Shown here one piece after another: positions 1 through 64,000 of a DNA stretch of 64,000 nucleotides. The DNA is from Botryllus schlosseri (lineage: Eukaryota): positions 30,566,001 through 30,630,000 of the forward strand of contig CM119372.1 of the NCBI GenBank assembly GCA_051294905.1. Reading direction: 5' to 3'. The position numbers and the translations under genes were made by a program. The first letter of the stretch is position 1, and each line of letters begins with the position of its first letter. The notes under the pieces were generated by a model that did no database searches, was not told the origin of the DNA, and was given only the letters and a program-made list of their open reading frames with translations.

Positions 1-1726
1 ATTATTGGTGACTAGGGCCAGGCAAATGGAGTAACCGAGTATTTTGATTACCACTCATCATAATGTCACAACAGTAAGACGGAGGAGAATACAGGTTAGG
101 TATCTTACACGAAGAAGTACGCACAAATGGCAGTTTGTTGAAATTAGTTAATACGAGCTATCACATAGCGCCTTGCAGGATTGTAATCAAGTCACATGGT
201 TCCGAGTCACCAGTCAATCTCACTTTTCTAGTTTTGACTCGAGTCAAGTCAAGTCATTTTCAATTCACCACCGAGTCAAAGTCCGAGTAGAGGGTCGAGT
301 CCGAGTCCAAGTCACTATGTTCACCGTTCAGTTTTGAGTACAACCCACTTTCTTCAACTCTGCTTGAGTGATAAAGAATGGCTCGCAGTTTTAACAGTGA
401 AATTCCAGACATGTCCGGGAAATTCCGGACGTATGGCAACCCTACCCTAGTTAAAATAAATGCATAGCGTACATGCTTGAAATTATGTAGTTACGACTGA
501 TCAAGGTTTCAAAGCTACTGCCATGAGAACAATGTAAAGAAACTATAATTCTTTTGAGTAAATTAACACTTACCAGGAAGGAGCTTATATTTAGGAAATC
601 TTGAAGATATAGACTCTCATTATTGGACTTGAATCCTTGTGCCCAGCACTATTATGGACATTAACATTTCACAAATGACACAAGCCTTCCAGTAACAAAA
701 CTTGATTAAGAACTATCGACAGGGTTGGTAACCCTAACACTGACATTACCGCATCTCCGCACGTGTATCAAGAGATGGTTCAAGAGGTCACAGTTTGCCC
801 TGAAGTACTAGTAGAAATAATATCATAAATCAATTACTGTCAAGCATTCACCATCAAAATTATTGCACGTACCGTCGTGTAGATTGGCAGTGTGAGATCC
901 GGAATACCTACGAAAGAAAATGGGAATTTGATTCAATGTAAATTAAACAATTAATGGTGACTTGGTAATCTAACAACACCAATAGTATTCTAAGTGATGA
1001 CTCTACTTTGAAACAAGTATCTGCTGAATTCATTGGCAGCTACGGGCGCAGTAGATTAGAATGCGTTGCTGCGGCTTTCAAAACGAAACGATATGAATCT
1101 ACTAAAACTCGCCTCTAACACAATGTCATGTCTCAGGTAAAACGGAAGTATATTTTTGTCAAAGAAGGCGCCAAGGCGGGCCTAGCAAGCACTGCAGAAG
1201 TAGTTACAATAGAGAAGGTAATCTTACAGCTGGCGGTCACACCTCAAAATTTAATTAGATGGTTTTTCCAGAAAGCCATTGTATATTTCATATACATTTT
1301 TTACTTCCAGGCGTGGACAGTGAACACTGGAACCGCCCCAAAATCAATCTAAAAATGAAACTTGGCATTGCTTCAAAGAATGCAGATCAGTTAAATAATG
1401 GGCTATTGACTCCCACTAAGGTAGATGATGTCAAGTTCCACTGAGAACACTGTCAACGGTGGGAGCACTTCATTAGTTTAGTCGGCTTAGCTAATTTGCG
1501 ATTGTTCAGAGAAATGCAGATTTTCTTGTTTGAGTTCGATTTTGGAGTGTGGGCTCCAGTGCCGGTGCCGGAATGAGTATCGTAGTAGCGTTTGTATAAA
1601 ACTAGTATAACTGGATTTCGAGGTGTGGCTGCCAGCATAAAAACCAAGTATGCCAGTATTGACAGTATTCTCCTAGTTAAAGAATTCGCTTTTCGATCTC
1701 ACGAGAAACAACAGTTACAGCCGTAC

Positions 1727-4700
1727 CTCTTCAAAACAGCCCCGCCAGACTTGTGCCGCTGTCTACTCGCCGATGACACCGGCACGAAGGCAGAAGACGA
1801 CAGTTTAGCCGGGGCTTCCGACGCCGTCAATTTTCTCACAGGCGCCAAGTCACCGGACATCTGCGTTTGCGGTGATTTCTTCACACAACTCGTGGTGACC
1901 GTAATCAGTTTGTTGCCTACAACCCAAGTGGCGGCTGTGCCGTTATCGAACAAAAACTGGGCCAGCGGGGACCTTTTTGGGGTGGCGGACCCAATTGAGA
2001 AGGTGTGTCGGGCCATCATGTCGATGCAGGACTCCATCAAGTTATTGCGAACGTCTTCGAATGATTTCATGCCGCTGGCCGCAGCCTCGGGGCGGTTGAC
2101 AGAACGGAAGTTGCGTGTGATGAATTCCACAAAGTCCAAACGGAAGCTGATGCGGCATTTCGTGAACCACGTGCCGATGACAAAGTGCGCCAACGATACG
2201 ACGTACCTGCGAAATGACAATGTGTCTCAAGCGGCGGGAAAATCATGATATGGCTAATTTGGACCCTGTAAAGTAAGTGAGCGATTCTTAAACTGGTGTC
2301 TGCGGATTAGTTTCAAGGGCGCCGTGAAAGGGTAATGTCGAAAAAACAACTATAACTATAACACTTGGTTGTAATTATTTTTAAGATCTCTCAGTACTCA
2401 TAGATAACTAACCTACAGATAGATAAGCCACTCCTGCTGTCACGCATGCTTGCCTAGAGCAATTAACTGCCGAGTAGGGCAATAACAGCGTAATTGATAA
2501 TCAGTGGGCTGGCGACCCAACTGCTCAAATTAAATATAATTGATCCCATTCGAAAGCTACTGTCACGCATTGTTTTGAAAAATCGCAGCGATGCACCGCA
2601 CTGACCATAGTAACGGCCGTTGTGTCGGTGATATTGTTCAGAACATCTCCGATTTTCAGACTTTGCAGAAGTGGTTCTAAAACTGGGGGCGCGAAAGCAT
2701 CTGAAGGGGGGCGCGAAGTTGCGGTCAACTGAAAATTTTACTTCTAATTCATAGTTATTGCTCTGTGTATAGTCCGAATTTGATATTTGAGAATGCTCTC
2801 ATCAACAGTCACAACTTTCCATGCCATCAAACTATCCGTTGGGATTGCTAGCATTCTGGTTGCATTTTGTGATATGACGATAAGGGGGGCAGGAAATTTT
2901 CAACTATCGTAAAAGTGCGTGTCTAAAAAAGTTCAAGAACCGCTGCTTTAAAGGTTGTTTTGGGATGGTTTCATTGCCCCTGCCCATCTATCCGTAGGTT
3001 ACTTATCCATACATGTGCCCATTCTTGTATTCAGTGCTCACAACAGGTCGCTACTAGAGTCCGGCCGATTATTTTGCCGATACCTTCAAGTTCGTATTAA
3101 ACTATGAAAGAAGTATTGGTATCGACCATGAGAGGTTGAAATTATCGGCAAAATACTCGATTCAGGATCGAATCACTCGGGTAGCCTACTCAATTTTCCA
3201 AGTCTCAATACTGACCACCTCTGCAGACCGTAGCATCGATGATGAAAACAAAAGCAAATCAATCGCACCTCGAAAACTTGGAAGGATTTGTGTAATGCAA
3301 AGCGACGGCAAACACACTCTTGTACTGTTCCTCCACAAAATTCATGAAAAGCTCGGGCATCTGAGCCAGCACAGCCAGAAGCTCCAAGACGGCAGTGGAC
3401 AAGTGAACAGTGGCCGACATCTGCGTCAGTCGGTTCAGCACAGCAGGCAGTAGTCGTAGCAAAGCGTCGTTCGGCAGCTCGGCAATGCACAAAGTCACAG
3501 TCTGCACGCAGAGCCTAGCGCATCGCGACACAAATCCTGATTCGAGACAACGTAGGATTTGACGTTGTCGCGAAATATCGATCCACCGATGATAGCACAC
3601 GATCGATGAAACCACTTTGATAACGGCGGCTTGCATGTCAGTCTTTGCGATTTGCGGGTTGTACACTTTTCTTTTAGTGAGCTCCGCGTCTGAGGTCATG
3701 GTGCATAAGGTGGACGCGATTTCATCGACGTAATGTACGCAAGGGTAACCCGCGCACGGTTCAGGGCCGTTTCCGGTGAAAGCGAATTTGTTTTGAAGAA
3801 GGCTTTCCAGTCGGGATAGCACGCAGCTTATCACAGACCACGAGTGGTCGTTGTTGAGGCAAGAGATGACGCAGTCCAGAGTGCTTTCGTACTCCAAATA
3901 CCCATAGTCACCTGTGCCATGGCAAAAACAGATTAGCGATTGCAGTTTCGATTGTGAGATTAATTCAATACATAGAATATGGCTCTTTGACTTAGAAGTG
4001 TCGTGTGTAACATGTTAGCAACGAACACATTAGCTAACAATACACAGAGTAGCCTACCCCTGCATTTTCTGAGGAAAGTAGATTTGACCCTTTTGTACTG
4101 GTTACTCAAAGTGGCTGTGCTGGGACTACTTCCAGGAAAGTCTACATACTTTTTTACACATCAGAATTTGTATAAGTGGAAAATAGTTTTGCGTTGAGCT
4201 AGTGTAATTGCCATGAGAGTAGCATGATATAGCCCTAGCATTATGGCAACTGAATATAGTATTTTTGAATATCGCATTATTTGTAGAGCCATTAGTCGTT
4301 TTAGTCACGAAGATGCCTCTTACAACTTGCAAAGTAGCCACCTCTGATAACTGCTAGAAGTAAGCAAACCGTTGACCGAGCCTACTTTTTGAACCAGTCA
4401 ACTAGTTGGATTTGTAATTGAGTATGAATTTACGGTGTTAATTCCATTTCTACTGGAGTGTCAACGATAATAAAGGGAAAAGTGTACCTGATCTGAGAAA
4501 AAGCAATTTTCAAGCGTGACTCCACCGATTCTTACACATCACGACAGCCTAGACCAGTGGTTCCAACGTGGGCGATTTTCAGAAACAAGGGGGCGACTGA
4601 GGAGGGGGCGAAAATGTTAGAACGTCCTGTGAGATATCTGTACTTAACACGTTCAAAAAATACACGTGGAGACGGCTTATTCTGACCGAGTTGACTAAGA

Positions 4701-7700
4701 AGAGGTCATAACTGGGGCGATTTTAGCATAGATTGTAGCGTTGGGTCAAAAAACAGTCAAACTTGTTTACAAAGTCAAAAAGAATTTGCCACCTGCATTT
4801 CGTTTGTATCGTAGATTTTGCTCTTTCGGTTAACTCATCATTTGACATTTTCAGCTTGTAGCCTACAATAGGCCTACTGTTGTAGATGACCCATTGTATG
4901 CCCATCGGGAATCATAAACGGTCTAATGAAACAGAAAAGGTGGACATAATGTTATGCTCAAAGCACCGCAATATCCTAACTTTAGCAAAACTGCGTGGGC
5001 ATTGGTACTTACATCAAGAAGCGCACGATGGAAAATCGTGACGTATAGACAACATTGTCAGGGTGAAGCAACACGGTGTGTCACCAGCAGTGCACGCACA
5101 ACTTCAGTGATGCCAGCCAATAACTGCTGCTGTTGAACGTTTTTTTTCCATTCTTGGTAAGCTACTTTGGTAAGGACAGACACTTTCTACCCGACAATGT
5201 AGGAAAGTGTCTTTCCTTGTATACAACAAATTTCAATTATTTCCACCACCATGCGTGATGTAACTACTGGAATTCTTCATAGGTCCAGATATCGTCAAAA
5301 TAAAGTTTTTTCATGCAGAAATTTGTCAGTTTCTAATTCAAATAAGTTTTTTCAGGCCAAACTACTTCATAAGGACAGACAGTTCCAACCAGAAATGAAG
5401 ATAAGTAGTACAATTATAACATTATGTGGGAAAACACCTAATTTACATGCATGAGGTCAAAATGTGGACAAAATTAAGTTTTTTAAGGCAAAACACTTGT
5501 CTGAATCGTGATTTTTTAGGTCAAATTCTTCCCTTTTTTAGGCAAAAATTCGCCCCAGTCATAACTAAACGGAAAATGGACGCGCAAACCGTTTTTCAGA
5601 GCACCTGCTCGAAAAATGCCCTTATTTTTAGTCAATTTACCAGCGATCAGTGTTACATGAATACATTCCCCGTATATTTGTCCTCTTTCTTGGATCCGTA
5701 AATATTGTTTTGAGCTTAATAAGGGGGAGATTATTCGAAAAAGGTTGAGAACCACTGACCTAGACTAATACTGAACTCATAGAAACAGACGTATGAAATA
5801 CAGACCAACAGTGGTAGCGTTTCCATCGTCAGGAACGGCGAGTAGACTTGATGCGATGTCTGCTTCGCGATCCTGAAACCACAATCAGCCTAGTATTAGG
5901 ATTAGAAAATTGACAGACTTGAGTTGATTGCAAGTCGCGTATTCGGCAGTAGAGTGAGACATACTGGAAATGAGCACGTATTTGGATTTTATTTACACGG
6001 AATTTGGATTTGGGCATCAAAACGACACCACCGATTTGGACGAGTGCTTCCTGCAACACAAAATCCGGATTTGAATTCAGACTTGGCCATGATACGAAAT
6101 GAACTCATCTGTATTCGGACTTTGGCATGATATGTAATCAAGTCTGGATGTGAATTTTGAACTTGGATTAGCTTATAACACGAAATGAACTAATGGTTTG
6201 TATTCGGGCATTTTTGATTCATTATAAGCCTCATATGCATTATTGCATAACAGACCAAAACTGAATCAGGTTCTGCATTTGGATTCCATTAGGAAATCAT
6301 ACGATATGAATTCAGGAACACAAAACCTTGTATTACCAAGACTGTAGAAAAACAAACTCAACACAACTCACCCCTTGCATATAAATCATTCCTTTATGAT
6401 CGACACGCAGCGATAGCAACAGTTGAAAAACTTCGCGGCGACATTCGATCAGCGGCGAGTTCGTGAGTATTGAAGAATACGTAACGTCCGAACACATTCG
6501 GCGTAGAAATAATATAAGAAGGCGGTAGGCTTGGATTGCATTTGACCCCGGAAATCTGTGAAGACAACGTTTATTTACACCAGTAATAAGTAGTTGGCTG
6601 GCCATGAGTCAGACATGATAATGGACCTGAGAAAAGCGATTTGTAAGTATATCGAGAAAAAGGGAGGGAAAAGGTACAACAAAACGGGGGGAGAGGAGGG
6701 ATATCTAACAGATAATGTTCTAAATTCAAGTTGATTAATCTGGTTAAGCCTGTGTGCCAACACTAATGCATGAATGATCAGATAATCTTACTCGTGTACA
6801 CATCTCTACACGCATGAACAAGCCAGATAAGGCATACTAAAATATATATTTGAAGAGACTCTTTAGGGTACAGAACTTTAATATACATTTTAATAAGAGC
6901 TGACACTCTTCAAGGGCAATCGTCAGCAAATGGAGAATTTCAAAAACATGCATCTAGCTACATTGCATACAACCAATTATGACGTCATAGAAACAAACAA
7001 CATGAAATAGAGGCAAACCGCGAGCGCAGCTAGTGGCCAATTTTCCGATTGACTGAAAATTCCTGCTGACACAAGCGCGGTCGGTGGATTTTAATATAAG
7101 TCGATTCCAGTGAAGACAGATGGAAATTAGTGCGGCCTCTACCTAATACATAATATATTACTAGAACGTAATCAGGCCATGGCTATGAACTCTGCCATCG
7201 GCAGGCATTTGGATAAGAATGCAACTTGCGCTAAAAACTATCGCGATGAAAGATTCTCTATATTAGGTAGAGGCCGCGCTCATTTCCATCTATCTGCACT
7301 GGCATCGACTTATATTAAAATCCACCGACCGCTCTGGTGTCAGCAGGAATTTTTAGTCAATCGAAAAATTGGCCACTAGCTGCGCTCACGTTTTGCCTCT
7401 ATTGGATGTTGTTTGTTTCTATGACGTCATAATTGGTTGTATGCAATGTAGCTAGATGCATGTTTTTGAAATTCTCCATTTGCTGACGATTGCCCTTGAA
7501 GAGTGTCAGCTCGAAAAGCTTCGGGTTTTAATATATTTATGCCATGAATATATTATTGAAATGTATATTAAAATATAATTATATCATATTTTATACGATT
7601 TCATTAAATTCAGTATTGATATGTGAATAGCGACTTACTCACAAAGCATGGGAAAAAACTCACAAACAAAATGCATAGCGCTATTGATGACTGAATGTGA

Positions 7701-10700
7701 GGGCATAATCTAGTATGGCAAATGGTTGATTATAAAGATTCAGGTCGTTAATACAGTGCCGTACACAACAACAGAGTGAAAAAATAATATGTACAAAATG
7801 CAAATCTATTCAGAATAAGGGATAAGCAGATTACTCTCTCCAGAGAACAATATGGGATTTTAAAAGGGGGTGGAGTCCAGCTTGGTAAGGGAGTAGACGG
7901 GTCTCTGATTGCACCCCCAGTCTACACCACAGAGTGGAGATATAATAAATTAAAAAAGCAAGTGAGAGCACAAGAGCAAAACACAGAAGGAAGTGTTTTG
8001 CATCTCCACCCAAGAAATTAGAAATACTTGTAATGTAAAGTAGTCAATGATCCTATTAGAGTATAAGTAATGCCATTGTTTGTAGTCAACTGTACAGCAG
8101 GATGAAGTCAATATTTTCAATTACAGGCCATGGCCCATGACCATGGGGTGCCACAAATAGATGCAATTTTAAAGCCGCATTCTATTATCGTGAATGAAGG
8201 GCAATTCTGCACTGATGATTGAGGAACTTTTTGAGCAACAAACAATTGTATAAGTGAGAAGCTAGTAGGCCCAGTCGGGTGCAAAAGAGCATAGCAGACA
8301 TGAAAAGCAACACGTCAGTAGTGAAAGCATAAAAACATACTCGAGTAGGCTACTCCTGAGAGTACTAAACTACCAATGATGCACACATATCAACAGAATT
8401 TGGATCAAGCCAAATTTGGTGCCATACGATTTCAAAATTACTAGACGATATGAGTCACGGGTTATCTATGCGAGTTGCTGAGAATGCTGCTCGCATGATA
8501 TACTCTATATTAAATATTACGAGACTACAATTCAACATAAGTGAGGTTTATTGACTGAAATGCTGCATGAAGAGTGTAATGCTGCGAAAATTTAACTATG
8601 AATCACAAGTCACCCCATTTTTGTCACACGTGACGTCCAAGTCAAGGAATTTTAGGGTAGTAGGTCGAGTCAAGTCATTGTCAGCACTGCAGAGTACCAG
8701 TCCACTTCAAGCAAGGAAGGTAGTTCATTTTGACCTGTACCATGGAATTACTTTGATGATGGAGATACAAAGGAAGCTCTATGTTATAGAGTCGGTACAA
8801 GAGTGCCGCGAGCCTAGCGGAGAAGCCGAGGGCACCAGTGTCACCAGCAAGTCTTTGGCCTGACCCGGCCAGGACTCAAACCCACATCCTATCAATCGAA
8901 AATCCGAACACTCCACCACTAAGTGCCATCATGACATACAAAAATAAGCAAAAGCAGGACACCTACCTGTACATTTTTTGCTTGAATACATCAATTAGAC
9001 CTTCAACAACGACTTCAATATCGACAAAAGAAAAGGATTCAGCATCATCAGCAGTATCTGCAATGTACGGCGACTTAGCAAAAATACAATCCAGTCACAC
9101 TCGCAAAAAAGCCGTTACATTTTTCAACCCAGTCGCTCGTCAGTGAACTTTCTATAATCTCTAATATCGAAGGCACTTCATTGTTGGCCAGTAAACAAGC
9201 TTCGAAAAGGAGTTGCAAGCATTTTGTCTTCACAGTCAAGTCCCGTTCGGCGGAAACGTCTTTAAATGCAGTAACCAAAACTTCATTGATAAGTTCCTGG
9301 AAATTGGAAAGCGAGTTCATATGAAATTCGGTAAAGGCTGCGGTGGTCATTAATGAGGTGTCTCGTACGTTATTCTTTTAGGTTTCGACTACTTGCGCGA
9401 TATCGCTGATACTACATTCTACATATATCGTCGATAAAGACAATCATCTGTGTTGATATCGAAATTTGACATGAAGAGCTTCTCGGAGGTACAGAACTTC
9501 AAATACAACTAAATGGTATATTCATATTGAAATGAACACGAATATTTTCGCTGACACTTGTTAAGGGTTATCGTCAGCAACTAGTAGAGAATAGGAAGAA
9601 ACATGGTATGACAACAATCGTATCACCAAACATGGCGTCACCGGCATGAAATTTTGAATAATCGGGGCGAAAAGAGCGCTTTTTTACATGCTGGTGACGT
9701 CATATTTGGTGATAGGATTGTTGGTATACAATGTTCTTTCCAATTCCCTACTAGTTACTAACGATTACCGTAAGATTCGTATTATGAAATGGTCATAAAA
9801 ATCGGAGCCGTGAAGTCTTGAGTAATGGTAACAGGCTATGATTATGATAATAATACCAATATGTTGAAACAGCGGTCATTCAGACTCGTTTCAATCCTGC
9901 AATTTTCAGAATTGGCCCAATCCATTTAAAACACTTTTTACTCGAGTATTACTCAGACCTGTTCAACTTGGAGTCTTTTGGCGTGTCTGTTGCTACTCCC
10001 ACTCGTGATCGAGTAGAAATTTACATCAACTCTACTACTTCCACTTCCAAGGATCATGTAACAGCAACATAATGTGATCATATCCTTCAAGGACACTGTA
10101 TCAAGGCCACTTGAGGCTTTAGAAGAAATGCCCCTTGTTCCTACACAGACCTCTTCATATAAATTCATGCTCTCTTCAATAACGGGAGCCAACACTTCGA
10201 CCACTTTCAGGCGGATTTCCGATCTCGATTCGTTCTTGTAGAAGGTGTCGACCAGCAACAGAATGTTCGGGATCCAGTTCTGCTTGGTGGGATTGATGGC
10301 CTGAAGAAAATCGACAGAAAATTGACGAGAAAGCCAGATGCAAAGTGATCTACAAATCAGATCAAACCAGAGCAATTTAGCTGACAGAAGATTTGACCAA
10401 AAAGTCTACTTCAAGAACTGGAAATTTAGGATTCTCACAGACACAGCAATATCCAGGGTTGCCCCTCCAAATAAAAACAAGTCATATAAATAAGAACAGC
10501 TGACAGCACTGTCCATACACTTATGAAGTTGACCGAGTTCTCGAGAGTCCATAGTCTTGCTCGTACAGCAATCAGCAGAGAGCGAGTTGAATGAAAATTA
10601 ATGCCGCTACCAGAGCTGAGTAAAGTATGGATTGTAATTTCAAAAATCACATTTTATAATTTAGTCAGATTTGGACCAGATATGGAATTACGATTGATCA

Positions 10701-13700
10701 GAACAGGGGTTCCCAACCTGTGGGCCATGGCTACTCCACAATAAATAAATAAATTAAAATTTCAGAATGATACCAACACAGCAATGAGCATGGGAGTCTT
10801 GAGTTTACTTCATTTGTTTTACTTCTAGATTTCTTAATATTAATATTTTGAAATTTGCACAATGGCTACCTATGCTAAAAGAAGAATGATGACGGTTATC
10901 CAAAGTTTGCGTTCACATATCTACATGACAAAGGAGTGTGCAAACCACACTATGTTTTATGTTCAACAGTTCTGACAAATAAGTCAATAAAACCAGGAAA
11001 GCTGAAGGTTGAGAATATAGGGGAACATTAATTTTTCTACATTTCAAAAGTTTGGGGGGGGCACTGTGTAAAACAAGCTGTGCATTAGAAGTAGAAATCT
11101 GATTGGTAATTGGACATAAAATTTTAAGTACTGTTTCAAGTCTCGGGAGATTACAAAACAAATTGCAGTTGTTTAACATATTCAGACATCATACGAAATG
11201 AATTCTGGATTCGGATGTCAACGCACCAGATTCTGCACACACATACACACTGTGAAAAACAACAGAACATGGGTGGGACATATTTGCACATAGGTGAGCT
11301 TACCCTTAGCTTGTGTGATATCAACAAAAACACCGAGTCCTTGGGCCTGTCGGCGACACACTGTTCGGTAATCGCAAACAACCTTTCCACGGGCCCGTCG
11401 TACGCTTCCGTGCTGACCAATTTCTCGATGAAGGTGACAATTTCGTGAGTAGCCGTTTGCAAGGATGTCAAAACCGAAGATTGAACTTTCTTCGAAACGT
11501 TCTCGTCCGCAATTTCCAACAGCGAAGTGGCAATGTCAAGGACGTGATCCCAGGTAGCGGCCTGATAAACAGACAGAGGTGGTCACTGGTCAGTAACAGA
11601 TTGTGCCTGCATTATGAGAGTACCCAAGTCAGAGTTACCTACATGCATTACTGATTAGAATGGTTACAATATTAAATAACTACCACTGCTGCTTTAGCTT
11701 CTGATGAAAAACTACCAATATTTACACTACTTTGGCTACTGTATGGCTATTGTGAAGTAGAAAATAGTTTGTGCGACTTTTGTGTGTCAATTTACCATAT
11801 CAGACGGCGGAAATAGCCCTGGTATCGTGTTGGAGGTTATACATCCCTACAAAAGTGCAACGTGCCATATCTGAAGCGAAAAATATACAAGGAAAAGCAG
11901 TACTTTTGCCATACTAGCAGCGGCGACAATTGCAAGTAACTATCCTGATATGACGCTATCATCACTAATGGTTTGAATTCTTATCTTCATTCACTGGTTT
12001 CAATTCACGGTTCATATCAGCATAAAACAAACACAAAACTCCAGATATAGGCTTCGCCCAAAACCAACAAAGTTGCCAAGTTGAAAAACTTGCCTGCAAT
12101 TCATGCCCGTATTTTCTGACCAGTCTCTGTATCGTAAGCGCCACTTCGAAGGCGAGTTCCAAATTTTTAGTGCGCAAAGCTCGATGGAAAGCCGGCAGCA
12201 CGGATTGAGGCGTTCGCTTCAGAGTCTTTACCCGGACGGAACCCCAAAGCCCCATCCCGACGTAGAAAACGGCGCTTCTGAGAAGTGGCCAGTCCGATAA
12301 GAATCTGGGATGCTGTAAATAGGTATGTTAAAAATGTTCGGCAAAACTAACATAATGACTAAGATATATTGAAAATCTAACTAGATCTCCAAGGAATCCT
12401 GATTTTTAGCATTTTAATTTGCCTATGCGATATGGCGAATAGGCCCCCCTCTATGTTCCGCGTCCACACCTGACCGCACATTGACCACAGGTGGCAATTA
12501 GTGGCCGCTAGCCCATGGATCCTATTTTGTTATGAAAGCAGAGAAAAACTGCTGGAAAGACTTCAAAAAAGGCAAACTTTCTAAATATCACCCATTGCCT
12601 GGAAAGAATGACCATAAATGTTACATATTCCTTAGGCCTACCTATCCAAGAACACAACTGTACAATATTTTCAGTCCTCGAAGAAGAACATCAAGGTCTT
12701 TTAGATCAATATTCCGCAATTCCATCAATTTCATCAAAAATAGACTGAACACAGCATACTTGCAGTAGCGAGCACATGATTGCGATGCAGCTATGTCCCA
12801 AATGCGTTCCCAACAACTTTCTCATGAGTTTCCAGCTCTGATCGCAAAACTTCTTTGTGTTGGAAGTATGGCAGAGCATGATTGTGACAGCATTCAGGGA
12901 ACCATGTGGTAACGAACTGTAGCAAATAACGGCGTCGACAACCTAAAATACAAATCAGATTACGCGCATGCCTGTCGACTATTCTTCAAGGAAGCGTCAT
13001 ATACAGACTTTAGATCAGAAAACAATGGAATGGCACAAACCTGCAACCCCAGTTCTTTTTCCTGCTCGTCGCACCGCGATTTACAAAGGTCGCAAACATA
13101 CTTCAACATCATCACAATGGCATCCTGATCCAGATAGGACGAATTGAATTTGATGATATTGATTAGCAACGACAAAAGAGTTTGATCTCCCTTCATGATG
13201 GACAGCCAGTTGACGAGACAAGGACCGAGGTCTTGTTCGAATAGTTCGGCGTCTTTGCCGTTGTCTGTTAGCGCTTCGAAGGTTTTGACAAGTTCAGGCA
13301 GGTCCTCGGGTACATCGTGTTCTTGAAGGGCTTGGAAAAATACAGCGCGCATAATTCCAAGGTGACGATACTGGCCCTGTGACGATATGGAACAAAAATT
13401 AGCATGGATTAAGAGAGCGAATCGTATAAAAATAGTAACTTACTAAAAAAACAAGCCATCACAAATCACGTGCGCTAAGCCCTAATCACTGTCTTATTGA
13501 GCCCTGGACTCCTTTCGAATAAAGCTCAAAGCGCAACGTCTCGATAATTTTTTTCAGGAGTGGACCCAACCAATAATTTTGCACAATCACACTTTTGTTT
13601 GTAAATATCAACACGCTTTTCGAGCAATATTGTTTTCATAATATGATTCAAACTTGATGAAAAACAAAATGTTACATTTGAAGATCACTAGTAAATTTAC

Positions 13701-14872
13701 TTTAGGCAAATGCAGGAACGTTTCCTGAAATGGCAATGATACAAATTTGGAACAAAGATTGGGCCCATCTTTTTCGGGTGAAATGCGGAAACGAGTGACG
13801 CCGCTACTCTAAAATATGTAATTATGTAGGTCTTATATTCTCAGAGTACTCAGTCTCCAAGGAACCCCTAGTTGGGAATCACTGCACCAGATTAACATTA
13901 GTGACATTTCCACCACCCTCGTCTATATCTAGTAGCGAGAAGTGGTCAGTAACGAAGAACTTCTAGTTTTTACCAGACACTCAAGTGGATGTTTTAATGC
14001 TACTTACACCTGAACCGTTTCTATAGGTAAAACAAGTTCCTTTCTACTAGTTGGTTTTTGTAAAGTATACTGTGGTTTTCTCATAAGTTTGCATCACTTT
14101 TACGGCTGACTTTAGCAAGTAATTTTAGCACGCTGCTTTCACAATTGCAGGGTGCAACTTAGTGACCGACGGAAATTGACTATTGACATTACATTAAGGA
14201 GCTATCTTCGAAGATATATTCAGTTCATCAGTTGCTATGATACAGAGGATGTTTCATGCGGTTCTCATGACAATTTCAAATTTTTCAAATTCGATTTTAG
14301 TCAGTCACAAAGACGCACACCGCAATTTTTACCTGCTAAAATCACCCAACCCCTTGATAAAATCTACTTTTTGAAACTACGAAATCTATATCTTGAGTAA
14401 TTTTCATACCTTTCATTTTGTACTTCCACTTCGATTAGTTTTGACATTTAGAAAGTGTTAAATTTACTTCTCATCTAGGTATTAGTATTAACATTGACTA
14501 ATTAAAGAGAAGAGAAATGCCAGATTCGATAAACTTCCACAGGAAGACACTAACCTGTATAATGCAACGCACGAATTGCAACTCGAGCACCCGCAATTCC
14601 CTCGCTGTCTCAGGCTGCAAAAGGTCCTTGGTCTCAAGCCACAGCCGTTTCACAACAGAATCGTCCAAGATTTCGCTCTCCACCACTTTAATCGCCTCCT
14701 GAATTTTTGCGACCCGCGTTTCGGCGGGCTGCGACGCCGAAATATCCAACCAAAACTCATCGCAAATAACGTCTTTGACCGCGGAAACCGGAACAGGTTT
14801 CGGCGATGTCGGCTTGCTTAAACTCAGCAGGTTCTTAAATTTGTCTCGGAAACTCTCCTTGCTCTCCGTCAT
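1727..14872 (-). CDS. TSC2: Tuberin (TSC complex subunit 2), N-terminal ~12 coding exons; gene continues beyond the left edge
   Basis: Phase-consistent exon chain read by hand: 14555-14872, 13041-13376, 12760-12942, 12094-12312 (GC donor), 11304-11561, 10151-10300, 9119(or 9149)-9296, 8967-9057, 6372-6555, 5806-5872 (tentative), 3269-3911, 1727-2206. Motifs match tuberin as recalled: FRDKFKNLL, DLLQPE, GQYRHLGIMRAVFF, LLGTHLGHS, AVFYVGMGLWG, EQYKSVFAVALHYTNPSKF, CIDMMAR, PKRSP, TWVVGNKLITVTTS. Exons left of 1727 not resolved. Confidence 0.95.
2669..2945. mobile_element. hAT MITE, older copy
   Basis: aagtggttct...agaaccgctg termini; flanks ctttgcag/ctttaaag (6/8). Confidence 0.55.
4555..5757. 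mobile_element. hAT (Buster-type) non-autonomous element in a TSC2 intron
   Basis: CAGTGGTT...AACCACTG termini; TSD gcctagac/acctagac (7/8). Confidence 0.8.
6897..7527. mobile_element. Penelope-like element 3' end (GIY-YIG C-terminus plus terminal repeat) arranged as a 252-bp inverted repeat in a TSC2 intron
   Basis: Arms 6897-7148 and 7261-7512 are reverse complements (about 13 mismatches by eye). Plus-strand frame SAIGRHLDKNATCAKNYRDERFSILGRGRAHFHLSAL..TYIKIHRPLWCQQEFLV resembles the end of Penelope GIY-YIG endonucleases; hammerhead motif at the right end. Confidence 0.75.
7492..7527 (+). ncRNA. Minimal type I hammerhead ribozyme variant (C3 to U)
   Basis: GCCC-UUGAAGA-G(UGUCAGCU)C-GAA-AAGCUU-C-GGGU: same architecture with a different palindromic helix III (AAGCUU). 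Confidence 0.65.
8850..8886 (-). mobile_element. SINE fragment of the same family in a TSC2 intron
   Basis: Reverse complement tgtgggtttgagtcctggccgggtcaggccaaagact matches the B-box/ccgggtcagaccaaagac segment. Confidence 0.5.
9535..9569 (-). ncRNA. Degenerate hammerhead motif in a copy of the ~200-bp repeat (9481-9682), with an inverted partial copy at ~9690-9770
   Basis: Minus strand gctgacgataaccc-TTAACAA-gtgtcagc-GAAA-atat-TC-gtgtt; core mutated; flanks align with 47179-47385. Confidence 0.5.
10704..11010 (+). mobile_element. hAT-Buster transposon 5' remnant with transposase N-terminal zinc-finger fragment
   Basis: CAGGGGTTCCCAACC terminus at 10704; frame at ~10879-11007 reads KKNDDGYPKFAFT...KPHYVLCSTVLTNKSIKPGKLK, resembling the Buster/Charlie N-terminus (Y..FGF...P.C.LC...L.N.S.KP.KL). 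Right end not located. Confidence 0.65.
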
Positions 14873-14873
14873 T

Positions 14874-15203
14874 TTAATTCCAGTACGTTCTTGGCTTCTC
14901 CAACTCTTCTGCTATATGTTCGAAAAATTTCTTACGATACAGTGGACTGGCCGTGTCCAAGAAGGGATAAATCTCTTCGTAACACTTCCCCTCTAAGTTC
15001 GGCACGTTCGCATTGGGCGTCTCCGACACCTGTTTCTCAACGGTGTACCCAGATACGGTCAGGCGTAAATGGTACGTGACCTCTTCCAGGGTAGTCACCT
15101 TCAAGCGATGCTTGTCGTTTGGGTCGATAGCAACCTCTTTCACCAATGACTTGAGTTCCGAAACTAGACAACTTAATTCGTCTTCGAATGAGTAATCATC
15201 CAT
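14874..15203 (-). CDS. GSKIP: GSK3-beta interaction protein (DUF727 family), single exon, 109 aa
   Basis: ATG at 15203 (the ORF-track start at 15215 is TTG). C-terminal YEEIYPFLDTASPLYRKKFFEHIAEEL resembles GSKIP [27 protein letters not shown]; central VTTLEEVTYHLRLTVSGY resembles VETKERNRYCLELTEAGL. Acceptor ttttaaacag at 15231. Confidence 0.85.
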   Translation of the reverse strand: MDDYSFEDELSCLVSELKSLVKEVAIDPNDKHRLKVTTLEEVTYHLRLTVSGYTVEKQVSETPNANVPNLEGKCYEEIYPFLDTASPLYRKKFFEHIAEELEKPRTYWN

Positions 15204-16944
15204 CAGTAACGACAAACGTGTTCATACATCCTGTTTAAAAGTGCTAAAAAACACAGAAAATGCACAGGGTGTATGAAAATATAGCTTTACTAAAATTTAT
15301 GTACACGAGTTTTTGATGAACGAAAATGAATTCGGAAATAAACTGGGTGCGATTGTAATATATGAGAAAAAAGAGGGATAAAATATGATGGGCTTGATGT
15401 GGAAATATTACGACAGGTGTGCGAATAAAGGAATGCATGCAATGTTGTGTAGGAAAACAGTGTGGCGCACAGAATCTGATTTTAGTACTGGTTCTCGAAA
15501 ACAGGCATAGAATAGATTGAAGCGATTTGATTTGAGAACTTGTGTTGATCCCTCTGTAGTAAGGTATCATAATTAATTGCATACAACACAAACTTTGTAC
15601 AGCTCTAGGAAAGACACAAGACTACGGAAATTGTGTAAATATTATGTGAATTTTCAAGCACTTGCTACAATGGCCCAACTGCATTGACTGTAAGACCCGA
15701 CAATATTATCATAGTATACTAGCTGTCAAAAGGGCTAGTTCAACATAATTTTCTGGACAATAAACATGTGTGAATCCGTGTAAAATTGAGCTGTTGCACT
15801 CTATTTTAGTAGGCCTAGTAGACATAGGTACGCAGCGTCAAACAATGAATAAGAACTCAAGTGCCTGTACTCGATTAAGTTCAGATGTACATTCCGATAA
15901 TCGGATAACGATGCAGTCGCGAAATGAGCATTGACTGTGAGCGGTAAATATTGAATTAAATTCAGCTTGACAATTGTACCGATGAAGATGGAGAACTAGT
16001 AGAAATTGATCCACTTATTGCATCAATTCTCCGTTTATAGCTATAGAACTAACCCATCCGCAGATCCTGGCCTGACACATGAACTATACATATAAGAACT
16101 AAAAAAAGCTTGATGTACAGGTATCGGTTTCCTCGACGTAAGCAAGGGAAAGCGTCAGACTAACAGTGAGTAGAATTGGCAGAAAACAAAATTATAGGAT
16201 TCGCAAGGAACATTGCGTAATTTACGGATATCCAAAAATTTTCAAGACGCATCCTTTTCCAAATACCAAAGACTATATTCCCGACATCGTGCAACAAAGT
16301 AAACACAGGTGGCCACTGTGGACAGAGTAGTCATTGTCGCTACTGAAGAAGAAGCAGAAATAACCGCGTTCATTCCTGTGCAAGTGCAGGGGCAGGTAAA
16401 ATAAAGGTGGTGTATCTAGTCACTGTTGACACTCTATCAAGTATTCCGGGCCTAGGCTTGTCTGAAAACTGAGAAGTAGAGGAAGAATTAATATGGACTC
16501 TGGATTTAATACTGTAAGAAGGCAAACCCAATTTGAGTACTCAGAAAATGAAGAGGTAAACCGTTACTGAACAGTGAGCACGTCTGATTATGAATCAATA
16601 TTTTGTACTGATAGTACTATGACTAGGGCTGGGCACAATGATTCGAGTACTCAAGTCTGATTCGAAAATAAATTCTAACGACTCGAATCGAGAGAGATAG
16701 TGTTTCCAAGTACTGAGATCATACGCTCCCTGACGTTAAGAGTTAATTACCACAAAGCGCAATGAAATAGGCATGTTCCAAAATCACCGAATTATGTGAT
16801 GTGAAACTGGCATTATTGTTTGTGGCAACGTACAAGGTACGTGTTAAACTATTGACGTCTTTTATACTGTTGTGACATCACGAGTGATACTTGACTCTGT
16901 TACTCCGGAAATATATCTGTGAGTGCGACGTGCTTGAATAACGT

Positions 16945-18816
16945 TCAGTCTTTAAACAACCTATTCACTTCCGTAGAGTCGTTATCCCGCCTAGGCTTTG
17001 TGGGCGGTGGGAGCTGGGCTATAATTTTCTGAGCGTACTCAGTACGATGAATGCCCGCGTTTCTCAAAGCGTTTTCGACACGCAAACGCACGTCCTTGTC
17101 GATTTGCGCTTGCGAATAACCGTGAACGCTGTACAGCGGAGCTTGTATCGTAACATCATCGCCAGCGCCAATTCCGGCCCGGGCCTTGCTCGCGACAGTG
17201 TCCGAAACCATTCGCGACACATCGGATTCAGCAGTTACCGCGACGGTTAGACGTAGGTTGTCCAAACGCTGCGCCGCCTCCAACCGCTGTTCGGTTTTAA
17301 TACGTTCTTTCTCCGCTAGAATCTCGCTTTTCTCTCTCAACTTCTCAGACCGAAACTTGACCCGTTCTTGATTGATTTCTTTCTGACTTTCCATTTGAAG
17401 TCTCAAGTATTCCAGACGCCGTTCCTTCTCCTGGTCCAGCTTGAATTCCTCTTGACGCCTTTTTCTTTTGTACCTATTCAACTCCCCTTTTATCTTTCTC
17501 CTCCTCTCGTTTTCCAGCCACTGATGCTTCTCTTCGTCTTCCAATTCTCTCATTCGCTTTCTCTCCTCCAATTCCTTTTCCAGAGCCATCATCTCCTGCT
17601 GTTGCGATCGTAACTGCGTCACTTTTGCATGCAGTGCATCGCATATCTTCCTTTGCCGTTCCCTGTCTTTCGCAATCAGATTTGCTTCTACGTAACTGTT
17701 ATGCGCTTCCGCAAACGCAAACATGGCCGTCGTGAACAAGTTGCTAAAATCACGTTTGTAGTTCGAAACCAGCACTTCGCTTTGCTTTTTCGAGTACTTT
17801 CTCTTAAAAAAGTGGCTCTCGAGCTTGAAAAGGTCACTTTTCGTCAAATGCGGCTGCAACCTCGCCAACATGTCTATGATCAACGAGTGTACGTTGTTTT
17901 GCAAGTGCTTCGGAACGTGAGAATGATACAAATCATGGACAACACCGAAAAGCCAACAGTCCATGTTCCTTTGCGACGTGTACAATTCGGCGGCTTCGTA
18001 TTTTAGTTCTTCCTCGCGAAGACGTTTCGTGTAGTTTTCATGCAACTCGATAAACTGTCGGAACACCATATGCTTTAATTCATCATCGGGACAATCTGAG
18101 AATACAACGTCAATAGGTATCGCTTTCCCCATAGGCGCGATCTTCGGCAGATCATTGCCATCGAGAAACTCGCATTGCGCCAGGTCGTCACTTAAAATCT
18201 GCGTCTGCCGAGTCAGCCAATCTGTCACCGGCTTGCATTGCGATTTCACAGAGTTGACCTCTTCTAAAATATTGGCGCCTTCATCGGTTAAACTCTGTCG
18301 CAGTATATCGTTGTTTCTGACGCCGTTGTGCAAACGTATTTTGAGATCTGCGATCAACTGCTGGACTGGAACGATCACGGTTTGAGAGAATTCTCTCAAA
18401 TCAGATTCGAGCTCGAGCCGGTATGAATCTAAGTCGTCTGCGTACCCGTCAAGACCTAGAGAAGTCACAGTGTCTAAAAAATTGGCGAGATTCGATTGAT
18501 GCGCGAATTCGGCTTCGCGTAATTGGTCTCTCAACTCCTTGTACGATTCTTTCCAAACAGGATAATGCTGACGTATCCAATTTCTCTCTTTCCCGAATCT
18601 GGCACGCTTCTGAAGCTCGCCGAGACGAACGTTGGACGTTTGAGCGACGTTGCGAAATTTCGCAGCGGCCTGTTTCGCCTCGTCGTAATTAAATCGTCGG
18701 TACCGATCGCTCGTCAGTCCAGTCATCATTCTGGTCACAAGATGTCTCTGTTCCGTCTCGTCATTATTCTGAGTGCGGTGCGAGAGTATGAAGTCTCGGA
18801 GATTACGTCCACTCAT
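16945..18816 (-). CDS. CCDC148: Coiled-coil domain-containing protein 148, intronless
   Basis: Long ORF with ATG at 18816 (track start at 18825 is TTG). C-terminal VAVTAESDVSRMVSDTVASKAR and DVRLRVENALRNAGIHRTEYAQKI...PTKPRRDNDST match the CCDC148 C-terminus as recalled. Confidence 0.9.
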   Translation of the reverse strand: MSGRNLRDFILSHRTQNNDETEQRHLVTRMMTGLTSDRYRRFNYDEAKQAAAKFRNVAQTSNVRLGELQKRARFGKERNWIRQHYPVWKESYKELRDQLREAEFAHQSNLANFLDTVTSLGLDGYADDLDSYRLELESDLREFSQTVIVPVQQLIADLKIRLHNGVRNNDILRQSLTDEGANILEEVNSVKSQCKPVTDWLTRQTQILSDDLAQCEFLDGNDLPKIAPMGKAIPIDVVFSDCPDDELKHMVFRQFIELHENYTKRLREEELKYEAAELYTSQRNMDCWLFGVVHDLYHSHVPKHLQNNVHSLIIDMLARLQPHLTKSDLFKLESHFFKRKYSKKQSEVLVSNYKRDFSNLFTTAMFAFAEAHNSYVEANLIAKDRERQRKICDALHAKVTQLRSQQQEMMALEKELEERKRMRELEDEEKHQWLENERRRKIKGELNRYKRKRRQEEFKLDQEKERRLEYLRLQMESQKEINQERVKFRSEKLREKSEILAEKERIKTEQRLEAAQRLDNLRLTVAVTAESDVSRMVSDTVASKARAGIGAGDDVTIQAPLYSVHGYSQAQIDKDVRLRVENALRNAGIHRTEYAQKIIAQLPPPTKPRRDNDSTEVNRLFKD

Positions 18817-19799
18817 TTTGTTCAATAAAGGCTAGGATTAGCACAAGCCTAATAATCTGGAAAATAGAAACCAGTGTATTTCAAATGCAAACAATGCTGG
18901 TCTTTGCTATCACTAATGTGGGGCAGTCGTAGATGACATTAGGCAGATGGGTAGTCTACAGAAACAGAAAATGTCAACAAAGATCGCATTCATGAAATAG
19001 TCCATCAGAGATTTATATCAAATAGCCTACTAGGATTCGTGGAAGCGTGAAAATGTCAGGCAGCACATATCAAGGAGGGGCTGTCGCAACCTTGCACATG
19101 ACGAAACTTGGATGTTACTTCGTAATCGTAGGAAGAAGACTTGAAAAATCAAGATGAAATAATAAAAACTACCGGCATAATCCAAGAAAAATATACCATA
19201 ATAACTAGTGCCGGCCAAGATTCCGATTCGAAATTGAGTTCAGGCTTTGACGAGAGTCGAGTATCGCGAATTGTTACTTCGTAAGAGTATGGATGATCTC
19301 CTAGACATAGACCGTATTCTCACGGCAAAAATTTACATCAAAAATTTGTATCATACTCTAATAGTTACAGTGCACAAACAAGGCCTAGCTTGGCGGTTCC
19401 CATTCATTGACATTATCCAAACATAATACTGGTACAATCTCAACAAAAACAAGGGATAATGTGGACATACAGGTAATAAAGAGGCTGGCAATGACAAATA
19501 TCAAAAGGGGAGCTATACACTGAGATATGAAAGTGTCCCACACTCATGTACTGTACAATACATGCTACCATAACAGGTTGACACTCAATGAGGGAAGCTT
19601 CATATCATCGCAAAGGTGTCAATTTAGTGTCAACTGATGTTTTACTACACCCTTCATTAGACGATGCACAAATGTCAGCATTTCTGTTTATGTAACATGA
19701 AATAGCACCCCAGTCTGAAATTCACACACAACCGTAATAAAACTTAATCTTAAACATCAGACTTTGAAAATTTTGACAAAAATGGCGAACTTGGTTTCG

Positions 19800-20681
19800 T
19801 TACGATGATACGCCATCTGCTAGTGGGCACAATTCGGGAATGACAAATCGGTAAGTCAATCTTACGTAGGATCCAGAAAATCCTTCGCATTGACTTTGAC
19901 ATAAAAACACTTGCCTCATAGTGACGTGGTCGGACAACGACACTCCCGAGTTGCAAATTTGAACATCAACATCGATGTCAGGCTTGTGACGAAACAATTG
20001 CAGTCTCAGTAATTTCTTTACATGCATAGCCGTAGCCCGCGATGGGCATCGGACATAGTTTTTTACGATTGGATAAAAATTAACACCACGGTACGTACAA
20101 CTATCATGGAGAAATTTGCTTTCATGCAAAAATATTTCATCCATTTCGAATAGCAGGATAATTTTGAGATCATGCTCAAATCGGTGAGCTGTCTTATAAT
20201 TAGGAATTGACGAGACGTCTGCTGCAGGAATGTCAACATCACTGACATCACGGGTAACTTTCTGGCTTGTGTATTTCAACGGAGTTCCGATTTTAAGCAA
20301 ATGACTTCCGCTCTGGGTAAAATCCATCCCCTTGGACGTATAGAACTTGGCCTCAGCTTCCTGCTCGCTTTTGAACAAATTCGGGACCAGCTTATACACT
20401 ACGTCTTGCATCACCCGATCTGATCGGAGATTATTGAGCGGGTAGGTCTCATGCATCTTTTGACCGCACTGCGGACACGATTGCCTCGTCTGAAAGTATT
20501 TCACGATGCAACTCTTGCAGAACGTGTGGGAACACTCTGTGATCGTGGTGGCGTCGATGAAATAACCTGCGCACAGGCCGCAAACGATGTGAGGGTTTAG
20601 CTCGCGGATTTTGACGATCAGATCCGGTTCTTTCGGTGGTTCCATACACGCTGATTCCATTTTCTGGTCACACGGCTGCAT
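19800..20681 (-). CDS. PCGF1: Polycomb group RING finger protein, PCGF1-like, intronless, 293 aa
   Basis: C3HC4 RING (CGLC...ECSHTFCKSC...CPQC) in KIRELNPHIVCGLCAGYFIDATTITEC context, followed by DRVMQDVVYKLVP; C-terminal RAWUL-like segment (YVRCPSRATAMHVKKLL). Closest to PCGF1 by recalled sequence. Confidence 0.85.
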   Translation of the reverse strand: MQPCDQKMESACMEPPKEPDLIVKIRELNPHIVCGLCAGYFIDATTITECSHTFCKSCIVKYFQTRQSCPQCGQKMHETYPLNNLRSDRVMQDVVYKLVPNLFKSEQEAEAKFYTSKGMDFTQSGSHLLKIGTPLKYTSQKVTRDVSDVDIPAADVSSIPNYKTAHRFEHDLKIILLFEMDEIFLHESKFLHDSCTYRGVNFYPIVKNYVRCPSRATAMHVKKLLRLQLFRHKPDIDVDVQICNSGVSLSDHVTMRQVFLCQSQCEGFSGSYVRLTYRFVIPELCPLADGVSS

Positions 20682-21554
20682 TGGGATATCACAATTTTCG
20701 TAGTGTTATAGTATAAGCAATTACGTAGTGCTGTTAACGAAATCGCAAGTTACAAGCAGAGAATGTTAGAAGAATACTTAGGTGGCTAACAAAATAATTA
20801 GAATGATGTATGTATTAGGGTTTGCAAATAACCCGAAATGAACTTAATTTAATCAACTCAATTAATAAGCATCTCACTTCTTCACAAAATCGTTGATGCG
20901 ATTCAGAAGATTTGGTCCAGAAAATTTAAAAATCCGAAGATGTCAACAATTTATAAAATCCTTGCTGCAATTTGGAAAAAGGAAATTTGGTGCATCAAAT
21001 TTAAGAATCAAAAGATGTCACTTAAGCCAGATTGTTTGAATGGAATACATCAACAAATGTCATTGAATATCAGAAGGTCCAAGTTACTTGGGCAGTAAGA
21101 CAACATTTTCAGCATGGTATTGAGTGAATATTGACATGTACACAAAAAGGCAGATTCATTTGTCCAGCGTCATTTGAAGAATTATAGGAAAAAACTGTAC
21201 ATCAAAATCAATCATGTCATGGACATGCAAACACTATTGGCACATAAATTGTTCATTACACAATTTCAACTGAATGCATGGTGCAAAAGAATAGCATATC
21301 ACTGCAATTTATAATGTGAATTACTATATTTGGAATCTCTGGATATTACAATGCATATTGTGGCGCGACAGAGAAACCAACAAAATGTTCTGAAGGATGC
21401 TACGTAATGTGCAGCTTCAATGCATACATCACTTACAGACCCGAGGTACTTAAATATTTCTCCACCAAGTCTACATTGCCTGCCAGTGTAACACTACCAT
21501 TATAGCAATCTATTCAGTCACAAACTGGTAATTAACATGAAACATGACAAGAAA

Positions 21555-21720
21555 GCGTAATGATGAAGCGTGCAACTTCTTGATCGGTAGGCTGTGGGTT
21601 CAATCCATGGCAGGGTCAGACCAAAGACCCGGTTAGTAACACTGGTATCTATGACTTCCCCGCTTGGCGCTCATGATTACCAGGATAGCATGGAGGGGTG
21701 GTGCAAGACTTGGAAAGCCT
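21555..21720 (+). mobile_element. tRNA-derived SINE, paralogue of 25798 copy
   Basis: aagcgtaatg...cttcttgatcggtaggctgtgggttcaatcc...gtcagaccaaagac...atgacttccccgcttggcgctca; same position 3' of the kelch gene in the duplicated unit. Confidence 0.65.
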
Positions 21721-22077
21721 TACAAGGCTATATCTGCAGCTTCCTTGTCCAGCAGCATGTGTACATCAGGCACTCATAGTATGCATATGCACAGTTCGTG
21801 TGTATCTATATCATGAGTCGGTGTATATGCCGCAAAAACATCAGGGGCAAAAATACATAACGTCCTTTCCGTTCCTTTCCTGTTCAAATAAGAAACTATC
21901 GAAAATAACATACGAACGAGTATTTTCATCAAGGTGCTGTATTTTCTAGCGTCCGGCTCCTTGTAGAGCTCTGTAATTTAAAATAACATGGCCGTTATTA
22001 TGATAGGACAGGATATGGCCACACAATCAGCATGGTCAAGAAGCAACAGCAGAAGCTTCATTTTAACATAAAACGTG

Positions 22078-24583
22078 TCAATACCCACAGCAAAGGTTCA
22101 TATTAAAAACATTGCTTAAAGTTGGCTGTCTATCCTTCTCTGACACATGCAGTGTGTCAAGATCAACGGACTTAACTCCGATGTCCGGAAAGTTGTTGAA
22201 AATGTAGAGCTTGTTGTTTGTGATGTGGGTCTTCATACGGTCACAGCTGATTTTGAGATTCGCAATCAATTGCCATTGCTCAGTGATGTGGTTCAAGAAC
22301 TCAACATCTTCTGCCCCACCACCTAATGCGTAGAGAGTGTTTTCATACCAGAGACTTTTCCCCCAGGTCCGCAATCTCGTTAATGATGGATACGGAGAGT
22401 ATGAAAGACCAACTGCAGCCAGTAGCTCGAGCTTTCGCACTTGCCTCGAGATCTTGGGATTACCCCCATATCGCGGATCACTTTCAGCTCCACCCATGAC
22501 ATAAAGATCTGTCGGAGAAGTTGCAATAAAAAAACCCATGCTCGGATGAGGTACAGTTATAGTTGATACAAGTGACGCTGTCAGGCTATCGGTATTGAAT
22601 ATCACAGTATCAGTGCGGGATACCACAATAACCAATCGTTGAAAACAAACGCAGACATTATAACCCCACATATTAGGATTGGAATACAACTTCTTCCACT
22701 CACTCCCATCAAAGCTCCACAAAGTTTGGCCATCCCATATGTATACCGTACCTTGATGCATTGTAATGGAACATTTATCCCAATCAGACGTTCTTCCAGG
22801 AAACTTGGCTAACCTTGAACATCTCTCCGATGCGAGGTGGTATTGATAAACAATCCCCGTCCGATAGTTCATAGATACAATTCCACTCAGTTCATTGGTT
22901 CCATCCAAATTCTTGACTGGATTCCGTATATTTACGAGAACATCCTGAACATGTTGCAAACACTCTACTGAATCTCTAACCAAATCCTCACAGCAGACAC
23001 TCCCCCTCAAGAAGTCATTGGACATGCAGTGAAGATCCACCATCTTGAAGAGGGCATTGAAATTTTCTTTTCTTTCAAGACGTTCCTTTGTCCACGACAG
23101 AATCCCAAACCATTTCTGCTCTTCTAATGGACTGCAGCCTTCCTTTAAAAATCCTAGGCAATCCACGAGACCAGTATAGTCTAGAGATAGAAAATCAGCG
23201 GTTTTTCTAAATTCTTCAAAATGTTTTTCAAGGAAATTCTGGAGGCCCAAATTCAATTTCTGCTTTTTATACAGACGGACTAGAGACATGACCTCAGCAC
23301 AGCTTTGCATATCAATATTTTCGGCCAGAAACTCCACACAAAGCTGAGACAATTTGAGCAATTGCATCATTTCTGCAGCATTCAGAAGCCCTCGAGCTAT
23401 ATCCATCGTAATCCACACAGATCCAGTATAGATGAAATCAACAATCTGTTTCACCACATCGGGATCCATGGCAGAAAAGTCTACAATTTGACTCTGAGAT
23501 TCCTTAGTATCATTTTGGAACATTGCTCTAAAATAGTCAGTGCTTGCCACTAGTATCATTTTATGTGCCTTCACTTCAAAATCTCTACACTTTATTGTGA
23601 CATCACAAAGGTTTTCATTAGCTTTCAGTTTCAGTATTGAAGCCCACAGTTCGGTATTGTGATCTTCCACTATTTTCTGGACACGCTTCACATTCACATC
23701 TTCAAGTGAAACTCTGTTCAATGCAATAACGAAAGTCAGTAGAAGTCAAGTGCTGGCTAATCCAGGACACACTTAAATTGCACACACAGATGTATATTCT
23801 ATATTGATAATCGATAGGTCGAGTTCAGCCGGAATCAATATATATCATTAGCGCATTCAGATCAGATGATGTTTTTTAGTCAGCGAGCTGAGCGCAAGAT
23901 GGGTGACCAGGTGCAGCAGGAGGCAAAGGCGCACGTGGTTTGTGGGCACTATGGACGCTGTAGCGACCATAATGAATATGTTTTGGAATGACTATGGACA
24001 CAGCTGTTGAATAAATAAAACCCAAGTTGAAAAATTTCCGAGGGTGACTAGCGATCACACAACGGGACGCCATAAACCCGCGAAACCCGTAAAATCAGCT
24101 ACAATAACTGAAAGAAATTGAGGAAACTATTGTACAAGTAAAAAATGTGCTGGTATAGTTTGCCTAGACAACTTTTCAAGTGACTACGGGTTATATTCAA
24201 ATTCAAACAAATGCAAAACCCCCAAAACAGACCGCAAAATCAAGAGGTCTATACGCTGGCTTGGTATATCCAGGTAGGCCTATTGTGTTTTTCTTACATT
24301 GATTTTTGTGCAGACTGTTAATTTAGATTCTAGATATCATAAAAATGACCGAATTAAACCTGAAACAACACTCGAAAAAAATTTGAGAATCTCGAAACCA
24401 ATAAACTTTGGCTTCAATGCCTGCAAGACATCGGTGAAATCATAGCAAAGCAGGGCATGTTCCGCAGGGCATGACTGATATATTATAAGGTTGTATAGTG
24501 TAGGGAGTCGCCAGATATTTGATATTAAATGAATACAATGCTTACCTGGGTCTCTTGGATGATGGTCCTCCAGTCAAATCCAT
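22078..24583 (-). CDS. BTB-BACK-kelch (kelch-like) protein, copy 1, intact, two coding exons
   Basis: Exon 1 24546-24583 (MDLTGGPSSKRP, CAG|GTAAGC donor, phase 2) joins exon 2 22078-23713 (ttgaacag|A GTT TCA). BTB motifs LCDVTIKC, KAHKMILVASTDYFRAMF, IVDFIYTG; BACK region; degenerate kelch repeats (LYVMGG, LYALGGG); ends LCCGY. Confidence 0.9.
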
Positions 24584-25184
24584 TGAGAAGAATAGAATTA
24601 CACTTTCAGTCGTCTATTCACAGTAAACAAGACTAATCCCTGGAGCATATTAAACAGGGGTGTCCAACCTTTTTAGCTAAATGCGCATATGTGCATTGCA
24701 CATTACGGGTGTCCAAAATAATGTTTTTTCCGAATTTATTTGATTTACTGATTTAATTACTGGGATGCCTAACACTAAAAAATGCTGTACACAATGTGCG
24801 GCTCGATTCCAACCAGTGGGCAGTTTCAACTGGAAGGAAATGATCCAAGTTCTGAGCAGCGATTTCTTAGACAATGTAGCAATTAAATCAGTGAATCCAA
24901 GACATCTAAAAAAAAGTTTTTGGAACCCCCTAATGTGCATGGTTTGTGCTTGTGCGGGGAACATGAGTGATTACAGCTCATTTGTAACCTTACAAATGGT
25001 GGTCTTATGTGTACAGATTAAAACTCTCGCACCAAAATTCTAAGCCTAGAAACGTGCATTTTTCTCTTCTAAAATCATAGGAACAAACATAACAAGAGTC
25101 AGGTTTACGAATGTTTCAAGCCAACAATGTATGAGCAATTGAGCACCGCAGATATTACTTCTGTGGATATAACACTGAGCTGAT

Positions 25185-25300
25185 GTGAGGGTTGAGGTCG
25201 TGGATTTTGACGATCAAATCAGGTTCTTCTGGTGATCTCGATTATTCCATACCAGTGGATTTCTTTTTCTGGTCGAAGTGCAATGGGATATCACAATTTC
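25185..25300 (-). pseudogene. PCGF1 5' fragment (duplication remnant)
   Basis: gatgtgagggttgaggtcgtggattttgacgatca...gggatatcacaattt aligns with PCGF1 20587-20700; start codon mutated; ends before the RING cysteines. Confidence 0.8.
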
Positions 25301-25797
25301 AGTAGTATAATGGTATAAGCTATTTTGTAGTACTAATAACCTGTGATTCAAAATAGAATTACGTTGGGTATAATTGCAAGCCAAAATTTCAAAAACAAAA
25401 TTAGAAATGACAATGCAAAAGCAAAGAGTGTTAGGAATAATCTGGTCACTACGGTAACTTAGAATAATGTGTGCATTAAGATTAGTGAGTAGCGCAAAAC
25501 AAATTACAGTATTTTATAAACTAAAAAAAAAGAGCTAATAATGACTTATCAAATATCCTTGCATGTAATTTGGAAGATTTAACAAAAGGAAATTCAGCAC
25601 ATCAAATATTGGAATGGCAAGATTTGTTCGGATTGCTTAAACGAAACACATCAACAATAGCCACGGAATATTGAGCATTTGATGTTACTAACGTAATTAC
25701 AGTGTCTAATAATGAAAGGAATGTACAGGTTCATGTGCAGTGAGTCCAGATATAAACTGTACGTCGAGAAGATTTCCAGTACGGTATGACAACAAGA

Positions 25798-25920
25798 TAG
25801 CGTAATGGGGAAGCGTCCAGCTTCTTGATCGGTAGGTCGTGGGTTCGATCCCTGACCGGGCCAGACCAGAGACGTGATTAGTAACACTGGTATCCATGAC
25901 TTCCCTGCTTGGCGCTCATG
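25798..25920 (+). mobile_element. tRNA-derived SINE head
   Basis: Pol III A-box TAGCGTAATGG (25798-25808) and B-box GGTTCGATCCC (25842-25852), then gggccagaccagagac...atgacttccctgcttggcgctca. No intact cloverleaf acceptor stem seen. Confidence 0.7.
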
Positions 25921-28364
25921 CAATATTTATTGGGATAGCCAGGAGGGGTACCATCACTACCAATCGGCGAAAACAAAAGCAGACAGTATAACTAGGTTGA
26001 TATTCCCTGTCGGAATACAATTCCCGGCTACACAATGTTTGGCCATCTCCAACATATATCATACCGTGATGCACTGTAATGGAGCAAGTATCCAGTGAGA
26101 ACATTGTCCCAGGCAATTTCGTCAACCTTGACCATCTAGTCGTTGTGATATGGTATTATTGATAGACAATGCGCGTCTGAGAGTTGACCGATACACGTCC
26201 ACTCATTTTCCATTCATCATCAGTTCGGTCCAATTTCTTCAAAGGATTTCGTTTATTGAGTATAACATTTTGAATAAGTTGCAAACACTCTACTGAATCA
26301 CTGACAACATCTTCACAACAGATTATCTCACGTAAAAAGTCATTGGGCAGGCAGTGAAGATCAACCATCTGGAAGAGGGCATTGAAATTTTCCTTTCTAT
26401 CAAGTTGTTCCTTTGTCCACGACAGAATTCCCAACAATTTCTGCTCTTCTAATGAACTGCAGCCTTTCTTTAAAAATCCTAGGCAATCCACAAGACCAAT
26501 ATAGTCGAGAGATAAAAAATCAGAGGTTTTGCGAAATTCTTCAAAATGTTTGTCAAGGAAATTTTGGAGGACCAAATTCAATTTCTGCTTTTTATACAGA
26601 CGCATTAGTGACATGACCTCAGCACAGCTTTTCATATCAACATTTTCGGCCAAAAAATCCACGCAAAGATCAGACAATTTAGGTAATTGCATCATTTCCG
26701 CGGCATCCAGAAGCCCTCGAGTTATATCCATCGTAATCCACACAGATCCAGTATAGATGAAATCAACGATCTGTTTCACTACATCGGGATTCATGGAGGA
26801 AAACTCGACAATTTGACTGTGAGATTCTTTAGTGTCATTTTGGAACATTGCTTTGAAATAGTCCGTGCTTGCCACCAGTATCATTTTATGTGCCTTCACT
26901 TCAAAATCTCCACACTTGATTGTGATATCACAGAGGTCTTCATCAGCTTTCAGTTTCAGAATTGAAGCACATAGTTCGTTATTGTGATCTTTCACCGTTT
27001 TCTGGACACGCTTCACATTCACATCTTCCAGAGAAACTCTGTTCAATACAATAATGAAAGTTGGTATAAGTCAAGTGCTGGCTAATCCAGAACACTTGAA
27101 CTGAACACACAGACACATGTTCAAAGTTCATAGAAAAGTTTTTAACAAATCAAAAAACTTATAAAATCAGTCGAGAAAACAGGTAATTTGGAAATTAAAA
27201 TACAGGTGGTTTTCCGAACTGTTTCCCGAAAGATAGTTGCCCAAATCGGAGACACTGACAAAATAGATGCACCCAGTATATGTCTAGCTCAAATTGAAGA
27301 AAATCTTTAAATGCGAATTCCGTTTTATAATTGTTGGCCGGTGATATCGGTGAAGATCAAAATTATTCTTTCTTTTCCAGATACATATATATATATCTAC
27401 GCTACAGTAGTATAGGCGTTGGCCTCAAATACCAATTTGAACATACATAGATAGTTGGGGACCTTATTATTCGTCGTCTATAGCAGCATCAGCATGTGTA
27501 GCTACATAATCTATATGCTTAAGTTCAGCCGGAATCAATTTATATTATTTGCGCGATGGATCAGATGACGATTTTTTTTTAGTCAGCGCACCAGGCGCAA
27601 GTTGGGTACAATATTGGCTATAATGCCTTGAAGACATCGAGGAAACTATAGTAAAAGTAAAATACGTGCCGGTATATTATGTCTAGACACTTTTTCAAGT
27701 TACAATGGGATGGGCTATAATCAAATTTAAACATGTGCAAAACCCCCAAAGCAGGCCGCAAAACCACGAGGTCTATACACTGGCAAGGTATTTCCAGGTA
27801 TTGAGTTTCTCTTGCAATGGATATCATGAAAATCACCGAATTAAATACTCGTAAAATATCCACGCAAAGCCGAAAAATATTTGAGAACGACAAAACCTGC
27901 AAATTTTGCTTTAATGCCTGCAAGACATTGGTGAAATTATAGTAAGAGCAGGGCATCATATATTGGAAGGTGGTATAATGCATAGTGTAGGGACAATGGT
28001 TAAAAGGGAAAAGATTACCTGAAAATGCCTGGCTTTTACTATAATATCACCAATGATTTGCGGGCATTAAAGCCAAAATTTGCCGAATCACCTGAACATA
28101 TATTATTAGTGCATTGGCCTCAGGGTTTTGCGTATGGTTGAATTTTTTTTATAATGCATGGTAGCTTGAAAAATTGTGCGGGGTTAATTAACACCGACAG
28201 CATGTTTCACTTTTACGATTTTGCGGATTTTACACACTTTGCGCCTTTTACAGCATCCCACACGCATGATGCAACCAATATGATAATTGCCTGATATTCA
28301 ATATATTAAATAAATAAAATGCTTACCTGGGTCTCTTGGCTGATGGTCCTCCAGTCAAATCCAT
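25916..28364 (-). pseudogene. BTB-BACK-kelch copy 2, truncated: in-frame TAA after BACK, kelch region largely deleted
   Basis: Exon 1 28327-28364, exon 2 from 27038. TAA at 26156-26158 inserted in IVYQ*YH (copy 1: IVYQYH); the frame continues with a kelch remnant (25916-26155) that is cut off next to the SINE. Confidence 0.8.
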
Positions 28365-28430
28365 TGAGAAAAATAGAATTGCACTTGCAGTCGTCTATCC
28401 ACAATAAACAAAGGCTAATCCCGGGACATA

Positions 28431-28805
28431 ACGTAGTGGTGACAATAAGCGCCTACTAATCTGGCGGACCGGTTCGATTCCCGTCGTTGGTTTATCTGGG
28501 CTCCTCTTCCCCCGCTGTCGCCGTTCTTACGGCGGCAAAAAAGCCCAGAAAAAGACCCGACTTAAGAAAGCAATCACAAGGAATGGAAAGAACTAGCAGA
28601 AATGGCCGGGCTTTAAAAAGATCATCATCGAAAAGGAACTGTGACATCGGGCACTCTAGGCCGAGGTGGATGTTAGAGTAAAAGGATCGCAACTGCGTGT
28701 CGTTCGACATCGTCCTATCTTACATTCATTACATCGCATTGTGTCTTATCGCATTGTACATTGTATGTGACAAGTTTAGATGAAAAATATAACTCAATGA
28801 TTATG
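28431..28805 (+). mobile_element. Second SINE-like retro-insertion with tRNA-like head and CATTG-rich tail
   Basis: B-box-like ggttcgattcc at 28471; near-direct repeats aatcccgggacata / aatccctggaacata flank it; the paralogous site (~24635) has one copy. A related tail (cgacatc..cct.tctt...catcgcatt) occurs at ~37005-37040. Confidence 0.6.
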
Positions 28806-28878
28806 AATCCCTGGAACATATTAAACAGGGCTGTTCAACCTTTTTAGCCAAATGAGCACATGTGCATTACACATTACG

Positions 28879-29230
28879 TGGGGTTACCATACATCCTCTT
28901 TTAAGAGGATTTGTGTATTTTCAATAAATTAAAAGTGTCCTTGCAGGACGCCTAAATGTCCTCTTTTTGGGGGGAATTGTTCCTCTTTTTCTATAAAAAG
29001 GATTAAAATGCAGTTAAAAATGCCACTCTGACACAGCTAACGTCAAGGTTCTGTAAAAATTCTGGTGAATTGGGAGTCGAGTCAAAGTCACCACCTTTTT
29101 TTCAGTCAACACAGTAGTATCGGTTGAAAAATTTGCAAAATCACCAGTTTTCCTCTCGGGTGCTGGACCTTTCAGAATTTGTGAAAAGTGTCCACTTTTT
29201 AGGATAGGCTATCAAAATATGATAACCCTA
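28879..29230. mobile_element. hAT MITE (TAGGGTTACCATA-type, GAGGAC subterminal repeats)
   Basis: Termini tggggttaccata/tatgataacccta; perfect TSD acattacg (28871-28878, 29231-29238); the paralogous site near 24700 has a single acattacg (empty site). Confidence 0.85.
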
Positions 29231-29464
29231 ACATTACGGGTGTTCAAAACAATGTTTTATCCAAATTTATTTGATTTACTGATTTAATTATTAGCATGCC
29301 TACCACTAAAAACACTGCACTATATGCGGCACGATTCCGACCAGTAGGCAATTTCAATTGGAGGGAAATGAACCAAGTTCGGTGTGCAGCGATTTTTAAA
29401 CAACATAGCAATTTAATCGTTGAATTCAAGAAATCTGAAAAAAAGTTTTTGGAACCGCCTATGT

Positions 29465-29970
29465 CAGTGGTTCGCAACCTTTTTCGTCTCGTGGACCCCT
29501 TCGCCGCTATTCGAGCTGAAATTCCTCCCTATGAAAAAGATAGATGCCTTTGACTAAAAAGGTGCCAAAGGTGTTGTCGGAAGCTTTACGCCGCTATTAT
29601 TACATACGACACCACCTATCTCGGTGGAAATGGATTATCGGCACTCGTCAGACGATAAACAACAAATATTTTTCTTAAATAAACTACAACAACCACAACA
29701 ATTTCAAATCTAATTTCAAGACACGGCAACGTATTTCAAGAAATTCAGTGGCAGAATTCGCACTGAGAAAATAGTCTTCACATTTTCGACGTTGTGGTGT
29801 GTTATTTCCAAGAAAAGTCATTTTCAACTGTTTATCACTAGCTTGCAGTTGATATTTGCATAAGACAGATTACAATTGCACGATAATTGAACTAAATTTG
29901 AACTATAACTTGTGGGGGTCCGTGATGGTCCAAGAGTGGTCTACGAAGACAAAAAGGTCAAGAACCACTG
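29465..29970. mobile_element. hAT MITE (CAGTGGTT family)
   Basis: CAGTGGTTCGCAACC...AAGAACCACTG; interior shared with 31430-31804; no TSD recognised. Confidence 0.7.
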
Positions 29971-30289
29971 TGTTAGCTCATATGTTGGCGGCCTTGAGCT
30001 GAATTCGGAATGACTGCCCTGTGTGCATGGTTTGTGATTGTGCGGAGAACATGAGTGATTACAGCTAACATGTAACCTTACAAATGGCGGTCTTATGATT
30101 ACCGTTAACACTCTTGCACAAAAATTTTAAGCTTACGAACGTGTATTTTTCTCTTCTAAAATCAGAGGAACAAACATAACAAGAGTCAAGTTGTTGAATG
30201 TTTCAAGCCAACAATGTATGGGCAATTGGACACCCGTAGATTTACTCAGATATCGCAGATATTACTTCTGTGGATATACCACTGAGCTG

Positions 30290-30410
30290 ATGTGAGGGTT
30301 GAGGTCGTGGATTCTGACGATCAAATCAGGTTCTTCTAGTCATCTCGGTGGTTCCATGTAGGTGGATTCCGTTTTCTGGGCGAAGCGCATTGGGATATTA
30401 CAGTTTCAGT
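30290..30410 (-). pseudogene. PCGF1 5' fragment (duplication remnant)
   Basis: Same fragment and same junction (cttctgtggatata..actgagct|gatgtgaggg) as at 25185; ATG retained but followed by an early TGA. Confidence 0.8.
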
Positions 30411-30660
30411 AGTATAATGGTATAAGCTATTTTATAGTACTGATAACCTGTGTTAAAAAATAGAATTACCTTGAGTATTATTGCAAGCAAAAATATCAAA
30501 ACGAAACTAGAAATGGCAATGCACAAGCAAAGAATGTTAAGAATAATCTTGTGCATCAAGATTGGTGATAAGCACAAAATAAATTAGTTTTATAAAAGGA
30601 TTTTATACTGACTGATCAAGTCCTTGCTGGTACTGACCACTCGACAGTACAGTCAGCATT

Positions 30661-30740
30661 CTGGCCACAAGATGTCTCTGTTCCATCTGATGAGTGCGGT
30701 GCTAGAGTAGGAAGTCTCATTCTGTTTAATTAAGGCTAGG
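30661..30740 (-). pseudogene. CCDC148 5' fragment
   Basis: ctggccacaagatgtctctgttcc...tgagtgcggtgctagagtaggaagtctc...aaggctagg aligns with CCDC148 18731-18836, with internal deletions. Confidence 0.7.
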
Positions 30741-30764
30741 GCCGCAGGCCGCAAACGATGCGGG

Positions 30765-30900
30765 GGTAGAACTCGTGGAGTTTGACGATCAGGTCCGGTT
30801 CTTCTGGTTCTTTCGTTTCATAAGGGTGGATCCTGTTTTCTGGTCACACGGAAGCATTGGGATATCAAGAAGTTCACAATATCATGGTATAAGCGACTTC
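30765..30900 (-). pseudogene. PCGF1 5' fragment, third remnant
   Basis: tttgacgatcaggtccggttct...ttctggtcacacgg..gcattgggatatc aligns with PCGF1 20610-20692; frame disrupted; upstream acceptor ttttttaccag retained. Confidence 0.75.
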
Positions 30901-30976
30901 GTAGCGCTGGTAAAAAAAATGACAAGTACAAGCAAATAATGTCAAAAGAATACTCTGGATAAAACAATTACTAGAG

Positions 30977-31804
30977 CAGCGGTTCTCAACCGGGGGTCCG
31001 CGAAGCCTCAAAATAGTTGATAACCTAATTTGTATTATATTGAATTCGAAAAATCACGAGATAGTGTCGCTTCATTATTAGTAAAACTCCAGAGCTCACA
31101 TCAACAGAATGGCCATCTGAGATGAAATATTCTACTGTTCAGACTCATATCAATTGTAAAATTGCCAATAGCCTACTGATACAAGCATTTTACTACTTAA
31201 AAATGTTTTGTTGGAGATCGTTGAAAAAAATTCTGGATGGGTATGGTCTATCACGATGACGTCAAAACGTTTACAAAAATCCATTCTCTCCTGTGATATA
31301 CACAACCATTTTCCATATAATACCTTCAAGATAAGCTGCTCGAGCTAGATAGAAATGAACAGGCTTGACGTTACATGTTCATTAAAAAAACTTGTTTTCC
31401 AATTTTGGTGCGATATTTGTTGCAATCATACCCAAATGTGACGCCGGAAGCGTTACCCGTTATTCGCCACCACCTATATTTGTAGAAATAGACTTTCGGC
31501 ACTCGTTCATATCAAATTGAAGGCGTGAATTTTCAAGACACGACCATGTATTTCACGAAATGCAGTTGCAGAATTCGCTTTGAAATAATAGAAGTCAACC
31601 TGATTTCTACATGAAGTATGATATTATTTTCAAGAAAAGTCATTTGTTGCTGTTTATCACTAAGCCTACAGTAATCATTTGCGCAAGACAGATGACGATT
31701 GCACGATAATTGACCTAAATTTGAGCTAAAACTTTGTGGGGGTCCGCGGAGGTCCGTGGCGGTCCGAAAGGGGTCCGCGAACACAAAAAGGTTGAGATCC
31801 ACTG
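30977..31804. mobile_element. hAT (Buster-type) MITE
   Basis: CAGCGGTTCTCAACC...GGTTGAGATCCACTG; perfect TSD tactagag (30969-30976, 31805-31812). Confidence 0.88.
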
Positions 31805-32655
31805 TACTAGAGACTTGCAAATAGCCCGAAATAAACAATTAAATTGATATAAATTGAAAAAAGCATCTCCTAATGACTTATTCATAAACTCCTTGATGCA
31901 ATATATGGGAATTTACCAGAAGCAAACGTGGCATATCAAGAATGGTAAGATTTTTTCAGATAGTTGAAATGGAATATGTCAACAAATATCATTAAATTGC
32001 TGCCATAATAATAATACATAATAATCAACTGAATTCATGGGCACTTGGAACTATAGGCTATATCAGAAGTAAATGTGACATGTACACATACGAAGAGATT
32101 TCTCTCTTGAGCGTCATTTAAAGAATCATAAAAAACTGTGCACCAACATCAATCATACCATGAACATACAAATACCACAATTATATTGAAATGGTAATTA
32201 TCAGGTCTTGTCACGATTTCAAAAGATTCCATACCTAATCTTAGCTTCGCGTCATACAATTTGTGCCACACCTTGTGATCAAGCTAAAATTGGGTGCTCT
32301 CAGCACTTTCGAGCTATCAGCCTGTTTCGGTCGATATAACGAGGTGGTATTTGAGCTCAGTAAAAAAACTTGAAATGGTGCAAGCATACAAAAAGTCTGG
32401 GAGGCACGGATATATTCAATAACAATATATCCAGTCACAAGTAATCAGGTCATCGACTACTTGGCTGTTGAAATTCACAACTATAGAAAATTCCATAGCA
32501 ATCAAGTATTTTTATGAGTGCTGTATTTTCTACAACCAAGCGCCTTGGCGAGCCCTGCAATTTGAAAGATCATGGCCATTATTATTATAGTAATGGATAC
32601 GACCACACAATCCAAAAAGAGTAACAGCAAACAATTATTTCCGTTATAAAATGCG

Positions 32656-35600
32656 TCAATAGCCACAACAAATGTTCCTATCATCGATATTTCTCGAGGT
32701 TGGCTCTCTAGCTTCCTCTGACACGTGCAGTTTGTCAAGCTCAAAGGACCTTACTGAGAAAGCAGTTCCGGTATACGGAGAGCTGCCGAAAATGTACAGC
32801 TTGTCATTTGCAATGTGGGCTTTCAAACCGTAACTGCTTATTTTCAGATTTTCGATCAATTGCCATTGCTCAGTGATGGAGTTGTAAAACTCTACACTCT
32901 CTTGCCCGCCACTGCCGCCCATCGCGTACAGAGTTTTTTCATACCAAATGCCTATTCCATATGCCCGGGCTGCCAATAACGGTGGGAGAGGAGAGTATGA
33001 ACGAGAGATTTCATCCGCTATCTGAAGCCTTTGTACCTGTCGCTGGTCAACTCCCCCCATGACAAAAAGACTTCTCATAGAAGTTGCGATAAAGAAACCC
33101 TGTCGACGACTCGGTCCAAATCCAGTTGATACACATGACGCGGTGCCACTGTCTGTATCGTATATCACAGTATTAGCACTGCATACCATGATTACCAATC
33201 GTCTAAAGCAAACACAGACATTATACAATTCACGAGATCTCCCGGAATAGAATTTCTTCCACTCATTACCATCAAAGCTCAATAAATTTTGGCCGTCCCC
33301 CATATATAATATGCCTTGATGCATCGTGATGGAGCAAGAAGACAATGCGAATTCTCCCGAGGGACATTTGGTTAACCGTGACCATTTCTCAGATCCGAGG
33401 AGGTATTGATAAACAATTCTTGTACTAGTGTTAACCGATACAAGTCCATTCATTTCTCTAGTTTGATGTAATTTCATTAGAGGACTCCGTTTTTGAAGTA
33501 AAACATCTTGTATAAGTTGCAAACACTCTACTGAATCTCTGACAAAATCTTCACAACAGATACTCTCGCTCAAAAAGTGCTTGGGCAGGCAGTGAAGATC
33601 CACCATCTTGAAAAGGGCATTGAAATTTTCTTTTCTTTCAAGTCGTTCCTTTGTCCACGACAGAATCCCGAACCATTTCTGCTCTTCTAATGGACTGCAG
33701 CCTTCCTCTAGAAAACCTAGGCAATCCACGAGACCCATATAGTCTAGGGATATAAAATCAGCGGTTTTTCGAAATTCTTCAAAATGCTTTTCAAGAAATT
33801 CTCGAGGACCAAACTCAATTTCTTCTTTTTATACAGACGGATTAGAGACAAGACCTCAGCACAGCTTTTCATATCAACATTTTCAACCAGAAAATCCACG
33901 CAGAGGTCAGCCAATTTAGGTAATTGCATCATTTCCGCAGCATCCAGAAGTCCTCGAGCTACACCCATCGTAATCCACACAGATCCAGTATAGATGAAAT
34001 CAACAATCTGCTTCACCACATCGGGATTCATGGAGGAAAAGTCAACAGTTTGACTTTGGGATTCTTTACTGTCATTTCGGAACATTGCTTTGAAATAGTC
34101 CGTGCTTGCCACCAGTATAATTTTATGTGCCTTCACTGCAAAATCCCCACACTTGATTGCGACATCACAAAGGTCTTCATCCGATTTCAGTTTCAGTATT
34201 GAAGCACACAGTTCGTTATTGTGATCTTCAGCCTTTTTCTGGACACCCTTCACATTCACATCTTCCATGGAAACTCTGTAAAATAAAATAATGAATGTTG
34301 GTATAAGTCAAGCGCTGGTTAATTTTTACTGGAAATACTGTTGTGTTGACTAAAAAATAAGGCGGTTTTCCCAACTGGACTCCTGGAAAGTATTGTTTAG
34401 TCAATCTTGCCGATACCGCCATTGAAATCCAGGAGGACGAATTGTCAAATAGCAGGACATTTGATCGTCCTCGGAAGACATTTTCGATTTCTTGAAAAAG
34501 GAGGACAAATCCTAAAGGAGGACTATGGTAACCCTATTGTATAGTACTGTCCTTGTAACCTCCGCCCAGTACAAATGCGACCATTTTCATTTGATCTGGC
34601 TCGTGTTAGCCCTGATTATTCGAAATTTTATGCCGCCAACGTCATATTTTGCGGTATACAATGTTCTTTAAAATTATCTACTATTTACTGACGATAACCC
34701 CTGACGAGTATAAGCCGAAAATAATCTGGTTCTTTACAATATGAAGATACTAATCAATTGTATGCTATATATAGGTCCTGTACCTCTAAGAAGCTGTTAA
34801 AGTAGAATAATGAAATATATCCTGGAAGAGTAGAGATAGTTGCCGAAACCGGCGACATTGACAAAATAGATGAACCCAGTATCTGCACTGCTCAAATTGA
34901 AAAAAATCTTGAAATGCGAATTTCAGTTTATATTTGTTGGCCGGTGATATCAATGAAGATCACAATTATTCTTTCTTGCCCAGACATAGCCTATATATCT
35001 ACGCTTAAGTAGTACCTATGGATGATGTCCTCAATTACATGCTGGAACAGACATAGACAGTTGAGGACCTGACTAATTCGGTGCATGATTTGTGGGCACT
35101 ATGGTGGACACTGTAGCTACCATAAACTCAAAAATGAATATGTTTTTGGAATGACTATGGACACAGCTGTTGAATAATAAAACCAGGTTGAAAAATATTC
35201 GAGGACGACAAGTGACCACGCAACCGGAAGCTGAAAACCCGCAAAATCAGCTATAATATCTGAAAGACATCAAGGAAACTAGTGTAAAAGTAGAAATTGT
35301 GCCGGTACATTGTGCGTACACAAGGTACCATGGGTCATAATCAATTCAAACATGTATGCCAAATTGTATGCAAAAACCTAACAGCTGACCGCATAACGAT
35401 GAGGTCTATACACTTACAAGGTATATCCACTATCCAGGTATTATGTTACTTTTACGTCGATTTTTGTGCAGACTGTTGATTCAGATACTAGATATTATGA
35501 AAATGACTGGATTAGACCTTGAACATTCGTAAAATATCCACGCAATGCTGAAAAACATTGGAGAACTGCAGAACCTGCAAATTTTGCTTCAATGCCTAGT

Positions 35601-36093
35601 GCCTACAAGACAATGGTGAAATCATAGCAAAGCAGGGCATGTTCCGCAGGGTATGATATATTGTAAGGTTGTGTAGTGTAGGGAAATTGGTGAGAAGAAA
35701 ACAGATTACCTGAACATGCCTTGCCTTTACTATAATTTCGCTAATGTGTTGCCGGCAATACAGCCAAAATTTGCTGGTTTTGCGAGACACATACGTTAGG
35801 CCTACCTGGACATACCAGTATATTAGTTGTGCATCGACCTCAGGGTTTTATGTATGGTCGAATTTTTTCATAATGTATTATAGCTTGAAAAATTGTGCAG
35901 GGTAAGTTAATACAGAAAGGTGAGAAAGCACATGTTTCACCTTCACGATTTTGCGGATTTTACACGTTTTGCAAGCTTTTACAGTGTCCCCCACACATGC
36001 CCTAACCAATATTAAGATTGCCAGATATTCTATAATAAATAAATACAAAGCTTACCTGGGTCTCTTGGGTGATGGTCCTCCAGTCAAATCCAT
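32656..36093 (-). pseudogene. BTB-BACK-kelch copy 3, full length with a single 1-bp frameshift (pseudogene or sequence error)
   Basis: Exon 1 36056-36093, exon 2 from 34275. At ~33795 plus-strand tcaagaaatt versus tcaaggaaatt in copies 1 and 2 shifts the frame; the second frame (32656-33738) completes the protein to ICCGY*. Confidence 0.8.
34696..34731 (+). ncRNA. Hammerhead motif, partly degenerate copy (repeat ~34590-34800)
   Basis: aacccCTGACGAgtataagccGAAAataaTCtggtt: core intact, one helix I mismatch, helix III no longer palindromic; flanks homologous to the 47.3 kb copy. Confidence 0.55.
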
Positions 36094-37625
36094 TGAGAAG
36101 AATAGAATTTCACTTGCAGTCGTCTACTCACAATGAGAAATAGAAAAGGCGTGCTGTACATTGGATAGGTGAGAACACACACAAATAGTTCAGAAAATTG
36201 AACGCAACTAATTCTCCGGAACATGCTAAACAGATTTATCCAACCCGAGTGTTCGAAACACTTTTTTTCCAATGTTTTTTGGATGAAATGGTTAATGAAT
36301 GCCTGCACAGTCCACAGGGGACTATAATTTATGTGGTTCGATTTCAACTATATAGTAGTAATAACAGGCAGTTTCAACTTGGGGAAATGGACCAACTTTG
36401 ATGCGCAGGCACAACCAAACAATTTAATCAGTGATTACAAATTATCAGGATAAAAAAGATGTCTTAATCCCTAATGTGCATGGTTAATGATTGCGGGGCC
36501 ACATTTGAGCGTTTATACAATTCCTACAAATGGTTGTCTCATGATTCCCAATAAAAACTTTCACACCAAAATTCTAATCTTCGAGACGCGTATTTTTCTA
36601 TCATAAAATAATATGAACAACAACAGACATAACAAGAGTCAAATTATCGAATGTTCCAAGCCAACAATTTTTTCACAACACTGCAGTCTGCACTTCATTT
36701 CAATGTGAATGGCATTGGATATGTAGGCATCGTAGATTTACTCAGATATCCCAGGTATCGCAGATATCACTTCTGTGGTATGAAACGTTCAACGTGTCCG
36801 ATAGAGAGAGAGAGAGAATCGTTATTCGTATTCATTACGTATCAACATTACAGTACAAAAATGTAACAGGGAAATGCGACATGCAAGGTAGACGGGAGGC
36901 TCCATATGACAAAGTCTCGGAAGCCTGCGAGGGCATACAGCGGATGACAGCTTGCAATGGTACCAAGGTGGGTGTCAGATTCCATAGACTACTCCTTGTC
37001 GCTTCGACATCTTCCTGTCTTTTCATTGCATCGCATTTTTTGTGGTGTATTGAACTGATAAAATTGCTAATAAAACCAATGATGATGGTAGTATAGCTGA
37101 GAGGAACGTCCTGATGAATGAGTTCTTGACTATCAATTCAACAAACAACCATTGCCCTTTCCAGATGATATATTGTACGGATAAATTAAAACAGTAGGTT
37201 TTGTTTCACACATTCAATTCAATCTATTGCTATAATTTTTATCATTTCAATACATTATACAAGACTGTGATAAAATGAAAAATAGGAAGGTGTCGAAACG
37301 ACTTGAAGTAGTCTTCGAAATCATACACGATGTTAAAAAGGAGGCATTCACACTGAATGAAAAGTAAAAGAATATAATATAAAAGGACAGGTGACAGTAA
37401 AAAGGTGGCACGTGTCGCGGAAGGCGAGATCTATATGTCAGGTCGTGGTTCGGTAAACTAGACCAGTGGTTCTTAAACTTCTCAGAGCGCGGCCCGAATG
37501 AGTTTTAGTAGCATCTCGTGACTTGAAGTAGTACAAATACAACAATAGATATCATGATCATAAACGTCATTTTATGTTGAACTATTATGAGCTGCGCACG
37601 ACAACACTGTCCGGCGACTAATGAA

Positions 37626-38135
37626 TACGGCTGGGCACAATAATTCGAGTACTCGAATCTGAATCGAGTAATAATTTTGATGATTCGAGTCGAGTAGCAA
37701 AAGACGATAGTACTGAAATTATACGCTTATTGCCACTGAAAGTTAATATATCAACGAGAATTACAGTTTCGATACTAATTTTCACTGTTGAAGCCCTGAA
37801 ACCTTGATTGGCGGTATCGTAGCATACGAAACATATAGTACAAAGCTACGAAAGTTACTGGGCGTAGCACATTAGCGAAGTCATGATTATCCCACAACAT
37901 TGTCATCAAGTGGAATGAAATCGGTATGGTCGAAAAAATACCAAAGTATCATTTAGGAGATGGATAACAGGCATTATATTATTTGTGGTGACATAAACGG
38001 TACATATTTGAACTTTGACATATTGCATTCTGTTATGACGTCATAAGGAGTGATACTCGATTACTCTACTCGACTCGAAGCATATTTCGTGATTCAGAAT
38101 CGAATCACTCAGGTACTCGATTTTGCCCAGCCCTA
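37626..38135. mobile_element. hAT MITE (TAGGGCTGGGCA family, GAGTC/TCGA subterminal repeats)
   Basis: tacggctgggca...tgcccagcccta; perfect TSD ctaatgaa (37618-37625, 38136-38143). Related ends at ~13-45, ~3160-3190 and 16623. Confidence 0.85.
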
Positions 38136-38569
38136 CTAATGAATAGATATTGGGGCTGGTCAGACATGTTACTATAGCTGAAAGACTATATCTAAGATTG
38201 ATCTTGTGGGACGTCCTATGCCGTTTTCCAAGTGTCTCGGCCTTGGCAGTGTCTGGGCCATTTCACAAATAGGCTATATGTTTTTGATATCAGCTGACTC
38301 TCCATCGATGGAATGCTGTTGCCATCGCCGAAGCCGTTTCAGCTAGTATGGAATAATGTTGTTGGGCACAGGCCAATAGCTTATTTTGAAACAACAACAA
38401 TAATAATTTGAAACCGAAATAAATTTTAGCATTTCAAAATGCTTTATTTCGCGTACGTCCAAAATCACAAATCAGATCGCCGGCCGCGATTGCCCAGAAA
38501 TCGGTGTAAATACGGAATCATAATAAAGAATATTAGCTTGGTGCAAAATGACCAATGTAGTCGAAGCAG

Positions 38570-38614
38570 CAACAACAACAACAACAACAACATCATCAAC
38601 AACAACAACAACAA
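38570..38614. repeat. (AAC)n microsatellite with an ATC interruption
   Basis: caacaacaac...catcatcaacaacaac read directly. Confidence 0.9.
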
Positions 38615-38625
38615 CCGACATTATA

Positions 38626-38717
38626 TAGGCTTACCATATTTCGGAAATAAATGAAAAAAGAGGACACTTATTCAGAAATTTCAGACATGCAAAACTGGAG
38701 AAGCTTCATGATCGGTT

Positions 38718-38749
<32 letters not shown>

Positions 38750-39055
38750 CATTTCCGCTCAGAGTTCAAAAACACGTTTTTCACTCCTCATTGCTAGGTG
38801 GATGACTAAAAAAAAAAGGTCTTCATTTCGCTCAGAGCTGAAATCACCGCTTTTCCCTCCGAAATACCCGCCGGAGCTTCACTTCTGCGCTAATTTGCGG
38901 CATATCACTCGCAATTTCCTCTATATCTGACCTAAATTTTCAAAAAAGAGGACAAAATCTCAAAAAAGAGGACAAAAGGGCGTCCTCCGAGGACACTTTC
39001 AAAAAAGTCAAAAAAGAGGACAAATCCTCTTAAAAGAGGACGTATGGTAAGCCTA
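38626..39055. mobile_element. hAT MITE with GAGGAC repeats
   Basis: TAGGCTTACCATA...TATGGTAAGCCTA inverted termini; same family as 28879 and the right ends at ~34535 and ~447; TSD not evident. Confidence 0.65.
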
Positions 39056-39180
39056 TATCGCACACCCCAGCAGGGTGTGCCATAGTTTTTAAGGGTGTGC
39101 CACTTTGATTGGATGATTGGTATCTGGTTACGGTCAGGTTAGTATAATCCAGTGGTTCCCAACCTTTTTCGACTCATCGC

Positions 39181-42100
39181 CAGGGCATGGTATGGTATGG
39201 TATGGAATGGGAATTTTCCATACTCCATACCCGCCCAATCGTTTCATACCATACTTGTCAATTTTCCATACCATAGCAACCTTCTTCCATTCCATATTTG
39301 ATACTTTTTCCATACTTTCGCAACTTGCCCAACCTCTCGAGTGATCTTGTATTTTTGATATGTGGAAATGTTGCGGCGTTTTTATTCTGATAATTTTGGA
39401 TGAAATTATCCATTTAAACAGCTCTGATGCACCAACGATATCCCCAGTTTCTTTATATTATATGTCGTCAGCAATGTATGGTGCCTAATCATCGAAGGCG
39501 GAACGTATAATATATAGGCCTACACACGGAATTATTTGAAAATCAAAAAGAATCTCATGACATGTAAATCTAGTGTGGTAACGAACTGGTATAGCAGTAA
39601 CATCATCTACAAAATTACATAAACCAAAGGTATTGTGAAATTAGAAGATTGGCTCCCAACCCTTTCTTCTTTATTCTGCACAACCTAAAATCTATATTTC
39701 CACCATTTAAAATTGCTCCCTTCAATAAAATTTGGTGAGACTTGAGTTTTGTAAAGACTTATTGCTATTGGTGAAAGTTAAGACTCCCAGAATTGAACAG
39801 CACGCAATGAAATAAATGACAGTGAACTGGTAACCGTAAACGCAATGTTGCGCCTCCGTCAAGTGTATGTGTAAGCCGACAGAAAAATAGGAAGGGTTTG
39901 AAATATTTCCAAATGTAGCGAGGTAGCACCAATTTACATGTGTAAATGCCTAACAATGCATGGGCCAGATAAACTTCCTGCTGTTATATATAAGCCGTCA
40001 TAAGCTACACTTTCGCACGCTACATATAACTCGAAAAGAAACGTGTCATTTCACCTGTAACGAGTCCCGCTATATGCTATCAATTAGCAAGTCCGCGATT
40101 TCCCTGAATACATATTCACATATGACCGTATATTATAACGAATCAGGTGATTTCAATCACACCATTTCGTCTGCGACTGAATAACAACGTATATGCGGGA
40201 GATCGCGTGCCGCTGTCCAGTCGATCCTCGCTAATTGGAGGCACTGATAATACGAACTGCTGAATTGCAAATGTGCTAATAGGCCTAATTAATGTGTTTT
40301 TTTTTTACAAGTGAGTATATACCCGACCAGAAACCACTAAATTACCCACCGGTTCGAAACCACTGCATTAGAATATATCTTAGAATATAAATTTACATCA
40401 CTACAATCATTTTGGTACAGTGGATCAAATGTCCATTTTCCCCGCCAATCTGCGGGCCACACATTATATTCATTAGCCAAGATCAGGGTGTCTCTATTCT
40501 TCTATCAGAGATAGCCAAATTTCATGGAGTTTAATGCGTCTTGGAGGCCGGCATATCGTAACGTCGCTCAAGGCTACATATTTTTGAATTACAATGATAG
40601 TTATGTCAAACAGATATTGCGTGATGATCATCCTACCAAAGCGCAGAAAGTTATTTCTAAGTTCAACATATAAAAATAAAAATATTCATGTAATTAACTT
40701 TTACATCAGGGGTCGCCAACTCAAAATGGGTCGCGGGCCAATTTCCGAAATTCATAGAGGCCGCGGGCCGCATGACTTCAGTATATCGAGATAAAAATAG
40801 GCAACGCATAGTTACCACAAAATAAATAATCTTATATTGAAGAAATACAAAAGCAAAAACAAAAATACCTTGATCATCAATAGCAATTACATTCTATTTT
40901 AGACTATGAGCTGCGCAAGACCTGACAACACTCTTCAGCAACTAAATCAGGGGTCAACCTTTTTGCTATTCACGGCCGTATTTCGATTACTTATGTAGCC
41001 TACGGTCGTATTTCGGTGCATAGTCGCAATGAAGTAATTGTAGGCCAAATACCCACGTTAAACTGCCCATAACTATGGCCGATGAACTACAAACTGATCA
41101 AATGACTCATATCAGCTTACTATGCGCACTGAAATCGTGAGTAGTCATGTTACGAAGAGGTGCGGGATTCGTTCTGTAGTCGTAATAAAAAAAATCATGT
41201 CCGTGAGTGAATTTCGTCATTATAATATTAGAATAGTTTCACATATTACTATCGAATATTTACCCTATCTCAGCCCATGTGATCACAGTTTCGCCGGTAG
41301 AGCTGATGCAAAAGATGTCTTCAAAAATTCAGAGAAGTTATGCTGTGCTGCACATCTTTGAGTGGGCAAATCGGTATTAGTACCCATTGTTGCAAGCTGT
41401 TATTTCTTGCCCCCCCCCCTCCATAGGATTGTCAGTATAGTGGAAAGATATTCGATTCGCTCAAACGTAGGCCTACCAGAAACGAATTTCCTTCGGGGTC
41501 AGGAGAAGAAGTCGTAAAGCTTGGTCTTTTGGGGAGCTCGATGTCGATTTCCTAGCGTCTCGGTCTTGGCAGTAGTGGGCTATTGCACGCCAAGCAATAT
41601 GCCTATTCATAGCACCAAATTCTTCCTCCATGATGATATTACCATATAGCCGTGCCTAGCCGTATCAGCTAGTGAGGAATAGTGATATTGGGCACAGGAG
41701 TATAGCTTACTTTGAACAACAACAATATTATGTTTAAACTTTAATCAATTTCAGCATTTCAAAGTGCTTTACCAACCGTTCTTCGAAAATTTCAAATCAG
41801 GTCGTGGACCGCAAAATATGACCTCGCGGGCCGCGTGTTATTGGTGAACCCTGTTTTACATTCTCAGAATCTACGATCTTAAAACTCCCTTGGTAGTTTA
41901 CGGAGTGGAAGTTATGATATCCGAAATGCAAGTTGTAACGCGACAGCGGTCGAATGTCATTCGTTTTTATGATATTTAGATTTGATTCGATTTGAATATT
42001 CATTATTAATAGTATTTTCGCACACATGTGCGTAGCGCTACTTTGTTGTCTTCAAATAGATGTCGACCGGGGTGGGTGAGTGATAAATCGCAATTTGAGA

Positions 42101-42346
42101 TATGAACATAGACAGTGGGCGATTTTCTGAGGTATGCAATCAATTTGACAAATCGAAAGGAGGATGATTGTCATGATTCTGGCAAAACTGCCAAAGTATG
42201 GAAAAAGTATTGAAGTATGGAAACAACATCCCATACCATACTTAGAAAATTTCCATACCATACCTTACTTGCACTCTTCCATATTCCATACCGAAATATC
42301 GTTCCATACCATACCATACTTCCATACCACACCATACCATGCCCTG
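39181..42346. mobile_element. Middle hAT element of the nested stack ((CCATA)n subterminal repeats)
   Basis: CAGGGCATGGTATGG...CCATACCATGCCCTG; perfect TSD ctcatcgc (39173-39180, 42347-42354). Confidence 0.88.
40707..41853. mobile_element. Inner hAT element of the nested stack
   Basis: CAGGGGTCGCCAAC...TTGGTGAACCCTG; perfect TSD ttttacat (40699-40706, 41854-41861). Interior 40900-41780 is a diverged paralogue of 37580-38440. Confidence 0.82.
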
Positions 42347-43976
42347 CTCATCGCCCCCTTTTCAAGCTCAACACCGATCATCGACCGAAAAATGGGCATA
42401 CAAACTGTAATGACCGGCGCGTTGACTAAAAAAAAAGGTCAAATTTTCGGCTCGATGTCGAATTTTCCACTTTTTCAACTAAGTTTTCGTGGGTTGACTA
42501 AAAAAAAAGGTCGTTTCTCCGATTTGACTCCAATATAGCCGTTTTACCGCATCATCGCCCCCCTATCGCCCCTTCGTCATTTTCGCCCCCCTAGACTGCC
42601 AAATCGCCCCCTGGGGGCGATATCGCCCACGTTGGCAATCACTGGTATAATCGATAATACTATAATCTGATACCACATCATACAGGTCGATGACTGGGTT
42701 ATCTTATACTTACCAATGAACTTATTAAACTGCGGTAAGGTCTGCTTTAAAATCAGGGTTTAACCATAGTGTCCTATACGGTGTAAGCAAATCTCACGGT
42801 TCAGTGAAATTGGTTTACGTCACACTTTCCATTTGGCTGAAGGCAATTTGACGGTATAATTTCTGACCGGCTTGCCGAGCTTCAAGTTTGATAAAACGGG
42901 TATCAATCGAAAGCTGCCGCTGTAATGATTACGAAAATATATTTTTTATTTCGCTCGTGCCCCCGGAACCCCCACAATCAGCCTCGAATTTTTCATTGTT
43001 ATGGAGAATGGCATAGTGACGCAACAATACTGTCTAGTGAAACGAGAGAGTAGCTCATGAGCAAATGAGTGGCTGCGCGGCGAGAGTGAGTGCTCACTGC
43101 TCAGCTGGCGGAGCGGCAAACGGCAATGAGCTTGTGTTTCGATGGAAATCATGTCGCAGGGAAACGTTACGCTGTTATTAATTTCTATGGGCGCTTCGGT
43201 AGGAGCGAGCACACAAATTACCAGCATTTCCTTGACGTGTAAGGGTAGAACTGGGTCCACAGAGAGCATATTAAGGCCCTGCGAATTTTCACGGATTGTC
43301 CTTCAACTTATAGAGATGTTTCAGTATAGGTAGCTGTATATACTACATTCTATATGTCAGATTATTATAAAATCGATTGGCTTAGCCCGCTTGTTGTGTA
43401 GGGCTCCACAGACACGTTGCATCCGCGTCTTCGTTTTGATATGAACGAGGAGTGCCGAAAATCATTTCCGCAAAGATAGATGGAGGCTAATGCCATATTA
43501 ACGCATAACGCCTCCGACGATAGTATTGGTGTGAACGCAACATTTATGGCACCAAAATGAGGAAACATATATTTTATGAACATATCACCCTCAGCATCTA
43601 GCGCAGGGACAGGCAACATACGGACCGCGGGCCGGATTCGGCCCGCAGAGAGTTTTTACCGTCAAAGGGAAATCCTAATCTAAAAGTATAGATAAATTTT
43701 ATACGCAAAACAATGGATCCAAGTTTTCCAACCTGAGAAGGACTGTCATGAAACGACTTGTTCTGTTCGGGTTTACGTATATACGAGCAAACATTTTCGA
43801 CCATGAACAATTGAACATTAACAAGCATGAATTTCAGGGTTGGAGCGTAATGCTTTGATAGTAACGAAACACTCTTTGTTCATCCAAAAAAAAACTTGTC
43901 GAGAGGGCATCCGCAATAAGAATGCACTAAATCTCATAGCCGAGCTTTAAAAGTAGGTATAGGCCTATCATTGTCC

Positions 43977-44013
43977 GATTTATGACGAGTGTTAGCCGAA
44001 AATTATTCGGTTT
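43977..44013 (+). ncRNA. Degenerate hammerhead motif in a 5'-truncated copy of the same repeat
   Basis: tATGACGAgtgttagccGAAAattattcggttt followed by the family 3' flank aattgtatattgaagttctgtacctccaaga. Confidence 0.45.
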
Positions 44014-44759
44014 ATTTCAACATGAATATACTCTTTAATTGTATATTGAAGTTCTGTACCTCCAAGAAGCTATTCAAATAGTGGTTATGTATATCGCAGG
44101 ATAAAATGGATTTCGTGGCGAGGTTTCAATCCCTGCATTGGGAAAAATTAAGGAAATTCTTCCGGAAATTTTTATTTCAAACGACTGTTCACTATAATTT
44201 GATGAGACTGACAACTTCAAATCGAGAAGGTTTTGCAGACATTACGAAGTCACCCTGATTGACGTTACTATCTCCATATTTTTATTTCTTCCACAAACCC
44301 CAACAAAACGTCTCTAAACAGTAATATGTTTGTATCAGCAGATTATTGGAAAATTGGCAATGAAAATGAATTTCCACGCTACGATAGTTAATCATGTCAG
44401 ACGATTATTATGATGATGAGTCATGAGGTTTTAGCAGTTGTGGTGCGAAACTGCCTCATGCTTTCTAAAATTAAAAAATAAAATAAAAATTAGGTTGTCA
44501 ACCATTTTAAAAATTTAGAGGTCTCGCGGACCCCCTGAAATTGCTTCGCGGACCCCCGGTTGAGAACCGCTGCTTTATTAGATAGCTTGCGGGCCGGACC
44601 AGTCAAATGATTTCAAAATGTTACCACCAAATCCTTACCCATGTTTTAAACTGGAATGCACTATGCCTTGGCATAGCCCATGTCAGGAATATAGGAGATA
44701 GTGTAGTATGGTTACGATAAGCACCCACCAATCTGACGGATCGAGTTCGATTGCCGTCG

Positions 44760-45543
44760 GAGGTTCATCTGGGTTCCGGGGTCCACAACTAGAGCTCATG
44801 AAAAGCTACATGACTGGGAGATATCAAATGGTTTCGATATCCAACACTTTGTCCTCCCCCCACCTTGTTACCTGTGGTGTTCCGCAAGGCTCTGTTCTTG
44901 GACTTGTCCTTTTTACTTTATATGTCAATGATATCTTTGAAACCTCATCATTGAATACCACATTCTTCGCTGACGATACTCACCTCCTATCTCACGCACC
45001 TACTACCGCAAGCTTGAATGCCGTCACCAGTGATCAAATGCCAAAGTGCATGAGTGGATGTCCCATAATAGTCTTCGGGTTAACGCTGCGAAATCCCAAT
45101 TATTGGTCGTGAACTCCTGCGATAACCTAACCATTGACAGCATCGCTGGCCAACCAATTTCCAACACTAAAAATGCCAAATACCTTGGTGTTTTACTGGA
45201 TTCGGACATGTCCTGGAAGAGTCACAAACAATCACTCAAACCACGACTATCGAAGGTATGTGGTCTATTTCGCCGCCTTAGCTACATACTGCCAGTCAGC
45301 GTGCTGTTGATACTTTTCAACTCTCTATTCCTATCAAAGTTACAATACGGAATTCTTCGTTTGGGTGCTGCCTGCAAGAATACAACTGACCCACTGCAAA
45401 AACTTCAACATCGGATCATCCGTAAGTATCATTGCCAAAGCCCCACGGGGCCTGGATGTGCAACTGATAAATCGCTTCTCAAAAGATTTAGTGTTCTAAA
45501 CTTAGAAGATATGAGGAAGCTAGAAATTGCCAACTTGGAGTAG
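44760..45543 (+). mobile_element. Non-LTR retrotransposon (CR1/L2-type) reverse transcriptase fragment, frameshifted
   Basis: GVPQGSVLG.VLFTLYVND and FFADDTHL motifs; after a frameshift near 45040, WMSHNSLRVNAAKSQ, AKYLGVLLDSDMSWKSH, SKLQYG. Confidence 0.9.
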
Positions 45544-45634
45544 CCATTAGGACGCAATAAGCGACAAAATGGGGTGGCATGTGGCGGAGGGCAAGGTCGA
45601 TGTTAGGTCGTGGTCCGGTAATCATGAAGACTGG

Positions 45635-46090
45635 CTAGTATTGATTTAGCAGAAATTGCTTGTATTGCGACTTGAATGCGGACATGCTCGACGACTGTCG
45701 GATAGCCGGCGAGATGCTGTTGCACAATTGGAGTCCGGCATACTTGATAGAGCAATGCGTTTTCTTGTATTCAGTCCTGATCATATGGTAGTTGTTCTTC
45801 GTTGAAGCGCGTGTGCTGTAGGCCTGCTTGTGCGCTTTTGATTCCGAGGTAAAGAAGTCATTGAAATATTCGGGGCAACGACCGCAGTGGAACTGGTACA
45901 TAAACTTGGCGATTTCTAGTTTCCGCATATCTTCTATGTTTAGGTCGCCGAATCTCTTCAGCAGCGACTTGTTGGATGGGCAGCCAGGCCCCTTTGGGGC
46001 CCTAGCTATGATTCGGAGTACTTTATGCTGTAGTTTTTGCAGTGGCTCGAGTGCAGTTTTACTGGCAGCCCCCCCAACAGAGGATGCCAT
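45635..46090 (-). mobile_element. 3' fragment of a related LINE ORF2 in the opposite orientation
   Basis: LQKLQHKVLRII..GPGCPSNKSLLKRF..LNIEDMRKLEIAKFMY...YSTRAST...IKYAGLQLCNSI...FKSQYKQFLLNQY*; overlaps in homology with 45370-45540. A ~50-bp downstream segment (45573-45621) recurs at 37404-37456. Confidence 0.85.
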
Positions 46091-46691
46091 AATGTAATTT
46101 CGATTGGATTAAGGATTTAAAGAGTATCAGAGTATTCTGTAAACTATAACCATAGCCTTTGTAAAGGCCATGCTATAACTAGACATCTTCAACCCGTGAA
46201 CCAGACACGAATTACCGGTTATGATCTTCGTAACATAAATCCGGATAACAAATGCTGCAATCGGATCTGGATCTGGGCTGGACTGGAAATCTGGCTTGGC
46301 AATCGTCAACAACATTGGAATGGAGTGACCGAGCGAATTAATGAGTTATTTTGGTTATCATTATATAGCTCAAAAAAGCTCAGTGGGTTCTATAATATCG
46401 AACATAAGCATCGGGACTATAGACAATTTTATTTTGAAGAACTGGGAGGAACATCATGAGGAATGGTTAACAACTTGAATGTTTTCAGTTTCGGATCTTT
46501 TTATATAGCCTATTAAATTTTTGTCAAGTTTGATAAGTCTGACCACGTCTTATCATCACAAAAACAAGTGGACTTTTTACGCAAGTTCAGTAGCAGCACT
46601 GCTAATGTGCTAACTAACACTTGAATACCAATCAATTTGAATTACTTCATTAGAACCATAGTTTGCTTGTTTGGGCTACTAGAATTCTGCA

Positions 46692-49600
46692 ATGGCCAAC
46701 TCCGATCAACAGTTATCAGGAGATGAATTTCATCGCATGCAATTACAAATATTGGAGCTGCGTACGGAGAACTACCAACTGAAGGATGAGAATAGAAAAT
46801 TGAAAAGAGATTATACGGCGGCGTCACAAAATGAAACTAAATTGGAAAAAGAAGTAAGAATTCTTTTGGTAAATTTTTATCACAATAAGGCTAATGCTCG
46901 GTAGTTCAGCTTGTGTACAACACATAATCTCTCGTCACTCGTCTCGATAATTTTTTCCTGGATTATCCACGAAATTATTACCAATAGCAGAATTTATGGC
47001 CTTTGCCTGTTCTGAATCATGGGTAGAGCTTTTCACCGAGCGCTCGAGACGACAGATTTCGTGTGGTTGGGAGAGGCCGTTCTCACTTTCATTAGGGTGC
47101 CTTGGAGTCGACTTTTATCAAAATAGTCCTTGCTTACAGAAGGAATTCGTGTACCATCTAAAATAGTACATTGAGCTTAAGCGCTCTCTTCGCTCCGATT
47201 ATTCAAAATTTCATGCCAGCGACTTCGTATTTTGTGATACGATTGTTGATGTACAATGCTCTTTCCAATTCTGTACTAGTTGCTGACGATAACCCCTGAC
47301 GAGTGTCAGCCGAAAATATTCGGGTTCATTTCAATATATGCATATATCATTCAATTGTATATTGAAGTTCTGTACCTCCAAGATGTTCTTGGTATCAATT
47401 TGAAATAGCCTACATATTGAAACATTCTTTATGTTTATGCCTTGACACCTGAAATGTGAAAAGAGGTCCAGCAAATGCAATTGCGATTTTACACCGAATA
47501 AATTGTTTGTACTTCCCACGAGAAGACGCCAGCTTGAGCTCAAAATGAGGTCCTGACTTTTTTAAAACTGCCACAGCTTGAGCGGCTGGTCTATCACTAA
47601 AAGTTGTAGCTTTGACGATGAATCTCTACATGATGATACTAATATATCCTTGCATTCTGCAGGTAAGCAAACAAATCAAACTGCGTAAAGCCTTCACGAC
47701 GCTCAACAAGTCGAAGCAGGCCGCCGAATTCGAAGAGCTCCTACAGCAAAACGAACAGGCCTTCATTCTACAGAACCAAACCCTCGCCAAAGAGCTCGGA
47801 AAGCTGCAGACCGCCGTCAAGACACTGGAGAACGAAAACAGACAGTACAAGCGTCAAATCAGCCTCGCCCCGCAGGATAAAGCCAAAGATGCCGAGATGC
47901 GGAAGCTGCAGGCAGCCAACACAGCCTTGAAACAATCGTTAGATTCGCTGAAGCAAGCAAAGATGAACGATATGGTGGATGGCACTGAATCCACGATAAG
48001 CGACAGTACGGAGTCTGTAAGTACAGCAGACGACAACGTGAATAACAAGGAAAGAGATATCAAAACCGTGACTAAGCAAAATTCGAAATTACTGAGTAAG
48101 GACGGCCGTAGCGAAAGCGATGCTGATTCCCAGGTTCAAATTTTGACTTTACAAGAAGAGAAAAGGCTACTCGAATTTGAATTAGACAACGCAGTCAAAA
48201 AGCACGACGCCAAAATCAACGAAATCACGGAAGCGATGGCGTTACTGCAAGAGAAGCTGGACCAAAAGCAAAAATCGTGCAACAGCCTGCAAAAAGACAT
48301 CAACGAGCTGCAGACTTTTAAGAAAAGCGCACTCGATTCCGCTAGCAAGTTAACGGAGGAACACGAGACGTTACGCAAAAAAGCGGATGAGTTATCGTCA
48401 GAGAACGCGGCCTTGAGTAAATCCGTGCGCGAATCGGAAATAATAACAAAGCAGCAGCACGAATCGTTGGAACACTGGCGGAAACAAGTTGACGCCAAGG
48501 ACGCGGAATGTAAAGCGTTAAAATTACAGAATGCCCAAAATTCGGAGACGTTAGAAAAAATGACAAAAGACACGGATTCCTCGCTGTCGAGTTTAGAGCT
48601 GCTGCAGAAAGAGAAGGACGAGCTGCAGGGTCGGTATGAAAAAAGCGTCAGCGTAGGCGAGGCGCTTCTAAACCAGCACACTAAACTTGAGCGTCAAATG
48701 GAACAGCTACAGCACGAACTGCAGCAGAGCAAGATTTTGTCGGAGCGGCAAGAGGAGAAGTTGCAGGATGTGGTGAAGTACGAAAAAGAGATTGAGGGCT
48801 TGAAGACACAAGTACGGGAAGCTTTGGAGCTGGCGGAAAAGCGAAAAAAAGTGGCTGACGCTCAGTCTGTTGAGGCGCAGGAAATGGTGGCGAAATTCGA
48901 TTCCCGCGTGGCTGATACTGAAAAATCTTACGAAGAGAAGTTAAAGGCAATTGAATCTGACCGCGATACAAAAATAAAAAGCTTGGAAGACACGGTAAAA
49001 GCTCACGAAGACGAGCTGATACGCGCGCACCATCAGGAACGCGCGAAAACACGCGAAATCGACGGCTTGCAGCAGAAAATCAACGATTTGACTGCGGAAT
49101 GTTCGTCGCTGGAAAATTCGAGAGGGTGGTTCGAGCGGGCGTTACGCGACGCGGAAAAAACGGCCGAATCCGTAACTGATCAACATCGTGAAGAAGTTGA
49201 GAAATTGAGGGAAGACCACGCAGCAGAGTTGAAGAAGGCTCTGAATGTGGCCACGTCGAAAGATGATGATATACGGGAGCGTGAAAAGCGAGCGGAAGAG
49301 CTTGAAACCGCTCTACGCGAACGGGATACGAAAATTAGCGACTTGAAGCGTGACGTCAAAGACGAGGTGCAGAAGCAGCGGCTTGTCGAGAAAAAGGTGC
49401 ACGCCGCCATGAAGGACTTGAAAAAGCAGGTGGCGGCCGAACGTAAGAAAAACGACGTGCTGAGAGAGAAGTTGAAGGAGCGATCAACAGGGGAGAGTAA
49501 TGTCGAGGAATTATTACGAGTCGTCGACACGACTCAACAAACGAATAAACCGCCTTCGGGCGGTGCTAGTTCAGTGAGCTCTTTTAGTTTTCGGGATTTT

Positions 49601-50080
49601 ATCAGCCCCTCGCGTCCGAACGCTACCGGGTCAGTTAGTCCGGTCCCACGCCGCGCCACAGGCGCTTACGTGTCTGACGACTCGTCGCGACTCAGTGCCA
49701 GCGAGACTTCCGATCTTTTGCACCGCGTCGCGGAATTACAAAGTGAAAAATGGGCCTTGGAAGAAAAGGTGAGGCACCTTGAAGAAAGCGGAGGCGCCAT
49801 GGCGGACGAGCTGGTCGAAAAATCGGAAATGGTCCAACGGTACGTACAGCACACTAGAAGCGACAGCGTGAAACGCAACCCAGATCTCGGCACGCCTAAA
49901 ACGTTACGTGACAAAGTCAAGTCTCTGGTGACGGGTCAGGACGATCAGCCCCAGGCCGGGATCGGTAATATTTACGAGCTCAATAAAAAACTGACGCGTA
50001 TGCTGGAGGAGGAAATGACAAAGAATATGGCGCTAAAAAAAGACATGGAGCTTATGGCGGAGCGTATGTCTGCCCGGTAG
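46692..50080 (+). CDS. GRIPAP1: GRIP1-associated protein 1 (GRASP-1), two coding exons
   Basis: Exon 1 46692-46853 (LSGDEFHRMQLQILELRTENYQL, compare [23 protein letters not shown]), donor GAA|GTAAGA; exon 2 47663-50080, long coiled coil with FILQNQTLAKELGKL and C-terminal ELNKKLTRMLEEEMTKNMALK. Confidence 0.92.
47291..47326 (+). ncRNA. Minimal type I hammerhead ribozyme, intact core, within a ~200-bp repeat (~47179-47385)
   Basis: AACCC-CUGACGA-G(UGUCAGC)C-GAA-AAUAUU-C-GGGUU: helix I AACCC/GGGUU, full catalytic core, 1-bp helix II, palindromic helix III, UUC cleavage triplet with predicted cut after 47321. Confidence 0.8.
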
Positions 50081-53000
50081 CGCTTTGGCCGCAGGTACGG
50101 CGGTGTCTGTCATATATGTTAGTGCAATTCTTCATTGTTACCTTTATAGAGCTCTATCTGTTTCAAGTGCGTTGGTGCATAAGTCGCTCATGTTCGGAAT
50201 TTCGATCGATTATTATGGGACGCATGTAGTTTGTGGTTTGCGTTGTTGCAAAGTTCTGTTTTGCTATGGAATTGAGCTCTTTCTGAACGTAACGCATGAC
50301 ATTCAGATGGTTTTCGTTGCAAATCGGACAAATTTTGCAAACTTTAAAAACTTGGTACATCGGTTTTGCGTGTTCATTAGCTCGGTGTTAATTCCAGCAC
50401 GCTTTTGCCAGCGTTGAAAATTTCAAACGGTGCTCCTGGTTTAGGAAATGATGCGCGCACTGAAACTGCATTTCAATGACACAGTGTTTAGATCGGGTAG
50501 TTCATGAGTAATTGTCCAATTGGGTTTTTGAAGTCAATATTAGAACAGCCACAACCTAAATATCGGGATGTCATTGTTTTCAATAGCGCGCTTGTTCTGA
50601 TGTCTTCAGTGGTTCATCCCGATAGCATTCTAAATTACTCTTCCTAGGTAGGCCTGTAATACGGAATTCCACACACCTGAAGTTTGCATGAATAATGTGC
50701 GTCCTATGATGCGTCTAATCAGGACAGTTTCTTTTAGTGTTGACCCGCTAACAGTGAGATACTCATCTGATGTCTCAGTCAATTTTCATATCTGATCAAA
50801 ATTTCATACCTAATGTTATTTTGTCATCTGCTAGTCAGGACTAACAATACACTTAAAATTGTGTGCTTTAATTTTATTCACTTGTTCTGATAGCTCAGCA
50901 CCATTCTCTGGTAAATGTATGATCAGGCTGACATGGTACTGTAAGACATTCTGAAATCGGGACTTTACTGCAAATTAAGCTCTACCAGAAATGTTGGAAT
51001 GTTGTGGAAAATCCGTCCCTAGTATTTGAAACGAGTAGTCCTATTGTCCTACTAGCGAAAATGAATTGAATTTCCAAACATAATGTTTAGTTATGTTCTC
51101 GCTATAGCTGTCATTGATAGGCCCTTAACTGTTTAAATTTTTGTACTAGACTGCAGGTAACAGGCAATCCCATCAATTCAACATTGTTATCGCTTACATG
51201 GTGTTTCATGGTTCTGCGTTTCACTAATCTATGTTTTTGCTTAGTTGCTCTTAGCTATTCTATTGAAACAACAATTGATTTTCTATCGGAATTTCAATCA
51301 AATTGATTTCCCTGACCAGTTTGTTAGGAGTTATCAACTCCATTAGAATTGATTTTAATACCATATGACATCTGCTTTCCACAACATCAAATATTTGGTG
51401 TGGCTGTAGCTGTAATGCTTTGCAATTGCTTGGCCTATCATTCTCAATGCATACCGTACAATTAATGTGCGATAATTTTTTGAGGTTGCCACGGTGTGTA
51501 TGTTCCATTTATTTCTTCTCCACGATGCATCTCGCAAGCTTGATACCGATAATTAGTCATAATTTGCAATATTTATTGAAACGAGAAAACAAATCAAGCC
51601 CTGATGTTTTTGTTGTGCAGTTGGGGACGTGTGATTGTCCGCAATTTCTGATGAATGACATAAGATCATGATTGTGATCTTAATCATTGCAATATAAATG
51701 CGATAGTTCCAATTTATACTCTAAAATCTATGTCCATCATTAATTGTAGCTGAGACGGTCAAGCGCCAGCTGGTCGTTGGTCTATGCATACATTATTGTG
51801 GTGGTCGGGATGCGGTGTAGACTCTGTGTAAGACTACAGTGTAGGGAATTGACACAATTCTACTTCAAATTTAAATTTCCATTTTCTGCTAGCAATGTCA
51901 AATGATTTTGGGTGCATAGCGTTTGGGTTTTGAAAAGTTTGGAATTTAGATAATGCATTCAACTTTTCATAGTTCGTGGGATGGTCATGGTTTCATCATC
52001 TTGTGGGTGGGTATATGTGTCTTTCACTCATGCTGCAGCCGCGCAGCGGTTACTTTCATATCTGCTAACACTGTTTCTCATTTGTTTTACTATTCCGGAA
52101 GTGTGCAGAGAGTGTTGCACAGAATCCCCTGTGTCCAGGGTGGTCAAATTAATCTGTGTTCTTACTCCTGTAGAAGTAGTAGTAGGAACTAAATGACGTA
52201 ATCTAGCTGAGTCTTATACGCGAGTCATCTCAGTGTTACTGATAATTTATCAGGATGTTCTCCGGAACAGAATTTCGCCTCCGGTTCGTTTTGTATGCAT
52301 TGATCAACTAGATGCCAGTTAGTCGGTGTCAGTAATTTCTGATCGTTTGGCTTGATTGCTTACTACAAATCCTTTGTAGCAAACTCACCGTAAATATTTC
52401 ATTGATTGTTAATCCTACATGTGCGCCGAACAAATTCCAATGCTTGATATGTTTTAGCATCAGCTAGTCCATGTACTTCCAATTTTTTCCAAATATATTT
52501 TTTGATTAGTTTCTATTTGAGGCCGCCTGTAGTGTTTGATGGTGTTGACTTTGTCAATATGTGGATAACAGGGTAACCGACCGAAATTGTGTGACAACCT
52601 ATTTGGCGTTGCTAACTTGGTATTTATGTAAAGGCGATCTTTAATCTTTGTACCTTTACCTGCCGAAACGTTTTCCATGGGGATCCAACATCTATTGACC
52701 ACAATACATCAGCAAATTATACAAGATTTGATACATTTATGCCATGTTTCCAAGATGATTTCAGGGAATCATGTGAATATATATGTTCCACGAAAGTGAT
52801 TCAGGGCTCCGGTTCATGTTGCCTGCAAGGTTGCATTCACTCTTATTTATTCAGCATGCCGTGACAAATATCTCTCATTTACTTATTGGAAATGACTTTT
52901 GTACCATGAGCAAATGACTTCGTCGAAATTATGAATATACTAAATTGGATTTGGAACCGTAATGGACCTATCATTTTTATGTTATTGAGTGTCGGCTTTA

Positions 53001-53149
53001 TGGATTAGGCATATTTGTTTTTAGTTTCTGTAATCAAATCATCCCTTAAAATTAGTGATCGATTTATAATAATCAGGCGTCAGGCCGATATTGAGGCTGA
53101 ATTCTTTTATCATCGATTCCTAACATTTCCTCGGTTATATCATTTAAAT

Positions 53150-53454
53150 CAGTGGTTCCCAACCATTTTCGGCTCATCGCCCCCTCGTTAAGCTCGACAC
53201 AAATTTACGGATCCGAAAAAAAGGACTTATAAACAGAAATTATTCACCTAACCGTAATCACTGGTGATTTTACTAAAAATTTAAAAAATGGTTTCTGTGA
53301 CTACTTACTGCTGGGTTGACGATTTTTTTGTGTCAAATTTTGTGTTCTAACATCCCCCCCAATCGCTTCCTTTGGTAATTTTGCCCCTTGTTTCTTAAAA
53401 TCACCTACGGGGGGAGGGGGCGATATCGCCCATGGCACACGTTGGGAATCACTG
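53150..53454. mobile_element. hAT (Buster-type) MITE
   Basis: CAGTGGTTCCCAAC...GTTGGGAATCACTG; TSD atttaaat/atctaaat (7/8). Confidence 0.85.
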
Positions 53455-53869
53455 ATCTAAATGTTTAGCATCTTGATCCTGACCCATTGATTGCCATTTT
53501 CTGACCTTTCAGTTGCAATTCTGTGTGTAATACAGGTTGGGAGGTCAAGGGAAATTGTAAAATAGTGTCAGCCAATAACGCCACCCAAGTGTCAGTATCG
53601 GCCTGATTGTAGAATATCTTCTGACCGCAAAATTTTTCGCAGATGGCGTGAGCACCATCCACTGTGAAATTGACAATTGATAATAAGTTTTGTTGAACGA
53701 TGCTGGTGTTCTCATTTCTAGTCTCGACAATATATATTGAATTTATACATTACGTATATTGAACACTCATTGTGTGCACTTTGTGGGTCAAATTTTAACG
53801 TTCTACCTTTGTCAATTAAGAGGTCCCACTGATTTCGCGCTAGAATGGAAATAGTACTTTTGTTGTGAT

Positions 53870-56800
53870 ATGTATATCGAGAAAGGCACCAAGGTTAAAG
53901 TACTTGTTCTTGGGGATTCTGGTGTGGGGAAATCGTCGCTGACTCATTTGTTATGTCACAATGAGGCGAACAAGAACCCTGGATATACGATTGGATGCTG
54001 GGTTGAAATTAAGGTGGGTTTACTTATAGGTTATGTCTACCTTGACAAAGCACTGCACTCGAGTATGCGCACTCTACTTACATGGCTTGCACAAACTGTT
54101 TTGTTATTGATTAGACTGCTCCTCTCTATTTCAAACAGCAGCTCCCACTAGTGGTAGTGTGAAGTGTGGCTGTCTCTCCGATTATCCAATGTTAGGCCGA
54201 CTTCATCCGAAAATAATTTGATTTGCATTCAATGTTCGCTGTGAGACTGCCATAGTATCATTTTTAATTTTTCAAAACGTGGACCAACAGACACTTCTGT
54301 CTAAATTTGCCTGGGATTGCACAACATTTTTCATGCCGTATTCAAAATGTGCTCTGCCCCACGTCAGTCGCCAATGTCTTGAATCTCCAAAATATACATG
54401 TTTCAAGAATGGAATTATTGATTGGAAGCTTTAGGAGGCATCGGCTAATTTTTGTTTTATTTGATTGATTTCAGAAGTAGCTTGCAGCTATCATTGAAGA
54501 ACCTACTTTTATAGATGAGTGTTGTCATGCAAAATATAGGCCTACTACATTCTTGTACCCACTATTTTGTTAATGCGTTCTGATTTCTATCGTGCAATAG
54601 CGTAGAATTCAATGAATCTTTCGTTTAGATACACGACTACAAAGTAGGGACTCCGCAGGAGCAAACATACTGCTTAGAAGTGTGGGACATCGGCGCCTCA
54701 AACAGCCACACCAGTAGCAGGTAACTTCACTTTTTTTATGTGAATTTTCACAATACAATTGACACTTTGACATGCTATATTATTCATTAGCTAGGGAGAC
54801 GCAAAGTCTAATAACAGTATTTCAATTAGCAATGTAAATTCCAAGCCTGGTTCAAACGCACAGTCACCATCTTTATTAAATCATTTATTGGCAGTTCTTC
54901 AAAGTGCAGACAACGGTGGTCAGTAGTCCAGAAGGCTGCTCAAGTAAAGTAGAATTAGCAACAGAAAATTCCAAGTAGGAGTACATGTAGTGCCTTTCAA
55001 CCGGCCCAAATCTACTTCGAGAAGAATTAGAATTTGCTGTCTTTGAAACTACTCCAGTGAGGAAGTAGTTGATAAAAGCAGTCGTAAAGACGCCCTCATG
55101 GGCCATCAGAATCTGGAAGTTGACATGATGCAGACGGCACAGAGAGCGGGCTTAGTGTTGCTATGTTGCTGTTCATCCCTTGCTGGAGATAACTTTTTCA
55201 ACAGTATAAGGATGTGATACAAATGATCCTTTTCATTAGAATAGTGGTCTATACCTTTTTCACCCCAGCGCCACTTTCACAAAATGTGACGGTACGATTT
55301 TTTGCTGAACCGTATTAACTGTGATGAAATCGTCGTATTGGTGACTATGCGGCTTGAAATTGCACACATAAACCACTATTGACCAAGCTTTTTATGGAAA
55401 TGCATTGGTCTTTCAGTATATATCTCACACGAAGCATAACGAAAATTCTGGACTGGACTGAAAACATACTGATCTCTCTCTCTTATTCGCTCTCCCAAGC
55501 CAGTAAACATCCATATTGGAAGCTTCCAATAAAAAATGTTTGTCCTAATGAGTATCAATGCTGACTTCTTTTGCCACCTCTAACTTGATCGTAATATGTT
55601 ATATGATTATAATATAATTGCATTTTATATTTTTATCTTCTCAAGGTTCATATTTTATTCCGGAGTCGACGGTATCATTTTGGTCCACGATTTAGCGAAC
55701 AGGAAGTCTCTGCAGAATTTGAACAAGTGGATGAACGAAGTGACCAATCAGGATCCGAGCTTGTCGTTGGTCACTGTGGGAAGTGACAGTTCTAGGTTGG
55801 AATCATGTAATGATTTTACGGGATACTCTTTCCAGCCCCCTAGAGTAACTTTCAAAAAGGAAATGCAAATTCACGATTCACCTTTCGCTGAAATAAGTAC
55901 GCTGCAACACATAAAAATATGTGTACAGTATATCTGATTCCTTGCAGATACAAACATAAATCTAATGGTGCTGTGGGTTGCGGTTATTGTCATTTTCGTG
56001 GCGAAATTGTTATGATCTAGCCATATTTTCGGATGGTTGGCTCGGACAAACATTGTATTACATCCAAACTATACTTTCGCAGTGAAAATTTGTATATTTT
56101 TTGTTCAAATTGTCTTGCTACCGTAATAGACTGATTAGGCTACACACCGAAGGACACCAACCATCTGTGTAACTTACAATATGAATGCTGTTGTGACTTG
56201 ACATAGTGCTAACAACAAAGTGGAACTCGCTGAATGCCTGTCTATTATGACACTCGTGATCTTGAATGTGAGCTTAGTTAGTAGCTCCATATCGGTGTTG
56301 TTGGTGACACATAGCTTGTGTTTATGCTTGTGTCGTCCTCTATCTCGCAGCTTTATTGATAGTAAAGAAAGCTACGGTGCTTTTGCCATTCCTGTGACGA
56401 TGATCGGCACCAAACTTGACCAAATATCGGACGAAAAGAGGAGGGAGGTAGCGTCGAGGTCCGCTATCGTCGCGGAAGACTTTGGATGCTCCGAAATCTA
56501 TTTGGTGAGAATGACTCAGATCTAGTTCTTGTCGTCAATAGTTTGAAATCCAAATCTAGCTAAGACTTCATATCCGGTAATGACTGAATCCATGAAAATT
56601 AAACATTCGCATTATGAAAAATATAAATTATTATTAGAAGGTTCATGTCCAAGTCCAGCTTGAAATATTGCAAAGTTGACCAAATTCTCCAGATCCTATT
56701 TTTCTAATTCCAATCCATGGTCAAAGTATTGTCCTTTTTTGTTGATATCATGTCTTGTGCGGTCGAGAAGTGCGGATGGTTAGTTTGGGGGATTCATATC

Positions 56801-59800
56801 CAATCTGGTTTGTAAAACATGGAAATCCTGAACCAATCCAGATAGTGTTTATGCTTCTAGATGAAAAATAATTTTAAAACGTCTTGGGAGCATTTCGGCA
56901 AGATTATTTGGCAAAGTAACCAACTTACCATATAAGCACTTTGTAATTTACCATAAAACTAGCACTTGCATAGATATCTTCGAGATGGATTGGGAAACCT
57001 TAGGAATTTGCAAATTTTGAATGCTGGCCCAGCACTTACTATTGAGGGCTTGCTGGATCCAAAATTCTATTGCTCTACATAATGTTTGAGGGTTTAGGCT
57101 TTTTGTGACCGGGTACCCTAATTACAGGACTTGGTGAAATTTCCTGAGCCTATCTCATTAGTCAAATTCATCCTGGAACACCTTATTGGGCGTTGTTACG
57201 CCTGAATCATGAAATCTTGAATACATCGTGTTTATAGGAACATGCATTATTCTTGTTTCAGGACTGCGCCCAACCTCAATTCATCGCACCAGGCTCTGGC
57301 AATGCGGTGAAATTATCAAGATTTTTTGACAAGGTAACAGCAAGAAGCCGGTTAAAATGAAATAGTCTCTGAAATCGAGGTGGTTAAAGTAGTCATTGAT
57401 AATACTCAAGTAGAATTGGAAGTAATACCGAAAATTTTTACTCGGTGAAAGCAGGGCTGTTCAAGTGAGCAACTTTAAGTAAATTAACCTCAGTGTCAGC
57501 TACACACCACTCTTCCACATTGTCAGCAGTACCAGATGTACCAATGCAATACCAGAGGGGGCTTTTGTGGTTCAGTTAGGGCTGGGGTGTCTAACATTAT
57601 GCTCACAAGTGGATCTGGTCAACCACAGCGTAGCAATGCTAAGTATAGTGATAAGTGCTTGTATTATAATGCAATTTCATTTCTATCTGAGATAATAAAC
57701 CTGTGTGGCCAAATTCTAGGTGTCCGACTGCGATGTTGTTTTTTCACTATAGTCACCCATGGTAGGAAGTCTGTGATATGGAAACCGAATTTAGAGAAAT
57801 CGAAAAAGTGCATGCTCAATTCAAAGTTTTCTGGAGAAATGGACTGAAGAAGCCGTGTATGCAAATTGAATAGTGCTCACATAATTTAACACGAATATCT
57901 GTAGTTGCATTGCTATATAACCTCGGACTCTGGCCACACAATAGGGTGGAGTGAAAATGACTTTTTTTTTTCAAATCAAAAAAGGCCTTCGTCAATCCTG
58001 ACAAATGACCTAAAACTTCAATCAAAAGTGACTTCAGGGTGTTGCCCCCATTTTCCAGCCGGCAACCCCCCAATTTCTGCGCGTGGGGGGGTAAAATGGC
58101 CCATCTCGGCAACCGCTGGTCGTAGAGTCATGATATATAGCTCAAAATCTGCGGAAGCATCATGTTTCTATCTGTCTTCTGAAGGAAGTTTTCTCTATTG
58201 TGAACACAAAATGAGTTATAGCCAAAAAACTATAAATACGCACATTTTTGTTGAAATTCAGCATTTATTCTGACGAATTGTGATCTGTCATTAGTTTTTT
58301 TAAAGTAAGTAACACAGTGGCAATGCCGAATATTGGGCCCATATTACAAATATATTCACAACACAGTCCTTTTAAAAATCGGTTCAAAACATCATAATGA
58401 AACATTCACATTTAACGACTTTTATTAAAAATGCATTCTTTTGTTAAGTTTTTTCATCAGTTTACGAGACTTAATTTTTCGGCGAATGAGGTCATCTCGT
58501 CTTTGAAATCCCGAAACTAGTGCTGATGCTTCTGTTACGAGCTTTACATGTCGTTCGACTGTTTGATTGTGGCATGGATGAAACAAAATCAGAGGCTTCT
58601 CGCGGCATTTAACTCTGCATCAGTTAAGTGCTCAATCGTTGGAGGAAGTTGTTGATAAGGTTCAATATCAACCAATTCGTGGTATGCCTTGGCTTTGGGA
58701 CACAGAATAAACGAATAGGACCCCAGTTCAATTGGTTGGAACTGCTATGACTTTCAATGTCCACAAGTGAATTTTATTCAGCGGCATGTTTTCGAAACGC
58801 AAGCACCTTGGTCACACCCTTATTTCGTATGTCTTCATTATCATCTACCAGCATTGCAATCATAATATTTTCGGGATGTGCGGAATATCCGTTTCTTATC
58901 ACCACATTCGGAGCAATTTTTCGAACGTTTCGGTCAGAGAAATTCAAAACCTGTTTAATCAAGTTGAGAATGTTTCTGGGTCCATGTGTTATATGTTTGT
59001 TTCCCTTGATCTCAAACCAAGTTGGAAAATATACTTCAAGGCAAAAACGAACCAGAATCTCCAGGTTTAAAGGTTGTTCATTAACTGTTACATAATACCG
59101 TAAAACTCTGCACTGCATCCTAAAGTTAGCCATCTTGAATGCGCAACCGGTGGTCCAACCTCCAAGTAAGCCAGATCATCATCAGCATTTCCTTGAATAA
59201 TTGCCCAGCACATTTATAAGCATATAACTGGTCCTTACTTAAGTCACTAACAATTTCCTATGGGAGCTTTTGAAAGGCCATAAGTGGTGGCGAGAGCTTT
59301 TTGAATTGAGTAACTGGCCAACAAGATACACTTCCACGTAGTTTTTTCAATTGGGTGTGACCAAGGTGCTGGCGATTCGAAAACATGCCGCTGAATAAAA
59401 TTCACTCCTGGACATTGAGATTATGTAATAGCGGTTCCAACCAATTGAACTGCAGTCCTGTTCGTTTATTCTGCGTCTCAAAGTTGAACTTGGAAGCAAA
59501 GGTATACCACGAGTTGATTGATATTGAACCTTATATCAACAACTTTCTCCAGCGATTGAGCACTTAACTGATGCAGAGTTAGAAGAATGCCGCGAGAAGC
59601 CTCTGATTTTGTTTCATCCATGCCGCAATCAAACAGTGCATGGAACATCATGTAAAGCTCGTAACAGAAGCATCAGGGCACGTTTCGGGATTTCAAAGAC
59701 GAGATGGCCTCATTCGCCGAAAAATTAAGTCTCGTAAACTCATGAAAAAACTTGACAAAAGAATGCATTTTTAATATAAGACGTTCAATGTGAATGTTTC

Positions 59801-60810
59801 ATTATGATGTTTTGAACCGATTTTAAAAGGACTGTGTTGTGAATATATTTGTAATATGGGCCCAATATTCGGTATTGCCAGTGTGTTACTTTACTTTAAA
59901 AAAAACTAATGGCAGATCACAATTCGTCAGAATAAATGCTGAATTTCAACAAAAATGTGCGTATATATAGTTTTTTGGCTATAACTCATTTTGCGTTCAC
60001 AATAGAGAAAACTTTCCTCAGAAGACAGATAGAAACATGATGCTTCCGCAGATTTTGAGCTATATATCATGACTCTACGACCAGCGGTTGCCGAGATGGG
60101 CCATTTTACCCCCCCCACGCGCAGAAATTGGGGGGTTGCCGGCTGGAAAATGGGGGCAACACCCTGAAGTCACTTTTCATTGAAGTTTTAGGTCATTTGT
60201 CAGGATTGAGGAAGGCCTTTTTTGATTTGAAAAAAAAAAGTCATTTTCACTCCACCCTACCACACAACTCCTGCTGATCTGTTCTCATCAAAAGTGATTG
60301 AAATGCATAGGCCTATATAAACTTTCTTTATTTTTCACTGTTGAAGTAGTGATAGGATTCAAACAAAACTACTTGAGTCATAGCTCAAACCTCCAAGTGT
60401 TGAATTGGTTGCCATTCAAATCACATCTTTAAAACTAAATCGGCAGAACCAACTATACTCTCCCTATAAGTCTTTCATCTTGGGTCCGTTTTTTTCAAAT
60501 CCGTGCTTGTCAAACCTATTTCGGAACGGTAAACTCAAAATGTATACACCCCAGCCCACGCGATACACCAAATCCGTGTTTATCTGTTGAGCTTACTTGT
60601 TCATTTTGATATCTCAATGTCTGACATCAGTTATCTCTTGAAAAGGCGGTGGATCATGCTAAGCAAAGACAGGTCACCAGCCGGGGAGACTTGAACCACC
60701 AACGCGCCACCACAAGACGCGGCTCTTTCGGCATGTCTGAACGGAAAAGATATGCTGGATCTCCACTGTCCGGCAGAATAACACCGTCTAAGTCGAGTCA
60801 TCAAGATTGA
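53870..60810 (+). CDS. RABL3: Rab-like protein 3, six coding exons
   Basis: Phase-consistent exons 53870-54013, 54629-54720, 55646-55795, 56351-56504, 57262-57333, ~60646-60810. Motifs [62 protein letters not shown]-terminal ERKRY...KSSHQD. The last-exon acceptor is tentative. Confidence 0.92.
57942..60259. mobile_element. hAT (hATm-like) transposon derivative with ~880-bp inverted arms, in RABL3 intron 5
   Basis: TIR TAGGGTGGAGTGAAAATGAC at both ends; perfect 8-bp TSD ccacacaa (57934-57941, 60260-60267). Minus-strand transposase remnant [59 protein letters not shown] with stops and frameshifts. Confidence 0.88.
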
Positions 60811-61269
60811 CAACACTGCCTTCATATGTTTTTAGTTAGTGCAATTTTATGGAGTTTCGTTTGCTGCTATGGTGTCTTAAATATATCTATCTGTGGTAGT
60901 TTTGTGACTATTTTTGACAAGTAAACTTTTAGATGCAGACAGTCAGGTTTAAAACACCAGTATCAGTCTAGGGGCAGAGACTGAGATTGAGATAATATTT
61001 GGTATGAACGTACTTCGTACTTTTAGGATACGCCTAGTTTATCCAGGAGAATGCTAATCGTTTGATTAAAAGTTGTTAACTGTTGCAATTGGCAACCTAC
61101 TCCGACGTACAAGACTGCTCGTGATTGTCGGGTTACTATTTGTCCTTCTCGGAAATGTCTTCCGAGAACGCCTAAATGTCCTTCCTTTTGGAAATCCATC
61201 CTTCTTTATAGCTTGGACAGCTAGAAAACGCAATGAACGACGCGGTAGGTAAAAAGATGGCAAATGGAT

Positions 61270-61385
61270 GAGAGCACGACCGAAACAGAACTCTGTCGTC
61301 TGGAATGCATTACCACCACATATCCGTGAATTGCTTGAAAATAGATTTAAAAAAGACCTACTTGATCACCTCCTGTCGTTATACT
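61270..61385 (+). mobile_element. Short LINE ORF2 C-terminal remnant
   Basis: Frame reads SVVWNALPPHIRELLENRFKKDLLDHLLSLY*, containing the WN.LP...FK..L motif at CR1/L2 ORF2 ends. Confidence 0.55.
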
Positions 61386-61490
61386 AAAACTGTTGCCCTG
61401 CCTCGCCCAGACATTGCTTCATTGATCATTTGCTACCATCGTTTGAATTTTCTTTTATTTTCCTTTTTTTTAACCAACATTTTTTACAGC

Positions 61491-62332
61491 CAGATGGTTC
61501 AGAGTCAAGTGTACCTGTTTGATGCCGGTGTGATCAGGCTTATAACGTCATTATAACGCAGAGCGAATGTTTGTTGTTGTTATATAGTTGCGTAATCTGA
61601 CTCCAGAAGGTTACTTTGACTTCGTTGCATATATCTTCCCTGCGACGGACCGGCGTCTACGCCAGTGGATTGACTTGCGTTGTACAGGTACACGCATACT
61701 CGAAGATCACACGGACAACTCTTTAGGTTCTGTCTCCACGACTTGTAAATTTATTGAATCACCGCACGACAACGTAACAGTATTTCCGTATTTCCATATT
61801 CGAATTTATGTATATTTGCGAAATAATTTTGGCCCACTTCGAACTTTCAAGTGGTTTGGGTGCGGCTGTAACGGTTTTGTGTACGAGGTTGGCATGTAAA
61901 AACGATGAGAAAATCTCATTTCACACGCTAGCTAATTTATCTTATGTCTTGAAGACCCAAGTGAATAATCACGACAAAAATATTTCTAAAGGTGTGAAAC
62001 CGCAAACACCCGAGAAAAACACGCGCGTCACGCTTGAATTGTAGTTATCTTAGTATCTGGTCTATATTTTGCAGCATTGGCTCTTGGTCGTGCAACGAGC
62101 TAAGCCGTTATCGGGCTGCATTGATGCGGTGCTTGCTACGGACATGGGTGACAAACAAGATTTGTCAAGTTACGGTATGGGTATATTCAACGATTCGGCT
62201 AATAGATTCGTCACCGACGTTGAGTTTATATTGGTGTACGCTAATCTGGAATCAGATCCAACTGCATATAATGATTTTTCGCAGATAGTGGTCTGTCCGT
62301 CTGCTATCATGGAATCTCGGTTCATTTTGTGA
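61491..62332 (+). other. Possible small unannotated multi-exon gene (unknown product)
   Basis: Three pyrimidine-rich acceptors (ttttttacag 61490, tatatag 61587, attttgcag ~62071) precede open, relatively GC-rich segments (LRNLTPEGYFDFVAYIFP..., HWLLVVQRAKPLSGCIDAVLATD...RFIL*). No family recognised and phase chain not unique. Confidence 0.25.
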
Positions 62333-62659
62333 AATAAATCCTGCGTGATGAGAGCTTTTCTGCATAGAATAATTAAGTAGTTGAACAGAAAGATCTGCGT
62401 GACGTTGCCACCAATTCCACTCTGCCGTCTGTGTTACTGTGTAGATTTTAACAGAATGTTTGATACCGGGATTGGTGACGAGGTTAAGTATGGACTTCTT
62501 GATGATGTCATCCAACACTGGGCCAAGTTTTAAGGTTGTCACTCAATGATTAGGGTGGTAATTACGTTATGGGTTGTCCAAGTCAACTATATATTTACAA
62601 CACGTGTAGCAAATCATGCTAAACTACCGTACATATACATCAGATTTTTAGCAGAATTT

Positions 62660-63193
62660 ATGGATTTTGGGCTTACGAGACGTCGAAGGTTGTTTTTGTG
62701 CGCGTCAGCCTGTATCATTGCTGCATATTACTATATGGAGCTGGAAAAATCAAAACGAAAAAAACGTCTGTATATGGAGCTGGAAAAATCGAAACAAAAA
62801 AAACGGCTGAAAAAGGCCAAAGGAAAGAAACGGAAACAATGGATGCAGAAAATTTACCAGCTTAGAGAAGAACAAGGTATAGCGACTTTTTGACTGACCT
62901 TATTGTGAACATGCTGGTCTTATTTTGAACATAGAGACTGACCTTATCTTGAACAAAATCTCCCTGATCCAGTCCAATCACTCCAATGTATATTTTTCTA
63001 TGTCGACAGGTCATTTCCACCAGCTTGTGAGGGAATTGGGATTGGAGGGAGAACGTGATTTCATGAACTTCTTTCGCATGGGCAGACCACAATACGAAGT
63101 GCTGCTCAGACTGGTCGGGCAAAGCATTACAAAACAGAGGACTGCTATGAGGGAACCTATACGTCCCCCTGTACGACTTGCTGTGACTTTGAG
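62660..63193 (+). CDS. Harbinger/PIF transposase-like (HARBI1/ALP1-type) nuclease, first two exons; continuation not found in window
   Basis: Exon 62660-62876 (phase 1, G|GTATAG) joins 63010-63193 (phase 2, AG|GTGAGT), giving QWMQKIYQLREEQGHFHQLVREL...FMNFFRM...LLRLVGQSITKQRTAMREPIRPPVRLAVTLR, the typical N-terminal part of Harbinger DDE nucleases. DDE core not seen. Confidence 0.75.
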
Positions 63194-63813
63194 GTGAGTG
63201 AAAGTACTTCTGTTTAGGTCTGTCACACTGTCTATTTTGTCAATGTCGCCAATGCACTGCTTACTCAAGGGCACAGCACTACTTTAGGAGTGAAATTGTC
63301 ATAATAACAGTGATAAAGTAACTGAATATATGGCGGCTAGCTAGATTACGGTAGCCAGAATTCTGACTCAATGCCAACTTAGACAAATTGACAGACCCTA
63401 TTGAGATCTCGAATTGTTTCAATGAATATGAATAAATGAAAAATATCAATAAGATTAACAAGGCTGTCGGCTGTGTTATTATTCTAACCTGGTTTCTGAA
63501 AATGGTCGGCTTGCGCAATCAACCTTTTTGCTTCCCATTTTTCAACACATTGCTCTTATGTCTGGCCAAGGCTGTGGATTTTCCAGAGAGCATGACATTC
63601 AGTGAATGATTCCATCACTTCATTGCCAGACCTCAACAAGAACTTAATGTCATAACTGATCAGTGCAAGAGATCTTAACAAAGACTGCCCTACTCGCTTG
63701 AACCATAGGAAATTTTATTCAGTTTAACATGATATCAATACATTTGTATATTAGCACTGTATCTCTGTCACGTAAATCCACAATTTGATTGCTGTCTCAT
63801 CGACTGTTTAAAT

Positions 63814-64000
63814 CAGGGGTGTCAAACATATGGCCCACATGCCGCATCTGACCCATGACGGGATTCTGAAAAATGGCTGTATTATCCAGCACATTTCTAA
63901 CAAATGTGAGGATTTTTGGTACGAAATATTTTCAATAAATAATCCATGAAGACAGAAAATCTTGAGTCTGTTCATAGGTCACATTATAACAATCCGACGG
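63814..64000. mobile_element. Left end of a hAT MITE
   Basis: CAGGGGTGTCAAAC..TGGCCC terminus preceded by gtttaaat; right end not in window. Confidence 0.55.

What the first reader, a model, noticed from the sequence alone, without database searches (positions are those of the whole stretch)
14860..14930. GSKIP stop codon is one nucleotide from the TSC2 start codon (TAA-A-ATG)
Seen: minus strand ...TGG AAT TAA A ATG ACG GAG...; both ORFs look complete (GSKIP C-terminus and tuberin N-terminus match their families). There is no room for a GSKIP 3' UTR, a poly(A) site or a TSC2 promoter. Candidate acceptors inside the GSKIP CDS (tttttcgaacatatag|cag|aag at 14912/14909) have no ATG between them and the TSC2 ATG. 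Established: tunicates resolve operons by SL trans-splicing, and GSK3 phosphorylates TSC2 while GSKIP binds GSK3-beta. Inference: the two are made from one transcription unit, by trans-splicing or alternative splicing into the GSKIP coding sequence, or by termination-reinitiation. That would couple a GSK3 regulator to its substrate, possibly with mutually exclusive output.
Basis: partly seen in the sequence, partly recalled or inferred. Interest (0 to 1): 0.78.

Follow-up and report, generated by a model that had tools for sequence, protein, structure and literature searches.

The report
GSKIP and TSC2 share one transcript
In this sea-squirt genome the small GSK3-binding gene GSKIP ends one base before the start codon of the growth regulator TSC2; the two lie on one spliced RNA and the pairing is kept across sea squirts, which makes it an extreme form of the known tunicate operon, but how TSC2 gets translated is not yet shown.

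Summary
On the minus strand a complete one-exon GSKIP ORF (15203-14874) stops at TAA, followed by one A and the ATG of TSC2 exon 1 (14872). A spliced RNA contig from another individual carries the same junction with no indel.

The abutment is conserved. In eight other tunicate taxa GSKIP lies directly upstream of TSC2. In seven of them the stop-to-ATG spacing could be read: -8, -4, +1, +3, +12, +50 and at most 110 nt.

Spliced RNA contigs in three species, from four runs, hold GSKIP followed by intron-free TSC2. One transcription unit is therefore well supported (about 0.85).

How TSC2 is expressed is not resolved, because my only read-laying run gave no raw reads on the junction. Two mechanisms remain:
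- Spliced-leader trans-splicing at weak AG sites inside the last 75 nt of GSKIP, which would make the two mRNAs mutually exclusive (about 0.4).
- Translation of TSC2 from the dicistronic mRNA by leaky scanning or reinitiation (about 0.35). Here the GSKIP ATG has a pyrimidine at -3 in 5 of 5 species and the TSC2 ATG a purine in 5 of 5.

The published Ciona rule, poly(A) added at the acceptor AG, cannot yield a complete GSKIP mRNA in the window.

This is a new variant of a known kind. The scan earlier noted a similar tight pair (ZSWIM7-SNX19) in this genome.

The parts
14874..15203 (-). GSKIP coding sequence: a single exon of 109 codons plus the TAA stop at 14876-14874.
   Evidence: Pfam GSKIP_dom E 1.6e-13, profile positions 1-104 of 105. 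Only copy in the genome. Matches human GSKIP structure 1SGO. Polymorphisms against the RNA contig are 5 synonymous and 2 non-synonymous.
14870..14876 (-). The junction TAA-A-ATG: GSKIP stop, one spacer base, TSC2 start.
   Evidence: Read directly. No gap in the independent RNA contig.
14873..14878 (-). ATTAAA hexamer overlapping the GSKIP stop. It is a possible poly(A) signal for a short GSKIP mRNA that would end inside the first TSC2 codons.
   Evidence: Pattern scan. Use as a signal is not shown. The relative L016 has AATAAA 5 nt before its TSC2 ATG.
14554..14872 (-). TSC2 exon 1 (319 nt). The ATG at 14872 is the only ATG in the exon.
   Evidence: Exon end fixed by the RNA contig joint 14554 to 13375 with GT..AG ends. 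The N-terminus is 91% and 62% identical to relatives that start at the same Met.
13039..13375 (-). TSC2 exon 2.
   Evidence: RNA contig joints. DUF3384 match.
12760..12940 (-). TSC2 exon 3. Further TSC2 exons continue down to about 1726 and beyond the window start.
   Evidence: RNA contig. tblastn of a 1614-aa relative maps residues 1-1052 to 14872-1726.
15244..15262 (-). Strong splice-acceptor-like site (pyrimidine tract plus TAG), with the exon starting at 15243, 40 nt before the GSKIP ATG. It is the likely 5' end of the GSKIP-TSC2 RNA.
   Evidence: Pyrimidine fraction 0.78, within the range of the real TSC2 acceptors (0.56-0.83). An equivalent site lies 48-57 nt before the ATG in L015, L016 and L017. 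The mRNA contig L019 begins at the corresponding place, 40 nt before its ATG.
14912..14949 (-). Candidate internal acceptors inside the GSKIP coding sequence. Their exons would start 74 nt (CAG 14949-14947), 58 nt (AAG 14933-14931) and 39 nt (TAG 14914-14912) before the TSC2 ATG, with no ATG in between.
   Evidence: Sequence scan only; use is not shown. The pyrimidine tract is dictated by the conserved IYxFLD protein motif.
16945..18825 (-). CCDC148-like single-exon ORF on the same strand, 1.7 kb upstream of GSKIP. It may be the first gene of the unit.
   Evidence: 47% identity (E 1e-117) and 34% identity (E 4e-48) to the two CCDC148 ORFs that precede GSKIP in L024.
15292..15579 (-). Transcribed stretch, unique in the genome, just upstream of the GSKIP acceptor. 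[quoted passage not shown]
   Evidence: Single-cell run X14 gives depth 19 and 7.7 here against less than 1 on GSKIP, in the same orientation as the few GSKIP and TSC2 reads. The stretch has one copy in the genome.

Best explanation
GSKIP and TSC2 form a conserved ascidian operon-type transcription unit, probably led by a CCDC148-like gene, in which the spacer has shrunk to nothing.

Shown:
- The two ORFs abut.
- A spliced RNA holds both.
- The arrangement is conserved across ascidians.

Inferred:
- The RNA gets its 5' end at the strong acceptor 40 nt before the GSKIP ATG.
- Any message that encodes full GSKIP must run past the TSC2 AUG, and any separate TSC2 message must begin inside the GSKIP coding sequence. 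One primary transcript therefore cannot give both.

The mechanism I commit to (about 0.4 on its own): inefficient spliced-leader trans-splicing at one or more weak AGs in the last 75 nt or so of the GSKIP coding sequence gives a monocistronic TSC2 mRNA. Transcripts that escape this splicing give GSKIP; they either stay dicistronic or are polyadenylated just after the ATTAAA at the junction. Output of the two proteins would then be mutually exclusive per transcript.

Confidence in the top-level claim, one conserved co-transcribed unit, is about 0.85.
For: Junction and ORFs.

Spliced RNA holding both ORFs:
- Contig 15198-14554 joined to 13375-13039 and 12940-12760, with no gap.
- Species B: 5380-nt and 5750-nt RNA contigs from two runs, with GSKIP followed 12 nt later by an uninterrupted 1614-aa TSC2 ORF.
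- Species C: TAA-G-ATG followed by a 439-aa uninterrupted TSC2 ORF.

Spacing in relatives: -4 and +3, +50 and -8, at most 110.

CCDC148 to GSKIP to TSC2 order in L024 and L025.

A strong acceptor precedes GSKIP in every genomic sequence, and the mRNA contig's 5' end falls at that place.

Ascidian operons are known to lack intercistronic DNA, to be resolved by the spliced leader, and were proposed to be mutually exclusive per transcript (PMC1488885 sections 14 and 17; PMC2760879).

An AG lies 0-2 nt before the TSC2 ATG in L015, L016 and L017.

The GSKIP ORF is under coding constraint: 5 synonymous against 2 non-synonymous changes, with the domain kept in 11 taxa.
Against: - No read or contig shows a spliced leader on TSC2 or a poly(A) tail on GSKIP. 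The raw runs gave zero depth on the junction.
- This species' leader sequence was not identified. The Ciona leader is not enriched in the genome.
- The window has no AG between the stop and the ATG. The internal candidate acceptors are weak, and their pyrimidine tract is forced by the protein sequence.
- Two candidate AGs are polymorphic.
- Trans-splicing gives no reason for the spacer to stay within -8 to +12 nt in six taxa, nor for the GSKIP AUG to sit in a weak context in 5 of 5 species.
- Assembled contigs can merge two overlapping mRNAs, so they do not prove a mature dicistronic mRNA.
Confidence: 0.4

Rival explanations
1. True bicistronic mRNA. The only mature TSC2 message is the GSKIP-TSC2 RNA. 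Ribosomes reach the TSC2 AUG by leaking past the weak GSKIP AUG and the few weak or very short out-of-frame AUGs, by reinitiating right after the GSKIP stop, or by both.
For: - Dicistronic spliced contigs occur in three species and four runs. In species B they start only 36-41 nt before the GSKIP ATG.
- The stop and start overlap or nearly touch in six taxa, including ATGA and ATGAGTGA overlaps.
- The GSKIP ATG has a pyrimidine at -3 in 5 of 5 species, and the TSC2 ATG a purine at -3 in 5 of 5.
- Of the 14 upstream ATGs not forced by the Met-Asp codons, 12 have a weak context. The strong-context ATGs open ORFs of at most 10 codons. No upstream ORF runs over the TSC2 ATG.
- No consistent acceptor lies next to the ATG across species.
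Against: - Reinitiation after an ORF of about 105 codons is normally inefficient in eukaryotes (general knowledge).
- Spacers of 50 nt, and perhaps 110 nt, in two taxa do not fit strict stop-start coupling.
- Downstream genes of ascidian operons are, as far as studied, trans-spliced (PMC1488885).
- Dense synonymous polymorphism in the last 16 GSKIP codons argues against a conserved reinitiation-promoting RNA element there.
- A spliced dicistronic mRNA whose first ORF ends before many exon junctions would be expected to be prone to nonsense-mediated decay (inference).
- Contigs may merge overlapping mRNAs.
Confidence: 0.35
2. Independent internal promoter. TSC2 is transcribed from start sites inside or just upstream of the GSKIP coding sequence, and the two-gene contigs reflect read-through or merged overlapping transcripts.
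For: Contigs cannot separate overlapping transcripts (tool caveat). Read-through transcripts that link neighbouring genes without a leader have been reported in a colonial ascidian (PMC3691228).
Against: - Such a promoter would have to sit in protein-coding DNA in at least eight lineages while the stop stays glued to the ATG.
- In species B both independent contigs start at the GSKIP leader, not inside GSKIP.
- In run X1 only one contig covers 14572-15147; there is no second 5'-end contig.
Confidence: 0.1
3. Ciona-rule operon. The leader is added at an AG right at the TSC2 ATG, and poly(A) is added to that same G to finish the GSKIP mRNA, so both UTRs are close to zero length.
For: The rule is documented in 19 Ciona operons (PMC1488885 section 14). 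It fits species C (TAAG|ATG) and the L016 species (AATAAATAG|AAATG) exactly.
Against: - In the window the spacer is A, so there is no AG between the stop and the ATG.
- In species B the 12-nt spacer holds no AG.
- In L017 and in the 2047-nt contig the ATG lies before the GSKIP stop, so a GSKIP mRNA ending at that AG would lack a stop codon.
Confidence: 0.05

Closest known systems
Ciona-type SL-resolved operons without intercistronic DNA (Satou et al. 2006, 2008; PMC1488885, PMC2760879)
   Same: Same-strand genes are directly abutted in an ascidian. Unresolved two-gene RNAs are detectable. Mutually exclusive processing per transcript was already proposed for these operons. Upstream cistrons mostly lack a canonical poly(A) signal.
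   Different: In Ciona the abutment is between mRNA ends, and each gene keeps its own UTRs. Here the coding sequences themselves abut (1 nt) or overlap (-4, -8) in relatives. The rule that poly(A) is added at the acceptor AG therefore cannot give a complete GSKIP mRNA in the window. No leader on TSC2 has been shown.
C. elegans SL1-type operons, with no intercistronic spacer
   Same: The poly(A) site and the trans-splice site coincide, so making one mRNA excludes the other (as cited in PMC1488885).
   Different: This is a nematode system. Canonical AATAAA is present, and the UTRs are still separate from the coding sequences.
Eukaryotic and viral bicistronic mRNAs read by leaky scanning or termination-reinitiation, for example calicivirus and influenza B stop-start overlaps or MOCS2 (from my own knowledge)
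   Same: Stop and start overlap or lie within a few bases (ATGA-type overlap in a relative). The upstream AUG is weak and the downstream AUG strong.
   Different: No reinitiation-promoting element was found. The upstream ORF is a conserved 100-110-codon protein gene. Translation of TSC2 from the two-gene RNA is not shown.
ZSWIM7-SNX19 tight pair in the same genome (earlier scan note s1-240508)
   Same: Two unrelated genes lie 13 nt apart on one spliced RNA, the pairing is conserved among sea squirts, and the route to the second gene's message is unshown.
   Different: It is a different gene pair. I did not re-test it.

Membership tests
Ciona-type SL-resolved operon | Neighbouring same-strand genes less than 100 bp apart | tested here: met
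   1 nt between the coding sequences. Relatives range from -8 to +50 nt.
Ciona-type SL-resolved operon | RNA that spans both cistrons | tested here: met
   Spliced contigs in run X1, L018 and L019 and L015. Caveat: contigs may merge overlapping mRNAs.
Ciona-type SL-resolved operon | Downstream mRNA carries the spliced leader at an acceptor on the boundary | tested here: inconclusive
   Zero raw-read depth at the junction, so no loose ends were seen. The leader of this species was not identified, and the Ciona leader is not enriched.
Ciona-type SL-resolved operon | Upstream mRNA ends at the G of the acceptor AG and is complete | tested here: not met
   The window has no AG between the stop and the ATG. 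Any upstream AG would cut off the stop codon. The feature is met in relatives L015 and L016 only.
Ciona-type SL-resolved operon | Separate monocistronic mRNAs for each gene | not testable with these tools
   This needs reads or long cDNAs.
Bicistronic mRNA translated by leaky scanning or reinitiation | Stop and start overlapping or within a few nt, and conserved | tested here: met
   -8, -4, +1, +1, +3 and +12 nt in six taxa. Two taxa have longer spacers: +50 and at most 110 nt.
Bicistronic mRNA translated by leaky scanning or reinitiation | Weak context at upstream AUGs and strong context at the downstream AUG | tested here: met
   GSKIP has a pyrimidine at -3 in 5 of 5 species and TSC2 a purine at -3 in 5 of 5. 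12 of 14 non-forced upstream AUGs are weak.
Bicistronic mRNA translated by leaky scanning or reinitiation | Mature capped, polyadenylated mRNA with both ORFs, and initiation at the second AUG | not testable with these tools
   Needs long-read cDNA, ribosome profiling or reporters.
GSKIP (Pfam PF05303) | Full GSKIP domain, including the C-terminal SPxYRxxF...KL helix | tested here: met
   The invariant residues S86, Y89, R90 and F93 are present.
Tuberin / TSC2 | N-terminal DUF3384, tuberin and Rap-GAP domains | tested here: met
   DUF3384 exons lie in the window. The window aligns to residues 1-1052 of a 1614-aa relative that carries all three domains. The Rap-GAP part lies outside the window.

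The most novel reading that the evidence does not exclude
Ascidians keep a truly bicistronic cellular mRNA. GSKIP and TSC2 would both be translated from one spliced, polyadenylated message. The TSC2 AUG would be reached by leaky scanning past a conserved weak GSKIP AUG, by reinitiation at a stop-start overlap, or by both, so that translational control sets the ratio of a GSK3-binding protein to a GSK3 substrate in the mTOR pathway.
Probability: 0.3. Interest if true: 0.8.

Novelty: new variant of a known kind. Interest (0 to 1): 0.6.

Why it matters
Ascidian operons are known to lack spacer DNA between mRNAs, and how such operons are resolved is still an open question (PMC1488885). This pair removes even the UTRs. 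The coding sequences touch or overlap in several lineages, so the published rule of poly(A) addition at the acceptor AG cannot apply. That forces one of two outcomes: mutually exclusive processing inside a coding sequence, or translation of two proteins from one chordate mRNA. Either outcome is directly testable on a conserved, essential gene (TSC2). The pairing of a GSK3-binding protein with a GSK3 substrate is suggestive, but it may be a coincidence of operon formation.

Tried and rejected
- **Raw RNA reads.** Two bulk runs and one single-cell run laid on 12700-17000 gave no depth on GSKIP or TSC2.
- **Spliced leader.** The Ciona leader, alone, with GT, or with the Sm-site motif, is not enriched in this genome. 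This species' leader stayed unidentified.
- **Exact look-ups.** The window's own GSKIP is not on record. A look-up of species B's TSC2 found only the same two-gene contig, with no leader-headed TSC2 contig. Two relatives' contigs could not be fetched as DNA.
- **Rfam.** No match on 12700-17000.
- **Literature.** No paper links GSKIP and TSC2 in an operon or in tunicates. The botryllid leader paper is not held.
- **Fusion by frameshift or read-through: rejected.** The frame offset between the ORFs differs among species (0, +1, +2), and species B has a second in-frame stop.
- **Misassembly: rejected.** An independent RNA contig shows no gap.
- **Repeat origin of the upstream transcribed stretch: rejected.** It has a single copy in the genome.
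- **ATTAAA/AATAAA at the junction.** Present in 2 of 5 species, but I judged it too easily produced by an A-rich context to count as evidence.
- **Conserved pyrimidine tract plus AG inside GSKIP.** It follows from the conserved IYxFLDxxS protein motif and cannot be counted as evidence for an acceptor.
Full report
**1. Observation**

The minus strand reads TGG AAT TAA A ATG ACG GAG. The TAA is at 14876-14874, the single spacer A at 14873 and the ATG at 14872-14870.

- The upstream ORF (ATG 15203, 109 codons) is a full GSKIP domain: Pfam PF05303, E 1.6e-13, profile positions 1-104 of 105. It aligns to the solved human GSKIP structure 1SGO. It is the only such match in the 495.5-Mb genome.
- The downstream ORF is the first exon of TSC2. 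It gives a weak DUF3384 hit, and stronger DUF3384 exons follow at 13364-11292. A 1614-aa TSC2 from a relative maps by tblastn with residues 1-1052 on 14872-1726, so the gene runs off the window.
- Exon 1 has no second ATG. The conserved N-terminal motif starts right after this Met in all relatives. The ATG at 14872 is therefore the TSC2 start.

**2. The junction is real**

Run X1, from another study, contains one 5069-nt contig on the minus strand. Its bases 1-645 lie on 15198-14554, bases 646-982 on 13375-13039 and bases 983-1163 on 12940-12760.

- The skipped parts have GT..AG ends, so this is spliced RNA.
- It differs from the reference by 12 substitutions and no gap over 15198-14554. The 1-nt spacer therefore exists in a second individual.
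- The listed differences are 5 synonymous and 2 non-synonymous in GSKIP, and 24 synonymous and 0 non-synonymous in TSC2. Both ORFs behave as coding sequence.

**3. Conservation**

GSKIP evolves fast. A search of 1.8 billion representative proteins found only 15 hits. One of them is Ciona intestinalis XP_018671854.1, annotated 'uncharacterized'. With earlier scan notes that call this genome a sea squirt, this places the window in an ascidian.

Wherever the homologue's contig could be inspected, TSC2 follows directly on the same strand:

| Source | Stop-to-ATG spacing | Notes |
|---|---|---|
| 2047-nt contig | -4 | ATGA overlap |
| 1349-nt contig | +3 | |
| Species B (L018/L019) | +12 | |
| Species C (L015) | +1 | TAA-G-ATG |
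| L016 (L024/L025: same or a closely related species, GSKIPs at least 90% identical) | +50 | AATAAA and TAG just before the ATG |
| L017 | -8 | ATGAGTGA overlap |
| A further contig | at most 110 | start not verified |

- In L024 a CCDC148-like gene precedes GSKIP. The window's 626-aa ORF at 18825-16945 is its homologue, 47% identical with E 1e-117. The three-gene order is therefore also conserved.
- The GSKIP C-terminal helix (SPxYRxxF...KL) is conserved to within about 8 codons of the stop. Only the last few residues vary.

**4. One transcription unit**

- Besides the X1 contig, species B gives RNA contigs of 5380 and 5750 nt from two independent runs. They begin 41 and 36 nt before the GSKIP ATG and hold GSKIP, a 12-nt spacer and an uninterrupted 1614-aa TSC2 ORF with DUF3384, Tuberin and Rap_GAP.
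- Species C gives GSKIP followed by 439 uninterrupted TSC2 codons.
- Every genomic sequence has a strong pyrimidine tract plus TAG 40-57 nt before the GSKIP ATG (window: exon start 15243). The 5' end of species B's mRNA contig falls at that place.
- In single-cell run X14, reads in the sense orientation pile up at 15292-15579, a stretch unique in the genome, just before that acceptor. [quoted passage not shown] That is inference.
- Caveat: assembled contigs can join two mRNAs that overlap by more than a k-mer. They prove RNA across the junction, not a mature two-gene mRNA.

**5. What the anatomy forces**

- That rule fits species C (TAAG|ATG) and L016 (TAG|AAATG).
- It fails for the window, which has no AG between the stop and the ATG.
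- It fails for species B, whose spacer has no AG.
- It fails for the two overlap cases, where a GSKIP mRNA ending at that AG would have no stop codon.

So in the window a message that encodes full GSKIP must contain the TSC2 AUG. A separate TSC2 message must start inside the GSKIP coding sequence.

**6. Two live mechanisms**

(a) Spliced-leader trans-splicing at weak AGs in the last 75 nt of GSKIP.
- The candidate exon starts lie 74, 58 and 39 nt before the ATG, with no ATG in between.
- This is the default for ascidian downstream cistrons. It would make the two mRNAs mutually exclusive per transcript, as Satou et al. already proposed for spacer-less operons.
- Against it: the candidates are weak, their pyrimidine tract is dictated by the IYxFLD motif, and two candidate AGs (-36 and -22) are lost in the X1 individual. 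It also does not explain why the spacer stays so short.

(b) Translation from the two-gene mRNA.
- The GSKIP ATG has a pyrimidine at -3 in 5 of 5 species, and the TSC2 ATG a purine in 5 of 5.
- 12 of the 14 upstream ATGs not forced by the Met-Asp codons are in weak context.
- The strong-context ATGs open ORFs of at most 10 codons, and no upstream ORF overlaps the TSC2 ATG.
- Against it: reinitiation after about 105 codons is usually poor, two taxa have longer spacers, and no reinitiation element is evident.

I put (a) at about 0.4, (b) at about 0.35, an internal promoter at about 0.1 and the strict Ciona rule at about 0.05. The two main routes are not exclusive.

**7. What could not be done**

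- The species' leader was not identified.
- No paper mentions this gene pair.

**8. Verdict**

The mechanism and the functional coupling to GSK3 signalling remain inferences. This is a new variant of the known ascidian operon. The scan had already noted a similar tight pair, ZSWIM7-SNX19, in this genome, so it may belong to a small class.

Noticed in passing
window 15196-15229 (-): If the 5' end is at 15243, the GSKIP leader holds two short upstream ORFs. The first starts at ATG 15229, has 8 codons, and its TGA stop overlaps the GSKIP ATG (TGATG). The second starts at ATG 15225, has 9 codons, and ends at 15196, past the GSKIP ATG. The second would carry ribosomes past the GSKIP start. Neither is conserved in the four relatives.
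   Followed up: partly
window 16620-16665 and 13938-13971: Two short stretches draw very high RNA depth in every run (up to about 4500 in X1), at 90-95% likeness and with unrelated loose ends on both sides. This looks like a dispersed, heavily transcribed short repeat. No Rfam family matched.
   Followed up: partly
window 16945-18825, 19800-20681, 22078-23721 (all -): Three long intron-free ORFs lie on the same strand upstream of GSKIP: CCDC148-like (626 aa), a RING plus RAWUL PCGF-like protein (293 aa), and a BTB-BACK kelch-like protein (547 aa). This is a run of single-exon genes in an otherwise intron-rich region (TSC2 has many introns).
   Followed up: partly
Ciona intestinalis XP_018671854.1 (P0013): The Ciona protein annotated 'uncharacterized protein LOC108950472' is a GSKIP homologue. 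Its model has an extra 17-residue N-terminal extension before the conserved MD start.
   Followed up: no
L015:1-824: The RNA contig of species C runs unspliced through the acceptor in front of GSKIP and for 824 nt further upstream, including the end of another ORF (3-116). Unprocessed polycistronic precursor, or an upstream gene's 3' UTR, is therefore abundant enough to be assembled.
   Followed up: no
window 14895-14922: Four of the seven GSKIP polymorphisms between the reference and the X1 individual fall in the last 16 codons, and all four are synonymous. There are none in codons 43-93.
   Followed up: partly
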